Positions 1 through 64,000 of a stretch of DNA of 64,000 bases are shown here, piece after piece (within the stretch, counting starts at the first letter, position 1; each line of letters opens with the position of its first letter). Origin of the DNA: Dehalococcoidia bacterium. GTDB taxonomy: Bacteria; Chloroflexota; Dehalococcoidia; Bin125. The notes below the pieces were generated by a model. It saw only the letters and a program-made list of their open reading frames with translations, ran no database searches and was not told the origin of the DNA. The stretch covers positions 32,001-96,000 of the forward strand of contig CAXXRD010000004.1 in assembly GCA_963663895.2 (NCBI GenBank). The letters run 5' to 3'. Position numbers and translations under genes: made by a program.

Positions 1-176
1 TGCATGTAGCCGATGTACGAGGTGACGTCTTTCACTTGCTCGCCGTCGACGGTGAGGACCATGCGGAAGACGCCGTGGGTCGAGGGATGCTGCGGACCCA
101 TGTTGATGTTCATATCGACCGTGTCGAACTCTTCTTCGACGACGACCGGCTCGACGGTGACCTGCGCCTGCGTCAT
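1..176 (-). CDS. nuoD: NADH-quinone oxidoreductase subunit D (5' part; runs off the window edge)
   Basis: Manual translation from ATG at 176: [48 protein letters not shown]...[14 protein letters not shown] is the NuoD signature, and the gene follows nuoC. Confidence 0.93.
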
Positions 177-1199
177 CTAGCCGCCTCTCTTCGCTTTCTC
201 CGCCCGCGCCTTCGCTGCTAGCTCGCGCGCCCGCTTCACGCGCTCCGCCTGGGCGGCTTTCTTTTGGGCCAGCTCCTCGGGGGAGAGATCGGTGGCGGCC
301 TTCTTTTCGGGGGGCGCAGGTGTGGCGGGAGCTGCGGGCTTCGTCTCCACGGGAGCTGCGGGCGCCTCCGTCTTCGCGGCGACCGGGGCGCCGCCGCCCG
401 CCTTGGCCGCCCGCGCCGCCGCGGCGAGTGCACGTGCCTTCTTGACGCGCTCCGCCTGGGCGGCCTTCTTCTCGGCCAGCTCCTCGGGTGTCAGCTCTTG
501 CGCCGGTTTCGTCTCGGCAGGAGCCCCCGCCGCCGCCTGTTTCTTGGCAGCGGCGATCCGCTGCGCGCGCTCGTCGTCGCCTTCGGCATCGTCTTTCCGC
601 ACGGGCGGCGCTTCGCGCGGATGCTCCTTGGCGAAGTACTCGACGTCGACGCCCTGCTTCACCTCGACCGGCGCCAGGGGATGGCTTTTGCGCAGCACGG
701 GGAGATCGAAGTCTTCATCAAGGAGGAGGTTGCGGGGATCCGGATGACCTTCGAATTCGATGCCGAACATTTCCCGGCATTCGCGCTCGGCCCAGTCGGC
801 CATTCGCCAGAGGTCGGAGACCGTGGGAAGCGAGGGGTTCTCGGAGGGAACCCAGGTCTTGATGGTGATGGCGTGGCGCAGTGCGGTGGAGTAGAGGTGG
901 TAGACCACCTCGAGGCCCTGATCGGTCCAGTCGACCGCAGTCTGGTTGCGCAGGAGGTCCATCTGCAGCTTGGGGTGCTCGCGGCTGACCCGCAGGGTCT
1001 CACGCAGCTGCGGAGCGGGAACCGTGAGCGCGACATCCCACTTCGTTTGCTCGGCCTCGACGGTGATCGAGGCGGGCAGGGCGGCGCGGTAGACGTCGGC
1101 GATGCCGCCGGGCGGCGGAGGCTCCTTGACCCGCTCAGCTTTTTCGGCGCGCCTGCTCTTCGGCGGAGCCTTGGCTTGGGGTTCCGTGCCGCTCGTCAT
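177..1199 (-). CDS. nuoC: NADH-quinone oxidoreductase subunit C with a long Ala/Lys/Glu-rich repeated C-terminal tail
   Basis: [25 protein letters not shown] NuoC motif. Start set at ATG 1199, which overlaps the nuoB stop (ATGA). Confidence 0.9.
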
Positions 1200-1759
1200 G
1201 CGCCAGCCGCCCGGTCCTCCATGATCTTTTCTTGGAGGGCGAGAAGGCCGTCCATCAGGGACTCGGGGCGCGGGGGGCAGCCTGGCACGTACACATCGAC
1301 GGGGATGATGTTGTCGGTGCCCTGGAGCACGCGGTCGTATTGGGTGTAGGGGCCGCCGTTGGTGGCACAGGCGCCCATCGCGATGACCCACTTGGGATGG
1401 GGCATCTGCTCATAGAGAAGCTTCACGGCCGGGGCCATCTTCTTGGTGACGGTCCCGGCGACGATCATGACGTCGCTTTGGCGCGGGGAGGGCCAGGGGA
1501 CGATCCCCATGCGATCGAGGTCGTGGTTGGACATGTAGGTCGCGATCATCTCGATGGCGCAGCAGGCAAGGCCGAAGGTCATGGGCCACAGCGACGATTT
1601 CCGCGCGGCGGCAATGACCGCATCAGCGGGCACCTGCATCACGCCAGGCAGGATCTCCTTGTAGAGGACCTGTGGCCGCTCGGCATCGGAGGGAAACAGG
1701 CGCAGCGCCTCAGAGGGAGTCGAGGACGAGACTAGCTCGCCGGGATGCGCTTGGGCCAT
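1196..1759 (-). CDS. nuoB: NADH-quinone oxidoreductase subunit B
   Basis: [24 protein letters not shown] and [13 protein letters not shown] motifs. Start probably ATG 1759. Confidence 0.95.
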
Positions 1760-2127
1760 TCCAGCACGCCTTTCCGCCAGGCATACCCGAGCGCGAGCAC
1801 GAGGATGCCGATGAACAGCACCATCTCCCAGAGCACGAACTGGCCCAGCGTATCGCTGAGGCCCAGGAAGGAGACAGCCCAGGGGAAGAGAAAGATGATC
1901 TCGACGTCGAAGACGAGGAAGAGGATGGCGAAGACGTAGTAGCGCACATGGACCTGGGCCCAGTTGCGGCCGATGGGAAGCATGCCGCACTCGTAGACCT
2001 GGCCCTTGAGCTTCGTGCGGCGTTTGGGCGCGAGAAGCTGGGTGACGACGAGGGCGTTGAGGACGAGAAAGGCCCCGACCGGGATGGCGATGAGTACGGC
2101 GCCATAGTTTTCGAGCAGCTGCTCCAC
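1732..2127 (-). CDS. nuoA: NADH-quinone oxidoreductase subunit A
   Basis: [19 protein letters not shown] and [10 protein letters not shown] motifs; three TM segments. Confidence 0.95.
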
Positions 2128-2254
2128 GGGACCCCCGCTGGTGATCTTGGTAGTGCGACCCGGCCGCGCAGAACCCAGCCCGAGTCACCTTCGCTCTGCT
2201 GCGATCGTACGGAGGGCCTTGGGGGGTGTCAACGAAACGAACGCTCCGGGGGAA

Positions 2255-5062
2255 TTAGGGGAGCTCCGCCAGGCGGGCGCGCAGGCCATCCAAGCGCCCA
2301 ACGATCGCGGCGTAGCGCTCCTCCTCGCGCGTCACCACCGCAGCGGGAGCCTTGCTGCGGAAGCTTTGATTGGCAAGCTTGCCCTCGACTCGCCGCAAGT
2401 GGCCCTCGCTTTCCTCGATCTCGCGCGCGAGTCGCGCGCGCTCCGCCGCGAGGTCGACCAGTCCCCCCAAGGGGAAAATGATCTCCGCGCGCGCCAGGAT
2501 GCGCGTGATCACCTGGTCGCCGGGCGCTTGCGCTCGCGACGCGACGATATGGAGCGGGCGAACTCGGGCCAAGAACTCGATGACCGGCGCGCGCGCATCA
2601 AGTGCGGCGCCCTCCGCCTCACTCACGACGTAGGCCTCGATCCAGCGCGCCGCCTCGACCTGCTTCTCGGCGCGGACCGTCCGGATAGCGCGCACCACTT
2701 CCTGCAGCCCTGCGAAGGACCGCTCCGCCTCTTCATCGACCCAGCGGTCTTGGGACTGTGGGAAGGGGGCCGCGATGAGCGCCTGCGCCTCCGGCGCGGA
2801 CAGATGCCGCCGCAGCTCCTGCCAGATCGCTTCGGTGACGAAAGGCATGTAAGGGTGGAGCAGGCGCAGGGCCTGGTCAAGCACATGCATGAGAACCGGG
2901 AGCGGCGAGGCGTCCCCGGCGCGCAGCCGCACTTTGCTCGCTTCGACGTACCAGTCGAAGTACTCATTCCAGAGGAAGTCGTGGATCTGCCGGCCTGCCT
3001 CGCCGAGCTGAAAGTCGGTGAGCAAGCCGTCGACGGTCGAGGCGACCCGCTGGCAACGGGAGAGGATCCAGCGGTCTTCCGGTTGCAGGGCCCCCGCGGG
3101 ATCGGGAACGCCGATCGTCCCTTCGCCGATGGCACCCAGCACGAAGCGCGCGCCATTCCAGAGTTTGTTGGCGAAGTTGCGTCCGGCCTCAAGACGGTCC
3201 TCGGTGAGACGCATGTCGTTACCGGGGGTCGATCCGGTCGCCAGGGTGAAGCGGAGCGCGTCCATGCCATAGCGCTCGCCCGCGACGAGCGGGTCGACGG
3301 CGTTGCCGAGACTCTTGCTCATCTTGCGGCCCTGAGCGTCGCGGACGAGGCCGTGCAGGTAGACGGTTTGGAACGGCCCGACACCGTCCATGTTGTGGCA
3401 GGAGAGCATCACCATGCGCGCAACCCAGAAGAAGAGGATGTCGTAGCCGGTCTCCATGACGGCGCTGGGATAGAAGCGGCGCAGGTCGGCCGTGTCGTCC
3501 GGCCAGCCGAGCGTCGAATGGGGCCAGAGCCCACTGCTGAACCAGGTGTCGAGCACGTCCGGGTCCTGGATGAGCGGGCCCCGGCCGCACTGCTCGCAAT
3601 CCGACGGTGCGGGCGTCTCCCTGCGCACGATCGGCGTCACGCCCTCGCCGATCGCCACCTCCCGCGCCCGTTCGGCGATCACCGCGAGGTCGTGTCCAGC
3701 CGCGATCCACTCGGCGACGGGCGCCGCCGGCGCGGCTTCAAGCGCGACGGTGATGCGGTCGGCGTCGCAGCGCAAGCAGTACCAAACGGGGATACGGTGT
3801 CCCCACCAGAGCTGCCGACTGATGCACCAGGGCCGGATGTTCTCGAGCCACTGCAAGTAGACCTTGGCGAAGCGCGGCGGCACGATCCGCATGGCGCCGC
3901 TGTGGAATACCTCCGCCGCCTGGGCGGCCATCTCACCCACATCGACGAACCACTGGTCGCTGATCAGCGGCTCGACGACGGTGGCGCAGCGCTGGCAGTG
4001 GCCAACGCTGTGCAGGTGCACTTCACGCTTGAGAAGGAGCCCGGCCGCTTCCAGATCGGCCGCCGCGCGCTCGCGGGCTGCGGCGCGATCGAGGCCCGCA
4101 TAGGGGCCCGCCGCCTCGGTCATGCGGCCGTCCCAAGCAACGGCGCGGATGGCAGCGAGGGCGTGGCGCGCACCGATCTCGAAGTCGAGAGGGTCGTGGC
4201 CGGGAGTGATCTTCAGCGCGCCGGTGCCGAACTCAATCTCGACGGCGCCGTCAGCGACGACCGGCAGGGTGCGATCGAAGCCGGGGAGGGGGAGCCGGAC
4301 TTCGGTGCCGACGAGCGATGACCAGCGCTCGTCGTCGGGATGCACGGCAACCGCCACGTCCGCGACGATCGTCTCGGGCCGCGTGGTCGCGATGACAATC
4401 CCCTCGCCCCCGTCCGCAGCGGGATAGCGCACGTACCAGAGCGCGCCTTGCTCGTCCTCATAGTCGACCTCAAGGTCCGAAATCGCGGTCTGGCAGCGTG
4501 GACACCAGTTAATGATGCGATGGCCACGATAGACCTTGCCCGCTTCGTAGAGGTCGACGAAGGTCGCCCGCACGGCGCGTTGCGGCCCCTCATCCAGAGT
4601 GAAGACCATGCGCGACCAATCACAACTGGCGCCCAGAAGCCGCAGCTGCTCTTCGATACGGCCGCGGTAGCGCCCAACCCAATCCCAGACGCGCGCAATG
4701 AAGGCCTCGCGGCCGAGGTCGTGGCGTGAGAGTCCCTCGCGCGCCAGCTCCGCCTCGACCACGTTTTGGGTAGCAATCCCAGCGTGGTCGAGGCCGGGGA
4801 GCCACAGCGTGGGGTGGCCGCGCATGCGACGCCAGCGGCAGAGCACGTCCTCGATCGTGGTCGTGAGTGCGTGTCCCAAGTGCAGGGCGCCGGTCACATT
4901 GGGGGGCGGCATGATGATCGCGAAAGGGTCGCGGGCCGGATCGCCAGCGGGCTGGAAGGCGCCGCTCTCCTCCCAGAGCGCATACATGCGCCTCTCGACG
5001 GCAGTGGGCTGATAGGCCTTGGGCAGAGGGGCAGCAGCCTCGGTCACGGGCAGATCGCTCAC
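2255..5062 (-). CDS. valS: Valine--tRNA ligase
   Basis: PPPNVTGALHLGHA (HIGH), DHAGIATQ, WCISRQLWWGHRIP, KMSKS and a C-terminal coiled coil. Start codon uncertain; GTG 5062 chosen. Confidence 0.96.
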   Translation of the reverse strand: MSDLPVTEAAAPLPKAYQPTAVERRMYALWEESGAFQPAGDPARDPFAIIMPPPNVTGALHLGHALTTTIEDVLCRWRRMRGHPTLWLPGLDHAGIATQNVVEAELAREGLSRHDLGREAFIARVWDWVGRYRGRIEEQLRLLGASCDWSRMVFTLDEGPQRAVRATFVDLYEAGKVYRGHRIINWCPRCQTAISDLEVDYEDEQGALWYVRYPAADGGEGIVIATTRPETIVADVAVAVHPDDERWSSLVGTEVRLPLPGFDRTLPVVADGAVEIEFGTGALKITPGHDPLDFEIGARHALAAIRAVAWDGRMTEAAGPYAGLDRAAARERAAADLEAAGLLLKREVHLHSVGHCQRCATVVEPLISDQWFVDVGEMAAQAAEVFHSGAMRIVPPRFAKVYLQWLENIRPWCISRQLWWGHRIPVWYCLRCDADRITVALEAAPAAPVAEWIAAGHDLAVIAERAREVAIGEGVTPIVRRETPAPSDCEQCGRGPLIQDPDVLDTWFSSGLWPHSTLGWPDDTADLRRFYPSAVMETGYDILFFWVARMVMLSCHNMDGVGPFQTVYLHGLVRDAQGRKMSKSLGNAVDPLVAGERYGMDALRFTLATGSTPGNDMRLTEDRLEAGRNFANKLWNGARFVLGAIGEGTIGVPDPAGALQPEDRWILSRCQRVASTVDGLLTDFQLGEAGRQIHDFLWNEYFDWYVEASKVRLRAGDASPLPVLMHVLDQALRLLHPYMPFVTEAIWQELRRHLSAPEAQALIAAPFPQSQDRWVDEEAERSFAGLQEVVRAIRTVRAEKQVEAARWIEAYVVSEAEGAALDARAPVIEFLARVRPLHIVASRAQAPGDQVITRILARAEIIFPLGGLVDLAAERARLAREIEESEGHLRRVEGKLANQSFRSKAPAAVVTREEERYAAIVGRLDGLRARLAELP

Positions 5063-5173
5063 GACATCCGTAGGTCGGACCTGGGGTTCCAGGCTATGAC
5101 GCGGGAAAAACGCGCGCAATGAAACTGTGCAGGAAAACTATGCAGGAAGGAAGCGTGGGGGGCCAGCGAAATT

Positions 5174-5977
5174 CTAACCCGCCCGTGTCGTCACCGGATC
5201 GTGGACGACCTGCGCGTCGACGACGACGGCCTCCCGCGCCAGCTTGTCCGCGATCCGGCGCCGGCGGCGGCGCGTCTCCTCGAGCGCGTTCAACGTGCGG
5301 AGTCCGCAGCGTGTATCACTGGCGACACGAGCGGGATCCTGTGTCGCCAAACGCCGCTTGAAAAGCCAATAGGTGAACTCCTTGAGCTCGGCGAGGCTGA
5401 TACGGTCGACATCTGGCCGTTGCTGCTCACGGCGAAAGGTCGCGAGCAGCGCGCGGCGCGGCACGCCGTAGATGTGCCGGAAGGTCTCCTCATCAACGCG
5501 GCTGTCGTAGCCGGCCGCCCAGGAGCGTCGTTCCTTCTGCAGGGCTTCCTCAACAGAGAGCTGCAGCGCCTCTTCGACGCACACGCCATACACGAAATTG
5601 AGGTGGGCCCGATACTTCGTCGGGCCCAGCGCTCGTCGCAGGGCCGCCTCGTCCAACTCGACCGGCAGCTGTCCATCAGCCAGCAGCGCTTCCACTTCAT
5701 CGGGGGGGAGGAGACCGTCCGGAGCGAGTGCGTCACAGAGCCGCTCGGCGAGGCAGAGCCAGTCCAGCGCTTCGCCGCCGATGAGGTAGCGATAGTGCCG
5801 CTTCTCGACCTGCTCCTCGCCGAGATCCCAAAGCGCGGCCGTTTCCAGAAGGGCTTCCCACCAGAGACGGCCGCGCCGGATCTCTTGGCGCAAGCGCGCG
5901 ATGAGCATCTCGGGGTCGCGCGACGCCAGCGCGCCGGGCGCCGCCGTGTCGACCGCGGCTGGGGCGTGATCCGGCAT
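5174..5977 (-). CDS. Conserved hypothetical protein
   Basis: Protein-like ORF between secA and valS. ATG 5977 overlaps the secA stop (TGATG). Confidence 0.7.
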   Translation of the reverse strand: MPDHAPAAVDTAAPGALASRDPEMLIARLRQEIRRGRLWWEALLETAALWDLGEEQVEKRHYRYLIGGEALDWLCLAERLCDALAPDGLLPPDEVEALLADGQLPVELDEAALRRALGPTKYRAHLNFVYGVCVEEALQLSVEEALQKERRSWAAGYDSRVDEETFRHIYGVPRRALLATFRREQQRPDVDRISLAELKEFTYWLFKRRLATQDPARVASDTRCGLRTLNALEETRRRRRRIADKLAREAVVVDAQVVHDPVTTRAG

Positions 5978-8715
5978 CAGGCCGCGCCGTGACACTTCTT
6001 GTGCTTCTTGCCGGAGCCGCAGGGACAGGGATCGTTGCGTCCGATCTTGGACGAAGTCACCGCGCCCGTCGTGGTACGGCGAGTGGGGGCCTGCGCCGCG
6101 ACGCCGCCGCCGCTCTCTCGCACATTGCGTACGCCCAATTCCTGGGCGACGCCGCCCGCCGCGATCGGCGAGGCGACCGCCGGGCGGGCCCGGGCAGGCG
6201 AGGCGCCGCGGGTGCGCCGGCCTTGCTCCTGCCGCTGCACCTGCAAGATCGCCTGCGTGACCTTGCTGCGGATATTGGCGGTCAGCTGGTCGAACATGTC
6301 GAACGCTTCGCGCTTGTAGGTCACGAGCGGGTCTTGCTGGCCGTAAGCCTGGAGGCCGACGCCCTGGCGCAGGGAATCGAGCTCGGTGAGGTGCTGCACC
6401 CAGAGACGGTCGATGGTTCGCAGCAGCACGAAGCGCTCAAGCCGCCGCATGACGTCGGCGCCGGCGTCGCGCTCTTTATCGTCATAGATGGCCAGGGCGT
6501 AGTCGACCAAGGCGGCGGCGAGGGCGCCGCTGCCGCGATCGTAGGCCCCACGGTCGAAGTCATCGAGCGGCATCAGCGTGGCCGCCTCAGCCCAGAAACC
6601 CTCCTCGTCGCCGGCACCCGGCCCGCCGGCACTGAAGTGCGCAGCGAGCTCCCGCAGCTCGGTTTCGATCATGTCGACGATGATCGCCTTGAGGTCTTCG
6701 CCAGCCAGGACTTTGTCCCGCTCGGCGTAGATGACCGCGCGCTGACGGTTCACCACGTCGTCGTATTCGACGAGGTGCTTGCGCGTATCGAAGTAGTGCC
6801 CTTCGACCTTCTGTTGGGCCTGCTCGATGGCCTTGCCGACCATGCCGGATTCGAGCGGCTGGCCGTCGTCCATGCCGAGCTTCGCCAGCATCCCGGGGAG
6901 CCAGTCCGGCGTAAAGCGCCGCATGATGGTGTCTTCAAACGAAACGAAGAAGCGGGAAGAGCCGGGGTCGCCCTGCCGCCCGGAACGCCCGCGCAGCTGA
7001 TTGTCAATCCGGCGTGCCTCATGGCGCTCGGTGCCGATCACATGCAGGCCGCCGCGGTCGGCGACGCCGGCGCCGAGCTTGATATCGGTGCCGCGGCCGG
7101 CCATGTTGGTGGCGATGGTGACGGCGCCGGGCTCGCCCGCGTGCAGCACGATCTGCGCCTCGCGCTCGTGCTGCTTGGCATTGAGCACTTCGTGCTTGAC
7201 GCCGCGGCGTGTCAGCATCTCCGACAGCCCTTCCGAAGTTTCCACCGCCACCGTGCCCACCAGCACAGGACGGCCCCGCCCGCTCACCTCGGCGATCTCA
7301 TCGACGACGGCCTTGAATTTGGCGCTCTCCGAACGGTAGATCACGTCGGAGTGGTCGTCGCGGATCATGGCCCGGTGGGTGGGGATAACGACCACCTCCA
7401 GCCCGTAGATTTTGTGCATCTCCTCCGCCTCGGTCGCGGCGGTGCCCGTCATACCGGCGAGCTTGCCGTAGAGGCGGAAGTAGTTCTGGTAGGTAATGGT
7501 GGCCAGGGTGACCGTTTCGCGCTGGACTTTGACGCCCTCTTTCGCCTCGATCGCTTGGTGCAGGCCTTCCGAATAGCGCCGACCCTCCATAAGGCGGCCG
7601 GTGAACTCATCGACGATCATGACCTGACCGCTGCGCACAACGTAGTCCCGGTCGCGGTGATAGACGAACTGCGCGCGGAGGGCCGCCTCCAGGAAGCGCG
7701 TAAGACGCGCATGCTCGCCAGCGAAGAGGTTGTCGATGCCGAGCGCGGCCTCGACCTTTTCGATGCCGGCCTCGGTCAGCGCGACGGTGCGCGACTTGAG
7801 CTCGACGGTGAGGTCGGCGCCTTCCCGGAGTTGGGGGGCGATGCGGGCGAAGGTTCGGTAAAGGTCCAAGCTCTCCTCGGCCTGGCCACTGATGATGAGG
7901 GGCGTGCGTGCCTCGTCGATGAGGATGTTGTCGACCTCATCGACGATCCCGTAGGCAAGGGGGCGTTGAACGCGACGCTCGGCCTCCGTGGCCATGTTGT
8001 CGCGCAAGTAGTCGAAGCCGTACTCGTTATTGGTGCCGTAGGTGATATCGGCGCCGTAGGCCTCGCTGCGCGGCACCGGGCGCAGGGAGCGCATGTCCCC
8101 CCGCTGAGCGCGCTTGGCCCGCTCCTCGGCGGTCACCTCGCCGGCCTTGCTCCTGCCGGGATCGGCGCTTTCGCTCTCCTCTTCGTCCTCGTCGGCACTG
8201 GGTTCGTAGTCCGGGTCGAAGAGGAAGGCGGCGCCGTGCTGCAAGACGCCGACGTTGAGTCCGAGACCCTGATAGATCACGCCCATCCAGCGGGCGTCGC
8301 GCTTCGCCAGGTAGTCGTTGACGGTAATGACGTGGACGCCGTCGCCCTCCAGGGCGTTGAGGTAGACGGCCAGGGTGGCGACGAGGGTTTTGCCCTCGCC
8401 GGTGCGCATCTCCGCGATCTTACCCTGGTGCAGCACGATCCCGCCGATGAGCTGGACGTCAAAATGGCGCATCTGGAGCCAGCGCTTGGAGGCCTCACGG
8501 ACGACGGCGAAGGCTTCGGTGAGGATGCCGTCGAGGTCGGCACCATCGGCGAGGCGGGCGCGGAACTCGGCGGTCTTGGCGCGCAGCTCAGCGTCGGTAT
8601 GTCGTGCAATCTCGGGCTCCCAGGCGTTGATTTCGACGGCGACCTTCTGCAGCCGGCCGATCTCGCGGCGGTTGGCGTCGCCAATGATCTTCTTGGCGCC
8701 GTCTAGCAGGCCCAT
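5977..8715 (-). CDS. secA: Preprotein translocase ATPase SecA
   Basis: MRTGEGKT Walker [33 protein letters not shown] and a C-terminal [19 protein letters not shown] zinc motif. Confidence 0.98.
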
Positions 8716-8865
8716 AGCATCTCCCGATGCACCCGGAGGGTCTCCCGCCTCCGCGGTGGCCGCACCGGACCGTTCCGGTGCGAACAGCCACCTTTGAGCA
8801 TAGTGCGGCGGGCGGGGTGATGGTGTTGCGAAAGTCGCTGGCTCAGGGCGGCCCCGAGGCCGCGG

Positions 8866-9807
8866 TCACTTGAAGAGCTCGCCGACCGATTGCCCGGTAT
8901 GGATGCGACGGATCGCCTCGCCCAAGAGCGGCGCAACGGAGCAAACGGTGATCTTCCTGCTCGCTGTGGGAGGAGGGGCGGGCAAGGTGTCCGTGATGAT
9001 CACCTGCTTGATCGGCGCCTCGTTGATGCGAGCGAGCGCGGGCTCAGAGAGCACCCCGTGCGTAGCGGCCGCGTAGACATCGCGGGCGCCGTTCTCTTTT
9101 AGGAGGACGGCGACACCCGCGAGCGTGCCGGCGGTGTCGATCTCATCGTCGATGATGAGCGCGTCGCGCCCGTCCACCTCGCCGATCAGGTGCAGCATCT
9201 CGGCGGAGTCATCGTTGGCTTGCCGGCGTTTCTCCGAGAGCGCCAGGGGGCTCTCCAAGAGGTGGGCGAGGTTGCGGGCGCGCTTGGCGCTGCCCAGATC
9301 GGGCGCGACGACGACGCCGTCGAAGCCCTGCGTACGAAAGTGGGTGGCGAGGAGATTGAGCGCGGTCAGCTCATCCGTGGGGACGTTGAAAAAGCCCTGA
9401 ATCTGGCCCGCATGGAGGTCGACGGTCAGGACGCGGTCCGCGCCGGCCGTCTCGATGAGGTTGGCGACGAGCCGCGCCGTGATCGGCACGCGAGGCTGAT
9501 CCTTCTTATCGGAGCGGCCGTAGGGGTAGTACGGGACGACGGCGGTGACGCGCCCCGCGCTGGCGCGGCGCACCGCGTCCAACATGATGAGCAGCTCCAT
9601 GAAGTTGTTGTTGACGGGGCGCGCGGCGGGCTGGACGACGAAGACGTCGCGCTCGCGGACGTTGTCGCCCAGCTGAACGAAGATGTTTTCGTTGGAAAAG
9701 GAGAAGACTTCGGCGTGGCCGAGGGGTTGCTCGAGATAGGCGCAGATACGCGAGGCCAAATCTGGATGCGCATTACCGGTAAAGATCGACGGCCCCTGCA
9801 GTACCAA
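8866..9807 (-). CDS. prs: Ribose-phosphate pyrophosphokinase
   Basis: PYYPYGRSDKK, DLHAGQIQGFF and IIDDEIDTAGT. Start probably TTG 9807, after a GGGAGAGG RBS. Confidence 0.95.
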   Translation of the reverse strand: MVLQGPSIFTGNAHPDLASRICAYLEQPLGHAEVFSFSNENIFVQLGDNVRERDVFVVQPAARPVNNNFMELLIMLDAVRRASAGRVTAVVPYYPYGRSDKKDQPRVPITARLVANLIETAGADRVLTVDLHAGQIQGFFNVPTDELTALNLLATHFRTQGFDGVVVAPDLGSAKRARNLAHLLESPLALSEKRRQANDDSAEMLHLIGEVDGRDALIIDDEIDTAGTLAGVAVLLKENGARDVYAAATHGVLSEPALARINEAPIKQVIITDTLPAPPPTASRKITVCSVAPLLGEAIRRIHTGQSVGELFK

Positions 9808-10199
9808 GAAATGCGCCTCTCCCGTCCATCGGCCGGGCGCCAGTATATCCCGCGCTGCAGAGCGGGTCAGCGGGCTGGTTGACGCGTTGCCCAGCCCCAC
9901 ATAGGCTCACATTGATTCTGTATGCCCAGCTAATCCTGCCGCCTATAACGCCACTGTCGCCAAGCACGGCGAGGGCCGTTCTGCGTGTGTGAGGAGAATC
10001 GATCTTTGATGGCTATCAGACCACTCTCCGTCACCCCAAACCACAGCGCACTCCCAAACTTTCGCCCGACTTCGCGCGCGCAGCGCCATCCCTAGCCCCT
10101 GCGTGACTGGCAGTCCTCATCAAGGCCACGCCGTGGTCCCGGCTTCGCTAAGCGCCGGAGGCCAGCCGCCAAGCATCGAGCGAGGAGGAGACGATTCCC

Positions 10200-18390
<8,191 letters not shown>

Positions 18391-18397
18391 CTCTCTC

Positions 18398-18439
18398 GTC
18401 AAAGGACTCCTGTCAAGGGACTCCCGTCCAAGGACTCCG
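18398..18439. repeat. Three imperfect 14-bp tandem repeats
   Basis: gtcaaaggactcct / gtcaagggactccc / gtccaaggactccg, read directly after the rpoC stop. Confidence 0.75.
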
Positions 18440-18454
18440 CAGGACAGCGGCCAC

Positions 18455-18494
18455 GAACGAGAACGGGGCCCCTGAGGGCCCCGCGTTCTCGTTC
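18455..18494. terminator. Hairpin between convergent rpoC and groEL (probable terminator)
   Basis: gaacgagaac-ggggccc-ctga-gggcccc-gc-gttctcgttc inverted repeat. No strong U-tract. Confidence 0.6.
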
Positions 18495-18514
18495 CGCGCT
18501 CGGATCTTGGCAGG

Positions 18515-20230
<1,716 letters not shown>

Positions 20231-20536
20231 CTAGACGATCACTTTGGCGAGGACCTCGCGCTCCTCGAGCACGATCAGGTCGTCGCGTTCCACCTTGACC
20301 TCTTGACCGGTGTACTTCTTGTAGAGGATCCGGTCGCCAACCACGATGTCAAGCGGGATGCGGTCGCCGCTCTCATCGCGTTTGCCGGGGCCCACCGCGA
20401 TCACTTCCCCTTGCTGGGGTTTCTCCTTCGCGGTCTCCGGAATCACGATGCCGCTGGCGAGCACTTGCTCTTGCTGCAACGGCTGGATCACGATGCGGTC
20501 GCCCAGGGGCTCGAGTTTGAAGCTGCTATCTGCCAT
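20231..20536 (-). CDS. groS: Co-chaperonin GroES
   Basis: LEPLGDRIVIQ...SGIVIPETAKEKPQQGEVIAVGPG. ATG 20536 follows a GAGG RBS. Confidence 0.97.
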   Translation of the reverse strand: MADSSFKLEPLGDRIVIQPLQQEQVLASGIVIPETAKEKPQQGEVIAVGPGKRDESGDRIPLDIVVGDRILYKKYTGQEVKVERDDLIVLEEREVLAKVIV

Positions 20537-20609
20537 GGTTCCTCTCGGCGCTCGTTTGGTCGGCCGGTCGCGGCCGGATCTGGAGAACCCGCCTCGTCGG
20601 ACGGTGTGC

Positions 20610-20636
20610 TTGGCACTCCTCACCTCTGAGTGCCAA
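20610..20636. promoter_or_regulatory. CIRCE element (HrcA operator)
   Basis: TTGGCACTC-N9-GAGTGCCAA upstream of groES. A candidate minus-strand promoter TTGCAT-N18-TACTAT lies at 20642-20671. Confidence 0.93.
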
Positions 20637-20763
20637 CCGGCATAGTATCGGCTCGCCAGGCTGGGATGCAAGAGCCGCAATGCAGCCGCCGCATCGGAAG
20701 CGCTTCGGCGGTGATCCGCCGAGAGGCCTGTGCGGAAAACACGAAAACGTGTATCGTGCAACG

Positions 20764-21153
20764 ATGCAGCGCGAGCAGGGCGACAGCCCGCAAAAAGCAA
20801 AAACGGCGCAGCGCCGTCCTCCCAAACGCAAGGATCCCAACTGGGATGCGGGCGCCATCCTACGCTTGCGACGCCATATGCGGCTCACCCAAGCCGAGCT
20901 GGCAGAGGAGCTGAACGCTCGCCAGCAAACCGTTTCGGAGTGGGAGACCGGACGTTACCGCCCCCGTGGCCCTTCGTCGCGCCTGCTCACCCTGATTGCG
21001 GAGCAGGCCGGTTTCGCGTACCGGACAAGCGGTCCGCAGCCGCCCGTGGCGCGCGCAGCCGCCGACGCCGGCCGGACCGGGGCGCTCCCGAAAAAGGAGA
21101 GCGGTTCACCTCGAGCGCAACCCGGCAAGCGCCGGCGCTTCACCCCTCGGTGA
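20764..21153 (+). CDS. XRE-family helix-turn-helix protein
   Basis: ILRLRRHMRLTQAELAEELNARQQTVSEWETGRYRP is a typical HTH_3 domain. Confidence 0.85.
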   Translation: MQREQGDSPQKAKTAQRRPPKRKDPNWDAGAILRLRRHMRLTQAELAEELNARQQTVSEWETGRYRPRGPSSRLLTLIAEQAGFAYRTSGPQPPVARAAADAGRTGALPKKESGSPRAQPGKRRRFTPR

Positions 21154-22403
21154 GCGGGATGCGAGCGATTGCGACCCGTCCCCAGAAGCCGTCCGGCGAG
21201 GCAGCGCTGCAGCGGATCTGGGCGGAAGGCCCGCTGCCGCAGCCGCTGCGCTGCCTGGACGGCGAGCCGCTGCGCGTGATCTTTCGCGGCCGCGCGAACG
21301 GCGGCCCGGGGCCGGACTTCCGCAACGCCATCTTCCTCAATGGAAAGCAACGCCCCGTGCGCGGCGATGTGGAGCTGCATTGCCGCCTCGCCGATTGGTG
21401 GGCCCACGGCCATGCGAGCGACCCCGCCTACCGGGCCGTGACGCTGCACGTTGTCGCAGCGGGCGGCGGCACAAACAGGGGGGCGCGACCCGCGGGCGGG
21501 CGCATCGCCGAGCTGCGGGCGATCGAACCCGGCGCCAGGCCGCCCGCCGCAGTGGAGCGGTGCTGCGCACCCGCGCTCACGCGCCAACCGCGGGCGCTCC
21601 GCGCCGCACTGACGCGGCTGGGGCGGCGGCGCCTGCGAGCGAAGGCGTTGGGGCTGCAGCGAGCGTTCCAGGGAGCGTCTCCGACGCCGGACTCCGATCG
21701 AGACCAAGTCGCCTACGAAGCGCTGCTGCACGCGTTGGGCCAAGGAGGCACGGGAACAGCGGCACTGCGCGCATTGGCTCGCTCTGCCCCCCTGGCCGAG
21801 CTGCCTGCGGCGCGACCGGGCGATGCGTCACGACTGGCAACGACCCTGCTGCGCGGCTACGAAACGGCGCGGCGCGCGCGTTGGGGCGGGGAGCCGCCGT
21901 CCCCGACCCCGGCGCGACCGGCCAATTCCATGGCGCGCCGCTTGCAGGCCGCCGCGCGCCTGATCGCGGCGGATCGCGCGATCGCCGCGCGCTTCGCAGC
22001 ACTCGCTTCGGCAGCGCCCGCCGAGGCGACACAGGAGCTGAGCACGCTCAGCGGCCTGAGCAGCGGGGCGGCCACGCAACTGCTCGTCGATGCGGCCTAC
22101 CCATTCGCGCTGGCGGCGGCAGGCGCGGCTACCGCCAAGCTGGAGCAGCGTTGGCTGACGCTGCCGGGCGCGCACTACGGACGGACCAAGACCCTGCGCG
22201 CGCAACTGACGGCGGCCGGTCTTCGGGACTGGCGCAACGGCTGCACGCAGGGCCTGCTTGCCTTGGAGCGAGGCTACTGCGGCTGTGGGGCGGCGGCGAT
22301 CTGTCCACTGCGCCCCTTCCGCGCGCAGGCACCGCGAGCGGGGGCAGCGCTGGAACAGATCGTCCAGCCGGTGCCGCCGGCCCCAAGCGCGCAGCCGCGC
22401 TAG
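21150..22403 (+). CDS. DUF2851-family protein
   Basis: GRANGGPGPDFRNA...GDVELH...DWWAHGHASDPAYRAVTLHVV resembles DUF2851. GTG overlaps the HTH stop. Confidence 0.75.
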   Translation: MSGMRAIATRPQKPSGEAALQRIWAEGPLPQPLRCLDGEPLRVIFRGRANGGPGPDFRNAIFLNGKQRPVRGDVELHCRLADWWAHGHASDPAYRAVTLHVVAAGGGTNRGARPAGGRIAELRAIEPGARPPAAVERCCAPALTRQPRALRAALTRLGRRRLRAKALGLQRAFQGASPTPDSDRDQVAYEALLHALGQGGTGTAALRALARSAPLAELPAARPGDASRLATTLLRGYETARRARWGGEPPSPTPARPANSMARRLQAAARLIAADRAIAARFAALASAAPAEATQELSTLSGLSSGAATQLLVDAAYPFALAAAGAATAKLEQRWLTLPGAHYGRTKTLRAQLTAAGLRDWRNGCTQGLLALERGYCGCGAAAICPLRPFRAQAPRAGAALEQIVQPVPPAPSAQPR

Positions 22404-23461
22404 CCGGCCGTCGGGGCGGAGCGCGGGGCGGGTTTCGCGATCGAATGTGTCCCCGACGTGGAGAAGAGATCAAAGCGCAGCCCGTCAGCGCCGAGGGCGT
22501 CCCGCCGGTAGAAGGCGGCCGCGCCGATCATGGCGGCATTATCCGTGCAGAGCGCCGGTGGGGGCAGGCGCACCTCGATCCCCAACCGCTCTCCACAACG
22601 CTCCTGCAAGGCGTTTCGCAGGGCGCCGTTGGCAGCGACGCCACCGGCGGCCAGCACCGCACGGACATCGTAGGCCGCCGCCGCCGCCGCCGTTTTCGTC
22701 ACCAGCGCGTCGACCACCGCCTCTTGGAAGGCACGGGCCAGCGGACCCGGGCTCTGCGGCGGCTGCTCGCGGATCCTGTGCAGCACTGCCGTCTTGAGGC
22801 CGCTGAACGAGAAGTCGAACGTACCCGGGAGTCGCGCTCGGGGAAGCCGTCCAGCCGCGTGCCGGGCCGCGGCCGCCGTTCGCTCAATGGGCGGCCCCCC
22901 GGGAAAGGGGAGTCCGAGGAGCCGCGCCACTTTGTCGAAGGCCTCGCCCGCCGCGTCGTCGAGCGTGCCGCCCAACCGCGTGAGACGGCCGTGATTCTCC
23001 ATCAGCAGTAGCTCGCTGTGGCCGCCGCTCACCACCAGGCAGACTGCGGGGAGGGGCGGCGGCGCGCCGCCGTGCTGCGCGCGCGCGGGATCCAACCAGT
23101 TGGCGTAGATGTGGCCCTCAATATGATGCACCGGCAGGCAAGGCAGACCGCGAGCCCAGGCGATCGCCTTGGCGGCGTTCACCCCGACGAGGAGCGAGCC
23201 GCCGAGGCCAGGGCCCTGGGTGACGGCGACCGCGTCGAGGGCCATCCAGCTACAGCCCGCATCATGGAGCGTCTCTTGGAGAACGGCGGCGAGACTGCGC
23301 AGGTGCTCCCTCCCTGCGAGCTCGGGCACAACGCCGCCGTAGCGCCGATGAACTTCGATCTGTGAGGCGACGACCGATGCGCGAATCGTGCGGCCGTCCG
23401 CCACCACCGCCGCGGCGTTCTCGTCACAGGAGGTTTCGAGCGCGAGCACTTGGAAAGACAC
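22400..23461 (-). CDS. tsaD: tRNA N6-adenosine threonylcarbamoyltransferase
   Basis: LALETSCDE, HHIEGH, SGGHS, DDAAGEAFDKVAR and CTDNAAMIG. Confidence 0.97.
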   Translation of the reverse strand: MSFQVLALETSCDENAAAVVADGRTIRASVVASQIEVHRRYGGVVPELAGREHLRSLAAVLQETLHDAGCSWMALDAVAVTQGPGLGGSLLVGVNAAKAIAWARGLPCLPVHHIEGHIYANWLDPARAQHGGAPPPLPAVCLVVSGGHSELLLMENHGRLTRLGGTLDDAAGEAFDKVARLLGLPFPGGPPIERTAAAARHAAGRLPRARLPGTFDFSFSGLKTAVLHRIREQPPQSPGPLARAFQEAVVDALVTKTAAAAAAYDVRAVLAAGGVAANGALRNALQERCGERLGIEVRLPPPALCTDNAAMIGAAAFYRRDALGADGLRFDLFSTSGTHSIAKPAPRSAPTAG

Positions 23462-23502
23462 AGCGGCAGTGTAGCCAGCGGCTGGGGTAGACGTGCGCAG
23501 CG

Positions 23503-26500
23503 CTAGCTGGTCTGGTCGGCGGCCGAGGCCGGGAACGCAGGTAAGGCCGAGGTCAGGAGCGCGTCCGGCGTGACGTAATAGAGGCGACCGGCCGCCTCGT
23601 CCACGGCGACGCCTCGGAGTCCGGCGAGGAGGTCGTCCCGGATCTGGAGGAGTAGGTCGCCAGAGGGGTCGAAGACGACCACGCGATTATTTCCCCGGTC
23701 GACCGCGTAGATCAGACCGCTCTGGCTGCCGAGCTTCAGCGATGCCGCGAACAGGAGGGGGCGATCGAGGCCGACTTCGGTGAAGGCTTGCTCGCCGCCG
23801 CCGAAAAAGCGACGCAGGCGGCCGTCGCTGCTGGCCATGAAAATAGCGCCCGACACGACGATGGAATTCGCGCCCGCCAGCCCCGTACGCTCCAGCACCG
23901 GCATGCCGCTGACCAGCGAGCCGTCCGGGCCGGCGCCGTAGCGCCAGACGCTCCCGCCGGCGACGTCGAGGAGGTAGACCGCGGTGCCTTCCGTCGTGAC
24001 CGCGTCGACCGAACCGAGCGTGGCGGCGTCCGGCAGCCCGATGACGCTCAATCCAGCGCCGGGCGCATAGCGGAAGAGTTGGCGCTCGCTGTCGAGAATG
24101 TACAGGCCCGACTCGGTCACGGACCAATGGACGTCAACCGGAGCCGCGACGGTGGCCTCTCCCACCCGTTCCCCTTGGCGCAGCACGGTGGCCGGTTCGC
24201 CCGTCCCTTCAAGCGGCCAGGCGAAGACCCGGCCGCCGCTTTCGTCCAGCAGGTAGATCTCCGACTGCCCAATCTCCACCTCGCCCAGCGCGAATGGCGG
24301 CGCGACGAGCGCGCCCAAGTCAAGCGCGACGGCGACATCGTCTGGCCGAACGATGAGATTGATCCGCCGCAAGGCCGTTTCGATCTCGGCTTGGAGTGCG
24401 ACCGCCTCCTCGTTGGCGGGCTCCGACGCCAACGCCTCCCCCACGCTGGCGACTGCGAGTTCCAGCTCCTCGCGCACGATCTGCGGCTCCTGCGCGAGCG
24501 AGGCGGCGCGGAAGCGTAAGCGCGCCTCGGCGATCAGTCTGTCGACCTGGTTGGACTGCGACTCCCGCAGCAGGTCCGGCACCAACAGCGCCCCTCCTAT
24601 GATCAAGAGCACCCCGATCGTGCCTCCAAGCACTAACACGACGGTTGTCCAGTTCGTCCTCCAGGCGCGATCGTGGCCCGCTTCGGATCCGGGCGCGCGG
24701 CGGCGGGCGCGCAAGTTGGGGACGATGCGGCGCAGCCCAAACAAGGGGTCCACGGCAAGGGCAGCGTCGAGGTCTCGCTTTTCGGGCAGCAACACATGGG
24801 GCAGCGGACTGAAGGGGTTCGCCGGCCAAGCCACGGATTGCGCGGTTAGCGATGGCTCGATCACAAGTTCGGCGGGTTCGAAAGCATGCGCTCCCTCAAG
24901 CCAGGAAACCTGGCCCACCATCGGGTCGGCCACCGCCGCCGCAGTGGGTTGCGCCACCCTGGCGGCGGCACCGGGAAGGGACCCGCCCGCAAGGAACGGC
25001 GGAGCCGAGGGCGGCCGTTGGGGAAGCGGCAGCGGGAAGATCGGTGTGAACAGGGGGTTGGCCGCCTGGGGAGGAGTGGCCGCAGCAGCGCCCGAGCCGA
25101 GGAGACTCGCGTGCGCCGGGGGGTCGTCCCTGCCCGGCGGCGCTTCCGCGCCGGCCGGATTGGGTTCGAGGAGAGGTGGTGGGGCGAGGGCAGGATCGCC
25201 CCCGTCTTCGTCGCTTCCGGCGGGGCGGCTCCAGTCCCCCTGCTCCCGGCCGGGAGAGGAAGCATCGCTGCCCTCGCTTGGGCGCCGAGGGGCGGATGCC
25301 GGTGATCCACGCCTCGGCACCGCCCTCTCCGATGCCCCCGCAGGCACCGATCCCCTTCGCTCCCCAAGTCCGTAGGCACCTTCAGTCTCCCCCGAGACGC
25401 CGTCAGCCGACTCGCCGACTTCCTCAGGGGCCTCATCAGGGACGAGGGGAGGGCTGCCGTCGCTCTGGGGGGGGGATTCGTTGGAGGAGCGATCGGCACG
25501 GTCGTCATCCGGCGCCCCGGCGCTCGCTGAATGGTCCAGTGGCGCCGCTTCGGCACCGGCAGGGGACTCTCCAAGGCCGTCAAGCGGGGACTGGGGTTCA
25601 CTGGAGATGCCGGGCAGATGAAATTCAACGGGCTTGAACGGCGGCGGCACCAGCGCGGCCGGGTCAATGCGATCGGAGGCGGCGGACCCGGCCGCAGTGG
25701 CCGAGCCGTCCCCAAGATCGCCGAGCGACGAGGGGGCGGCTGCCTCGGCCTTCGAGACGCCGTGCCGTCTCTCCTGCCGCGCAGGGCTCGCCGTCTCGGG
25801 CTCCACCGCTTTCCAAGGGTCATCGCCAGCAATGCGATATCTCCAACCGAGGATGCGCCGCAAGCCGCCGGCGATCGCGCCCAGGACGCCGGAGTGCGCC
25901 AGGGACGCACGTGCCGGGGTTCCGCTCGAACCGCCGGACCCCGGCGGTAGCGGCGCTCCGGCAGGGGGCGGATCGCCGCCGAGCGCACCGCTCCTTTCGC
26001 TCGCAGCGGGGCGCTCGCCTTCGAGCCCGGGCGGCGGCGCGATCGGAGCGGCCGAGGCCGCTTCCCCCATCTCACGCGCGCCGCTCGGTACCGGCTCAGC
26101 CTGGATCGGCCTGGCATCCGGCAACGGCTCGTCTCCCGGCGGCGGAACGGATACGGCGACATCCACATCGCCGGGCGCCTCGGGCGCGAGGTAGGCAACG
26201 GCCGACAGCGGAGCGACCACCAGCGCCGACACGCTGGGCAGCGTGTTCAGGAACGGGTATAGGAAAGGGAGGACTTCGTCCGGCGGTATCTCCCGTAGTC
26301 GCTCCCGCACCGCGTCCGAAAAGATCGCCTGCGCCGCCCGGCTGATGAGCAGAGCGTAGCCCTCCGGACCGAGCTCCACGCGCTGGAACTCCGGATTCGC
26401 GATCTCGGCGATGCCGAGCGCGCGCGCCGCGCGTTTCTCGCGCGGCGCGTGCTGCGCGATGGCCGCGCCGTGGCGGATGTAGGCCAGGCTGGGACCAAGC

Positions 26501-26853
26501 TGGCACAAGAGCGACGCGTCCTCGCGGAGCAGCAGGCAGGAAAGGCCATAGCTGGCTCGATCCTTGGGCAAGCTGCGACGGTTCCAGTCGCGCAGCTCGG
26601 CTTGGCGAGCGCGCAGGACGCTCTGCATGGTGCCGGTGAGCGATCCCTCGGCCGTGAGGAACTCCTCGCCGATCCGGGTGACCATCTCACCGATGAAGCG
26701 CTCACTGCCGGGACGCGCGGGCTCGGCCACGATGTAGAGGCGCTCGCGTCGATTCCCGGAACCGTAGCGCTCCGCGAACGCGATCTCGGGAGATTCTTCG
26801 CTGGCTTCGCCCTTGACGATGCGGAGCTGCGCCGTCCAGAACTCTGCCGTCAT
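23503..26853 (-). CDS. Single-pass membrane protein: degenerate PP2C-like N-domain, long low-complexity linker, TM segment, C-terminal NHL-like beta-propeller
   Basis: One hydrophobic segment (VVLVLGGTIGVLLIIGGALLV); C-terminal repeats IYLLDESGGRVF / LYILDSERQL / VYLLDVAGGSVW / IYAVDRGNNRVVVF; Pro/Ala/Ser/Gly-rich middle. Confidence 0.7.
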   Translation of the reverse strand: MTAEFWTAQLRIVKGEASEESPEIAFAERYGSGNRRERLYIVAEPARPGSERFIGEMVTRIGEEFLTAEGSLTGTMQSVLRARQAELRDWNRRSLPKDRASYGLSCLLLREDASLLCQLGPSLAYIRHGAAIAQHAPREKRAARALGIAEIANPEFQRVELGPEGYALLISRAAQAIFSDAVRERLREIPPDEVLPFLYPFLNTLPSVSALVVAPLSAVAYLAPEAPGDVDVAVSVPPPGDEPLPDARPIQAEPVPSGAREMGEAASAAPIAPPPGLEGERPAASERSGALGGDPPPAGAPLPPGSGGSSGTPARASLAHSGVLGAIAGGLRRILGWRYRIAGDDPWKAVEPETASPARQERRHGVSKAEAAAPSSLGDLGDGSATAAGSAASDRIDPAALVPPPFKPVEFHLPGISSEPQSPLDGLGESPAGAEAAPLDHSASAGAPDDDRADRSSNESPPQSDGSPPLVPDEAPEEVGESADGVSGETEGAYGLGERRGSVPAGASERAVPRRGSPASAPRRPSEGSDASSPGREQGDWSRPAGSDEDGGDPALAPPPLLEPNPAGAEAPPGRDDPPAHASLLGSGAAAATPPQAANPLFTPIFPLPLPQRPPSAPPFLAGGSLPGAAARVAQPTAAAVADPMVGQVSWLEGAHAFEPAELVIEPSLTAQSVAWPANPFSPLPHVLLPEKRDLDAALAVDPLFGLRRIVPNLRARRRAPGSEAGHDRAWRTNWTTVVLVLGGTIGVLLIIGGALLVPDLLRESQSNQVDRLIAEARLRFRAASLAQEPQIVREELELAVASVGEALASEPANEEAVALQAEIETALRRINLIVRPDDVAVALDLGALVAPPFALGEVEIGQSEIYLLDESGGRVFAWPLEGTGEPATVLRQGERVGEATVAAPVDVHWSVTESGLYILDSERQLFRYAPGAGLSVIGLPDAATLGSVDAVTTEGTAVYLLDVAGGSVWRYGAGPDGSLVSGMPVLERTGLAGANSIVVSGAIFMASSDGRLRRFFGGGEQAFTEVGLDRPLLFAASLKLGSQSGLIYAVDRGNNRVVVFDPSGDLLLQIRDDLLAGLRGVAVDEAAGRLYYVTPDALLTSALPAFPASAADQTS

Positions 26854-26999
26854 CCGGCTCGACCCTCACCGCCGCCCCGTTGGGATCCCTCTCACTGTAC
26901 CATCCGAGCGGAAGGTCGATGCACCGAATCCGCGCGATCGCGGGCGCGCGGGAGACGACGCGAACCCAGGCGCGCACGGGTTGGACATCATGGCGAGGC

Positions 27000-27413
27000 G
27001 TGACGCATCCCCACAGTGACCCTGAAGAGCCGGATGATGCGCACGGCGTGATCGAACGCGCCGCCGCCGAGGTGGCGGATCTGCTCCGTCGCACGGCGGC
27101 AGAGATTCGTCCCTTTCCCGCGTTCCCCGGCGCGTTCTTCACAGAAGCCGTCGAAGTGGAGACGGCGGCAGCGCGCGCGCGCGATCACGGCTGCATCGTC
27201 GTGACGCGCGAGGGCGAACTCAGGGAGCTGCGGATCGGCATCGACGCGGAAGCGTTCGAGCACCCCGGGGCGCCGGATCCGGTCGCCTTGCGCAGCGAGG
27301 AGCTGGCCGCAGTCGATCTCAGCGCGGCCGACCGCCTGCTGTACGGCCTGGCAGCGCTGCGGACGCTCACCGCGCTGGCCGGATGCGGCCGCAAGGGCGA
27401 CCACAATCGCTAG
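27000..27413 (+). CDS. Hypothetical protein
   Basis: Protein-like ORF filling the gap before convergent moaC. GTG start uncertain. Confidence 0.6.
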   Translation: MTHPHSDPEEPDDAHGVIERAAAEVADLLRRTAAEIRPFPAFPGAFFTEAVEVETAAARARDHGCIVVTREGELRELRIGIDAEAFEHPGAPDPVALRSEELAAVDLSAADRLLYGLAALRTLTALAGCGRKGDHNR

Positions 27414-27910
27414 GGCAGCTCGATCGCGCCCGAGCGCCCACCCCGCTTCTCGCGAAGCCGGATATCCGTGATGCGCATGCCGCGGTCGACGGCCTTGGCC
27501 ATGTCGTAGATCGTCAAGGCCGCCACGCTCACGGCCGTCAGCGCCTCCATCTCGACGCCGGTGCGGCCCCGGCATCCCACGCGCGCGCGGATCTCCACCG
27601 CACCGCCGAATCCCTCGGGCGCCTGCTCCGAGAGGCGGAGCGCGAGATCGACGTGCGTCAGGGCGAGCGGATGGCAGAGGGGAACGAGCTCATGCGTGCG
27701 CTTGGCCGCCATCACGCCCGCGATCCGGGCCGCGGCGAGGAGGTCGCCTTTCGCCAACGTGGCGTCCTTGATCTGATCGAGCGTCGACCGCTGCAGCAAG
27801 ACGCGTCCCTCGGCCACCGCCTCGCGCTCGCCCTCGTCCTTGCCGGCGACGTCCACCATGCGCAGCCGGCCCTCAGGATCGACATGGGACAGCGAGCGGG
27901 GATCCGCCAC
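27410..27910 (-). CDS. moaC: Cyclic pyranopterin monophosphate synthase
   Basis: LSHVD...MVDV, LVPLCHP, TGVEMEAL and IYDMAKAVD. Confidence 0.96.
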   Translation of the reverse strand: MADPRSLSHVDPEGRLRMVDVAGKDEGEREAVAEGRVLLQRSTLDQIKDATLAKGDLLAAARIAGVMAAKRTHELVPLCHPLALTHVDLALRLSEQAPEGFGGAVEIRARVGCRGRTGVEMEALTAVSVAALTIYDMAKAVDRGMRITDIRLREKRGGRSGAIELP

Positions 27911-27912
27911 CG

Positions 27913-28941
27913 TTAGCCTCCGATGTAGGACATCTCGATGCGAGAAGGGCTCGCAGTTTGGCTCGACCGGATCTCCGAATAGCGATCTTCGCGGGTGTTC
28001 CAGGTTCGACGAACGAGCCGCGACAGCAGCGCGTCGTTGGCGCCGCCGCGCAGCGGTTGGCGCAGGTCCGTGCCGATCGACGCGAAGAGGCAAGTGTAGA
28101 GCTTCCCATCGGCCGAGAGACGCGCACGGGTACAGTCGCCGCAGAACGGCTGGGTCACCGAGGCGATGACGCCGATCTCGCCGGAGCCGTCGCGGTAGCG
28201 GTAGCGCGCCGCCACCTCTCCCCGGTAGTTGGGCTCCAGCGGCTCCAGCGGCAGCTCGGCGTCGATCCTCTCGACGATCTCCGCGGCCGGCACCACCTCG
28301 TCGAGACACCAGCCGTTGGTATGTCCCACATCCATGTACTCGATGAAGCGCAGCACATGGCCGCTGCCCTTGAAGTAGCGCGCCAGCGGCAGGATGGCCG
28401 CGTCGTTCAGGCCGCGCCGCACCACCGCGTTGACTTTGAGGGGGCGCAGACCCGCGGCCGCGGCCGCGTCGATCCCGTCCAGCACCTTTGCCACGGGGAA
28501 GTGCGCATCGGTCATCGCTTGGAAGATGTCATCGTCCAACGCATCAAGGCTAATGGTTACGCGTCGCAAACCCGCCGCCGCGAGCGGCACCGCTTGCTGC
28601 TCCAGCAGCGAGCCGTTGGTGGTGAGGGTCAGATCAACGTGCGGGATCGCCGCGAGCATCGTCACCAACGTCGGCAGCTCGCGCCGGAGAAGGGGCTCGC
28701 CGCCGGTGAGCCGAATCTTGCGAACGCCCTCCGCGACGAAGATCCGCGTCAAACGGGCGATCTCCTCGAAGCTGAGGATCTCGGAGCTGGGGAGAAACTC
28801 GAAGCCGGGGCCGAAGAGCTCGCGAGGCATACAGTAGCGACAGCGGAAGTTGCAGCGATCGGTCACCGAGATGCGCAGGTCGCGCAGGGGGCGACCGCGG
28901 GTGTCGGTCAGCGCAGGCCCCGCAGGCGATCGATCGCTCAT
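27913..28941 (-). CDS. moaA: GTP 3',8-cyclase (radical SAM)
   Basis: [28 protein letters not shown]...C and a C-terminal IGG. Confidence 0.97.
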
Positions 28942-29564
28942 CGGCTTGGCTCCGCGAGCAAGCGCGCCAGCAGCGGCGCGGCGGCCTGCAGGGCGCGGGC
29001 CCGGTGGCTGATGCGGTTCTTCTCGTCCATGATCAGCTCAGCCATGCGTCTGCCGTCCGGCAATTCGAAGAGCGGATCGTAGCCGAAGCCATCGCTGCCT
29101 CGCTCGTCGCTTGCGATGCTGCCCGTCACGATCCCCTCCGTACACCAGACGCGCGACTGGCGCGGCAGCGCGATGGCGACCAGCGCCCGGTAGCGGGCCT
29201 TCCTGCCCTCTGCCGGGACGCCCTCCAGTGCCGCCAGGAGCCGCGCCCGGTTGGCGGCGTCCGTTGCGCCAGCTCCAGCATAACGGGCCGAATGGATGCC
29301 CGGCGCGCCTGCCAAGGCCTCGACTTCGAGGCCGGAATCGTCGGCCAGGGCGGGCAGACCGGCCGCATCGGCGAAGGCGCGCGCCTTGAGCGCCGCGTTT
29401 TCCCGGTAGGTGGCCCCGCTCTCCACCACGTGGAGGTGAGCGAGGTCTGCCTCTTCCAGCGCCACCAGCGCCCAGTCCGCGCCGATCAGCCGGCGCAGCT
29501 CGCGCAGCTTGCCGGCGTTGTGCGTTGCCAGCAGGAGCGTCCGCGCGGGTCGCCGATCGGGCAT
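28938..29564 (-). CDS. rdgB: Non-canonical purine NTP pyrophosphatase (RdgB/HAM1)
   Basis: [25 protein letters not shown] and KNRISHR. Confidence 0.95.
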
Positions 29565-29640
29565 GGCGTGCTCTTCCCCCTTGCCGTGGCGTAGGGTACC
29601 GCTACGCTGAGCCTCCAACCGGTCACCCGTCACCGGGGAT

Positions 29641-31050
29641 GTGAGCATGGACTACCGCGCCGCCGTCGACTACTTGCTCGGATTCGCCGACTTCGAACGG
29701 TCACGCCAAGCCGATCGGGAAGCGGGCGCGTTCGCACTGGATCGGATCACCTCGCTGCTGCAGCGGCTGGATCGGCCGGAGGCAGGCCGCCTCACGGTGC
29801 ACGTCGCCGGGTCGAAGGGCAAGGGATCGGTGGCGACGATGGTCGAGTCGATCCTGCGGGCGCAGGGGCTGCGCACTGGTCTCTATACGAGCCCGCACTT
29901 GCACGATTTCACCGAGCGGATCGCGATCGATGGGGCGGCGATCAGGCAGGAGGCGTTCGCCGACCTGGTCAAGCAGCTAGAGCCCGTGGTCGCGGCGGAG
30001 CTGCGCGACGCTCCGGGCCGACTCAGCACGTTCGAGCTGCTCACCGCCATGGCCTTCCTCGCTTTTCGCGAGGCCGCAGTGGAGGCGCAAGTGATCGAGG
30101 TGGGTCTCGGCGGCCGTCTCGACAGCACCAACATCCTCGCCGAGAAGGACGTCGCCGTCATCACCGCCATCTCGGAAGAGCACGCCAGCATCCTGGGGCC
30201 CGAGCTGAGCCGCATCGCCTCGGAGAAAGCGGGGATCATCGTCCCGGGGACGAAGGCCGCGGTGCTCGGTCCGCAGCGGAGTCGCGCCGCCGCCGCGCGG
30301 GTGATCGCGCGGGCGCAAGAGGTCGGCGTACCCCTGACGCAGGTGACGGAGCGCTACCGCTGGGAGTACGCCGGTACCGACCGACACGGCCAGTGGCTGC
30401 GGATCAGGCCGAGAGACGCCGCCGCCGACCCGGCGGAAAATGGCGAAGAGAGGTCAGCCGAGAGCAACCTCTATCTACTGCCGCTGATGGGGAACCACCA
30501 GATCGAGAACGCCGCGACGGCGCTCGCCGCGATCGACGGGCTGCGGGCGCAGGGGCTGGCGATCGAGGGGCGCGCGATCCGGACAGGTCTCGCCACCGTG
30601 CGCTGGCCGGCGCGTCTGGAGTTGATCGCCGACAACCCGCGGCTCGTCATCGACGCGGCGCACAACGGCGAATCGTTCGACCGCGTGCTGGAGTCGCTGC
30701 GCAGCTATTTCCCGCATGAGCGGCTGGTGGTGGTGGTGGGCATGTTGCGCGATAAAGATCTGGCAGCCGTCGCGCAACTCCTCCACGAGCGCGCGGCGGC
30801 GCTGGTCGTGACCCAGCCGGACCATCCGCGCGCCCTAGAGGCGCCCGCACTGGCGGAGGCGTTCGCCGGATTCGAGGGAGCGATGCTGGTGGAGGCGACC
30901 GTGGCCGACGCCCTCGGCGCGGCACGGGGCCTGGCAGGGGAGCAAGACGTGATCGCCGTGCTGGGGTCGATCTTCCTGGCGGCCGAGACGCGCGCCCTCA
31001 CGCTACGGCAGCGCGGCGCGGCGCCGACCTCGGCGCGCGCGGAGTCCTAG
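29641..31050 (+). CDS. folC: Folylpolyglutamate synthase/dihydrofolate synthase
   Basis: HVAGSKGKGS, YTSPHL, EVGLGGRLDSTN and DAAHN. Confidence 0.95.
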   Translation: MSMDYRAAVDYLLGFADFERSRQADREAGAFALDRITSLLQRLDRPEAGRLTVHVAGSKGKGSVATMVESILRAQGLRTGLYTSPHLHDFTERIAIDGAAIRQEAFADLVKQLEPVVAAELRDAPGRLSTFELLTAMAFLAFREAAVEAQVIEVGLGGRLDSTNILAEKDVAVITAISEEHASILGPELSRIASEKAGIIVPGTKAAVLGPQRSRAAAARVIARAQEVGVPLTQVTERYRWEYAGTDRHGQWLRIRPRDAAADPAENGEERSAESNLYLLPLMGNHQIENAATALAAIDGLRAQGLAIEGRAIRTGLATVRWPARLELIADNPRLVIDAAHNGESFDRVLESLRSYFPHERLVVVVGMLRDKDLAAVAQLLHERAAALVVTQPDHPRALEAPALAEAFAGFEGAMLVEATVADALGAARGLAGEQDVIAVLGSIFLAAETRALTLRQRGAAPTSARAES

Positions 31051-31052
31051 CC

Positions 31053-32315
31053 GTGCCGCGCAACCGCCCGCGCGTCGTGATCACGGGCATGGGCGCCATC
31101 AGCCCCCTGGGGATCAGCATCGACGCGTTCTGGGAGGCGTGTCTAGCAGGACGCAGCGGGATCGAACGGGTGCAAGGGTTCGATCCGTCGGACTTAGCGT
31201 GCCAGATCGCAGGCGAAGTGCGGAACTTCGTGCCCACGGATCACATGACCCGCAAGGACGCGCGGCGCATGGCGCGCTTCTCGCAATTCGCCGTCGCGGG
31301 AGCGGCCCAAGCCTTCGAAGACGCGGAACTGGACCTCGGCGCCGAGGACCGCACACGCATAGGGGTGCTGTTGGGCAACGGCATCGGCGGGCTTCCGAAC
31401 ATTCAGGCGGGCGTCTTACACATGCGGGAGCGGGGGGCGATGCGGCTCGACCCGCTCCTGATCCCGCGCGTCCTCCCGAACATGGCCGCCTCGAACGTCT
31501 CGATGCAATTCGGGCTGCTCGGGTATAACAGCACGATCGTGACGGCCTGCGCGGCGGGCACGCAAGCGATCGGCGAAGCGGCGGAGTTGATCCGCCGCGG
31601 GACGGCAGACGTCGTGGTCAGCGGCGGCACCGAGGCCGCCATGGTCGAGGTGATGGCGGGATCGTTCGCAGTGATGCGCGCGCTCAGCTCCCGCAACGAC
31701 GCCCCGCAGCGCGCCAGCCGTCCCTTCGACGCGGATCGGGATGGCTTCGTGCCTGCGGAGGGCGCTGGCATCCTCGTGCTCGAAAGCGAGGCGCACGCAC
31801 GGGCGCGCGGCGCTCGCATCCGCGCCGAGGTCGCCGGGTTCGGCGCGAGCGCGGACGCCTATCACTTGGTGGCTCCGGACGAGAGCGGCGACGGTCCCGT
31901 GCGTGCGGTGATCGCCGCCCTGCATGACGCGGGAATCGGCCCCGGCGAGATCGACTATGTCAATGCGCACGGCACATCGACACCGCTCAACGACGTCTCC
32001 GAAACCAGGGCGCTGAAGACCGCGTTGGGGAAAGACGCTTACCGGGTCGCGATTAGCGCGACGAAGTCGATGATCGGACACGGATTCGGAGCAGGGGGCG
32101 CACTGGAATCGATCGCGGCGGTGCGGTCGATCGAGGCGGGACACATCCACCCAACCGTGAACCTGGAGACGCCGGACCCGGCCTGCGACTTGGACTACGT
32201 CCCGGGCAGCGCGCGGGAGGCGAAGGTGGACGTGGTTCTCAAGAACTCTTTCGGCTTCGGCGGACAGAACGCCTGCCTCGTGCTGCGGCGCTACGAGGAA
32301 GAGCAGCGCCGCTAG
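31053..32315 (+). CDS. fabF: 3-oxoacyl-ACP synthase II
   Basis: VTACAAG, VNAHGTST, KSMIGH and NSFGFGGQN. Confidence 0.96.
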   Translation: MPRNRPRVVITGMGAISPLGISIDAFWEACLAGRSGIERVQGFDPSDLACQIAGEVRNFVPTDHMTRKDARRMARFSQFAVAGAAQAFEDAELDLGAEDRTRIGVLLGNGIGGLPNIQAGVLHMRERGAMRLDPLLIPRVLPNMAASNVSMQFGLLGYNSTIVTACAAGTQAIGEAAELIRRGTADVVVSGGTEAAMVEVMAGSFAVMRALSSRNDAPQRASRPFDADRDGFVPAEGAGILVLESEAHARARGARIRAEVAGFGASADAYHLVAPDESGDGPVRAVIAALHDAGIGPGEIDYVNAHGTSTPLNDVSETRALKTALGKDAYRVAISATKSMIGHGFGAGGALESIAAVRSIEAGHIHPTVNLETPDPACDLDYVPGSAREAKVDVVLKNSFGFGGQNACLVLRRYEEEQRR

Positions 32316-32328
32316 CGGCGTGGGAGCG

Positions 32329-32586
32329 CTAGGCGGAGATGGCGCGCGGGCGCACTTCGTTGGGCAAGAGCTCGCCGAGCACGCGCTCCATGGCCATGGA
32401 GTGGCAACAGGTTGCGTGGCTCCGGAAAAAGTGACAGTCGCAGGACCAAGCGCCGGCTGTGAGGGTGATCGTGTGGGTGCTGTTGTCGCCCCGCAGGCTA
32501 CATCTGAGCGAGTCGATCTTGATCCGATCCGGCTCGCTCGCGTACATCCGCGCTTTCTCGATCTTGCCGATCAGACTGCTATTCAT
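32329..32586 (-). CDS. Small SWIM-like zinc-finger protein
   Basis: WSCDCHFF...TCCHSMAM (CxC...CxH). Confidence 0.75.
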   Translation of the reverse strand: MNSSLIGKIEKARMYASEPDRIKIDSLRCSLRGDNSTHTITLTAGAWSCDCHFFRSHATCCHSMAMERVLGELLPNEVRPRAISA

Positions 32587-32627
32587 ACTCAGGCCCTCTC
32601 GACCGCGAAGACCGACCTCGCTGCACT

Positions 32628-32651
32628 AAAAAGACCGCCTGACCGGCGGCC
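32628..32651 (-). terminator. Intrinsic terminator-like hairpin with U-tract
   Basis: Minus strand reads GGCCGCC-GGTCA-GGCGGTC-TTTTT. Confidence 0.65.
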
Positions 32652-32774
32652 GCTGTGTTGCCACGCTACTCGAAAGCTGTTCGTATCAACGGGCGCCACC
32701 TCACGCTTCCGCTGTTTCTGCTTCCAATCTAGCACTCCGCTCTCGGACTCGTTCGAAATCTTTATGGAGCGACT

Positions 32775-33365
32775 TCATGGCGCGACACCCAAGGGGAATG
32801 CGCGGAGCGTCGTGTAGCGCGCGCCGTCGGGTCGCAGCTCGCTGCGAAGAAGCTGGATCTGCTCGACGGGCAGGACAAGCGGCGAGAGTGCCCCGATCCG
32901 CTGGACCAAGCCGACCAAGCAGGCCCGATCCTCGGCAGTGGCGCCGTCGGGGACGCGCGCCAGAGTCAGGTGGGGGCGGAAGTCCCGACGCTCGGATGGG
33001 AAACCGCGCGCCGCCAAGCGTGTATCGATCGCCCCCGCAAGCGTGGCTGTATCCGCGACGGCGCCTTCCAGCCCAGCCCAAAGCACCCGCGTCCGGCGTC
33101 CACCGAAGACGCCGCAGCCGCGAAGCCGCAGGGCGTGGCGCCGGCTCTCGGCGCAGATCTCCTCCAATTCCCGCTCGACGGCGCCGATGCGCGCCGGCGG
33201 GACCTCGCCGAGGAACTTCAACGTCAGATGGATCGCCTCGGCGCGGACCCAACGCAGGCGCGGCGCTCCACCCCGCTCGAAGCGACGGCGCGCGCGCTGG
33301 AGCTCCGCGCGCACCGCGGGCGGCACGGGCACGGCGGTGAAGAGCCGGACAGAATCGGTCGGCAT
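32775..33365 (-). CDS. thpR: RNA 2',3'-cyclic phosphodiesterase (2H phosphoesterase)
   Basis: RLFTAV, HLTLKFLG and FRPHLTLAR (two HxT motifs). ATG 33365. Confidence 0.92.
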   Translation of the reverse strand: MPTDSVRLFTAVPVPPAVRAELQRARRRFERGGAPRLRWVRAEAIHLTLKFLGEVPPARIGAVERELEEICAESRRHALRLRGCGVFGGRRTRVLWAGLEGAVADTATLAGAIDTRLAARGFPSERRDFRPHLTLARVPDGATAEDRACLVGLVQRIGALSPLVLPVEQIQLLRSELRPDGARYTTLRAFPLGVAP

Positions 33366-33488
33366 GGCGCGCGTGAGCCTAACGCAGGCGCGTCGAGCCT
33401 TATGCCGAGACGATGGGGCGGGCTCTGGCTGGCCTCCCCCGCCGCCGGTAGCATTGACGTGCCCCCGGTCCGGACAGTTGGAGTGCGC

Positions 33489-34319
33489 ATGACCGTCAGC
33501 ACCACGCCCGATCTCCAAGCGACGGCCCAGCGGATCCGCCGCCATATCGTGGAGATGACAGCAGCAGCCCAGTCCGGGCACCCCGGCGGATCGCTCTCGG
33601 CCGTGGAGATCCTGACGGCCCTGTATTTCGGAGGGGTGCTGCGCTACGACCCCGCCCGGCCCGACTGGCCCCAGCGGGACCGCTTCGTGCTGAGCAAAGG
33701 GCACGCCACCCCCGTGCTGTACGCCGTCCTGGCCGAGGCCGGTTACTTCAGCACTGATCTCCTGCCGACCTTCCGCAAGCTCGGCAGTCCGCTGCAGGGC
33801 CACACGGTGCGGGGCAAACCATCCGGCGTCGAGATGAGCGCCGGCGCCCTGGGGATGGGGCTCTCGTTCTGCATTGGGCAGGCGTTGGCGGCACGGCTGG
33901 ACGGGCGAGACAGCCGCTTGTACTGCCTGCTCGGCGACGGAGAGCTCAACGAGGGGCAGGTGTGGGAGGCGGCGCTGAGCGCGGCCCACTTCGAGACGGA
34001 CCGGATCACGGCGATCGTCGACCGCAACCATTTCCAGAACGACGGTCCGGAGGGCGAGATCCTGCGGCTCTGGGACGTGGCCGAAAAGTTCCGGGCGTTC
34101 GGCTGGCACGCGGTCCAGGTAGAGGACGGGCACGATCTCGACCAACTGCTGCCGGCCTTCGCGGAGACGGCGGCGGTCAGGGGGCGGCCGCAGGTCATCA
34201 TCGCCGAAACGACGAAGGGCAAGGGCGTGTCCTACATGGAAGCGAACCCCGCCGCCTGGCACGGTAAAGGCCCGTCGCCCGAGCAACTCGCGCAGGCGCT
34301 GGAGGAGATCGGCCCGTGA
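33489..34319 (+). CDS. Transketolase, N-terminal subunit
   Basis: SGHPGGSLS, RDRFVLSKGH and GDGELNEGQVWEA (TPP motif). Confidence 0.93.
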   Translation: MTVSTTPDLQATAQRIRRHIVEMTAAAQSGHPGGSLSAVEILTALYFGGVLRYDPARPDWPQRDRFVLSKGHATPVLYAVLAEAGYFSTDLLPTFRKLGSPLQGHTVRGKPSGVEMSAGALGMGLSFCIGQALAARLDGRDSRLYCLLGDGELNEGQVWEAALSAAHFETDRITAIVDRNHFQNDGPEGEILRLWDVAEKFRAFGWHAVQVEDGHDLDQLLPAFAETAAVRGRPQVIIAETTKGKGVSYMEANPAAWHGKGPSPEQLAQALEEIGP

Positions 34320-35269
34320 CGCCGGCGGCGGCGCGGGTCGCAGCGACGCGCGAGGCGTTCGGCCCCACCTTGATCCGGCTGGCCGAGGCCGGCCACGACA
34401 TCGTCACGCTTGAGGCGGATCTGTCGGCGTCGACGGGCGGGCGGCAGCTGAAGGCGGCATTCCCAGAGCGTTGGTACACGGTCGGCGCCTCGGAAGCGAA
34501 CATGATCAGCATGGCGGCGGGCCTGGCCGCGGACGGCAAGACCGTCTTTGCGGCCTCCTTCGCCGTGTTCGTTCCCGGCCACTGCTTCGATCAAGTGCGC
34601 ATGAGCGTGGCGCAGCCTGGGCTCAACGTGAAGCTCGTCGCCAGTCACGGCGGCGTCAGCGTGGGCGAGGACGGGGCGTCGGCGCAGGCGATTGAGGATC
34701 TGTCGCTCGCGACGGCGCTGCCGGGGATGACGTCCGTCGTACCGGCCGACGTCGTGGAGGCGGCGCAGGCGATCTGGACCGCCGGTACCACGGCGGGGCC
34801 CTTCTACATCCGGTTGGGGCGGCCCAAGGTGCCCGTGGTCTACGGGGACGAGTACCGCTTCGCTCTCGGCCGCGCCCACCGCTTGCGCGAAGGAGGGGAT
34901 GCGACCGTGATCGCGTGCGGCCACTTGGTTGCGGCGGCGCTGGAGGCCGCCGAGCGCCTCGCCGCGGGGGGCGTGTCCGTGCGCGTGCTCAACATGGCGA
35001 CCATCACCCCGCTCGATGAAGAGGCCGTCATCTCCGCGGCGCGGGAGACCGGCGCGATCGTGACCGCCGAAGAGCACCTAGTGCAGGGCGGGCTCGGGGC
35101 GGCGGTCACGCGTGCGCTGGCCGCGACCTACCCCACGCCGGTGGAGCAGGTGGGCGTACGAGACCGCTATGGAGAATCGGGCCGGTGGGACCAGTTGCTC
35201 GAGCGGTTCGGCCTGGATGCAGGCGGGGTCGAGGAGGCCGTTCAGCGCGTCCTGCAGCGCAAGATCTGA
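34316..35269 (+). CDS. Transketolase, C-terminal subunit
   Basis: ADLSAST, GASEANM, GEDGASAQAIED and TAEEH. Coupled by a GTGA overlap. Confidence 0.93.
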   Translation: MTPAAARVAATREAFGPTLIRLAEAGHDIVTLEADLSASTGGRQLKAAFPERWYTVGASEANMISMAAGLAADGKTVFAASFAVFVPGHCFDQVRMSVAQPGLNVKLVASHGGVSVGEDGASAQAIEDLSLATALPGMTSVVPADVVEAAQAIWTAGTTAGPFYIRLGRPKVPVVYGDEYRFALGRAHRLREGGDATVIACGHLVAAALEAAERLAAGGVSVRVLNMATITPLDEEAVISAARETGAIVTAEEHLVQGGLGAAVTRALAATYPTPVEQVGVRDRYGESGRWDQLLERFGLDAGGVEEAVQRVLQRKI

Positions 35270-35279
35270 CGAGCAACGG

Positions 35280-35987
35280 CTAGGCGCCGAGCGCGAGCAG
35301 GGCCGGGAGCTCGTTCAAGCTCCGTACGACGGCGGTCGCTCGGCAGTCGGAGCGGGCCGCTCTTTCCCTACTCACGTTCAGCCAGATCGCGCCCATCTCC
35401 ACGCCGAGAGCTCCCACGACATCCTGCTCGAAGTTGTTGCCGACGTGCACGGCCTCGTCGGGGCGGACGTCCAGCGACCGCAGCGCGGCCTGGAAAATCG
35501 CCGGCGCGGGCTTCGCCACTCCCAGGTCGCCGGAGATGGTCAGCGCGCGGAAGTAGCCATCGAGTCCGCCGCGCCGCAGCTTGGCGCGCTGCTCCGTCCC
35601 CGACCCGTTGCTGATGAGTCCGATCGGGAGCCGCCGAGAGAGCAGCGCCAGCGTCTGCCGCGCCCCCGGCATCAGCGCCAGGTGCTCGATGCGCGCCGCG
35701 GCGTAGGCATCCGCGATCCGAGCCGCCGCGGCCATGTGCAGCCCAAGCGCACGCAGCACGTCCGCCATGAGCGCTTCACGCGACCAGATCCCCGGCCACT
35801 GGCCGCCGTGCCGCGCAAAGGTGCGGTCCACCACCAACTGGACGGCCGCGTCGAAGGCCTCGTCCGGCACGTCGTAGCCAAGCGCGCGGAGCGCCTCGGC
35901 AGCGGCGGCGCGCGCCGCTTGAACGCCGGCGCGCTCATCGACCAGGGTGCCGTCGAGGTCGAAAAAGACCACGCGGTAGCGGGACAT
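35280..35987 (-). CDS. HAD-superfamily hydrolase
   Basis: FFDLDGTL, ISNG, KPAPAIF and HVGN...D. Confidence 0.9.
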   Translation of the reverse strand: MSRYRVVFFDLDGTLVDERAGVQAARAAAAEALRALGYDVPDEAFDAAVQLVVDRTFARHGGQWPGIWSREALMADVLRALGLHMAAAARIADAYAAARIEHLALMPGARQTLALLSRRLPIGLISNGSGTEQRAKLRRGGLDGYFRALTISGDLGVAKPAPAIFQAALRSLDVRPDEAVHVGNNFEQDVVGALGVEMGAIWLNVSRERAARSDCRATAVVRSLNELPALLALGA

Positions 35988-35992
35988 GCGCG

Positions 35993-36427
35993 CTACGACT
36001 CGCCCTCGGCCTCGCGCGCCGCCTCAGCCTCTTCCAACTCGTCCTGGTAGATCTCATAGGGCCAAATGGGCCAGTCGGCGAACTGATCGGGCGGGTCTTC
36101 GGTGGGCCCTTCAGGATGCTCCACATCCGGCTCGTGATCGGGCACATAGGTCTGCATGGGCTCGGCCTTGAACTCGATTCCGTCTTCGTGCGTCACGAGA
36201 CGGGAGAGCGCATAGCCGATCCAAGCCAGACAGCCGCACTCTACCCGGAACGAGAGCGCGAAGCGGCGGCGGCCGACAGCCTCGTTCCGAACGAAATCAT
36301 GGAACTCGCCGAGCTCCTCGGCCGGCAGTGCCTCCTCCACGCGGCCGGCGAAGAACGCTTCCAGGACGTCGGAGGCGTCGCCGGCCGGCTCGTCGCGCGG
36401 GGACGGTTGGGTTTCGACCTCTGTCAT
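35993..36427 (-). CDS. Hypothetical acidic protein
   Basis: In operon orientation with short spacers. Confidence 0.65.
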   Translation of the reverse strand: MTEVETQPSPRDEPAGDASDVLEAFFAGRVEEALPAEELGEFHDFVRNEAVGRRRFALSFRVECGCLAWIGYALSRLVTHEDGIEFKAEPMQTYVPDHEPDVEHPEGPTEDPPDQFADWPIWPYEIYQDELEEAEAAREAEGES

Positions 36428-36430
36428 GGA

Positions 36431-36748
36431 TCAGCTCTCTGCGCCGCCGGCCAAGTCGTCAGCATTGCCCATCCCTTCCTCGTCCGAGTAGACGCCCAAC
36501 TCGGAGCCGCTCCAGACCGTCACCACGAAATCGTCGCGAAACGGCTCGGCGGTACGGACGATCTTATCGTCGATATCCGCGATCACATCCTGGATGTCAA
36601 CGTCACTCCAGTCCGGGGGCACGCAGAGGGTGCCATACACGATCGCGGGCGTGAAGTGAAGGTCCACGCGCGCGGCGCTGCCAGCCTCGTTTTCAATGAC
36701 GAAACACTCCGATTGGGGCGTGCGGCTCTCGCGCTCATACTGGAACAT
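36431..36748 (-). CDS. Hypothetical protein
   Basis: GAGGG RBS after the proA stop; protein-like composition. Confidence 0.7.
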   Translation of the reverse strand: MFQYERESRTPQSECFVIENEAGSAARVDLHFTPAIVYGTLCVPPDWSDVDIQDVIADIDDKIVRTAEPFRDDFVVTVWSGSELGVYSDEEGMGNADDLAGGAES

Positions 36749-36757
36749 GACGTCCCT

Positions 36758-38032
36758 CTAGCTGGGACGAACCTGGCCGTCGCCGCGCACGACCCATTTG
36801 TACGAGGTCAGCTCGCGCAGCCCCATGGGCCCGCGGGCGTGCATCTTTTGGGTGCTAATGCCGATCTCGGCGCCCAAGCCGAACTGCCCGCCGTCGGTGA
36901 ACTGGGTGGAGGCGTTCACATAGACCGCCGCAGCGTCGACCTCCCGCAGGAAGCGCTCGCCCAGCGCAGCGTCCGCGGTGCAGATCGCCTCCGAGTGGCC
37001 GGAGCCATGAACGGCGATGTGCTTCAGCGCCTCGTCGGCGCCGTCCACGACGCGCACCGCCGCGACGGGTCCCAGGAACTCGGTATCGAAGTCGTCGGGG
37101 CCGGCCGCGACCGTGTTCGCCCCCGTCTCTTCCAGGATCGTCAGCGCTTCCCTGTCGGCACGGAACTGGATGTCCTTGTCCGTCCAGCGGGCAGCCAGCC
37201 TCCGCAGAAAGGGCGCGGCAATCTCGCGATGGACGATGAGGGAATCCATCGCGTTGCAGATCGACATGCGGCGGGTCTTGGCGTTGTCCACGATATCGAG
37301 GGCCGCGCCCGCATCGACGGTCGCGTCCACGTAGACGTGGCAGATGCCGACGCCGCCGGCCACGACCGGCATTTTGGCCTCGTCGCGCACGCGCCGGATC
37401 AGATCGGCACCGCCGCGCGGCACCATCAGGTCGATCAGGTCGCTCATCTGGAGCAGCTCGCCGACGAAGGTCCTGTCCGTACTATCGATGAACTGCAGGG
37501 AAGCGTCCGGCAAGGCGGCGGCGCGCAAGGCCTCGCGGCAGATCCCTGCCAGCACGCGGTTGCTGCGGAGCGCTTCCTTGCCGCCTCGCAGCACACAGGC
37601 GTTGCCGCTCTTGAGGCAAAGCGCCGAGATATCGATCGTGACGTTGGGACGGCTCTCGAAGATGGCGCCGATCACGCCCAAGGGCACGCGCACTCGCTGG
37701 ATCCGCAAGCCGTTGGGCATGACGTGCTGCGCGATGGTCTCGCCTACCGGATCGTCCAGCGCGGCGATGCGACGCACGTCCTCCGCTTGCGCCGCCAAGC
37801 GCTCCTCAGTGAGCAGGAGGCGATCGAGGAAGGCAGCGCTGATTCCCGCCTCCTCCGCGTCGCGCATGTCCTGCGCGTTGGCGGCGAGGACCGCTTCGCA
37901 CCGCTGCCGCAGGCCCGCGGCGATACCCTCCAGGGCAGCGTTCTTGGCGGCGCTTCCCGTATAGGCCAGCACGCGGCTGGCGGCGCGCGCGGCTTCCGCT
38001 TGCGCCCGGACGGTACCGAGCGAAGCAGTCAT
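36758..38032 (-). CDS. proA: Gamma-glutamyl phosphate reductase
   Basis: PLGVIGAIFESRPNVT, SICNA and IGISTQKMHARGPMGL. Confidence 0.97.
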   Translation of the reverse strand: MTASLGTVRAQAEAARAASRVLAYTGSAAKNAALEGIAAGLRQRCEAVLAANAQDMRDAEEAGISAAFLDRLLLTEERLAAQAEDVRRIAALDDPVGETIAQHVMPNGLRIQRVRVPLGVIGAIFESRPNVTIDISALCLKSGNACVLRGGKEALRSNRVLAGICREALRAAALPDASLQFIDSTDRTFVGELLQMSDLIDLMVPRGGADLIRRVRDEAKMPVVAGGVGICHVYVDATVDAGAALDIVDNAKTRRMSICNAMDSLIVHREIAAPFLRRLAARWTDKDIQFRADREALTILEETGANTVAAGPDDFDTEFLGPVAAVRVVDGADEALKHIAVHGSGHSEAICTADAALGERFLREVDAAAVYVNASTQFTDGGQFGLGAEIGISTQKMHARGPMGLRELTSYKWVVRGDGQVRPS

Positions 38033-38361
38033 CGATTCCGACCCTTGGCCGCGATCTCGGGGGGGTCGCCCTCGCCCAGGAAGAGATACTCGTCGCTGGT
38101 GATGCCGAAGCGTTGGCCGGCGCCCTGCACGACCTGGATGGGGAAGAAATCGGAGCGATCGAGGGGACGCAGCTGGTACGGCCCGTGCAGCACGGAGGCC
38201 GGCGCCGTGAGCGAAGAGATCTTGCCGGACCAGCGATGCTCCCGGACACGGCCGTTGATGCTGGTTTCGATCTCCATATGCACGTAGCCCTCCGTCACCG
38301 GCCTCCCCCTCTTGGTGAGCACCAGCGCTGCGAACTCGCGCCGGCGACGCATGGTTGTCAT
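38029..38361 (-). CDS. Hypothetical protein between proB and proA
   Basis: Stop overlaps the proA start (ATGA). Candidate -10 TACACT upstream. Confidence 0.6.
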   Translation of the reverse strand: MTTMRRRREFAALVLTKRGRPVTEGYVHMEIETSINGRVREHRWSGKISSLTAPASVLHGPYQLRPLDRSDFFPIQVVQGAGQRFGITSDEYLFLGEGDPPEIAAKGRNR

Positions 38362-38423
38362 TTGCTGATCGCTCGCCCGTTCGTCAGCAGTGTAGCCGGG
38401 CCGGCAGAACCTTAAGCCGGAGG

Positions 38424-39574
38424 CTAGAGCAAGACCAGATTGTCGCGATGGATCATCTCGTCCCTGTAGTGGTAGCCCAGTAACTCCTCGATCCGATCCG
38501 AGCGCCGCCCCCGGATCTGCGACGCCTCATCGGCGCCGTAGTTGCTGATGCCGACCGCGAGCCGCTCCCCGCCCGCGCCCTCCACGGCCACGATGTCGCC
38601 GCGCTCGAAGTCGCCGCGCACTTCGACGACGCCGACGGGCAGCAGGCTGCCGCTGTTGTGGCACAGCGCCCGTACGGCACCCTCGTCGATCACGAGGCGG
38701 CCAGCGCCCGCACCCAATCCGGAAAGCAGCCAGCGCTTGCGGCTCTCCGTGTGCGTGGACCCCGGCCAGAAACGCGTCCCCAGCGCTTCCCCGCCGACAA
38801 TGCGCTGGAGCGCGTCCGGCTCGCGGCCGTTGGCGACCACCACGGTGGTGCCGGTCCCGGTCGCCAGGCGCGCGGCTTCGACCTTGGCGCGCATGCCGCC
38901 GCGGCCGCCGCGGCCCGGCGGCCCGGCGTAGTCCGCCACCGCATCGACATCCTCGACATCGCGGACCAGCTCAGCTTGCGGATCGGTGCGGGGGTCGCTG
39001 CGGAAAAGGCCGTCCACGTCGCTGAGGATGACCAGCAGATCGGCGTCGATCAGGTTGGCGACCAGCGCGGAGAGGCTGTCGTTCTCGCCGAAGGCACCGC
39101 CGCGGAGCTCTTCATCCGCGACGACATCGTTCTCGTTGATGATCGGCACGACGCCGAGGCGCAGGAGCGCATCGATGGTATTGCGCGCGTTCAGGTAGCC
39201 GCCACGTTGGGCCAGGTCGGCGCGGGTGAGGAGCGCCTGTGCCGCCATGAGGCCGTGCTCGTGCAGGAGGGTGTCGTAGCGCTCCACCAAGCGGCTCTGG
39301 CCGATCGCCGCAAGCACTTGACGGTCCGCGATGTCCCGCTGCAGGTGAGGGACGGCCAGGCGATCGCGACCAAGCGCCACGGCGCCGCTCGTGACGACCG
39401 CCACCTGCGCGCCATCCGTTGCCAGCGCCGCCACCTGGCGCACCAAGTCAGCCAGCACGGCCGCATCCAGCTGCCCACCGTCCGAGGTCAACAGCTTGCT
39501 GCCGAACTTCGCCACGATCCGCAGGCTTCCGCCTTCCCCCCCCTGACAGCGCCTTGCGCGTCGGTCCCGGCCAT
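38424..39574 (-). CDS. proB: Glutamate 5-kinase (apparent 1-nt frameshift near the 5' end; in-frame portion 38424-39515)
   Basis: AKFGS, TSGAV, PIINEND, FGENDSLSA, GGMRAK and a C-terminal PUA domain. The RBS-preceded ATG 39574 is out of frame across a G8 run. Confidence 0.92.
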
Positions 39575-39686
39575 AGGTCTCGCCTCGGTGATCCCTTCGC
39601 GATCACTGTAGAGCAGCGATTCGCCACAGCATGGCGTCTAGACAACGCTCGGCCGGACGCCGCGCCGCGACCGATACCATTGCAGG

Positions 39687-40814
39687 ATGCGAGAGCGCTG
39701 GCTCTACTGGCGGCACTGGTGGGCGGTCCACCTGCGATGGTGGTGGAGCGACGCCACACTGCTCGTGCGGCGCAGCGTGCAGGAGTTCCTGGACGACCGC
39801 TGCACCTATCTGGCGGCCGGTATCTCCTATTACGCGCTGTTCTCCATCTTTCCGTTCGTGATCCTGTTCGTCTCAATCAGCGGCCTGGTCTTGCAAAACG
39901 AGGGGTTGCGCGAGGAGCTGATCGCCGAACTCACGGAGGCGCTCCCCTTATCGGAGGATGAAGGGCGCGACAACATCGAGGAGCTTGTCGATGGCGTCGC
40001 AACGAGTCTCTCGGCCCTCGGCCTGCTGAGCGTGATTGCGCTGATCTGGTCGGCGTCGGGAATGATGGGCGCGATCCGGCGGGCGCTGAACGAAGCGTGG
40101 GACACCGAGTTCCGCCGCCCCTTCCTGCAGGCCAAGCTGTTGGACCTCGCGATGATCATCGGCTTGGGCGTCCTCGTCATGCTGTCGATGGGCGCGACCC
40201 TCTTCTTGCAAGTCGCGCGGCGCGCGAGCGAGAGTCTGTCCGACGCCCTCGGTCCGGCAGGAGCAGGAGCCGCGATCGGCTTCGAGGTGCTGGCGGTCCT
40301 GGTGCCGCTGCTGCTCTCCTTCGGCGTCTTCTTGACGCTCTATACCGTGGTCCCGGCGGTGCAGACGCACTTCCGCCACGTCTGGCCGGGCGCGCTGATG
40401 GCCGCGGTTGGGTTCGAGGTAGTCAAGAACGCGTTCGCGATCTACCTGGCCACCTTCGGCAATTACGATGCCGTCTACGGATCGCTGGGCGCCGTGACGG
40501 CCTTCCTGTTCTTCGTCTTCCTCAGCGCCAACATCATGCTGTTCGGGGCCGAGCTGGCGGCGGAATGGCCACGAGTGATCCACGGGCACTACGACGCGAC
40601 GCTCGACCGTCCGCCCGGCGGCTCGACCCGCAAGCAGCTCGTGGCGGCGGCCAAGGGCCTCTTCGTGGCTTCCTCACCGATGCCGAAGCATGTGGAGGCA
40701 GAGGCCGGAACGGCGCGCAAACAGCAGAAGGCCGAGCACGTGGAGCGGGAGCTGGCCCGCCGCCGGGGACCGAGCGCTCGGGTGGACCCCGAGGCCGGGC
40801 GCGACGCGGACTAG
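39687..40814 (+). CDS. YihY/virulence factor BrkB family membrane protein
   Basis: LAAGISYYALFSIFP, YDAVYGSLG and LFGAE; multiple TM segments. Confidence 0.9.
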   Translation: MRERWLYWRHWWAVHLRWWWSDATLLVRRSVQEFLDDRCTYLAAGISYYALFSIFPFVILFVSISGLVLQNEGLREELIAELTEALPLSEDEGRDNIEELVDGVATSLSALGLLSVIALIWSASGMMGAIRRALNEAWDTEFRRPFLQAKLLDLAMIIGLGVLVMLSMGATLFLQVARRASESLSDALGPAGAGAAIGFEVLAVLVPLLLSFGVFLTLYTVVPAVQTHFRHVWPGALMAAVGFEVVKNAFAIYLATFGNYDAVYGSLGAVTAFLFFVFLSANIMLFGAELAAEWPRVIHGHYDATLDRPPGGSTRKQLVAAAKGLFVASSPMPKHVEAEAGTARKQQKAEHVERELARRRGPSARVDPEAGRDAD

Positions 40815-40826
40815 TACGGCCCCTGC

Positions 40827-43800
40827 CTAGAGCCGCCGTACACCGATCGTGACCAGCTGCCCGTCGATTCGCTCCTCCGAGGAGTAGGCATCGCCGGGCG
40901 GCGAATCGAACTGCAGATCGGTCGCGAGGGTTTCCGCCCGGACGTAAGCGGCGTGTGCCTCGACGGCGTCCTTGACATCGCCGGCGACGCGGAGCCAAAG
41001 CACGATCCGGTCGGCGAGTGCGAAGCCCGCGAGGCGGCGGAGGCTCTGGACGCGGTGCACCACCTCGCGCGCGGTCCCTTCCCGGGCCAGCTCGGCATCG
41101 ATGGCCGTCGCCACGGCAACGGTGTAGGACCCGTCTGCGGCTACCGCGACATCCTCGCGTGGCTTCGATTCCACGAGCAGATCGCCGGCGCTCAACGCGA
41201 AGCCGGCGACCTCGACCGTGTCGCCGGCCGCAACCCGCGCCGCGATCGCCGCGCTTTCCGGATCGGAGAGCGCCTGGAGCGCGGCGCGCAGCCGGCCGAC
41301 CTCTCTCCCGAGCCGCGGGCCCAGCACGGGCAGATTGGGCTTGATCGTCGCCGTCACCAACTCGGATGCCGCCTCGACCAAGACGAGCCGCTTCACGTTC
41401 AATTCGTCCAGCAGCATCTCCGCGTAGCGGCGCAGCGTCTCCCGATCGTCGTCCGAGCGCACGCTGACCAGCAGTTCTCGCAGCGGCTGCCGCACCTTAA
41501 TCCCCGCATTGCTCCGCGCGGATCGCCCGAGCGAGGCGACGCGCTGCACCTGCGGTATCGCTTCGTCGAGGGCGGCGACGCGGCGGGAACCGTCCGCGTT
41601 CGGCCAACGCGCGAGATGCACCGACTCGGGCGCGCCGGCGTCCACCGCGACTACCAAGTTGCGGTAGATCGCGTCGGAGAGATAGGGCGTGAACGGCGCC
41701 GTCAGCCGCGCCACCGTGACGAGAGCCTCGTAGAGCGTGTGGTAGGCCGCGGCCTTATCCGAGTCGTCCTCCGACTTCCAGAAGCGGCGGCGGCTGCGCC
41801 GGACGTACCAGTTGCTCAGCTGCTGGACGAAGTCCTCGATCGCGCGCGCCGCGTTCGTCGGCGCGTAGGCGTCGAGATCCGCCGTCACCCGCTCGATCAG
41901 ACCGTGCAGGGCGCTCAGCAGCCAGCGGTCCAACTCCGCGCGCTCAGCGGGAGGCGGGTCTGCGGGATCGAAGCCGTCGATGTTGGCGTAGGTAACGAAG
42001 AAGGAGTAGGTGTTCCAGAGCGTCAGGATGAACTTGCGCTGCGCCTCCCCCACCAGTGCGCTGCTGAACCGGCGCGGGTTGCCGGGTGGCGAGGCGGTGT
42101 AGAGATACCAGCGCAGTGCGTCGGCGCCGTGCTCCGCCAGCACCTGCCAGGGATCGACGACGTTTCCTTTGGACTTGCTCATCTTCTCGCCGGCCTCGTC
42201 CAGAACGTGGCCCACGGAGAGGACGTGCCGGTAGGCGGTGGGCTCCGGGATCGCGCCGGCGGCGTACAGCAAGACCGCCAATGCGTGCAGCGAGTAGAAC
42301 CAGCCCCGCGTTTGGTCGATGCCCTCGCAGATGAACTCCGCCGGGAAGCGCTCCGCGAAGGTTTCCGGATTCTCGAAGGGGTAATGCCACTGGGCGTAGG
42401 GCATGGCGCCGCTGTCGAACCAGGCATCCGCTACTTCTGGAATACGGCGCATCGTCGCGCCGCAGGCGCGGCAGTCCAGCTCCAGCGCGTCAACGTAGGG
42501 GCGGTGCGGGTCCGGCAGCGCCACCGCCCCGCCGCGCGCGCGCGCGCGCAGCTCCGCGAAGGAGCCGATCGCTTCGCAGGCGTTGCAGCCCGCGCAGCGC
42601 CAGATCGGGAGGGGCGTGCCCCAGTAGCGCTCGCGGCTGATAGCCCAGTCGACGTTGTTGGCGATCCAGTCGCCGTAGCGGCCGTCACGGAGGTGCTGGG
42701 GATGCCATTGGATCAGCTCTTGGTTCGAACGGCGGAGCGTATCGCCCACTTTGGTCGTGGCGATATACCAAGATGGTTTGGCGTAGTAGAGCAGCGGCGT
42801 ATCGCAGCGCCAGCAGAACGGGTACGTGTGGCGGATCGTGGTCGCATGGACGAGGCGCCCGCGCGCGCGCAGGTCGTCGATGATCTGCGGGTCCGCCTGC
42901 TTCACGAATAGGCCGCCGAAGGGCGAGCGTTCGCCGGTCAGGCGTCCGTCGAGACCAACGGGTTGTGCGAACACCAGCCCCTCCCGCCGGCCAAGGGCGT
43001 AGTCGTCGGCGCCGAAAGCGGGCGCGATGTGCACGATGCCCGTGCCTTCCTCCATTGAGACGAACTCGCCCGCGACCACGCGCCGCCAAGCGCGTCCGTC
43101 CGCAGGAGCTCGCCAGGCGCCGAGGCGGCCCTGATCGAACTTCTGCAGTCGCACGCCCCAATCGCCCGGCTCGTACAGCCCTTCGTAGCGCAGGCCGAGC
43201 AGCTCGGCACCCGTGACGGCGGTCTCGACGGCCATCGCTTTGCCCAGCACCGTGGGGGCGAGCGCCTCGGCGAGGATCAAGCGCCCGCCGTGGCCGTCCG
43301 TCACAGCGACGTAGCGCTCGGCCGTGGCAACGGCGAGCGCGGTGTTGCCGGGGAGCGTCCAAGGGGTGGTGGTCCAAGCGAGCAGAAAGGTGTCATCGCC
43401 GGCGGCATCCTGCAAGGGAGCGGGCAGTGACTCCGCGGCGACGCGGAACTTCACGGTAATGCTGGGGTCTTCGGTGTTTTCCTGGTAACCCAAGGCCAAC
43501 TCGTGGCTTGAGAGCGAGGTCTCGCAGCGGGGGCAATGGGGAGCGGTACGCCGGTCCTCGTAGATGAGACCGGCGTCCCAGAGCTGCTTGATGATCCACC
43601 AACAGGATTCGATGTAGGCCGGATCGTAGGTGACGTAGGCATCGCGCATATCCAGCCAGAACGCCGTGCGCTCCGTGAGATCCTCCCACTGCTGGACGTA
43701 GCGGAAAACCGAGTCGCGACACTTGGCGTTGAATTCCGCGATTCCATAGGCCTCGATCTCCGCTTTGGATCGCAGCCCCAGCTCCCGCTCGACTTCCAGC

Positions 43801-44090
43801 TCCACCGGCAGGCCGTGCGTGTCCCAGCCACCTTTGCGAGGCGAGCGATAGCCCCGCATCGTTTTGTAACGGGGGAAGAGATCCTTAAAGATGCGCGCCA
43901 AGACGTGGTGAACGCCGGGCACCCCGTTGGCGGTGGGCGGGCCTTCGTAGAACGTGTAGAGGGGACGCTCCGGCTCATCCTCGACGCTCCGTTCGAAGAT
44001 GCGGCGCTCGCGCCAGAGAGCACGCAGATCTTGCTCGATCTGCGTGAAGGGCATCTGACTGGCCACCGGTTGGAACCGTGCGTCCGGCAT
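40827..44090 (-). CDS. ileS: Isoleucine--tRNA ligase, type 2
   Basis: YEGPPTANG, GWDTHGLPVE, DWAISRERYWG, EGIDQTRGWF and KMSKS; IleRS2-type C-terminus. Confidence 0.97.
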   Translation of the reverse strand: MPDARFQPVASQMPFTQIEQDLRALWRERRIFERSVEDEPERPLYTFYEGPPTANGVPGVHHVLARIFKDLFPRYKTMRGYRSPRKGGWDTHGLPVELEVERELGLRSKAEIEAYGIAEFNAKCRDSVFRYVQQWEDLTERTAFWLDMRDAYVTYDPAYIESCWWIIKQLWDAGLIYEDRRTAPHCPRCETSLSSHELALGYQENTEDPSITVKFRVAAESLPAPLQDAAGDDTFLLAWTTTPWTLPGNTALAVATAERYVAVTDGHGGRLILAEALAPTVLGKAMAVETAVTGAELLGLRYEGLYEPGDWGVRLQKFDQGRLGAWRAPADGRAWRRVVAGEFVSMEEGTGIVHIAPAFGADDYALGRREGLVFAQPVGLDGRLTGERSPFGGLFVKQADPQIIDDLRARGRLVHATTIRHTYPFCWRCDTPLLYYAKPSWYIATTKVGDTLRRSNQELIQWHPQHLRDGRYGDWIANNVDWAISRERYWGTPLPIWRCAGCNACEAIGSFAELRARARGGAVALPDPHRPYVDALELDCRACGATMRRIPEVADAWFDSGAMPYAQWHYPFENPETFAERFPAEFICEGIDQTRGWFYSLHALAVLLYAAGAIPEPTAYRHVLSVGHVLDEAGEKMSKSKGNVVDPWQVLAEHGADALRWYLYTASPPGNPRRFSSALVGEAQRKFILTLWNTYSFFVTYANIDGFDPADPPPAERAELDRWLLSALHGLIERVTADLDAYAPTNAARAIEDFVQQLSNWYVRRSRRRFWKSEDDSDKAAAYHTLYEALVTVARLTAPFTPYLSDAIYRNLVVAVDAGAPESVHLARWPNADGSRRVAALDEAIPQVQRVASLGRSARSNAGIKVRQPLRELLVSVRSDDDRETLRRYAEMLLDELNVKRLVLVEAASELVTATIKPNLPVLGPRLGREVGRLRAALQALSDPESAAIAARVAAGDTVEVAGFALSAGDLLVESKPREDVAVAADGSYTVAVATAIDAELAREGTAREVVHRVQSLRRLAGFALADRIVLWLRVAGDVKDAVEAHAAYVRAETLATDLQFDSPPGDAYSSEERIDGQLVTIGVRRL

Positions 44091-44307
44091 AGGCTAACAA
44101 TACGGCGGTCCGCGCCTAGGAGCAGAGGTTGTCCGCGCAGCGGTCGCCATGGCCGCCCGCCGCTTACCCAGCCTCCGCCTCCGACGGCGTAAACGAGGGA
44201 GGGAAGCCGAGTGCGTCACGGCAATGATGGCGCAGGCGGCAGCAACGACGGGAAGCTCGCTCATCCGGCGCGCGCGGAGGCGCGCTTAGCGCGGATCGGA
44301 GACGTCA

Positions 44308-44592
44308 CTAGGGGGCGCGCTCGACGATGAGCGCGCGCGCGCGCCGGGCGATCGCGGCGCGCGTCTCCGCAGTGATCAGTGCACCGAACTCGCCGAGCCG
44401 TTCATTGACGAAGTCCTGGGCGGGGACGGAAGCGGTAACGTCGTCACTGGCAAAGGCCTCCGCCACGAGCCCCGCCGCCAACGAACCGACCCGCGTCGTC
44501 GCGAGCTGCGCGAGCGCTGCATCGTCGATGGCATCGTCCGCCACGCGCTCCAGCAGACGAAGCAGGTGGCGGCGCGCGAGTCCCGTGGACAC
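44308..44592 (-). CDS. Hypothetical protein
   Basis: Starts 3 nt after the zinc-ribbon gene stop. Confidence 0.55.
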   Translation of the reverse strand: MSTGLARRHLLRLLERVADDAIDDAALAQLATTRVGSLAAGLVAEAFASDDVTASVPAQDFVNERLGEFGALITAETRAAIARRARALIVERAP

Positions 44593-44595
44593 GGT

Positions 44596-45006
44596 CTAGC
44601 GCTCTGCCAGCTCCACAGGCGGAGCGCTGGGTGCAGGGTTGGGCTGCGCCGCCGCAGCCGCCGCCTCCTGCTCCTGACGCACCTTCGAGAAACAGGAGGA
44701 GCAGTAGACGGGCCGGTCGCCGCGGGGGATGAAGGGAACCTCCGTCATCTCGCCGCACGTGGCGCAGGTCGCGGGATGCATCTGTCGTGGGGTACGGCCG
44801 CTGAACGAGGCGGCACCGCCGTAGCGCACGTAGCCGGAGTCACTCTCCAGAGTGCTGCGGGCGCTCTTCCGGGCGGCGCGGCAGTCCGGACAGCGGACGG
44901 GATCGTTCATCAGCCCTTTGCTGGCGTAGAACTCCTGCTCCCCGCCGGTGAAGACGAACTCACGGTTGCAGTCGCGGCAGGTGATGTTGCGATCCTGATA
45001 ACTCAC
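44596..45006 (-). CDS. Zinc-ribbon / CxxC-x17-CxxC domain protein
   Basis: ITCRDCNREFVFTGGEQEFY...PVRCPDCR, then ATCATCG...VPFIPRGDRPVYCSSCF. GTG 45006 follows a GGGGAG RBS. Confidence 0.9.
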   Translation of the reverse strand: MSYQDRNITCRDCNREFVFTGGEQEFYASKGLMNDPVRCPDCRAARKSARSTLESDSGYVRYGGAASFSGRTPRQMHPATCATCGEMTEVPFIPRGDRPVYCSSCFSKVRQEQEAAAAAAQPNPAPSAPPVELAER

Positions 45007-45110
45007 AGTGCTCCCCTCTGAGGTTCGGCGCTTAATCAAGAACCCCGCCAGGTGTGGCGGGGCGTTCATCGAACACCTGGAACGGCATCAGTATATCAAA
45101 CCCCGCAGCC

Positions 45111-46694
45111 TCAGCGCGCGAACAGGGACTGTATGCGTGCCGCGATCAGCTCCGCTTCGCGTGCGCGCATGATCAGCGACGCCGAGTAGTAGATCACGGC
45201 GCCGCCCACCGTCCCTACCAGCAACGCGAAGAAGGAACGCGGGCCGAAGTCGCCGCTCTCGTCCAGGACCTCGAGGAGCACCGCCAAGCCTTCCGCCATG
45301 AGGGCAGTCGCGATGAGCGTGCGCAGCAGCGTCGTCGCCAAGGGACGTGTCCAGAGCCCGCCCTCCAGTCGCCCGTGGAGCGTTGCCAACAGCAGCCCGG
45401 CTTCCACGATCGTGGCGACGGAGAGCGCCAGCGCGAGCCCTCGCACGCCGAGCGGCCCCACCAAGACCGCCGCCAGCACCAAATTCAAGAGCATCGCCCC
45501 GACGGCAAAGGCCACCGGGGTGCGCGTGTCGCCCAGGGCGTAGAAGCCGCGCGAGAGGACCTCAATGGCGGAGTGGGCGAAGAGGCCGACCGCGAAGTAC
45601 AGCAATATCGACGAGACAAGCGCCGAGGAGACCTCGTCGAACGAGCCGTGCTCCAAGAGCGTACGGACGAGCGGCTCGCGCAGGAAGATCATCGCCACGC
45701 CAGCCGGGAGGCTGAGGAACATGGTGAAGCGGAGCGTGCCGGCGACCATCTCGCGGACCGCGCCGTGGTCGTCGCGCGCGGCCTGCGCCGCCAGGGAGGG
45801 GAAGACCGCCATCGCCAGCGACATCCCGAAGAGTCCGACCGGAAAGAGCAAGATCAGCCAGGCGAAGTTCAGGGCGGAGATCGCCGCCTCGCCCTCAAAG
45901 GAGGCAAAGAAGGTGAGCACGACGAGATTGATCTGGGCCGCCGCCAGCCCGATCATCCGCGGACCCATGAGCCGCAGGACCCGCCGCACCCCGGGCTCGC
46001 GCAGGTTCAGGCTCGGCACGAGACGGAAGCCGGCGGCCGTGAGCGCGGGCAGCTGCGCAGCGAGATGCAGGCCGCTACCGACGATCACGCCGATCGCGAG
46101 CCCCTCCACGCCGTAGCGGTCCGAGAGCAACACCGCCCCGCCGATGATCGCGAGGTTATAGAGCATGGGTGCGAAGGCGGGGAGCAGGAAGTGCTGCCGC
46201 GCGTTGAGGATGCCGGTGATCATGCCCGATACCGCGAAGAGAATGGGCGAGACCAGCATCACACGGGTGAGGAAGATCGCGTCGCGTTGGAGTTCGTCCT
46301 GGTTCGGCAGGCCGTCGCCGAGCCCCGGCGCCATGGCGGGCACGATCCACTCCGCGGCCAGGAAGACGATCGCGGCGAGGGCGATGGTCGCGAGGAGGAC
46401 CCAGTTGAGCACGATGCTGGCGAGACGCCAGGCCTCGTCGTCGCCGCGCTTGGCGACATAGCTTGCGTAGACCGGGATGAAGGCCGCGGCGAGCGTGGCG
46501 CCGGCGAGCACCTGGAAGACCAAGTCGGGCAAGCGGATCGCAACCCAGAAGACGTCCAGCTCGGCGCTGGTGCCGTACTCGTTCGCGATGGCCACCGCCC
46601 GAAGCGCGCCCAGGAGCCGGCTGCCGAGGAACCCCAATCCCACCAGCACCGCAGCTCCGGCCACGGTGCTGGTGGCTCCCGTGAAGACCGTCAC
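45111..46694 (-). CDS. murJ: Lipid II flippase MurJ (MviN)
   Basis: SRLLGALR, RLPDLVF, AFIPV and FYALGDTRTP; about 14 TM segments. Confidence 0.93.
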   Translation of the reverse strand: MTVFTGATSTVAGAAVLVGLGFLGSRLLGALRAVAIANEYGTSAELDVFWVAIRLPDLVFQVLAGATLAAAFIPVYASYVAKRGDDEAWRLASIVLNWVLLATIALAAIVFLAAEWIVPAMAPGLGDGLPNQDELQRDAIFLTRVMLVSPILFAVSGMITGILNARQHFLLPAFAPMLYNLAIIGGAVLLSDRYGVEGLAIGVIVGSGLHLAAQLPALTAAGFRLVPSLNLREPGVRRVLRLMGPRMIGLAAAQINLVVLTFFASFEGEAAISALNFAWLILLFPVGLFGMSLAMAVFPSLAAQAARDDHGAVREMVAGTLRFTMFLSLPAGVAMIFLREPLVRTLLEHGSFDEVSSALVSSILLYFAVGLFAHSAIEVLSRGFYALGDTRTPVAFAVGAMLLNLVLAAVLVGPLGVRGLALALSVATIVEAGLLLATLHGRLEGGLWTRPLATTLLRTLIATALMAEGLAVLLEVLDESGDFGPRSFFALLVGTVGGAVIYYSASLIMRAREAELIAARIQSLFAR

Positions 46695-46908
46695 GCGTCC
46701 CTCACGCCGCTAGGTGGAGGGAACCGCAGTCACCCCGGTTCGTTCCACCGAATGCAGACACGCCCTGCCCCCAATCGACGAAGTGCGAGCGAGTGCGGAT
46801 CGCATCAATGCAAAGCTAGACCTGCTCCCGTGCCCGTCGGTACGATAGTCTCACGGCATCCGGCTCCAGGCACGAGGGTGCGCGTTCGATCGAAGCAGCG
46901 AGAAGACT

Positions 46909-47232
46909 TTGGCAAATAAAGCGGCGGCCAAGAAGTATTACCGCGCCTCTCAGCGGCGCCGGATGCGCAACAAACCCGTGCGGACGCGCGCACGCACGAG
47001 CGTGCGCGACGCGATCGAGGCGATCGCGGAAGGGGATTGGACGGAAGCGGATGCCGCGGTCGTCGCGGCCGTCTCGGCGCTCGACCGCGCCGCGGAAAAG
47101 GGCGTAATCCACGCCAACAACGCCGCCCGGCGCAAGTCGCGTCTCCTGCGCCGCTACCACACGGCCCGAAACCCGGAGCGTACCGCCGTGGCGCACACAC
47201 GCCCGCCCGATCCCGCCACGATCGCCGGCTAA
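46909..47232 (+). CDS. rpsT: 30S ribosomal protein S20
   Basis: ANKAAAKK...RNK...LDRAAEKGVIHANNAARRKSRL. Confidence 0.95.
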   Translation: MANKAAAKKYYRASQRRRMRNKPVRTRARTSVRDAIEAIAEGDWTEADAAVVAAVSALDRAAEKGVIHANNAARRKSRLLRRYHTARNPERTAVAHTRPPDPATIAG

Positions 47233-47285
47233 GGCAGCCTTTTCCCCTCGCGCCGCGCCGCCAGCTAGCATGATCTAATGGCGAC

Positions 47286-48215
47286 ATGGATCACCAGGCG
47301 CCGCCCGTGACTACCGATCCGAGCTACGACGAGGATCGCATCCCGGAGGAAGGGCCGCTCAGCTTGGGCGAGGAGCTTCGCCAAGCTCGCGTGAGCAACG
47401 GCATCACCCTGGACGAGGCCCAGCGCGCGACGCGGATCTCGCGCCGCTATCTGGAGGCGCTGGAGAGCGATGACTACGCGGCGCTGCCGGCCGCCGTGTT
47501 CGCGCGCGGCTTCCTGCGATCGTACGCACAGTTCCTCGGTCTGGACGCCGACGCGCTGACCGCTGACTTCCCCGGACAGCCGCGTCCGCCCACCGCCCTC
47601 CCCGACCCGCGAGCGACCGGTCCCCGTGTCGAGACGGGCCGCCGCCAGCACGATCGCCGCCGTCTCGACCCCGAGGAGGCGTTCGACCCCTACCACGCCC
47701 CCAGCGCCGATACGACCGAGCGCTTGGCGTCGATCCCCCACGTCGACATGCGCGCCCCCGGCGTGCGCCTCGGTCCCTGGCTGGTGGCGGGATTCGTGGT
47801 GCTCGTCGTCCTCGCGGGCGTCATCGCGGTGGTGACGCTCGGCGAGGACGAGCCCGCCGCGGCGCCGGCGACGGGGGTGCCCGGGGTCGCGGTCGATTCC
47901 GAGATTCCGATCGTCCCGGAAGCCGTGGTGCAGGAGCAGCCGATGATCGAGCTGGGAACGATGCCCGACTTCCGTCCCCGCTCGCTGGAGGATGCACTGA
48001 CGATCTTGCGCCGCTCGGGGCTGCCGTTCGCGGTGATCGAAGTGTTCGACGCCAGGATCCCGGCCGGCAGAATCATGGAGCAAGCGCCGCTGCCGGGCGA
48101 AGCCCTCGACGTATCCTCCACGGTGACGCTGGTCGTATCACGCGGAGCCATGCCCGCCGCGCCCGCGCCCGGCATCGCGCCGGCGGATGCAACGGGCGGG
48201 GCGGCCGGCGGCTAG
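47286..48215 (+). CDS. RodZ-like HTH membrane protein with a C-terminal PASTA domain
   Basis: LGEELRQAR...TRISRRYLEALE...FARGFLRSYAQFLGLD, one TM segment, then MPDFRPRSLEDA...GRIMEQAP...VTLVVSRG. Confidence 0.85.
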   Translation: MDHQAPPVTTDPSYDEDRIPEEGPLSLGEELRQARVSNGITLDEAQRATRISRRYLEALESDDYAALPAAVFARGFLRSYAQFLGLDADALTADFPGQPRPPTALPDPRATGPRVETGRRQHDRRRLDPEEAFDPYHAPSADTTERLASIPHVDMRAPGVRLGPWLVAGFVVLVVLAGVIAVVTLGEDEPAAAPATGVPGVAVDSEIPIVPEAVVQEQPMIELGTMPDFRPRSLEDALTILRRSGLPFAVIEVFDARIPAGRIMEQAPLPGEALDVSSTVTLVVSRGAMPAAPAPGIAPADATGGAAGG

Positions 48216-48348
48216 CGATAGCGGACGTCAAGGCGATGGCCGAGATCCCTCGGCCGTTCCTCTAGCGAGACGCTATCCCCATCGCGCGCCAAGGGACGTT
48301 CCCCTGTAGCGGGCGGCGGGGTCTCGCCGGCCCAGCCGACATGATCGG

Positions 48349-49272
48349 CTACACGATCTGCGGATCAAGGCCAGCCCAGGGGAAGACCGGTCCACCCTCC
48401 AGCGCGGATCGGAAGGCGCCCTCCATCTCGCTGCAGACCTCGTCGACGGTCCAAGGCCGGGAGCCGATCATCTCTCGCTCGATAGACGGGTTGGCGTAGA
48501 GCTGGATCTTGTAGCCGCGGACGCCGATGACCCGGCCGCTGAGCCAATCGGAGGCGGCGCTGGACAGGTAGACGACGGGCGGTGCGATGTTGTCCGGAGA
48601 GCGGCGGGGGTCATCGGCGGGGTCGCCCATGGAGCCGCTCTGGCGACCGATGGGGATGTCTTGCAGCATGCGCGTCGCGGCCGAAGGGGCGATGGCGTTG
48701 GCCGTCACGCCGTAACGATGCAGGGCGTTGGCGCAGGACCACGTGAAGCCCGTGATGCCCATCTTGGCGGCGGCGTAGTTCGGCTGCCCCGGCGACCCGT
48801 GCAGGCCCGAGACCGAGGTGAAGTTGATCAGGCGGTAGTGGCCCTCGCGCGCCTGCCGCCAGTGGATGGCGGCGAAGCGGGTCGTGTTGTAGGTGCCCTT
48901 CAGATGGACGGCGACCACGGCGTCCCACTCCTGCTCGGTCATGTTGAAGACCATGCGGTCGCGGAGGATGCCGGCGACGTTGATCAGGACATCGAGGCGT
49001 CCGTATTCGTCGAGCGTCTGCTGCACCATGCCCTCCGCGTCGCCGTGGTCGGCGACGTTGCCGAAATTCGCGACGGCCACGCCGCCGGCCGCGGTGACCT
49101 CATCGACCACCTGCTGCGCGGGGGCCTGGTCCTCGCCGGCGCCGTCGACGGCGCCACCGAGGTCATTGACCACGAGGTGCGCGCCCTCGCGCGCCATGAC
49201 GCGTGCCAAGGATGCGCCGATCCCCCGGCCCGCCCCCGTGATCAGTGCTACGCGGCCGTCTAGCTGTCCCAT
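48349..49272 (-). CDS. SDR-family oxidoreductase
   Basis: TGAGRGIG, NVAGILRD and YAAAK. ATG 49272 follows a GGAAAGGAAG RBS. Confidence 0.93.
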   Translation of the reverse strand: MGQLDGRVALITGAGRGIGASLARVMAREGAHLVVNDLGGAVDGAGEDQAPAQQVVDEVTAAGGVAVANFGNVADHGDAEGMVQQTLDEYGRLDVLINVAGILRDRMVFNMTEQEWDAVVAVHLKGTYNTTRFAAIHWRQAREGHYRLINFTSVSGLHGSPGQPNYAAAKMGITGFTWSCANALHRYGVTANAIAPSAATRMLQDIPIGRQSGSMGDPADDPRRSPDNIAPPVVYLSSAASDWLSGRVIGVRGYKIQLYANPSIEREMIGSRPWTVDEVCSEMEGAFRSALEGGPVFPWAGLDPQIV

Positions 49273-49348
49273 TTGTCGCTTCCTTTCCGGCTCGGGTCCG
49301 ATCGGTTGCCGGCCCGAGCGATCTGCTCGAATGCGCTCAGTGAAGAGG

Positions 49349-49792
49349 TTAATCGAAGAGACGATCCAGCGAGAGCGGACCGGCGCCCAGCAGGACGAGC
49401 GCAACGAGCCCCGCCACCAGGATCACGTTGAGCTCGTAGCCTTGCCGCTCACCGCCCTGAAACGGCATCTGCAGCTTGACCTTGCTGATATAGGCGGCGA
49501 CGAGCATGCTGACCGCCATGGGGATGGCGATCCAACTGACGACCAAGCCCATCAGCAAGAGCAGCCCTCCGACGAGCTCCAAGGTCGCGACCGCGGGCGC
49601 CGCCAGATGGGGGAAGGGGATCCCCAACTCCCCCATCCAGTCGCCCGTCCCGCGGATGCCGCGGGACCACTTCCCGAAGCCGGCATCGACGAAGATGAGG
49701 CCGAGCGCGATGCGCAACGGGATCGCGGCCCACTCGATGTTCGACAGACCCCACGGCTGCGCTACCCAGTCCAGCGTCGGGGGATCGAGCAC
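49349..49792 (-). CDS. DoxX-family membrane protein
   Basis: LRIALGLIF, ELVGGLLLLMG, GYELN and GAGPLSLDR. GTG 49792 follows GGAGG. Confidence 0.88.
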   Translation of the reverse strand: MLDPPTLDWVAQPWGLSNIEWAAIPLRIALGLIFVDAGFGKWSRGIRGTGDWMGELGIPFPHLAAPAVATLELVGGLLLLMGLVVSWIAIPMAVSMLVAAYISKVKLQMPFQGGERQGYELNVILVAGLVALVLLGAGPLSLDRLFD

Positions 49793-49942
49793 GTAGGGGC
49801 CTCCACTCGCGCTGGCGACCCTAGCGCATGACGCTCGGACCCGTCGATACGGCGGGTGCGCGTCGGCGGCCTCTGGCGGCACCGCGGGGCACACTGCGAT
49901 ACTGCTTTCAGGCCGACTTGCCGAGCGGAGGAGGGTGCGTTC

Positions 49943-50674
49943 GTGGGCCAGCTTGCCGACCGTCTACGCATAGCAAAGCGACGGGGCGACCCGCCGATCG
50001 GGTTCGCGGCGCGCGCGGCCGACGCGAGCAAGCGCCGTACGCTGTTGATCGTCGTGACGGGCGAGCAAGCGCAGGGCGGCGATGCGCTCATCGTGCGCGC
50101 CGACCTTGCGGACGAAGCGGCCTTGCGCACGCTCACCTCCGCGAACGAACTACCGGTCGGGATCGAACCGCCGCAGCTGACGCACGCCGGCGCGGTCACG
50201 GCCGAAGAGGCGGGGGTCGATTTCGTCGTCTTCGGGGTCGACAACGCAACGGCGGCGGCGCTCACACGTCCCAAGCTCGATTGGGTCCTGCGGGTCGACG
50301 GCCTGCCGAGCGAGGGCGAACTGCGCGCGCTGGGCTCGTTGCGACCGCTGTTCATCGTGGTTTCACCGGCCGAAACGCCGATCAGCCTGGACCGGGCGAT
50401 GGATCTGCGGCAAGTCGCGATGATGAGCAGCACGCCGCTGGGCGCCCCGGTCGATGCGGAGATCGACGTCGAGTCGCTCACCGCGCTGCGCGACTCCGGA
50501 GTGGCCGTGGTGCTTCTCGAGAGCCCGTCGGCAGCCGAGGTCGCGGCGCTGGCGGCGCGGATCGCGGAGATACCGGCGCGCCCGCGCCAGCACCGGGGCG
50601 GCGACTCGCCGACGCTTCCCAGCGTGAGCGGCGGCGAAGGCCAGGAGGAAGCGGACGAGGATCGCGTGCCTTAG
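49943..50674 (+). CDS. Hypothetical protein (possibly an aldolase/TIM-barrel-like fold)
   Basis: GGAGGAGG RBS before GTG 49943; alternating alpha/beta pattern (AGVDFVVF, SGVAVVLL). Confidence 0.6.
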   Translation: MGQLADRLRIAKRRGDPPIGFAARAADASKRRTLLIVVTGEQAQGGDALIVRADLADEAALRTLTSANELPVGIEPPQLTHAGAVTAEEAGVDFVVFGVDNATAAALTRPKLDWVLRVDGLPSEGELRALGSLRPLFIVVSPAETPISLDRAMDLRQVAMMSSTPLGAPVDAEIDVESLTALRDSGVAVVLLESPSAAEVAALAARIAEIPARPRQHRGGDSPTLPSVSGGEGQEEADEDRVP

Positions 50675-50681
50675 CCGGCCG

Positions 50682-51275
50682 CTAGTGCGCGTCTTCCTCC
50701 AAGGAACTCTTGCCAAGGCCGAGCTTGAGGCGCAGGAAGTACAACCCGATTCCAAAGACGGCGACGGCGAGCGCGATCAGGACGGTCCAGAGCACGAGCG
50801 ACTCTCGGCCGCGTGGCTCACCGGCGGCGGCTTCGAGCGGCTCCGCTTCATCCACCTCGGCCCCGGGGGCGATGGCGAACGAGAAGGTGTCGCTGAACTC
50901 CTCGCCCGTGCGGTCGCGCACGGTCCATTGCACCGAGACGAGGCCTTCCTCGGGCAGATGATCGGCGTGGATCAGCAGCGTGCGGTCGCTATAGCCGGAC
51001 ACCTCGACGCGTGCGCCCTCGATCGGACGCCCCGTCTCGCCGTCCAAGACGACGGCGCTGTTGACGCCCCGCTCCAGCAGCAGGGGCTCATCGAAGGTGA
51101 TGCGGATGGCCTCGTGCAGTTCACCGACCTCGGCGCCCGCGCGGGGGTCGGTCTCGACGGGCTCCAACGCCGCGGCGCCCGCCCCGGCGGCGAGCAGCCC
51201 CGTGCCCACCACCAGCAGCAACAGCGCCAGGGCGAGCAGGAATCGCGATGCGGGCAGGAGAAGCCGCTGTGTCAT
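50682..51275 (-). CDS. CopC-like Ig-fold membrane-anchored protein
   Basis: Signal peptide, ETDP...IRITFDEPL, VSVQWTV...FSFAI and a C-terminal TM segment. Confidence 0.65.
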   Translation of the reverse strand: MTQRLLLPASRFLLALALLLLVVGTGLLAAGAGAAALEPVETDPRAGAEVGELHEAIRITFDEPLLLERGVNSAVVLDGETGRPIEGARVEVSGYSDRTLLIHADHLPEEGLVSVQWTVRDRTGEEFSDTFSFAIAPGAEVDEAEPLEAAAGEPRGRESLVLWTVLIALAVAVFGIGLYFLRLKLGLGKSSLEEDAH

Positions 51276-51425
51276 CGCCAGTCATGCTAGGAAACCCAGG
51301 GCCGCCCGGGCAAACCCCGGCGGCCCCGCCCATACGCGTGCGTGGACAGGCCGGCGGCGGCATCGATATCGTGACCGTGGAGGAGGCGGGGAAAACAGCC
51401 GCGCAAGGCCCGGAACGGACGTGCC

Positions 51426-53801
51426 GTGGGGAATGGATGTCGAATTCCGCTCGCCGGCGCGGTGCTGCTCGCGGCGATCGTGGGAGCCGCCTGCGGAGGC
51501 GACGGGCAAGAGCGCGTCCCGGCCGCGGCTGAGCGGACGCCCGACCTCCCGGCAGCGGACGGCCGGGGGCCGGCCGGGGAGAGCGTGCCGGCGCCGGCCC
51601 CCGATCGCGCGGTCCAGGAGATCGACGCGGCGCGGCGGCTGATCGAACAGGCCGACGCCTTGGAGCACGACGGCTTCTGGGAGGCCGCGGCCGAGACGCG
51701 GGGCCGCGTCGCGCAGGGCGATCTCGGGCCGGCGCTGCCCGCCGGCGAGCGCCAGCGCGCACAGCTGGCGCAGGTGCGGCTGCTGCTGCGCCTCGGCCGC
51801 GCGGGCGACGCCCTGGTCCTGATCGAATCGCTGGACCGGAACGGCTTCGAGGCGTCGAATGGGCGCACGCTCGATCTGCTGACGGCGCGGGCGGCGACAG
51901 CCGTGGACGAGCGGACATCCGCCATCGACGCGCTCTCGCGCTATCTGGCGGCCGACGGCGCGGCGGCCGTCACGGCGCTCCTGATGCGCGCGCGGCTCCT
52001 CACCGGCGCTCAGCGCATGGAAGAAGCGGAGGCGGACCTGCGCGCGGCGATCGACCACGCCGCCGCTCTCCACGACCAGATCGCCGGCGCCCGCGTCGAA
52101 CTGGGCGCGCTGCTGGAGGGGCAGGCGCGCTACGAGGAAGCGAAGGCGCAGTACCGCGCCCTGCTGGCCGCCGCGCCCTGGTACGAAGCGATCGCGCTCC
52201 ACCGGCTGGGCGCGATCGCTTGGGCGCTCGGCGACCCGCTCGGCGCGGAGCAGTCGTGGATCCCGCTGATGCGGGACCACCCGCGCCATTGGCGATCGAG
52301 CGACGCCCTCTCCCAGCTCACCGACGGCGGCTGGGCCGTCAACCCCGTGCTGCGCGGCCTCGTTCTCTACAGGCATGCGCGCTACGACGAGGCGGCCGAG
52401 GCGCTGCGCGTCTTCCTCGAAACCGACCCTCCCGCGGCGGAGCGGCACGGCGCGGCCTACTACCTCGCGGCGATCGCGGAAGACCAAGGGCGGAGCCGCG
52501 AGGCGATCGCCGGATACCTGCGCGCGGTGGCGGCCGACGAGGGCGGGGAGCTGGCCGACGACGCCCTCTGGTGGGCCGCCCGCCTCGCCGAAGAGCTGGG
52601 AGAGCCCGCAGCCGCCATCCAGCACTACGATCGCCTGGCCGACGGCTACGCCGAATCGCCCTTCGCGGCGGACGCCCGCTTCCTGGCGGGGCTGGCTTCC
52701 TTTACAAATGGAGACATAACGGGTGCCCGGGAGCGCTTTGCCCGGCTGAGCGGAGAGGAGCGCGCCGCCGACGCGCAGCGCGGACTGCTGTGGAGCGGCA
52801 AGAGCCTCGCCCTGCTCGACGAGCCGGAGCGGGCCGCCATCGCCTACGCCCGAGCGATGACGCGCGATCCCTACTCGTACTACGGCCTGCGGGCGGCGGC
52901 GCTGCTGGCGGATCGGGTGGACCAGGCAACGGATCAGATCCGGGAGACGCCGGCCAGCGCGCCCTTTGCGCCGGACGGCCCCCGGCTGCGCGACGGCGGC
53001 GGCGCGATCGCCTGGCTCGCCGCGGCGCCGGGCCCGGCCGCCCCGCGGCGCGGCGCCGTGATCGTGCGCTCCCAGGACTGGCGGGCGGCGCAGGAGCTGC
53101 ACGGAGCGGGGCTGCGCGTCCAGGCGGACGCCCGCTTCCGCGCGCTGATCGACGCCTACCGGGCCGAGCCCTGGCTCCTGTACGTGCTGGGGCGCCACTT
53201 CGAGGCGCTGCGGCTCCCCCACCTGCGGATCGAGGCGGCGGAGGCGCTGCTGGCGCCGCTCGGCGATCAGGAGCGCGCCGCCGCGCCGCCGGAGATCCTG
53301 GCCTGGGCCTACCCAACCGGCTGGCGGTCGCTGGCCGTCCACGAAACGGAGGGGAACGCCTTCGACGAGCTCCTGCTCTACGCCCTGATCCGGCAGGAGA
53401 GCCGCTTCAACCCGGACGCGGGATCGCCGGCCGGCGCGCTGGGCCTCATGCAGGTGATCGGGCCGACCGGCATCTGGATAGCGGAGCGGCTCGGCGACGG
53501 CGCCTTCCACACGGCCGATCTCTTCCGGCCGCACCTCTCCATCCGCTACGGCGCCTTCTACCTGGGCGTGCAGCTGGAGACATTCCAGCATGCGCTGCCG
53601 CCGGCGCTGGCGGCCTACAACGCCGGCCCCGGCAACGCGATCCGCTGGTCGGGCGACGATCCGGGCATCGACCCCGACCTCTTCTTCGAGCGGATCAGCT
53701 TCGCCGAGACTCGCCTGTACCTAGAAGCGGTGCTCGAGAACTACGCCTGGTACCGCTTCCTCTACGCGAACGCCCCCGCGCCCAGCCTGACGGGGACCTG
53801 A
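51426..53801 (+). CDS. TPR-repeat lytic transglycosylase (Slt-type) lipoprotein
   Basis: Lipobox-like VGAAC, TPR-like helices, and ALIRQESRF, GALGLMQV and AAYNAGPG SLT motifs. Confidence 0.92.
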   Translation: MGNGCRIPLAGAVLLAAIVGAACGGDGQERVPAAAERTPDLPAADGRGPAGESVPAPAPDRAVQEIDAARRLIEQADALEHDGFWEAAAETRGRVAQGDLGPALPAGERQRAQLAQVRLLLRLGRAGDALVLIESLDRNGFEASNGRTLDLLTARAATAVDERTSAIDALSRYLAADGAAAVTALLMRARLLTGAQRMEEAEADLRAAIDHAAALHDQIAGARVELGALLEGQARYEEAKAQYRALLAAAPWYEAIALHRLGAIAWALGDPLGAEQSWIPLMRDHPRHWRSSDALSQLTDGGWAVNPVLRGLVLYRHARYDEAAEALRVFLETDPPAAERHGAAYYLAAIAEDQGRSREAIAGYLRAVAADEGGELADDALWWAARLAEELGEPAAAIQHYDRLADGYAESPFAADARFLAGLASFTNGDITGARERFARLSGEERAADAQRGLLWSGKSLALLDEPERAAIAYARAMTRDPYSYYGLRAAALLADRVDQATDQIRETPASAPFAPDGPRLRDGGGAIAWLAAAPGPAAPRRGAVIVRSQDWRAAQELHGAGLRVQADARFRALIDAYRAEPWLLYVLGRHFEALRLPHLRIEAAEALLAPLGDQERAAAPPEILAWAYPTGWRSLAVHETEGNAFDELLLYALIRQESRFNPDAGSPAGALGLMQVIGPTGIWIAERLGDGAFHTADLFRPHLSIRYGAFYLGVQLETFQHALPPALAAYNAGPGNAIRWSGDDPGIDPDLFFERISFAETRLYLEAVLENYAWYRFLYANAPAPSLTGT

Positions 53802-53815
53802 GGGCGAACTCTGAG

Positions 53816-53833
53816 GCCTCTATTCGTAGAGGC
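53816..53833 (+). terminator. Hairpin with UUCG loop after slt
   Basis: gcctcta-ttcg-tagaggc. No U-tract. Confidence 0.45.
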
Positions 53834-53937
53834 GGCGCGAATTCGGCGAGAACGTGGGGCGGCTGGATAATAATGCAGGGGGATAGATGCGAAAGCGAGT
53901 GCCGGACGATAGCTTATATTCCGTTCTAGGAGGTACC

Positions 53938-54978
53938 TTGCCACTGCCCACGGACGAGGCCCAGCCGCTCTACAGCACCGAGTTGGGTCTTATGTTCCAC
54001 GATAGCTGTGAATCAGCCTTGGCCCGACACCCCCTCACGGAATTGCAGGGCCGCGTTCATCTCCTCTTCACATCCCCTCCTTTCCCCCTCAACACCAAGA
54101 AACGTTATGGCAACCGCACCGGTGATGACTACCTGCGTTGGCTCGCCAGTCTCGCTCCCCTTCTAAGTTCGTTGCTTCGTCCTGACGGCTCATTGGTCAT
54201 CGAGATAGGCAACGCATGGGAGGCGGGGCGTCCGATTATGTCGACACTCCCGCACAGGGCTCTTCTCAGCTTCCAGGAAGCGTCGGGGCTCCACCTCTGT
54301 CAGGAATTCATTGCGTTTAATCCTGCTCGCCTGCCCTCGCCTGTCCAGTGGGTGAACGTTGAGCGAATCCGAGTCAAGGATGCATTTACCAGAGTCTGGT
54401 GGCTCTCCCCGACTGACAGACCTAAGGCCGATAATCGCAAAATCCTCACGGCCTATAGTAAAAGTATGCAAAAATTGCTCTCCCGCGGCACGTACAACCC
54501 CGGGAAGCGCCCCTCCGCGCACGATATCGGCACCACGTCGTTTCTCAGTGATAACGGCGGGGCAGTCCCACCAAATGTATTGGTTCCAAGCGCTGCCGAT
54601 GTGCTTGAAGAGGACGCATTAAGCGAAGAGGATGTTATCTCTAATCTGATACCCGTCTCGAATACATCCTCGCAGGATTCCTATCTGGAGCACTGCCGGA
54701 CTGAAGGGATTGATCCGCATCCTGCCCGAATGCCGGTAAAACTTGTTGAGTTTTTTGTCGAATTCCTCACCGATCCCGGAGACATCATCGTGGACCCTTT
54801 CGCAGGCTCAAACACCACAGGGGCAGTCTCGGAGCGGCTCGGGCGCAAATGGATCAGTGTCGAGGCGGATGCTGAATTCGCCTCGACATCATCAGCCAGG
54901 TTTCCATCGGTTGAGACCAGCGACCGGCAACACGAGAGTTTCGAGAAGATCTTCGCTATCGATCTGTCCGCTGGTTGA
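53938..54978 (+). CDS. Beta-class N4-cytosine DNA methyltransferase, M.PvuII-like
   Basis: TSPPF (motif IV) precedes DPFAGSNTTG (motif I). FNPARLPSPVQWVNVERIRVKDA, DNGGAVPPN and HPARMP recall M.PvuII segments. An AGGAGG RBS precedes TTG 53938 (the ORF track starts at 53887). Confidence 0.92.
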   Translation: MPLPTDEAQPLYSTELGLMFHDSCESALARHPLTELQGRVHLLFTSPPFPLNTKKRYGNRTGDDYLRWLASLAPLLSSLLRPDGSLVIEIGNAWEAGRPIMSTLPHRALLSFQEASGLHLCQEFIAFNPARLPSPVQWVNVERIRVKDAFTRVWWLSPTDRPKADNRKILTAYSKSMQKLLSRGTYNPGKRPSAHDIGTTSFLSDNGGAVPPNVLVPSAADVLEEDALSEEDVISNLIPVSNTSSQDSYLEHCRTEGIDPHPARMPVKLVEFFVEFLTDPGDIIVDPFAGSNTTGAVSERLGRKWISVEADAEFASTSSARFPSVETSDRQHESFEKIFAIDLSAG

Positions 54979-55636
54979 TCACCGCGAGATCAGAATCAAA
55001 TTCTTTCTCCAAGAAGCAACTCAAATCGGTGAGAGCAGCGACGGCCTCAGGGCTGATAGGGCGCTCGCTATGCCGGAAAATGAAGGGGTCGCCTGCGCTC
55101 GCGGCCTCCGTTTCTTCAATGACTGCCCTGAAGTGCGCAAGGCGCGCACGAAGGTCATTCGCTTTGCTCCTGGCAGAAATGCCCCAAAAGGAGCATGCAT
55201 CGTGGAACGTGATCTCACCAGATCGGCCCTCTCGCCATTTGGTCATCGCACGAGAGTCAAGATAGCGCTGGAGGTCGGTTCCAGTGGCTCGATCAAGACC
55301 CGCCTTGCGAGGTGATGCGTCAGAACCAGCGCGCAAGAGATCGAGGGCACGACGTTCACCTGCGGCGGTGAGTCGGTACTGTTTATTCCCGACTCTCTCG
55401 ATGAGTCCACGCTTGCGGAGGGGCTTAGACCCCATGATCTCTGCGAAGACACGGTTTGAGTCGGGATAGATAGGCGTCCCCGATTCATCAAGGAACCCTC
55501 TCAACCCGAACGTTTCAGGGGAAGCCTTCCAGGCCGCGACTACCAAGTCCTCGGCCGTAAAGACCGACTTGTCTGTCTCTCGAAGTCGCCAAGCCGAGAG
55601 GATGAGCTTCTCCGCGACGCCCAAGGACCGAGGCAT
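54956..55636 (-). CDS. Uncharacterised protein with a probable N-terminal winged helix
   Basis: FTAEDLVVAAWK...FGLRGF...YPDSNRV...LRKRGLIERVGNKQYRLTAAG (wHTH wing pattern). ATG overlaps the upstream stop (TGATG). Confidence 0.8.
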   Translation of the reverse strand: MPRSLGVAEKLILSAWRLRETDKSVFTAEDLVVAAWKASPETFGLRGFLDESGTPIYPDSNRVFAEIMGSKPLRKRGLIERVGNKQYRLTAAGERRALDLLRAGSDASPRKAGLDRATGTDLQRYLDSRAMTKWREGRSGEITFHDACSFWGISARSKANDLRARLAHFRAVIEETEAASAGDPFIFRHSERPISPEAVAALTDLSCFLEKEFDSDLAVINQRTDR

Positions 55637-57885
55637 CACATTGCCTCGGGCAAGCGGCCCTCAGTAATAAACGGTGTCAAGGCTCGTGCGGCTTTCCCTT
55701 GTACCTCGGACATCTGATCTCCCAATCGAGCCAACCAATCAGTCTGGTCCAGTAGTTCAGCATCGGGGCCGGCAAGTAGCGCTATGTAGACCATGATCTC
55801 CGTATACCGTTCGATATGGTACATGCGCCACTCTCGGCTCTCATAACCAAAGCCCCTCGATTCATCAAGGTAGAGGTCAGCAAACGGCGCTTCGCTGTTG
55901 ATCCACCAAACATTTAGCTCAACGTCGCGGGGTCGTTGATAAACCGGTGGAACATCGCGACTAAGCTGAACAGACTCACCTGTCTCCGGATCGGGGTCAA
56001 TGCCCGATATCAAGATCTTGGGGAACCCTTGCCTGCGGTCCTTCTCGGTTGATTCAACAACAGTCACCAGACTGGGAGCGGCCGCACATCGATCGTCAGC
56101 TGCGACGATCTCGGTCTCCCCGACCTCTCTGCCCCACACCAACCCTGCCGCGCTCACACTTGCGACAGCAGGGTTCGCCTCATTCCAAATCAAGTAGATA
56201 TCGCTCGTCGACCGGCCACCGCCCCGCAGCGTACACATCGCACTCAAGGAAGAGCGCGACCCTACAGCAACGCTCATAGTGCGGGGAACAACCTCCATGT
56301 CCTGGATATCAACGACTTCAAGAGTAACCTGTTCGCTCGTAAGTTTTCGATCGCGAGTCTCGGCCCAAATCTTCGTGACCCCCGGCGCGAAAGTATTTAT
56401 TACGTTAAGATCTTCGTCGACCAGAGCAACATTGGTGTCATCGACTTGCCAGTCAAATGGGGTTGGTTGAATGCGTCGCTCTTCCTGGAAGAAGCGGATA
56501 TTAGGTCGGAAGGACACGCCAACACCCGCATGGGCATGGCTCAAGCTCAGCTCGATTCGTGTAGGAGTACCTCTTGGCAACGGGGGGACTGGGTCACCTC
56601 CTCCCCTTAGGCCACCCCACAATGTCGTGAAATGACGCGACATGAACTGATTCTTCCATTGATCCAGCGCCTCGTTAATGCGACTGAGTTCACTCTGCCC
56701 TTGTTGGGTCCTATCTCTGCGCTCTCGTTGTTCCCAATCTCGACAGAAGTTCGAGAATTGTTCGGCAACCCAAGATTCCACAGCCCGAGTCAGCGGACTC
56801 TCCGCCAAGTTGGTGCGGGCGTTTGTCTTAAAGTCTGCCAAACTCTTTAGTTGGCACTCTCCATATACCTTCCACAGGTATGAGGACTGGAGATTCAGTG
56901 CCTCAACTGGTGTGAAGCCAAGAAAATCATCGTCGGCAAAGTAGGTAATGCTATGGCGGTGTCGGTGACTACGCGTCATTCGGACTTCGGAAGTTCTGAG
57001 GATAAGCCGTCCCTTCTCGTCCCCTGGCGTAACTGCCTGAATGACATCGGTGGTGAGAGGATCTAGTAGCTCGTCGGGAATCGGTATTTCAACCGGCTCG
57101 GGAAATTCGGAGGATGGAGGGATCGTTTCATGGGCGAGCGGTCCTCCACCGACGATCCTGCCTCTTTCCATGACGTACACGTGGCAGAGTTCAACGGCAC
57201 GTGTCGTCTGTGGGTGATTCTTGATGGACTGCACAAGCTCCTGGACAGGGATTCTCCGGCTATAGCCCTTTGGCTCTCGCCCCATCACGAGGGTGAAGCC
57301 ATTAGCGATCTCGAAGGCAGCACGAGCATTGTCGGGCAAGCCTGCGAACGTGACTCCCAGATCCCGGAGTGCATCCTCTAACTCAGCTTGCCGATCTGCG
57401 ACAGGGTATCCCCGGCTCTGTGCAGCATCCGGGATGTATCCAAATTGGAACGAGTTCGCCGCGACCCCGTATCTACTACCTCCACCCTCACTCACCGTCC
57501 GTATCTCCGCATGCTCACTGAACATCATGCTCATGTAGCACTTACCACCATTGCCATGCCCACCCTGAACCTGGATTCCAGGTGCATTCCGTGTTGCCGC
57601 GTCCGGATCAGCCCAGACCCGGAAGTTGCCCTCTATGGTCGCAGGGGTCATTCCGCCAAAGTCGAGCACACCGATCCCCTTGCCCCGCCTGCGAGTGCCC
57701 TGATCGAAGATGACAACGATGACGCGATCGGAAGGGGCAGTATTTCTCCGCGCGTATTCGTCAGACGAATTCTTAACCCACTCGGGGAGGCCGCCTTCGT
57801 GCGACTGAAATTCGGAGCAGATCAGCCTGACCGCCCCTTCCTTGTGGACATCTAGGACTTCGTCAGGCGTGTACTTGAATGCCAT
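55636..57885 (-). CDS. GHKL (MORC/MutL/Hsp90-like) ATPase with two Ig-like (Big_2-type) domains
   Basis: N-box EWVKNSSDE, G1 VLDFGGM, G2 GGHGNGGK, G3-like GFTLV; then WQVDDTNVALVD...APGVTKIWA and WNEANPAVASVSAAGLVWGREVGETEIVA. No signal peptide. Confidence 0.8.
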   Translation of the reverse strand: MAFKYTPDEVLDVHKEGAVRLICSEFQSHEGGLPEWVKNSSDEYARRNTAPSDRVIVVIFDQGTRRRGKGIGVLDFGGMTPATIEGNFRVWADPDAATRNAPGIQVQGGHGNGGKCYMSMMFSEHAEIRTVSEGGGSRYGVAANSFQFGYIPDAAQSRGYPVADRQAELEDALRDLGVTFAGLPDNARAAFEIANGFTLVMGREPKGYSRRIPVQELVQSIKNHPQTTRAVELCHVYVMERGRIVGGGPLAHETIPPSSEFPEPVEIPIPDELLDPLTTDVIQAVTPGDEKGRLILRTSEVRMTRSHRHRHSITYFADDDFLGFTPVEALNLQSSYLWKVYGECQLKSLADFKTNARTNLAESPLTRAVESWVAEQFSNFCRDWEQRERRDRTQQGQSELSRINEALDQWKNQFMSRHFTTLWGGLRGGGDPVPPLPRGTPTRIELSLSHAHAGVGVSFRPNIRFFQEERRIQPTPFDWQVDDTNVALVDEDLNVINTFAPGVTKIWAETRDRKLTSEQVTLEVVDIQDMEVVPRTMSVAVGSRSSLSAMCTLRGGGRSTSDIYLIWNEANPAVASVSAAGLVWGREVGETEIVAADDRCAAAPSLVTVVESTEKDRRQGFPKILISGIDPDPETGESVQLSRDVPPVYQRPRDVELNVWWINSEAPFADLYLDESRGFGYESREWRMYHIERYTEIMVYIALLAGPDAELLDQTDWLARLGDQMSEVQGKAARALTPFITEGRLPEAM

Positions 57886-58176
57886 CGTTGCTCTTCACAC
57901 TCGCTGGGCGTCTCGTCCAGTGAGGGGGATGATAGCGGGCCTACCCAAACAATTTCTCACGTGTGGTGGTCGGGGAGGAGGGAACCGTGCTGGGTCACTC
58001 GCTGTGCTTACCGATAGCAGAGGTAGACAGACGGATAGCTGGCTTCGGAGTGCTCGCGATCGTGGAGCGCACGCCGAGGCAGCGCAGACGCTCGCCCAGC
58101 CAATGTACGTCACTGGAGAAGCCGTCGGGACCTCCCCGAGCTCATCGGCCAGCGGTCTAAGGCGTGACGGGCGCGA

Positions 58177-58206
58177 TTGACCCCGTTTCGGCGCGGGTGC
58201 GATACT
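58177..58206 (+). promoter_or_regulatory. Probable sigma70 promoter of the rpmH operon
   Basis: TTGACC-N18-GATACT with a TG extended -10. Confidence 0.55.
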
Positions 58207-58256
58207 GCGGGAAATAAGCCCCGGCCGCCCCGAGGCGGCCGAAGACGACCATAACC

Positions 58257-58394
58257 ATGCCCAAGCGAACCTACCAACCCAAGCGGAAACGGAGAAAGCG
58301 CGTACACGGATTCCGGGCCAGGATGGCAACCAAGGGCGGCTGCGCCGTGCTCAAGCGCCGCCGCCGCCGCGGGCGCCATCGGCTGACCGTCTAA
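58257..58394 (+). CDS. rpmH: 50S ribosomal protein L34
   Basis: Manual translation: [45 protein letters not shown]. Below the ORF-track cutoff. Confidence 0.97.
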
Positions 58395-58440
58395 GTCATT
58401 CGAGCGCGGGCCGGCATCAGCGCCCCTGCCTCCTTCCCGT

Positions 58441-58770
58441 ATGCGTCGCCAGCAACGGTTGCGTCACCGGCGGGAGTTCGCGGCTGCCTACCGCAGCGGA
58501 GCGGTCTTTCGCAGCCGGCTGCTCGTCCTGCGCGTGCGCGCCAATCCGGACGTGGACGGTCCGCGATTCGGCTTCGCGGCGGGCAAGCGGCTGGGAAGCG
58601 CCGTGGTGCGGAACCGGCTGAAACGGCGCCTGCGGGCGGCGGCCCGCGGGAGCGGAGCGCGAGGAGGAGCGGACGTGGTCGTCATCGCGCGCCCGGCGGC
58701 GCTGCGGGCGTCCTACCAGGAGATCGAAGGGGAGCTGGGCCTGCTGCTCGGCCAAGCCAAGCTCCTGTGA
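58441..58770 (+). CDS. rnpA: Ribonuclease P protein component
   Basis: [32 protein letters not shown] and DVVVIAR. Confidence 0.95.
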
Positions 58771-59060
58771 GGCCTGCGGCAGCGCCGAAGCAGCTTGCGA
58801 TCGCGCTGATCCGGGGCTACCAGCGCTGCCTGTCGCCGCTGCTGCCGCCGAGTTGCCGCTTCGAACCGTCTTGCTCCCAGTACGGCGTCGAGGCCTTGCG
58901 GGAACGGGGGCTGCTCAGGGGCTCGCTCCAGACCGGCTGGCGGCTGCTGCGCTGCAATCCGCTCAACGGCGGCGGGTACGACCCGGTCCGCCCGCCTGCC
59001 GGGACGGCCGGTACCGGACACGACGGAGCCGCCGGGAAAACCGAAGTGCTGGAACGATGA
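58767..59060 (+). CDS. yidD: Membrane protein insertion efficiency factor YidD
   Basis: YQRCLSP...[10 protein letters not shown]...RLLRCNP...GGYDPV. Confidence 0.95.
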
Positions 59061-60295
59061 GCAGCGGGCCGAGCCGGCCGTGGTTTCACGTGAAACGCCG
59101 CCACCGGCTGCTGGTTCTCCCTCTCCTGGCGGGAACCCTGGCCCTCGCCTGCCAGAGCTTCGACACGGCCGACGGTTGGGCGTCGCCCCAAGTGTTCGAG
59201 GTCGGCGAGCGCGAGCTGATCATTCACGCCACGGGCGAGGACTCGATCGTGGCGATCGATCCCGGGACGGGCGAGAGCGTGTGGGAATTCCCCGACCCCG
59301 ATTCCGACGGCCGCTTCCCCGGGCTCCTTCCCGATATCGATGAGAAGGTCGACGCGGACTCCTTCTACGCCGAGCCGCTCCTCCTGGCCGGTGAAGAGCT
59401 GGCCGTGGCCACGCATAAGCGCGGTCGCGTCTATGCGCTGCGCTTGGACGGCACCAGCGCCCGCCTCCTGATAGAGACGGGATCGGAGATCGTGTCGGAG
59501 CTCAACCTGGACGCGGCCGGGGTGCTGTACGTGACCACCGCGACCGCGGGGGTGTTCGCGATCGACCCCGCGCTGCCGCTCGACCCGGAGAAGCCCCTCA
59601 GCGCCGGCGAACAGCCGGGGCTGCTCTGGCAGTACAACGCTTTCGACGGGACCATTTGGGGGAGCCCCGCGCTCGCGGACACGGAGACGCACGGCCAGAT
59701 CCTGCTGGTGCCGACGCTGGGGGGGACGCTCTACGCCCTGCGGACCGACCCGGCGGGCGGGACGGCGCGGGTGGCCTGGACGTTCGAGGCGGACGCCGGG
59801 ATCGGCGGCGACGCCGTGGTCGCCGACGGCCGCCTGTTCATCGGCAGCTTCGACCGCCATCTGTACGCGATCGACGTCGAGAGCGGAGCGGAGCTGTGGC
59901 GGCACCGCAGCAGCGACTGGTTCTGGACCGAGGTGCTCGTCACGGACGGCACCGTCTACGCGGGAGACCTGAACGGTTACGTCTGGGCGCTGGATGCGGC
60001 GACCGGCGCTCCCCGCTGGGATGCCCCCTATGCAGGCGGAGACGATTTCCGCGCCAAGCCGGGCCTGACGGCCGACGGGGCGATGCTGATCGTCGTAGAC
60101 CGCGACGGCTTCACGCACGCGATCGATCGGGAGAGCGGCAGCGGAGTATGGGTTCAGCCGAGGGAGACGCAGCTTCCCGACCTGTTCTATGCCAACCCGC
60201 TGGTGCTGGGAAGCGAGATCTTCGTGGCGAACGAAGCGGGTGAGCTGTTCCGCGTGAGCGAGGACGCGGTAGAGCTCTTCTACCCGCCGGACTAG
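59057..60295 (+). CDS. PQQ-like beta-propeller (BamB-like) lipoprotein
   Basis: Lipobox LALAC; repeats [35 protein letters not shown] and [12 protein letters not shown]. Start ATG 59057 or GTG 59090. Confidence 0.85.
59083..59096. promoter_or_regulatory. parS site (ParB binding)
   Basis: Perfect palindrome GTTTCACGTGAAAC, the core of the parS consensus TGTTTCACGTGAAACA, about 3.3 kb from parAB. Confidence 0.85.
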
Positions 60296-60316
60296 GGAGC
60301 GCGAGCGCCAACGACG

Positions 60317-61339
60317 ATGGAAACGATCGAGCTCATCTTCGACACGATCCTGATCGATCCGATCATGAACGCGTTGATCATCTTGGCGAGCGCGCTCTTC
60401 GGGAGCTACGGGCTGGCGATCATCGCCTTCACCCTGATCGCCCGGTTCGTGACCTACCCGTTGGTGCTGCGCCAGCTGCGCACGACGCGCGCCATGCAGG
60501 AGATGCAGCCGCGCCTGCAAGAGATCCAGAAGAAATACAAAGACCCGCGCCGGCGCCAGCAGGAGATGATGAAGCTTTACCGAGAGGTGGGCTTCAATCC
60601 TTTGGGCTGTGCCCTGCCGCTGTTGGTTCAGCTCCCGATCTGGATCGCACTATACCAAGTTATCCGTCAATCACTGGGGACGACCCCGGAGTCGCTCTTC
60701 GGACTGTCGGGGCGCCTCTACGACTGGACCTACATCACCGAGGCCCCGCCGCTCGATCGGAATTTCCTGACGCTGGACCTGGCGAATCCGTCCTTCATCC
60801 TGGCGATCTTGGTCGCCGTGGGCACGTTCGTGCAGCAGAAGCTCAGCACTACGCGATCGGTGGCCAAGGACGACCGTCAGGCCTCCGTGAACCGCACCAT
60901 GATCTGGATCTTGCCGATTATGTTCGGTTTCTTCTCCTTGCAGGTGCCGAGCGGCCTCTCGCTCTACTGGTTCGTCACCACCCTGTTCACCATCGTGGCG
61001 GCCTACATCTACAACGGCCCGGAGAACTTCCGTTGGCGGCAGCTCTTCACCATGGAGCCGATGCTGGCCCCCTCCACCGCAGCCCGCGCGGCGGCGGACG
61101 GCGGCGGAAGCCGATCATCAAACGAGCACACGGCGAGCGAGGATGAAAAAGCGGCCGAGCCGGGCGAGCCGGCCAAGCCCCAGGCGCAGGAGGCGCCGGC
61201 GCGGCGGTCGCGGCGGCGGCGGCGCCGGCGGCGGCGGCGCGGCGGCAACCGGCCTTGGGAGCAAGGAGAGAACCGGGCGGCGGGGGACGGCAACTCGCGA
61301 TCTTCATCTGGAGCATCGGACGATCCCTCCGCACAATGA
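60317..61339 (+). CDS. yidC: Membrane protein insertase YidC/Oxa1 (short, monoderm type)
   Basis: YGLAIIAFTL, MQPRLQEIQKKYK, NPLGCALPLLVQLPIW and SGLSLYW. Confidence 0.95.
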   Translation: METIELIFDTILIDPIMNALIILASALFGSYGLAIIAFTLIARFVTYPLVLRQLRTTRAMQEMQPRLQEIQKKYKDPRRRQQEMMKLYREVGFNPLGCALPLLVQLPIWIALYQVIRQSLGTTPESLFGLSGRLYDWTYITEAPPLDRNFLTLDLANPSFILAILVAVGTFVQQKLSTTRSVAKDDRQASVNRTMIWILPIMFGFFSLQVPSGLSLYWFVTTLFTIVAAYIYNGPENFRWRQLFTMEPMLAPSTAARAAADGGGSRSSNEHTASEDEKAAEPGEPAKPQAQEAPARRSRRRRRRRRRRGGNRPWEQGENRAAGDGNSRSSSGASDDPSAQ

Positions 61340-61385
61340 TTAAGCGAGAGCGGCACAGCCGCGGGATTAGGTAAGGACGCAAGGG

Positions 61386-62327
61386 ATGGCGCGACGGACT
61401 CGCGAGGCGGTGGAGCGGACCGGCAAGACAGTCGACGAGGCGGTGCAGCGCGCGCTGCGCGACCTCGGCCTCGATCGGACCGAAGTCGAGGTGCAGGTGA
61501 TCAGCGAAGGACGGACGGGCGTGCTGGGGATCGGCGCGACCTCAGCGCGCGTCCGGGTGGCGCCGCTGGCGCCCGGCGAGCCGGTCGAGGCCGCGCCGAC
61601 CGCCAGAGAGGAAGCATTGCCACGGATCGACGACTACGCCCTGGATGAGCGCGAAGAGGTGGACCCGCGCACGCGGCCGGGACGGAGCAGCCGTGGGAGG
61701 GGGAGTACGCGGGAGGCGCCGTGGGATCGTGGCCGGCAGGGACGCGGACGGGCGCGCGAACAGCCGGAGCCGCAGGTTCCGCTGGAGGAGCGCATTCCCT
61801 TCGAAATGCTCGCATCGCCGCTGGAGGAGCCCGTCGAGGATCCGGTCGAGCACGCGCGCAACATCCTGCATGATCTCATGCGGATCATGGGCATCGACGC
61901 CGAGATCACGAGCCGGACGCCGGAAACGCCGATGGACGGGCTCGATCACGCGGCAGCGGTGCTGGACGTGAATCCGGCGCACGCCGGCGACGACCTCGGC
62001 TTCCTGATCGGGCGCCGTGGCGAACACTTGGCGGCGCTGCAGTACATCGTGAACGTGATCCTGAGCCAGACGCACAGCGGCGGAAATCCAGTCACGGTTG
62101 ACGTGCATCACTACAAACGCAGGCGGGAGGAGTCGCTGAACGCCTTGGCGCGGCAGATGGCGGACGAAGTGCGCCGAACCAAGGAAGAAGTGGACTTGGA
62201 GCCGATGTCCGCCGCCGAGCGCCGCATCATTCATCTCGCGCTGGCGGAGGAGACCGACGTGGCGACGGAGTCGGTGGGGGCGGGTGATGCGCGCAGGGTG
62301 ACCATTGTGTACCTTGACGAGAGTTAG
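61386..62327 (+). CDS. jag: Jag/KhpB (EloR) RNA-binding protein
   Basis: Jag_N domain GKTVDEAV, KH domain LIGRRGEHLAALQ, R3H domain LEPMSAAERRIIH. Confidence 0.93.
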   Translation: MARRTREAVERTGKTVDEAVQRALRDLGLDRTEVEVQVISEGRTGVLGIGATSARVRVAPLAPGEPVEAAPTAREEALPRIDDYALDEREEVDPRTRPGRSSRGRGSTREAPWDRGRQGRGRAREQPEPQVPLEERIPFEMLASPLEEPVEDPVEHARNILHDLMRIMGIDAEITSRTPETPMDGLDHAAAVLDVNPAHAGDDLGFLIGRRGEHLAALQYIVNVILSQTHSGGNPVTVDVHHYKRRREESLNALARQMADEVRRTKEEVDLEPMSAAERRIIHLALAEETDVATESVGAGDARRVTIVYLDES

Positions 62328-62369
62328 CACTGCTCGTTCCGCGGCGGGGTCGGCGCATGCTGGAGCCTG

Positions 62370-63173
62370 ATGGCCATTTGGGCTATCGCGAACCAGAAGG
62401 GCGGCGTCGGCAAGAGCACGACGGGGATCAACCTGGGCGCGGCGCTCGCGCGACGCGGGCTGCGGGTGTTGCTCGTCGACAGCGACCCGCAAAGTAACGC
62501 GACGAGCGGTCTCGGCATCCGCCCGGGCGACACGCCCACCATCTACGATCTCTTGTTCGCTGCGGCTCCCCAGCCGGACGCGGCCATTCTGCCGACGCGG
62601 CAGCAGGGACTCCATCTGATCGCCGCCACGCCGGCGCTCGCCGGCGCGGAGGTCGAACTGGCCGGGGCGCCGGCGCGCGAGCACCGCCTGCAACGCGCCT
62701 TGGCCGGGGCCGCGGCGCGCTTCGATCAGATCCTGATCGACTGTCCGCCATCGCTGGGACTGCTCACCGTGAACGCGCTCTGCACGGCGGATACCGTGCT
62801 GGTGCCGGTGCAGTGCGAATACCTGGCGCTGGAAGGGTTGGGGCACCTCATCACGACCATCGATCTCGTGCGCCGCAACCTGAACCCGCATCTCGCCGTC
62901 GGCGCGGTGCTGCTGACGATGTTCGACGGGCGCACCAATCTGGCGCAGCAAGTGGTGGACGAGGTCCGGCAGCATTTCCCGGAGACGCTCCAGACCGTCA
63001 TCCCCCGGTCGATCCGATTAGGGGAAGCGCCCAGCCACGGGCGCACGATCTTCGAGTACGCGCCACAGTCCGCGGGAGCAGTCGCCTACGCCCAAGCGGC
63101 GGCGGAGCTGCAAGCCACGGCTTTCGGAGCGCGGCAGCCTCCCGTGCAGGCTACGGTAGGAGCAGGAGCATGA
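62370..63173 (+). CDS. parA: Chromosome partitioning ATPase ParA/Soj
   Basis: NQKGGVGKST, DSDPQSNAT, IDCPPSLG and PVQCEYLALEG. Confidence 0.96.
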   Translation: MAIWAIANQKGGVGKSTTGINLGAALARRGLRVLLVDSDPQSNATSGLGIRPGDTPTIYDLLFAAAPQPDAAILPTRQQGLHLIAATPALAGAEVELAGAPAREHRLQRALAGAAARFDQILIDCPPSLGLLTVNALCTADTVLVPVQCEYLALEGLGHLITTIDLVRRNLNPHLAVGAVLLTMFDGRTNLAQQVVDEVRQHFPETLQTVIPRSIRLGEAPSHGRTIFEYAPQSAGAVAYAQAAAELQATAFGARQPPVQATVGAGA

Positions 63174-64000
63174 GCAGCCGACATGCGTTAGGACGCGGCT
63201 TGGACTCTTTGATCTCGCCTGCGGGCGGCGGTCGTGTGGAACCACCCGCGGAAACGCCAACGGCGGCGCGCACGGCGCTCCCCATCGCGGCGATCCAACC
63301 GAATCCCGACCAACCGCGCAGCTATGTGGACCCGGCGGGCTTGGAGGAGCTGGCATCGAGCATCCGCGAGCACGGCGTGTTGCAGCCGATCATCGTGCGG
63401 CGCGACGCGGAGGCAGGCTACGTCTTGGTCGCCGGCGAGCGACGCTGGCGCGCGGCACGGCTCGCGGGGCTCTCGGAGATTCCCGCGATCATCACGGACG
63501 TGGCAAGCGATGGACTGCTGGCGGTGGCCTTGGTCGAGAACCTGCAGCGAGAAGACCTCAGCCCCTTGGAGGAGGCGCACGCCTACGCCCGCTTGATCGA
63601 TCGGACGGGAATGACGCAGCAGCGCCTGGCGGCACGGGTCGGGAAGAGCCGCGCCGCGATCACGAACGCGCTGCGGCTGCTGCAGCTGCCCGATCCGATC
63701 CGCTTGAGCTTGGCGGCCCGCGAGATCAGCGAAGGGCACGCGCGCGCGATCCTGGGCGCGGACGGAGAGGAGCAGCAGCTCCAGATTTGGGAGCAGGTGA
63801 AACGGCGCGGGCTATCGGTCCGGGATACCGAGCGCGCGGTGCAAGCGCTGCGGCCCACAAAGCTGACGGGCAGGGCGAAGGCGCGGAAGCCGGGCGACGA
63901 CCTGGCGCAGGAACGCCTGCAATCCGCACTCGGCACCAAGGTGCGGGTGGAGCGCGGCCGCAAGGGCGGGCGAATCGTAGTGCAGTGGTACGACGACGAG
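63170..64000 (+). CDS. parB: Chromosome partitioning protein ParB/Spo0J (runs off the window edge)
   Basis: Manual translation: MSSRHALGRGLDSLI...PNPDQPR...SIREHGVLQPIIV...AGERRWRA...ENLQREDL. ATGA overlap with parA. Confidence 0.95.
   Translation, partial: MSSRHALGRGLDSLISPAGGGRVEPPAETPTAARTALPIAAIQPNPDQPRSYVDPAGLEELASSIREHGVLQPIIVRRDAEAGYVLVAGERRWRAARLAGLSEIPAIITDVASDGLLAVALVENLQREDLSPLEEAHAYARLIDRTGMTQQRLAARVGKSRAAITNALRLLQLPDPIRLSLAAREISEGHARAILGADGEEQQLQIWEQVKRRGLSVRDTERAVQALRPTKLTGRAKARKPGDDLAQERLQSALGTKVRVERGRKGGRIVVQWYDDE

Follow-up and report, generated by a model that had tools for sequence, protein, structure and literature searches.

We identify, within a 64,000-nucleotide stretch of a Dehalococcoidia bacterium genome (the window), a three-gene islet that we regard, with somewhat more confidence than doubt, as a horizontally acquired, methylation-gated defence module that resembles restriction-modification (R-M) and has a new architecture. 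The module would combine an N4-cytosine DNA methyltransferase (P0001) with a MORC-like GHKL ATPase (P0003) and a small partner protein (P0002).

The islet and its surroundings

The GC content of the islet (Table 1) is 0.53–0.58 (54000–57999) compared with 0.64–0.78 in its flanks. In two genomes of the same genus (G001 and G002) matches to the window end at 53805 and resume at 58176, covering 51500–53805 at 94% and 58176–60500 at 85–87% identity in both, and the spacing between the flank matches is 362 and 1084 bp versus 4370 bp in the window. Therefore, the segment originally singled out, 53802–58170, is almost exactly the inserted segment; 53802 marks the start of the islet, whereas the methyltransferase ORF has its first start codon at 53887. 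On a contig of run X4 (record 29) matching begins at 58176, preceded by 194 unlike letters. Among 61 genomes, made up of the organism's own and its relatives, two yielded a full-length P0003. The islet appears to have been acquired horizontally, given this distribution and the absence of the insertion from both of the same-genus genomes searched.

Table 1. Features of the islet, in window coordinates.
Feature	Position	Strand	Details and basis
Inserted low-GC islet	53806..58175	.	4.37 kb; GC and same-genus genome matches
M.PvuII-type beta-class N4-cytosine DNA methyltransferase (predicted), P0001	53887..54978	+	363 aa; Pfam, PADLOC, PDB
Convergent 3′-end overlap of methyltransferase and partner genes	54956..54978	.	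23 nt; ORF coordinates
Partner, P0002	54956..55639	-	227 aa from GTG, or 226 aa from ATG at 55636; conserved neighbour of ATPase gene
MORC/paraMORC-type GHKL ATPase (predicted) with Ig-like and C-terminal domains, P0003	55636..57885	-	749 aa; family profile
GHKL ATPase and S5/transducer-like region	56713..57858	-	residues ~10–391; hhalign
Two tandem bacterial Ig-like (Big_2-type) domains	56050..56568	-	residues ~440–612; Pfam Big_2, PDB 9ifo
Family-specific C-terminal domain	55639..56028	-	residues ~620–749; conservation in family alignment
Non-coding leader of ATPase-partner operon	57886..58175	-	within inserted segment

The surroundings are housekeeping in character. An SLT/TPR transglycosylase gene ends at 53801, whilst the downstream side has rnpA, a YidC-family gene and jag, and 58258–58395 reads by eye like rpmH. 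The non-coding leader is presumed to be the promoter region of the ATPase-partner operon; a sigma-70 scan gave no site within it, and the sole site returned (58177–58206, +) precedes the putative rpmH, within the conserved flank. At the minus-strand junction of the 749-aa and partner genes, ATGTGATG, the TGA stop of the former overlaps either a GTG start by 4 nt or an ATG start by 1 nt (TGATG), and the protein database entry P0123 is the ATG form. The original prediction of a compact, lower-GC, three-gene islet among housekeeping genes is thus borne out by GC, ORFs and the same-genus comparison, and the TGATG coupling of the ATPase and partner genes and the 3′ overlap with the methyltransferase gene were both recovered, the latter at the same coordinates.

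The three proteins

P0001 matches Pfam N6_N4_Mtase (3e-30), the PADLOC model MTase_II PDLC03323 (1.3e-90) and M.PvuII (PDB 1boo; 7.6e-76, with residues 26–232 and 253–346 aligned), and its translation contains the motifs TSPPF and DPFAGSNTTG. Homology identifies it as a predicted M.PvuII-type N4-cytosine methyltransferase, upholding the earlier m4C assignment.

No ATPase match for P0003 was obtained from Pfam, NCBIfam or PADLOC, and the Pfam HATPase_c_3 model failed to detect it even at E ≤ 10. The GHKL label given to it earlier is confirmed solely by profile-profile comparison, in which hhalign of its GHKL region against 24 HATPase_c_3 ORFs returned a probability of 96.2% (E 2.4e-9, score 75.9, 311 columns), compared with scores of 10.5–19.8 for controls. 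HATPase_c_3 clusters are also the nearest to P0009 by Atlas features (0.96). P0003 has an N-box (E35/N39/D42), a G1-like motif (D75/G78), a G2 motif (G108–K115) and K353/N355/R357. Its family comprises 353 proteins at E ≤ 0.001 among 8000 candidates scored; in an alignment of 25 members, which includes the window's protein as a row, E35, N39, D42, D75, G78 and G109–K115 are invariant in 25/25, and an alignment of three variants keeps the same residues unchanged in each of its 15 rows. Homology identifies a MORC/paraMORC-type GHKL module in which the predicted ATP-binding motifs are intact.

The Ig domain already noticed in P0003 proved to be a tandem pair: Pfam Big_2 matches at residues 528–599 (1.7e-7) and in 25/25 family members, and the A1 profile matches the tandem Ig domains of PDB 9ifo (1.3e-9, profile positions 483–613). 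No membrane segment was detected in P0003 (Kyte-Doolittle 19-residue maximum 1.05), and the Ig-like domains are predicted to be cytoplasmic. The C-terminal domain has no match in PDB or Pfam and is carried by no protein of 30–410 aa. Within it, invariance of D632, D654 and E692 is confined to the main family, and just P633, P646, N658, W661, N663 and G680 are invariant across the three variants.

P0002 belongs to a superfamily of 1741 representatives (E ≤ 0.001) and has no significant match in Pfam, PADLOC, NCBIfam or PDB. The earlier description of it as a winged-helix protein has a single structural lead. Residues 2–108 of the Atlas model of a homologue, P0239, align to winged-helix/Mrr_N clusters at a TM by row of 0.60–0.75 (0.60–0.63 for Mrr_N clusters specifically), whereas in hhalign the partner family scored 18.0 against six Mrr_N proteins and shuffles reached up to 17.5, so that no signal was seen. 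With this single predicted model (pTM 0.47) as its basis, a winged-helix-like fold for the N-terminal ~108 residues is a lead.

All three ORFs are full length without internal stops, the overlaps of 1 or 4 nt and of 23 nt are intact, and a ~98% identical copy is present in X4, a run from another study. It is therefore very unlikely that this genome carries the cassette as an inactive or decaying passenger with genes intact by chance, even though no terminal branch on the P0003 tree is longer than that of the window's protein (0.99 versus a median of 0.32), this protein lacks the upstream accessory gene (VapBC, an Mrr_N-type or an HTH_17 protein) seen in 15 related loci, and broken copies occur elsewhere (L027, L029, L030, L033 and L034). 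The window's P0003 also keeps every family-invariant residue, because the list of these was defined with that protein as a row.

Conservation of the pair and its link to methyltransferases

Of 24 loci with intact P0003, 23 have the P0002 gene immediately downstream, and pairwise distances of the two proteins are tightly correlated (r = 0.83; 0/2000 permutations as high). Homology marks P0002 as a co-inherited and putatively translationally coupled partner of P0003. Co-divergence of the methyltransferase with the pair is weak (r = 0.30; 25/2000 permutations as high), which is a poor fit for a sequence-specific nuclease paired with a single methylase.

Among the 19 loci that have an intact P0003 and more than 1.2 kb of flank on both sides, 17 have an adjacent DNA methyltransferase, which is PvuII-like in 16 and Dam-like with a DPPY motif in one (L016). 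The PvuII-like genes show four layouts, or five when the window's own is counted: downstream in the same orientation in 9 loci, downstream and convergent in 1, upstream in the same orientation in 4, and upstream and divergent in 2. In 6 of these 16 loci the methyltransferase ORF, taken at its longest, has a 4-nt overlap with the stop of P0002. The P0003 tree shows at least four changes between the two PvuII-like clades, so the association has formed anew repeatedly, and clade is unclustered on that tree (49 and 72 of 500 shuffles gave values as low). Neighbourhood conservation among ATPase homologues, proposed as a check of the original prediction, was found, the three genes recurring as a unit in many phyla.

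The methyltransferase link is frequent, not obligatory. Two of the 19 loci (L009 and L014) hold an intact pair with no DNA methyltransferase within the more than 4 kb scanned on each side, and two distant variants have none directly adjacent. An Ig-less variant of the pair (L035, G008 and G028) had no methyltransferase among the neighbours scanned, whilst a variant on a conjugative plasmid of Ensifer lies beside an McrBC-like pair and has a methyltransferase no nearer than ~4 kb, beyond that pair. The genome of L009, the closest relative without a methyltransferase, has two PvuII-like genes elsewhere. Of five genomes whose pair lacks a PvuII-like neighbour, MAGs of unknown completeness, four showed no PvuII-like gene at E ≤ 1e-10. 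The L016 genome is among these four, and its pair adjoins the Dam-like methyltransferase.

P0003 is broken and the methyltransferase kept in L027, L029 and L030, a decay pattern typical of R-M. Moreover, 7 loci have a VapBC-type toxin-antitoxin pair immediately upstream, and 15/150 neighbouring ORFs (10/27 loci) match PADLOC models at E ≤ 1e-8, as raw counts without a baseline.

The exceptions could suggest that the pair is an autonomous two-gene system, serving defence or another DNA transaction and blind to methylation, with the methyltransferase a frequent fellow traveller on mobile islets, for example left over from a separate R-M system or accompanying one. Intact pairs and distant variants without an adjacent methyltransferase, the contrast between the two co-divergence values, the unclustered clades and the different methyltransferase class in L016 would all suit such a system. 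We nevertheless consider it unlikely, since 17 of the 19 loci have an adjacent methyltransferase, 16 of them of one family despite several exchanges, the methyltransferase ORF overlaps the partner stop inside one operon in six loci, and the methyltransferase of the window has no second R-M component, nuclease or specificity subunit beside it.

Mrr is a modification-dependent enzyme and eukaryotic MORCs act in silencing of methylated loci. On these lines the methyltransferase might write N4-methylcytosine and the partner's Mrr_N-like winged helix read it and load the MORC-like clamp, for chromosome organisation, silencing or islet maintenance and not for attack on foreign DNA. We think this improbable: the lack of similarity between the partner family and the Mrr_N proteins in hhalign speaks against it, and the patchy, islet-borne distribution, the toxin-antitoxin and defence neighbours and the plasmid carriage suit a conflict system better, although the Mrr_N clusters among the Atlas neighbours and the lack of a detected nuclease agree with it and the tolerated loss of the methyltransferase in L009 and L014 would be easily explained.

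Proposed mechanism and comparison with known systems

As the original prediction held, no restriction nuclease is visible: Pfam, NCBIfam, PADLOC, PDB and family-profile searches found no nuclease domain in any of the three proteins, and therefore the restriction arm is inferred from context alone. In the defence module that we favour, P0001 would mark resident DNA, whilst P0002 may bind DNA via its winged-helix-like N-terminal domain and recruit or trigger P0003. The latter, as other GHKL proteins, would dimerise on ATP and close around DNA as a clamp, and the pair would target DNA without the mark. Outside the ATPase motifs, the three P0003 family variants have no conserved acidic or lysine constellation in common. 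Therefore, within this reading, we very slightly favour ATP-driven entrapment or exclusion, in which the module either has no nuclease or relies on one from the host, over a cryptic nuclease site in the C-terminal domain.

The claim that this combination is not a named system holds so far as PADLOC-DB v2.0.0, none of whose models match P0002 or P0003, and the literature searched, in which we found no description of the pair. Of the three proteins only P0001 found a PADLOC model. P0003 matches no PADLOC model, a set that includes Shedu and Tiamat.

P0001 aligns over nearly its whole length with M.PvuII and shares SPPF and FxGxG-type motifs in beta-class order. However, it has a ~20-residue insert (233–252) relative to M.PvuII, and the islet has neither an R.PvuII-like small endonuclease nor a C-protein, the methylase being linked instead to the ATPase and its partner. 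BREX is a six-gene, methylation-based phage exclusion system with a P-loop ATPase and no recognised nuclease. There, as in the logic proposed for the islet, a methyltransferase marks self and ATPase-containing partners block unmarked DNA with no nuclease identified; the islet differs in having three genes, a GHKL ATPase and a small beta-class N4C methylase, and no PglZ, BrxC, BrxL or PglX homologue. Eukaryotic MORCs share with P0003 a GHKL and S5 module followed by a coiled coil, and a proposed ATP-dependent, non-nucleolytic dimer clamp. P0003, in contrast, lacks a CW zinc finger, is prokaryotic and islet-borne, and has a separate putative DNA-binding partner; a silencing activity by this analogy would be purely hypothetical.

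Shedu type I-D VcSduA/paraMORC3 (PMC12137116) and Tiamat (bioRxiv 10.64898/2026.09.30.754977) resemble the proposed module in that a GHKL/GHL ATPase at the N terminus is proposed to control an effector acting on DNA, and some Tiamat genes adjoin methyltransferases. In these proteins a PD-(D/E)xK nuclease can be recognised (DUF4263 or a C-terminal nuclease), whereas none was found in the islet proteins. The general idea of GHKL/MORC ATPases in R-M operons has been in print since 2008 (Iyer, Abhiman and Aravind, PMC2292703). The text of that article describes some neighbourhoods, a minority, that have a methylase or restriction enzyme and lack a helicase; it reports linked methylases mostly of the (C5) cytosine type and, for paraMORC5, C-terminal extensions that are specific to the family and of unknown fold. 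The words 'immunoglobulin' and 'winged' are absent from that text, and its additional files might list the P0003 family. Both groups place a GHKL and S5-like module beside DNA methylases on mobile islets. Relative to the proteins of that text, the P0003 family escapes Pfam HATPase_c_3 and adds a coiled-coil-like linker, two Ig-like domains and a distinct C-terminal domain; its fixed partner is a winged-helix-like protein and not a superfamily II helicase or nuclease, and its methylase is an N4-cytosine PvuII-type enzyme. Thus, GHKL ATPases in R-M operons were already predicted in 2008 (PMC2292703) and the architecture of the module is what is new here, its core being a widespread yet unnamed pair of a MORC-like clamp and a small partner.

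Gene layout and limits of the islet

The window covers contig C4 from 32001 to 96000, in a genome of 2.37 Mb in 5 contigs. The three ORFs were found where the original prediction had placed them (see table), and the convergent genes for the M.PvuII-type methyltransferase P0001 and the small partner protein P0002 share, by their ORF coordinates, the 23-nt 3′ overlap (54956-54978) that had been claimed. On the minus strand, the junction between the genes for P0003, a MORC-like ATPase, and P0002 reads ATGTGATG, so that the P0003 TGA stop overlaps either a GTG start (4 nt) or an ATG start (1 nt) of P0002. The TGATG coupling described for this pair is thus present, with the GTG as an alternative start; the ATG form (226 aa) is the version stored in the protein database (P0123). 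The lower GC content was likewise borne out (0.53-0.58 over 54000-57999 against 0.64-0.78 around), as were the housekeeping surroundings: an SLT/TPR transglycosylase gene runs up to 53801, and the downstream side holds rnpA, a YidC-family gene and jag. A short ORF in this stretch resembles rpmH by eye. The otherwise classical rnpA-yidC-jag cluster also holds a PQQ/BamB-like beta-propeller ORF between rnpA and the YidC-family gene, and GC falls to 0.60 within 60500-60999, in the region of the YidC-family gene, against about 0.65-0.72 around.

Window positions 51500-53805 and 58176-60500 were matched in both same-genus genomes searched, at 94% and 85-87% identity. The gap between the matched stretches is 362 and 1084 bp in those genomes compared with 4370 bp here. 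Therefore, the islet is an insertion or replacement spanning approximately 53806-58175, limits nearly identical to those originally predicted (53802..58170). No repeat or integrase was seen on inspection of the junction alignments with these genomes. In sequencing run X4, one contig begins matching at 58176 after 194 unlike letters and the islet is carried by low-depth contigs of ~98% identity; this is consistent with presence/absence variation of the islet, without proving it. The contig layout of four runs showed presence of the islet only; the single joint across it in run X3, from 53639 to 58335 (side 30, depth 5.7), is too weak for a conclusion. A full-length ATPase gene occurs in 2 of 61 genomes, comprising this one and its relatives. 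An inert passenger in this genome is another reading; the ATP-binding motifs of the ATPase are intact (see below), and we consider this reading very unlikely.

Coordinates of genes and features (window positions unless a locus or contig is named)
Feature	Position	Strand	Length
P0001 methyltransferase gene	53887-54978	+	363 aa
P0002 partner gene	54956-55639	-	227 aa
P0003 ATPase gene	55636-57885	-	749 aa
rpmH-like short ORF	58258-58395
PQQ/BamB-like beta-propeller ORF	58853-60295		480 aa
MazE/PIN pair	L006, L010, L013, L021, L022, L023, L030: about 5200-5970 in each locus
Mrr_N-type upstream gene	L012:2448-3326, L015:70-597, L017:5396-5974, L020:3240-3818, L033:2546-3055, L034:192-704
Dense defence island	L016:2997-13178
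ORF interrupting the L027 ATPase gene	L027:3520-4590		357 aa
Ig-less variant	L035:5316-8916; L059:3-3475 (G008); G028:C1:1237940-1239694
Ensifer adhaerens plasmid locus (L090)	NZ_CP118613.1 52502-68598

Predicted functions of the three proteins

P0001 matches Pfam N6_N4_Mtase (PF01555; 3e-30, residues 57-334), PADLOC MTase_II (1.3e-90) and the solved structure of M.PvuII (PDB 1boo; 7.6e-76, residues 26-232 and 253-346), relative to which it has an insert of ~20 residues. Its motifs stand in beta-class order, with TSPPF at residues ~61-65 and DPFAGSNTTG near 303-312. From the similarity to M.PvuII and the SPPF motif we infer that P0001 is an M.PvuII-like, beta-class N4-cytosine DNA methyltransferase, with N4-methylcytosine as its predicted product.

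In Pfam, P0003 matches one Big_2 Ig-like domain only (residues 528-599, 1.7e-7), and it has no match in NCBIfam or PADLOC. Its family holds at least 353 proteins (90%-identity clusters) at E <= 0.001 among 8000 candidates scored. The 120 matches listed besides P0003 itself are 44-56% identical, and the names among the matches listed for both the P0003 and P0002 families are all 'hypothetical' or 'Ig-like domain-containing'. At E <= 10, none of 25 aligned family members matches the HATPase models of Pfam, and a scan of the window's own genome with PF13589 (HATPase_c_3) returned 7 places, none in the window.

The motifs of a GHKL ATPase are present in the N-terminal part of P0003. The N-box ExxxNxxD (EWVKNSSDEY; E35, N39, D42) is invariant in 25/25 members and in all 15 rows of an alignment of three variants, namely the main family, an Ig-less variant and one on an Ensifer plasmid, and is in register with the HATPase_c_3 N-box. 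The G1-like motif, D75-F-x-G78-M, is one residue shorter than DNGxGM/DxGxG; D75 and G78 are invariant in 25/25, and hhalign aligned them, across a gap of one column, to the D and the second G of the template. The G2 box QGGHGNGGK, in which G108, G109, G111, N112, G113, G114 and K115 are invariant in 25/25, aligns to the template iGxxGiGxK. After adding the two distant variants, the ATPase motif residues are still invariant except G108.

Comparison by hhalign of 27 family sequences (residues 1-440) with 24 HATPase_c_3 ORFs from related genomes gave a probability of 96.2%, E 2.4e-9 and a score of 75.9 over 311 columns. Control scores were 15.5 for the reversed template, 10.5-18.4 for 20 column-shuffled templates, and 13.5 and 19.8 for two unrelated alignments. 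A shorter 270/300-residue cut gave E 9.6e-5, and the use of 5-8 template sequences only gave E 4e-4 to 0.0095. Moreover, in Atlas comparisons, for which the stored homologues P0009 (of P0003) and P0239 (of P0002) stood in for the window proteins, the nearest named clusters to P0009 were all HATPase_c_3 (score 0.96, 203-205 of 256 features shared). Taken together, the motifs, the Atlas features and the profile-profile comparison identify the N-terminal half of P0003, by homology, as a predicted MORC/paraMORC-type GHKL ATPase. The GHKL assignment in the original prediction therefore stands at the level of profiles, and not in Pfam, NCBIfam or PADLOC. The alignment extends to residue ~391, past the ATPase fold, where the stretch IYGEC...KQNxR (K353/N355/R357) is paired with the conserved lysine region GEv...nK of the template; K353 is invariant in the 25 main-family members and R357 in all three variants. 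The pairing points to an S5/transducer domain without proving it, and the middle part of P0003 alone gave a weak match (E 0.0053).

The ATPase region is followed by a helical, charge-rich stretch, a Pro/Gly linker and then two Ig-like domains. The family profile matches the tandem Ig domains of PDB 9ifo (1.3e-9), Big_2 was matched in 25/25 aligned members, and PDB searches with P0003, as a single sequence and as a profile, gave Ig-like matches only. Kyte-Doolittle 19-residue maxima are 0.74-1.12 across all three proteins, with no hydrophobic segment, and the Ig-like domains of P0003 are therefore predicted to be cytoplasmic. The C-terminal ~130 residues make up a domain of strong conservation (D632, P633, P646, P647, Q650, D654, N658, WWINS, Y672, W686, R687, E692 and R693) that matched nothing in PDB or Pfam and was not found in proteins shorter than 411 aa.

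For P0002, nothing significant was returned from Pfam, NCBIfam, PADLOC and PDB, the last searched with both the single sequence and a profile. It belongs to a large superfamily, with 384 proteins at E <= 0.001 in 90% clusters and, among 50%-identity representatives, 1741 at E <= 0.001, 851 at E <= 1e-10 and 181 at E <= 1e-30. Nearly all members are 220-240 aa, and in ten longer ones (260-392 aa) no Pfam domain passed its curated cut-off. Weak sequence-level hits were to Pfam HVO_A0261_N (E 0.01; 16 bits, the cut-off being 35) and, with the family profile, to PDB IdeR (E 1.0). In the Atlas model of P0239 (pTM 0.47, pLDDT 0.79), residues 2-108 align with winged-helix clusters including Mrr_N and iron-dependent repressors at TM by row of 0.60-0.75, every match being 'under the bar'. 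An hhalign comparison of the family with six Mrr_N proteins of related loci gave no signal (score 18.0 against shuffles of up to 17.5). Given the weak model matches and this negative test, the winged helix first proposed for the N-terminal part of P0002 is a reasonable lead and not a result.

Conservation of the module and its neighbourhood

A scan with one genome per species gave 36 loci from about 17 phyla by record titles, 24 of which carry a full-length intact ATPase gene. The partner gene lies directly downstream in 23 of these 24, the exception being L014. Pairwise divergences of ATPase and partner are correlated (r = 0.83; 0/2000 permutations as high). A PvuII-like methyltransferase adjoins the pair in 16/24 intact loci, and its placement varies. 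Nine are downstream on the same strand (in 6 of those the longest ORF overlaps the partner stop codon by 4 nt), one is downstream and convergent as in the window, four are upstream on the same strand and two upstream and divergent. At L016 a Dam-like methyltransferase is found instead, convergent and 3 nt after the partner gene, with a DPPY motif, a PADLOC MTase_II match of 1.9e-33 and a weak Pfam D12 match (0.004). L009 and L014 have no DNA methyltransferase with >4 kb on each side. Five intact loci are cut by contig ends; in the 19 with both flanks >1.2 kb, a DNA methyltransferase is thus adjacent in 17. The islet genes are a real, conserved, unannotated three-gene module.

The methyltransferases fall into two PvuII-like clades. 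Mapped on the ATPase tree, clade membership switches at least 4 times and shows no significant clustering (49 and 72 of 500 shuffles gave values as low). Distances of methyltransferase and ATPase are weakly correlated (r = 0.30). Therefore, the methylase link has been re-established repeatedly, almost every time with a methylase of one family. The main rival reading, that the pair works independently of methylation, has to be weighed against these data. On its side are L009 and L014 and an Ig-less variant of the pair, which had no methyltransferase among the neighbours scanned; on the other are the 17 of 19 fully flanked loci, and we regard it as unlikely. The L009 ATPase is very close to that of methylase-bearing L001, and elsewhere in the L009 genome there are two PvuII-like genes; in the remaining four genomes tested, MAGs of unknown completeness, no PvuII-like gene was found at E <= 1e-10.

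At three loci a broken ATPase gene stands beside an intact methyltransferase: interrupted by an ORF in L027, split into two ORFs in L029 and truncated in L030. Loss of the restriction side with the methyltransferase kept is the usual decay route of R-M systems. A writer-reader module acting on methylated DNA is a further reading, which we hold to be distinctly improbable. The ORF interrupting the L027 gene has no PADLOC match and may be an insertion element; partner and methyltransferase are intact there.

Three kinds of accessory gene are found directly upstream of the ATPase gene, none of them upstream of the P0003 gene in the window. A MazE/AbrB-type antitoxin and PIN toxin pair is present on the same strand in 7 loci of different phyla, with Pfam support in 5/5 PIN and 3/3 antitoxin ORFs scanned; it may be an addiction module that accompanies the system, or else belong to it as a fourth component. 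Six actinobacterial loci encode a ~190-aa protein in which a basic linker joins a conserved N-terminal segment to a C-terminal Mrr_N domain (confirmed in 4/4 scanned); this protein might be a controller-type regulator. The third kind, an HTH_17 protein, occurs in 2 loci.

Among neighbours, PADLOC matches at E <= 1e-8 were found for 15/150 ORFs in 10/27 loci, as raw counts without background control; the 150 do not include the 15 ORFs from L033 and L034, both pseudogene loci. They include Type IIG, SspH-like, pAgo-like, DrmC-like, PDC-S02, -S09, -S11 and -S17 matches, and 2 of the 15 are to a generic SAM-methyltransferase. L016 is a dense defence island, with an HNH protein, a PDC-S11 (DUF4268) protein, the Dam-like methyltransferase, a Type IIG restriction-methyltransferase and a Mu-type transposase. 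The phage collection contained no P0003 match.

Two distant variants extend the family. In the Ig-less variant (L035, G008 and G028) the partner gene comes first, followed by that for a 615-aa ATPase homologue; at L035 and L059 a luciferase-like monooxygenase precedes the pair and a sigma-70 region 4 protein follows, the complete L035 copy of which has a HARE-HTH domain. The other lies on a conjugative Ensifer adhaerens plasmid (L090) and is 24% identical, with an 800-aa ATPase homologue and a 229-aa partner (hhalign probability 99.6%) whose genes overlap by 4 nt. This pair adjoins two AAA_5 ATPase genes that form a McrBC-like pair, and the same locus encodes a plasmid-type N6_N4 methyltransferase whose N-terminus is NikA-like. 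The plasmid offers a cultured source of a pair homologue.

Possible modes of action and comparison with known systems

In agreement with the original prediction, no nuclease family was found in P0002 or P0003 with single sequences or profiles across Pfam, NCBIfam, PADLOC and PDB. We considered P0002 as a small PD-(D/E)xK enzyme and rejected this: the PD...E...K-like stretch at 59-72 is not conserved, with D60 changed to N in 2 rows and E67 and K72 replaced in 3. Its few invariant polar residues (E30, R117, D147) and a C-terminal half that appears helical by eye do not look like those of a nuclease. Toprim- or MutL-type nuclease motifs were sought by eye in the P0003 C-terminal domain and none was found. 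In the three-variant alignment the invariant residues are essentially the ATPase motifs and W91, M118, Y150, F197, T198, R310 and R357, together with P633, P646, N658, W661, N663 and G680 in the C-terminal domain. The main family and the Ig-less variant share D632 and D654, which are not clearly present in the plasmid variant, and E692 is confined to the main family. Beyond the ATPase motifs, no set of acidic residues is common to all three variants. This speaks against a metal-dependent active site shared by them elsewhere in the protein, although a new nuclease fold in the main family would be compatible with it.

We give a somewhat better than even chance to a methylation-gated, R-M-like reading of the module. 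Here, P0001 would mark resident DNA, P0002 would bind DNA, P0003 would dimerise on ATP and clamp it, and the pair would act on DNA without the mark. The interpretation originally proposed is thereby supported in part: the MORC-type ATPase, the methylase and the co-inherited partner by homology, while the action of the pair on unmethylated DNA is what we infer. Within the R-M-like reading we lean slightly towards a non-nucleolytic block, in which DNA would be entrapped or passed to a nuclease of the host, rather than towards a cryptic nuclease; were the latter found, it would define a new nuclease fold. A fully nuclease-free restriction, in which the small winged-helix partner would direct the MORC-like clamp to topologically entrap or compact DNA without N4-methylcytosine and so block its replication or expression, is a speculative proposal that we think rather unlikely. 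If true, it would be a bacterial counterpart, and possibly the functional ancestor, of eukaryotic MORC silencing. Should the pair be the restriction arm of a methylation-gated system, the module would be a compact three-gene addition to the defence catalogue, a tractable bacterial model for the action of a MORC-type GHKL clamp on DNA, and a test of methylation-based self/non-self discrimination without a dedicated nuclease.

Neither P0002 nor P0003 matches any family of PADLOC-DB v2.0.0 at E <= 0.1. Literature searches returned no description of the gene triad, within a scope that excludes supplementary material; for PMC2292703 and the Tiamat preprint, such material could list the P0003 family. 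Iyer, Abhiman and Aravind 2008 (PMC2292703) describe MORC/paraMORC GHKL ATPases as components of R-M operons, most with superfamily II helicases and nucleases and a minority with only methylases or restriction enzymes, and note C-terminal extensions of a fold not known in some members. Validated GHKL defence proteins carry a PD-(D/E)xK nuclease (for example VcSduA/paraMORC3, PMC12137116; Tiamat, bioRxiv 10.64898/2026.09.30.754977). The P0003 family has the same ATPase module and R-M context as the MORC/paraMORC operons. It differs from them in escaping the Pfam family model, in carrying two Ig-like domains and a C-terminal domain of its own, in having a winged-helix-like protein as fixed partner, and in its link to N4C methylases of the PvuII type without a helicase or nuclease. 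The module resembles type II R-M systems in linking a methyltransferase to candidate restriction genes, but no endonuclease of recognisable nuclease fold adjoins P0001. It differs from BREX in that the islet holds three genes only, none of which matches the PglZ, BrxC or PglX models in PADLOC or Pfam; if the nuclease-free reading were true, it would represent a second methylation-based exclusion mechanism besides BREX.
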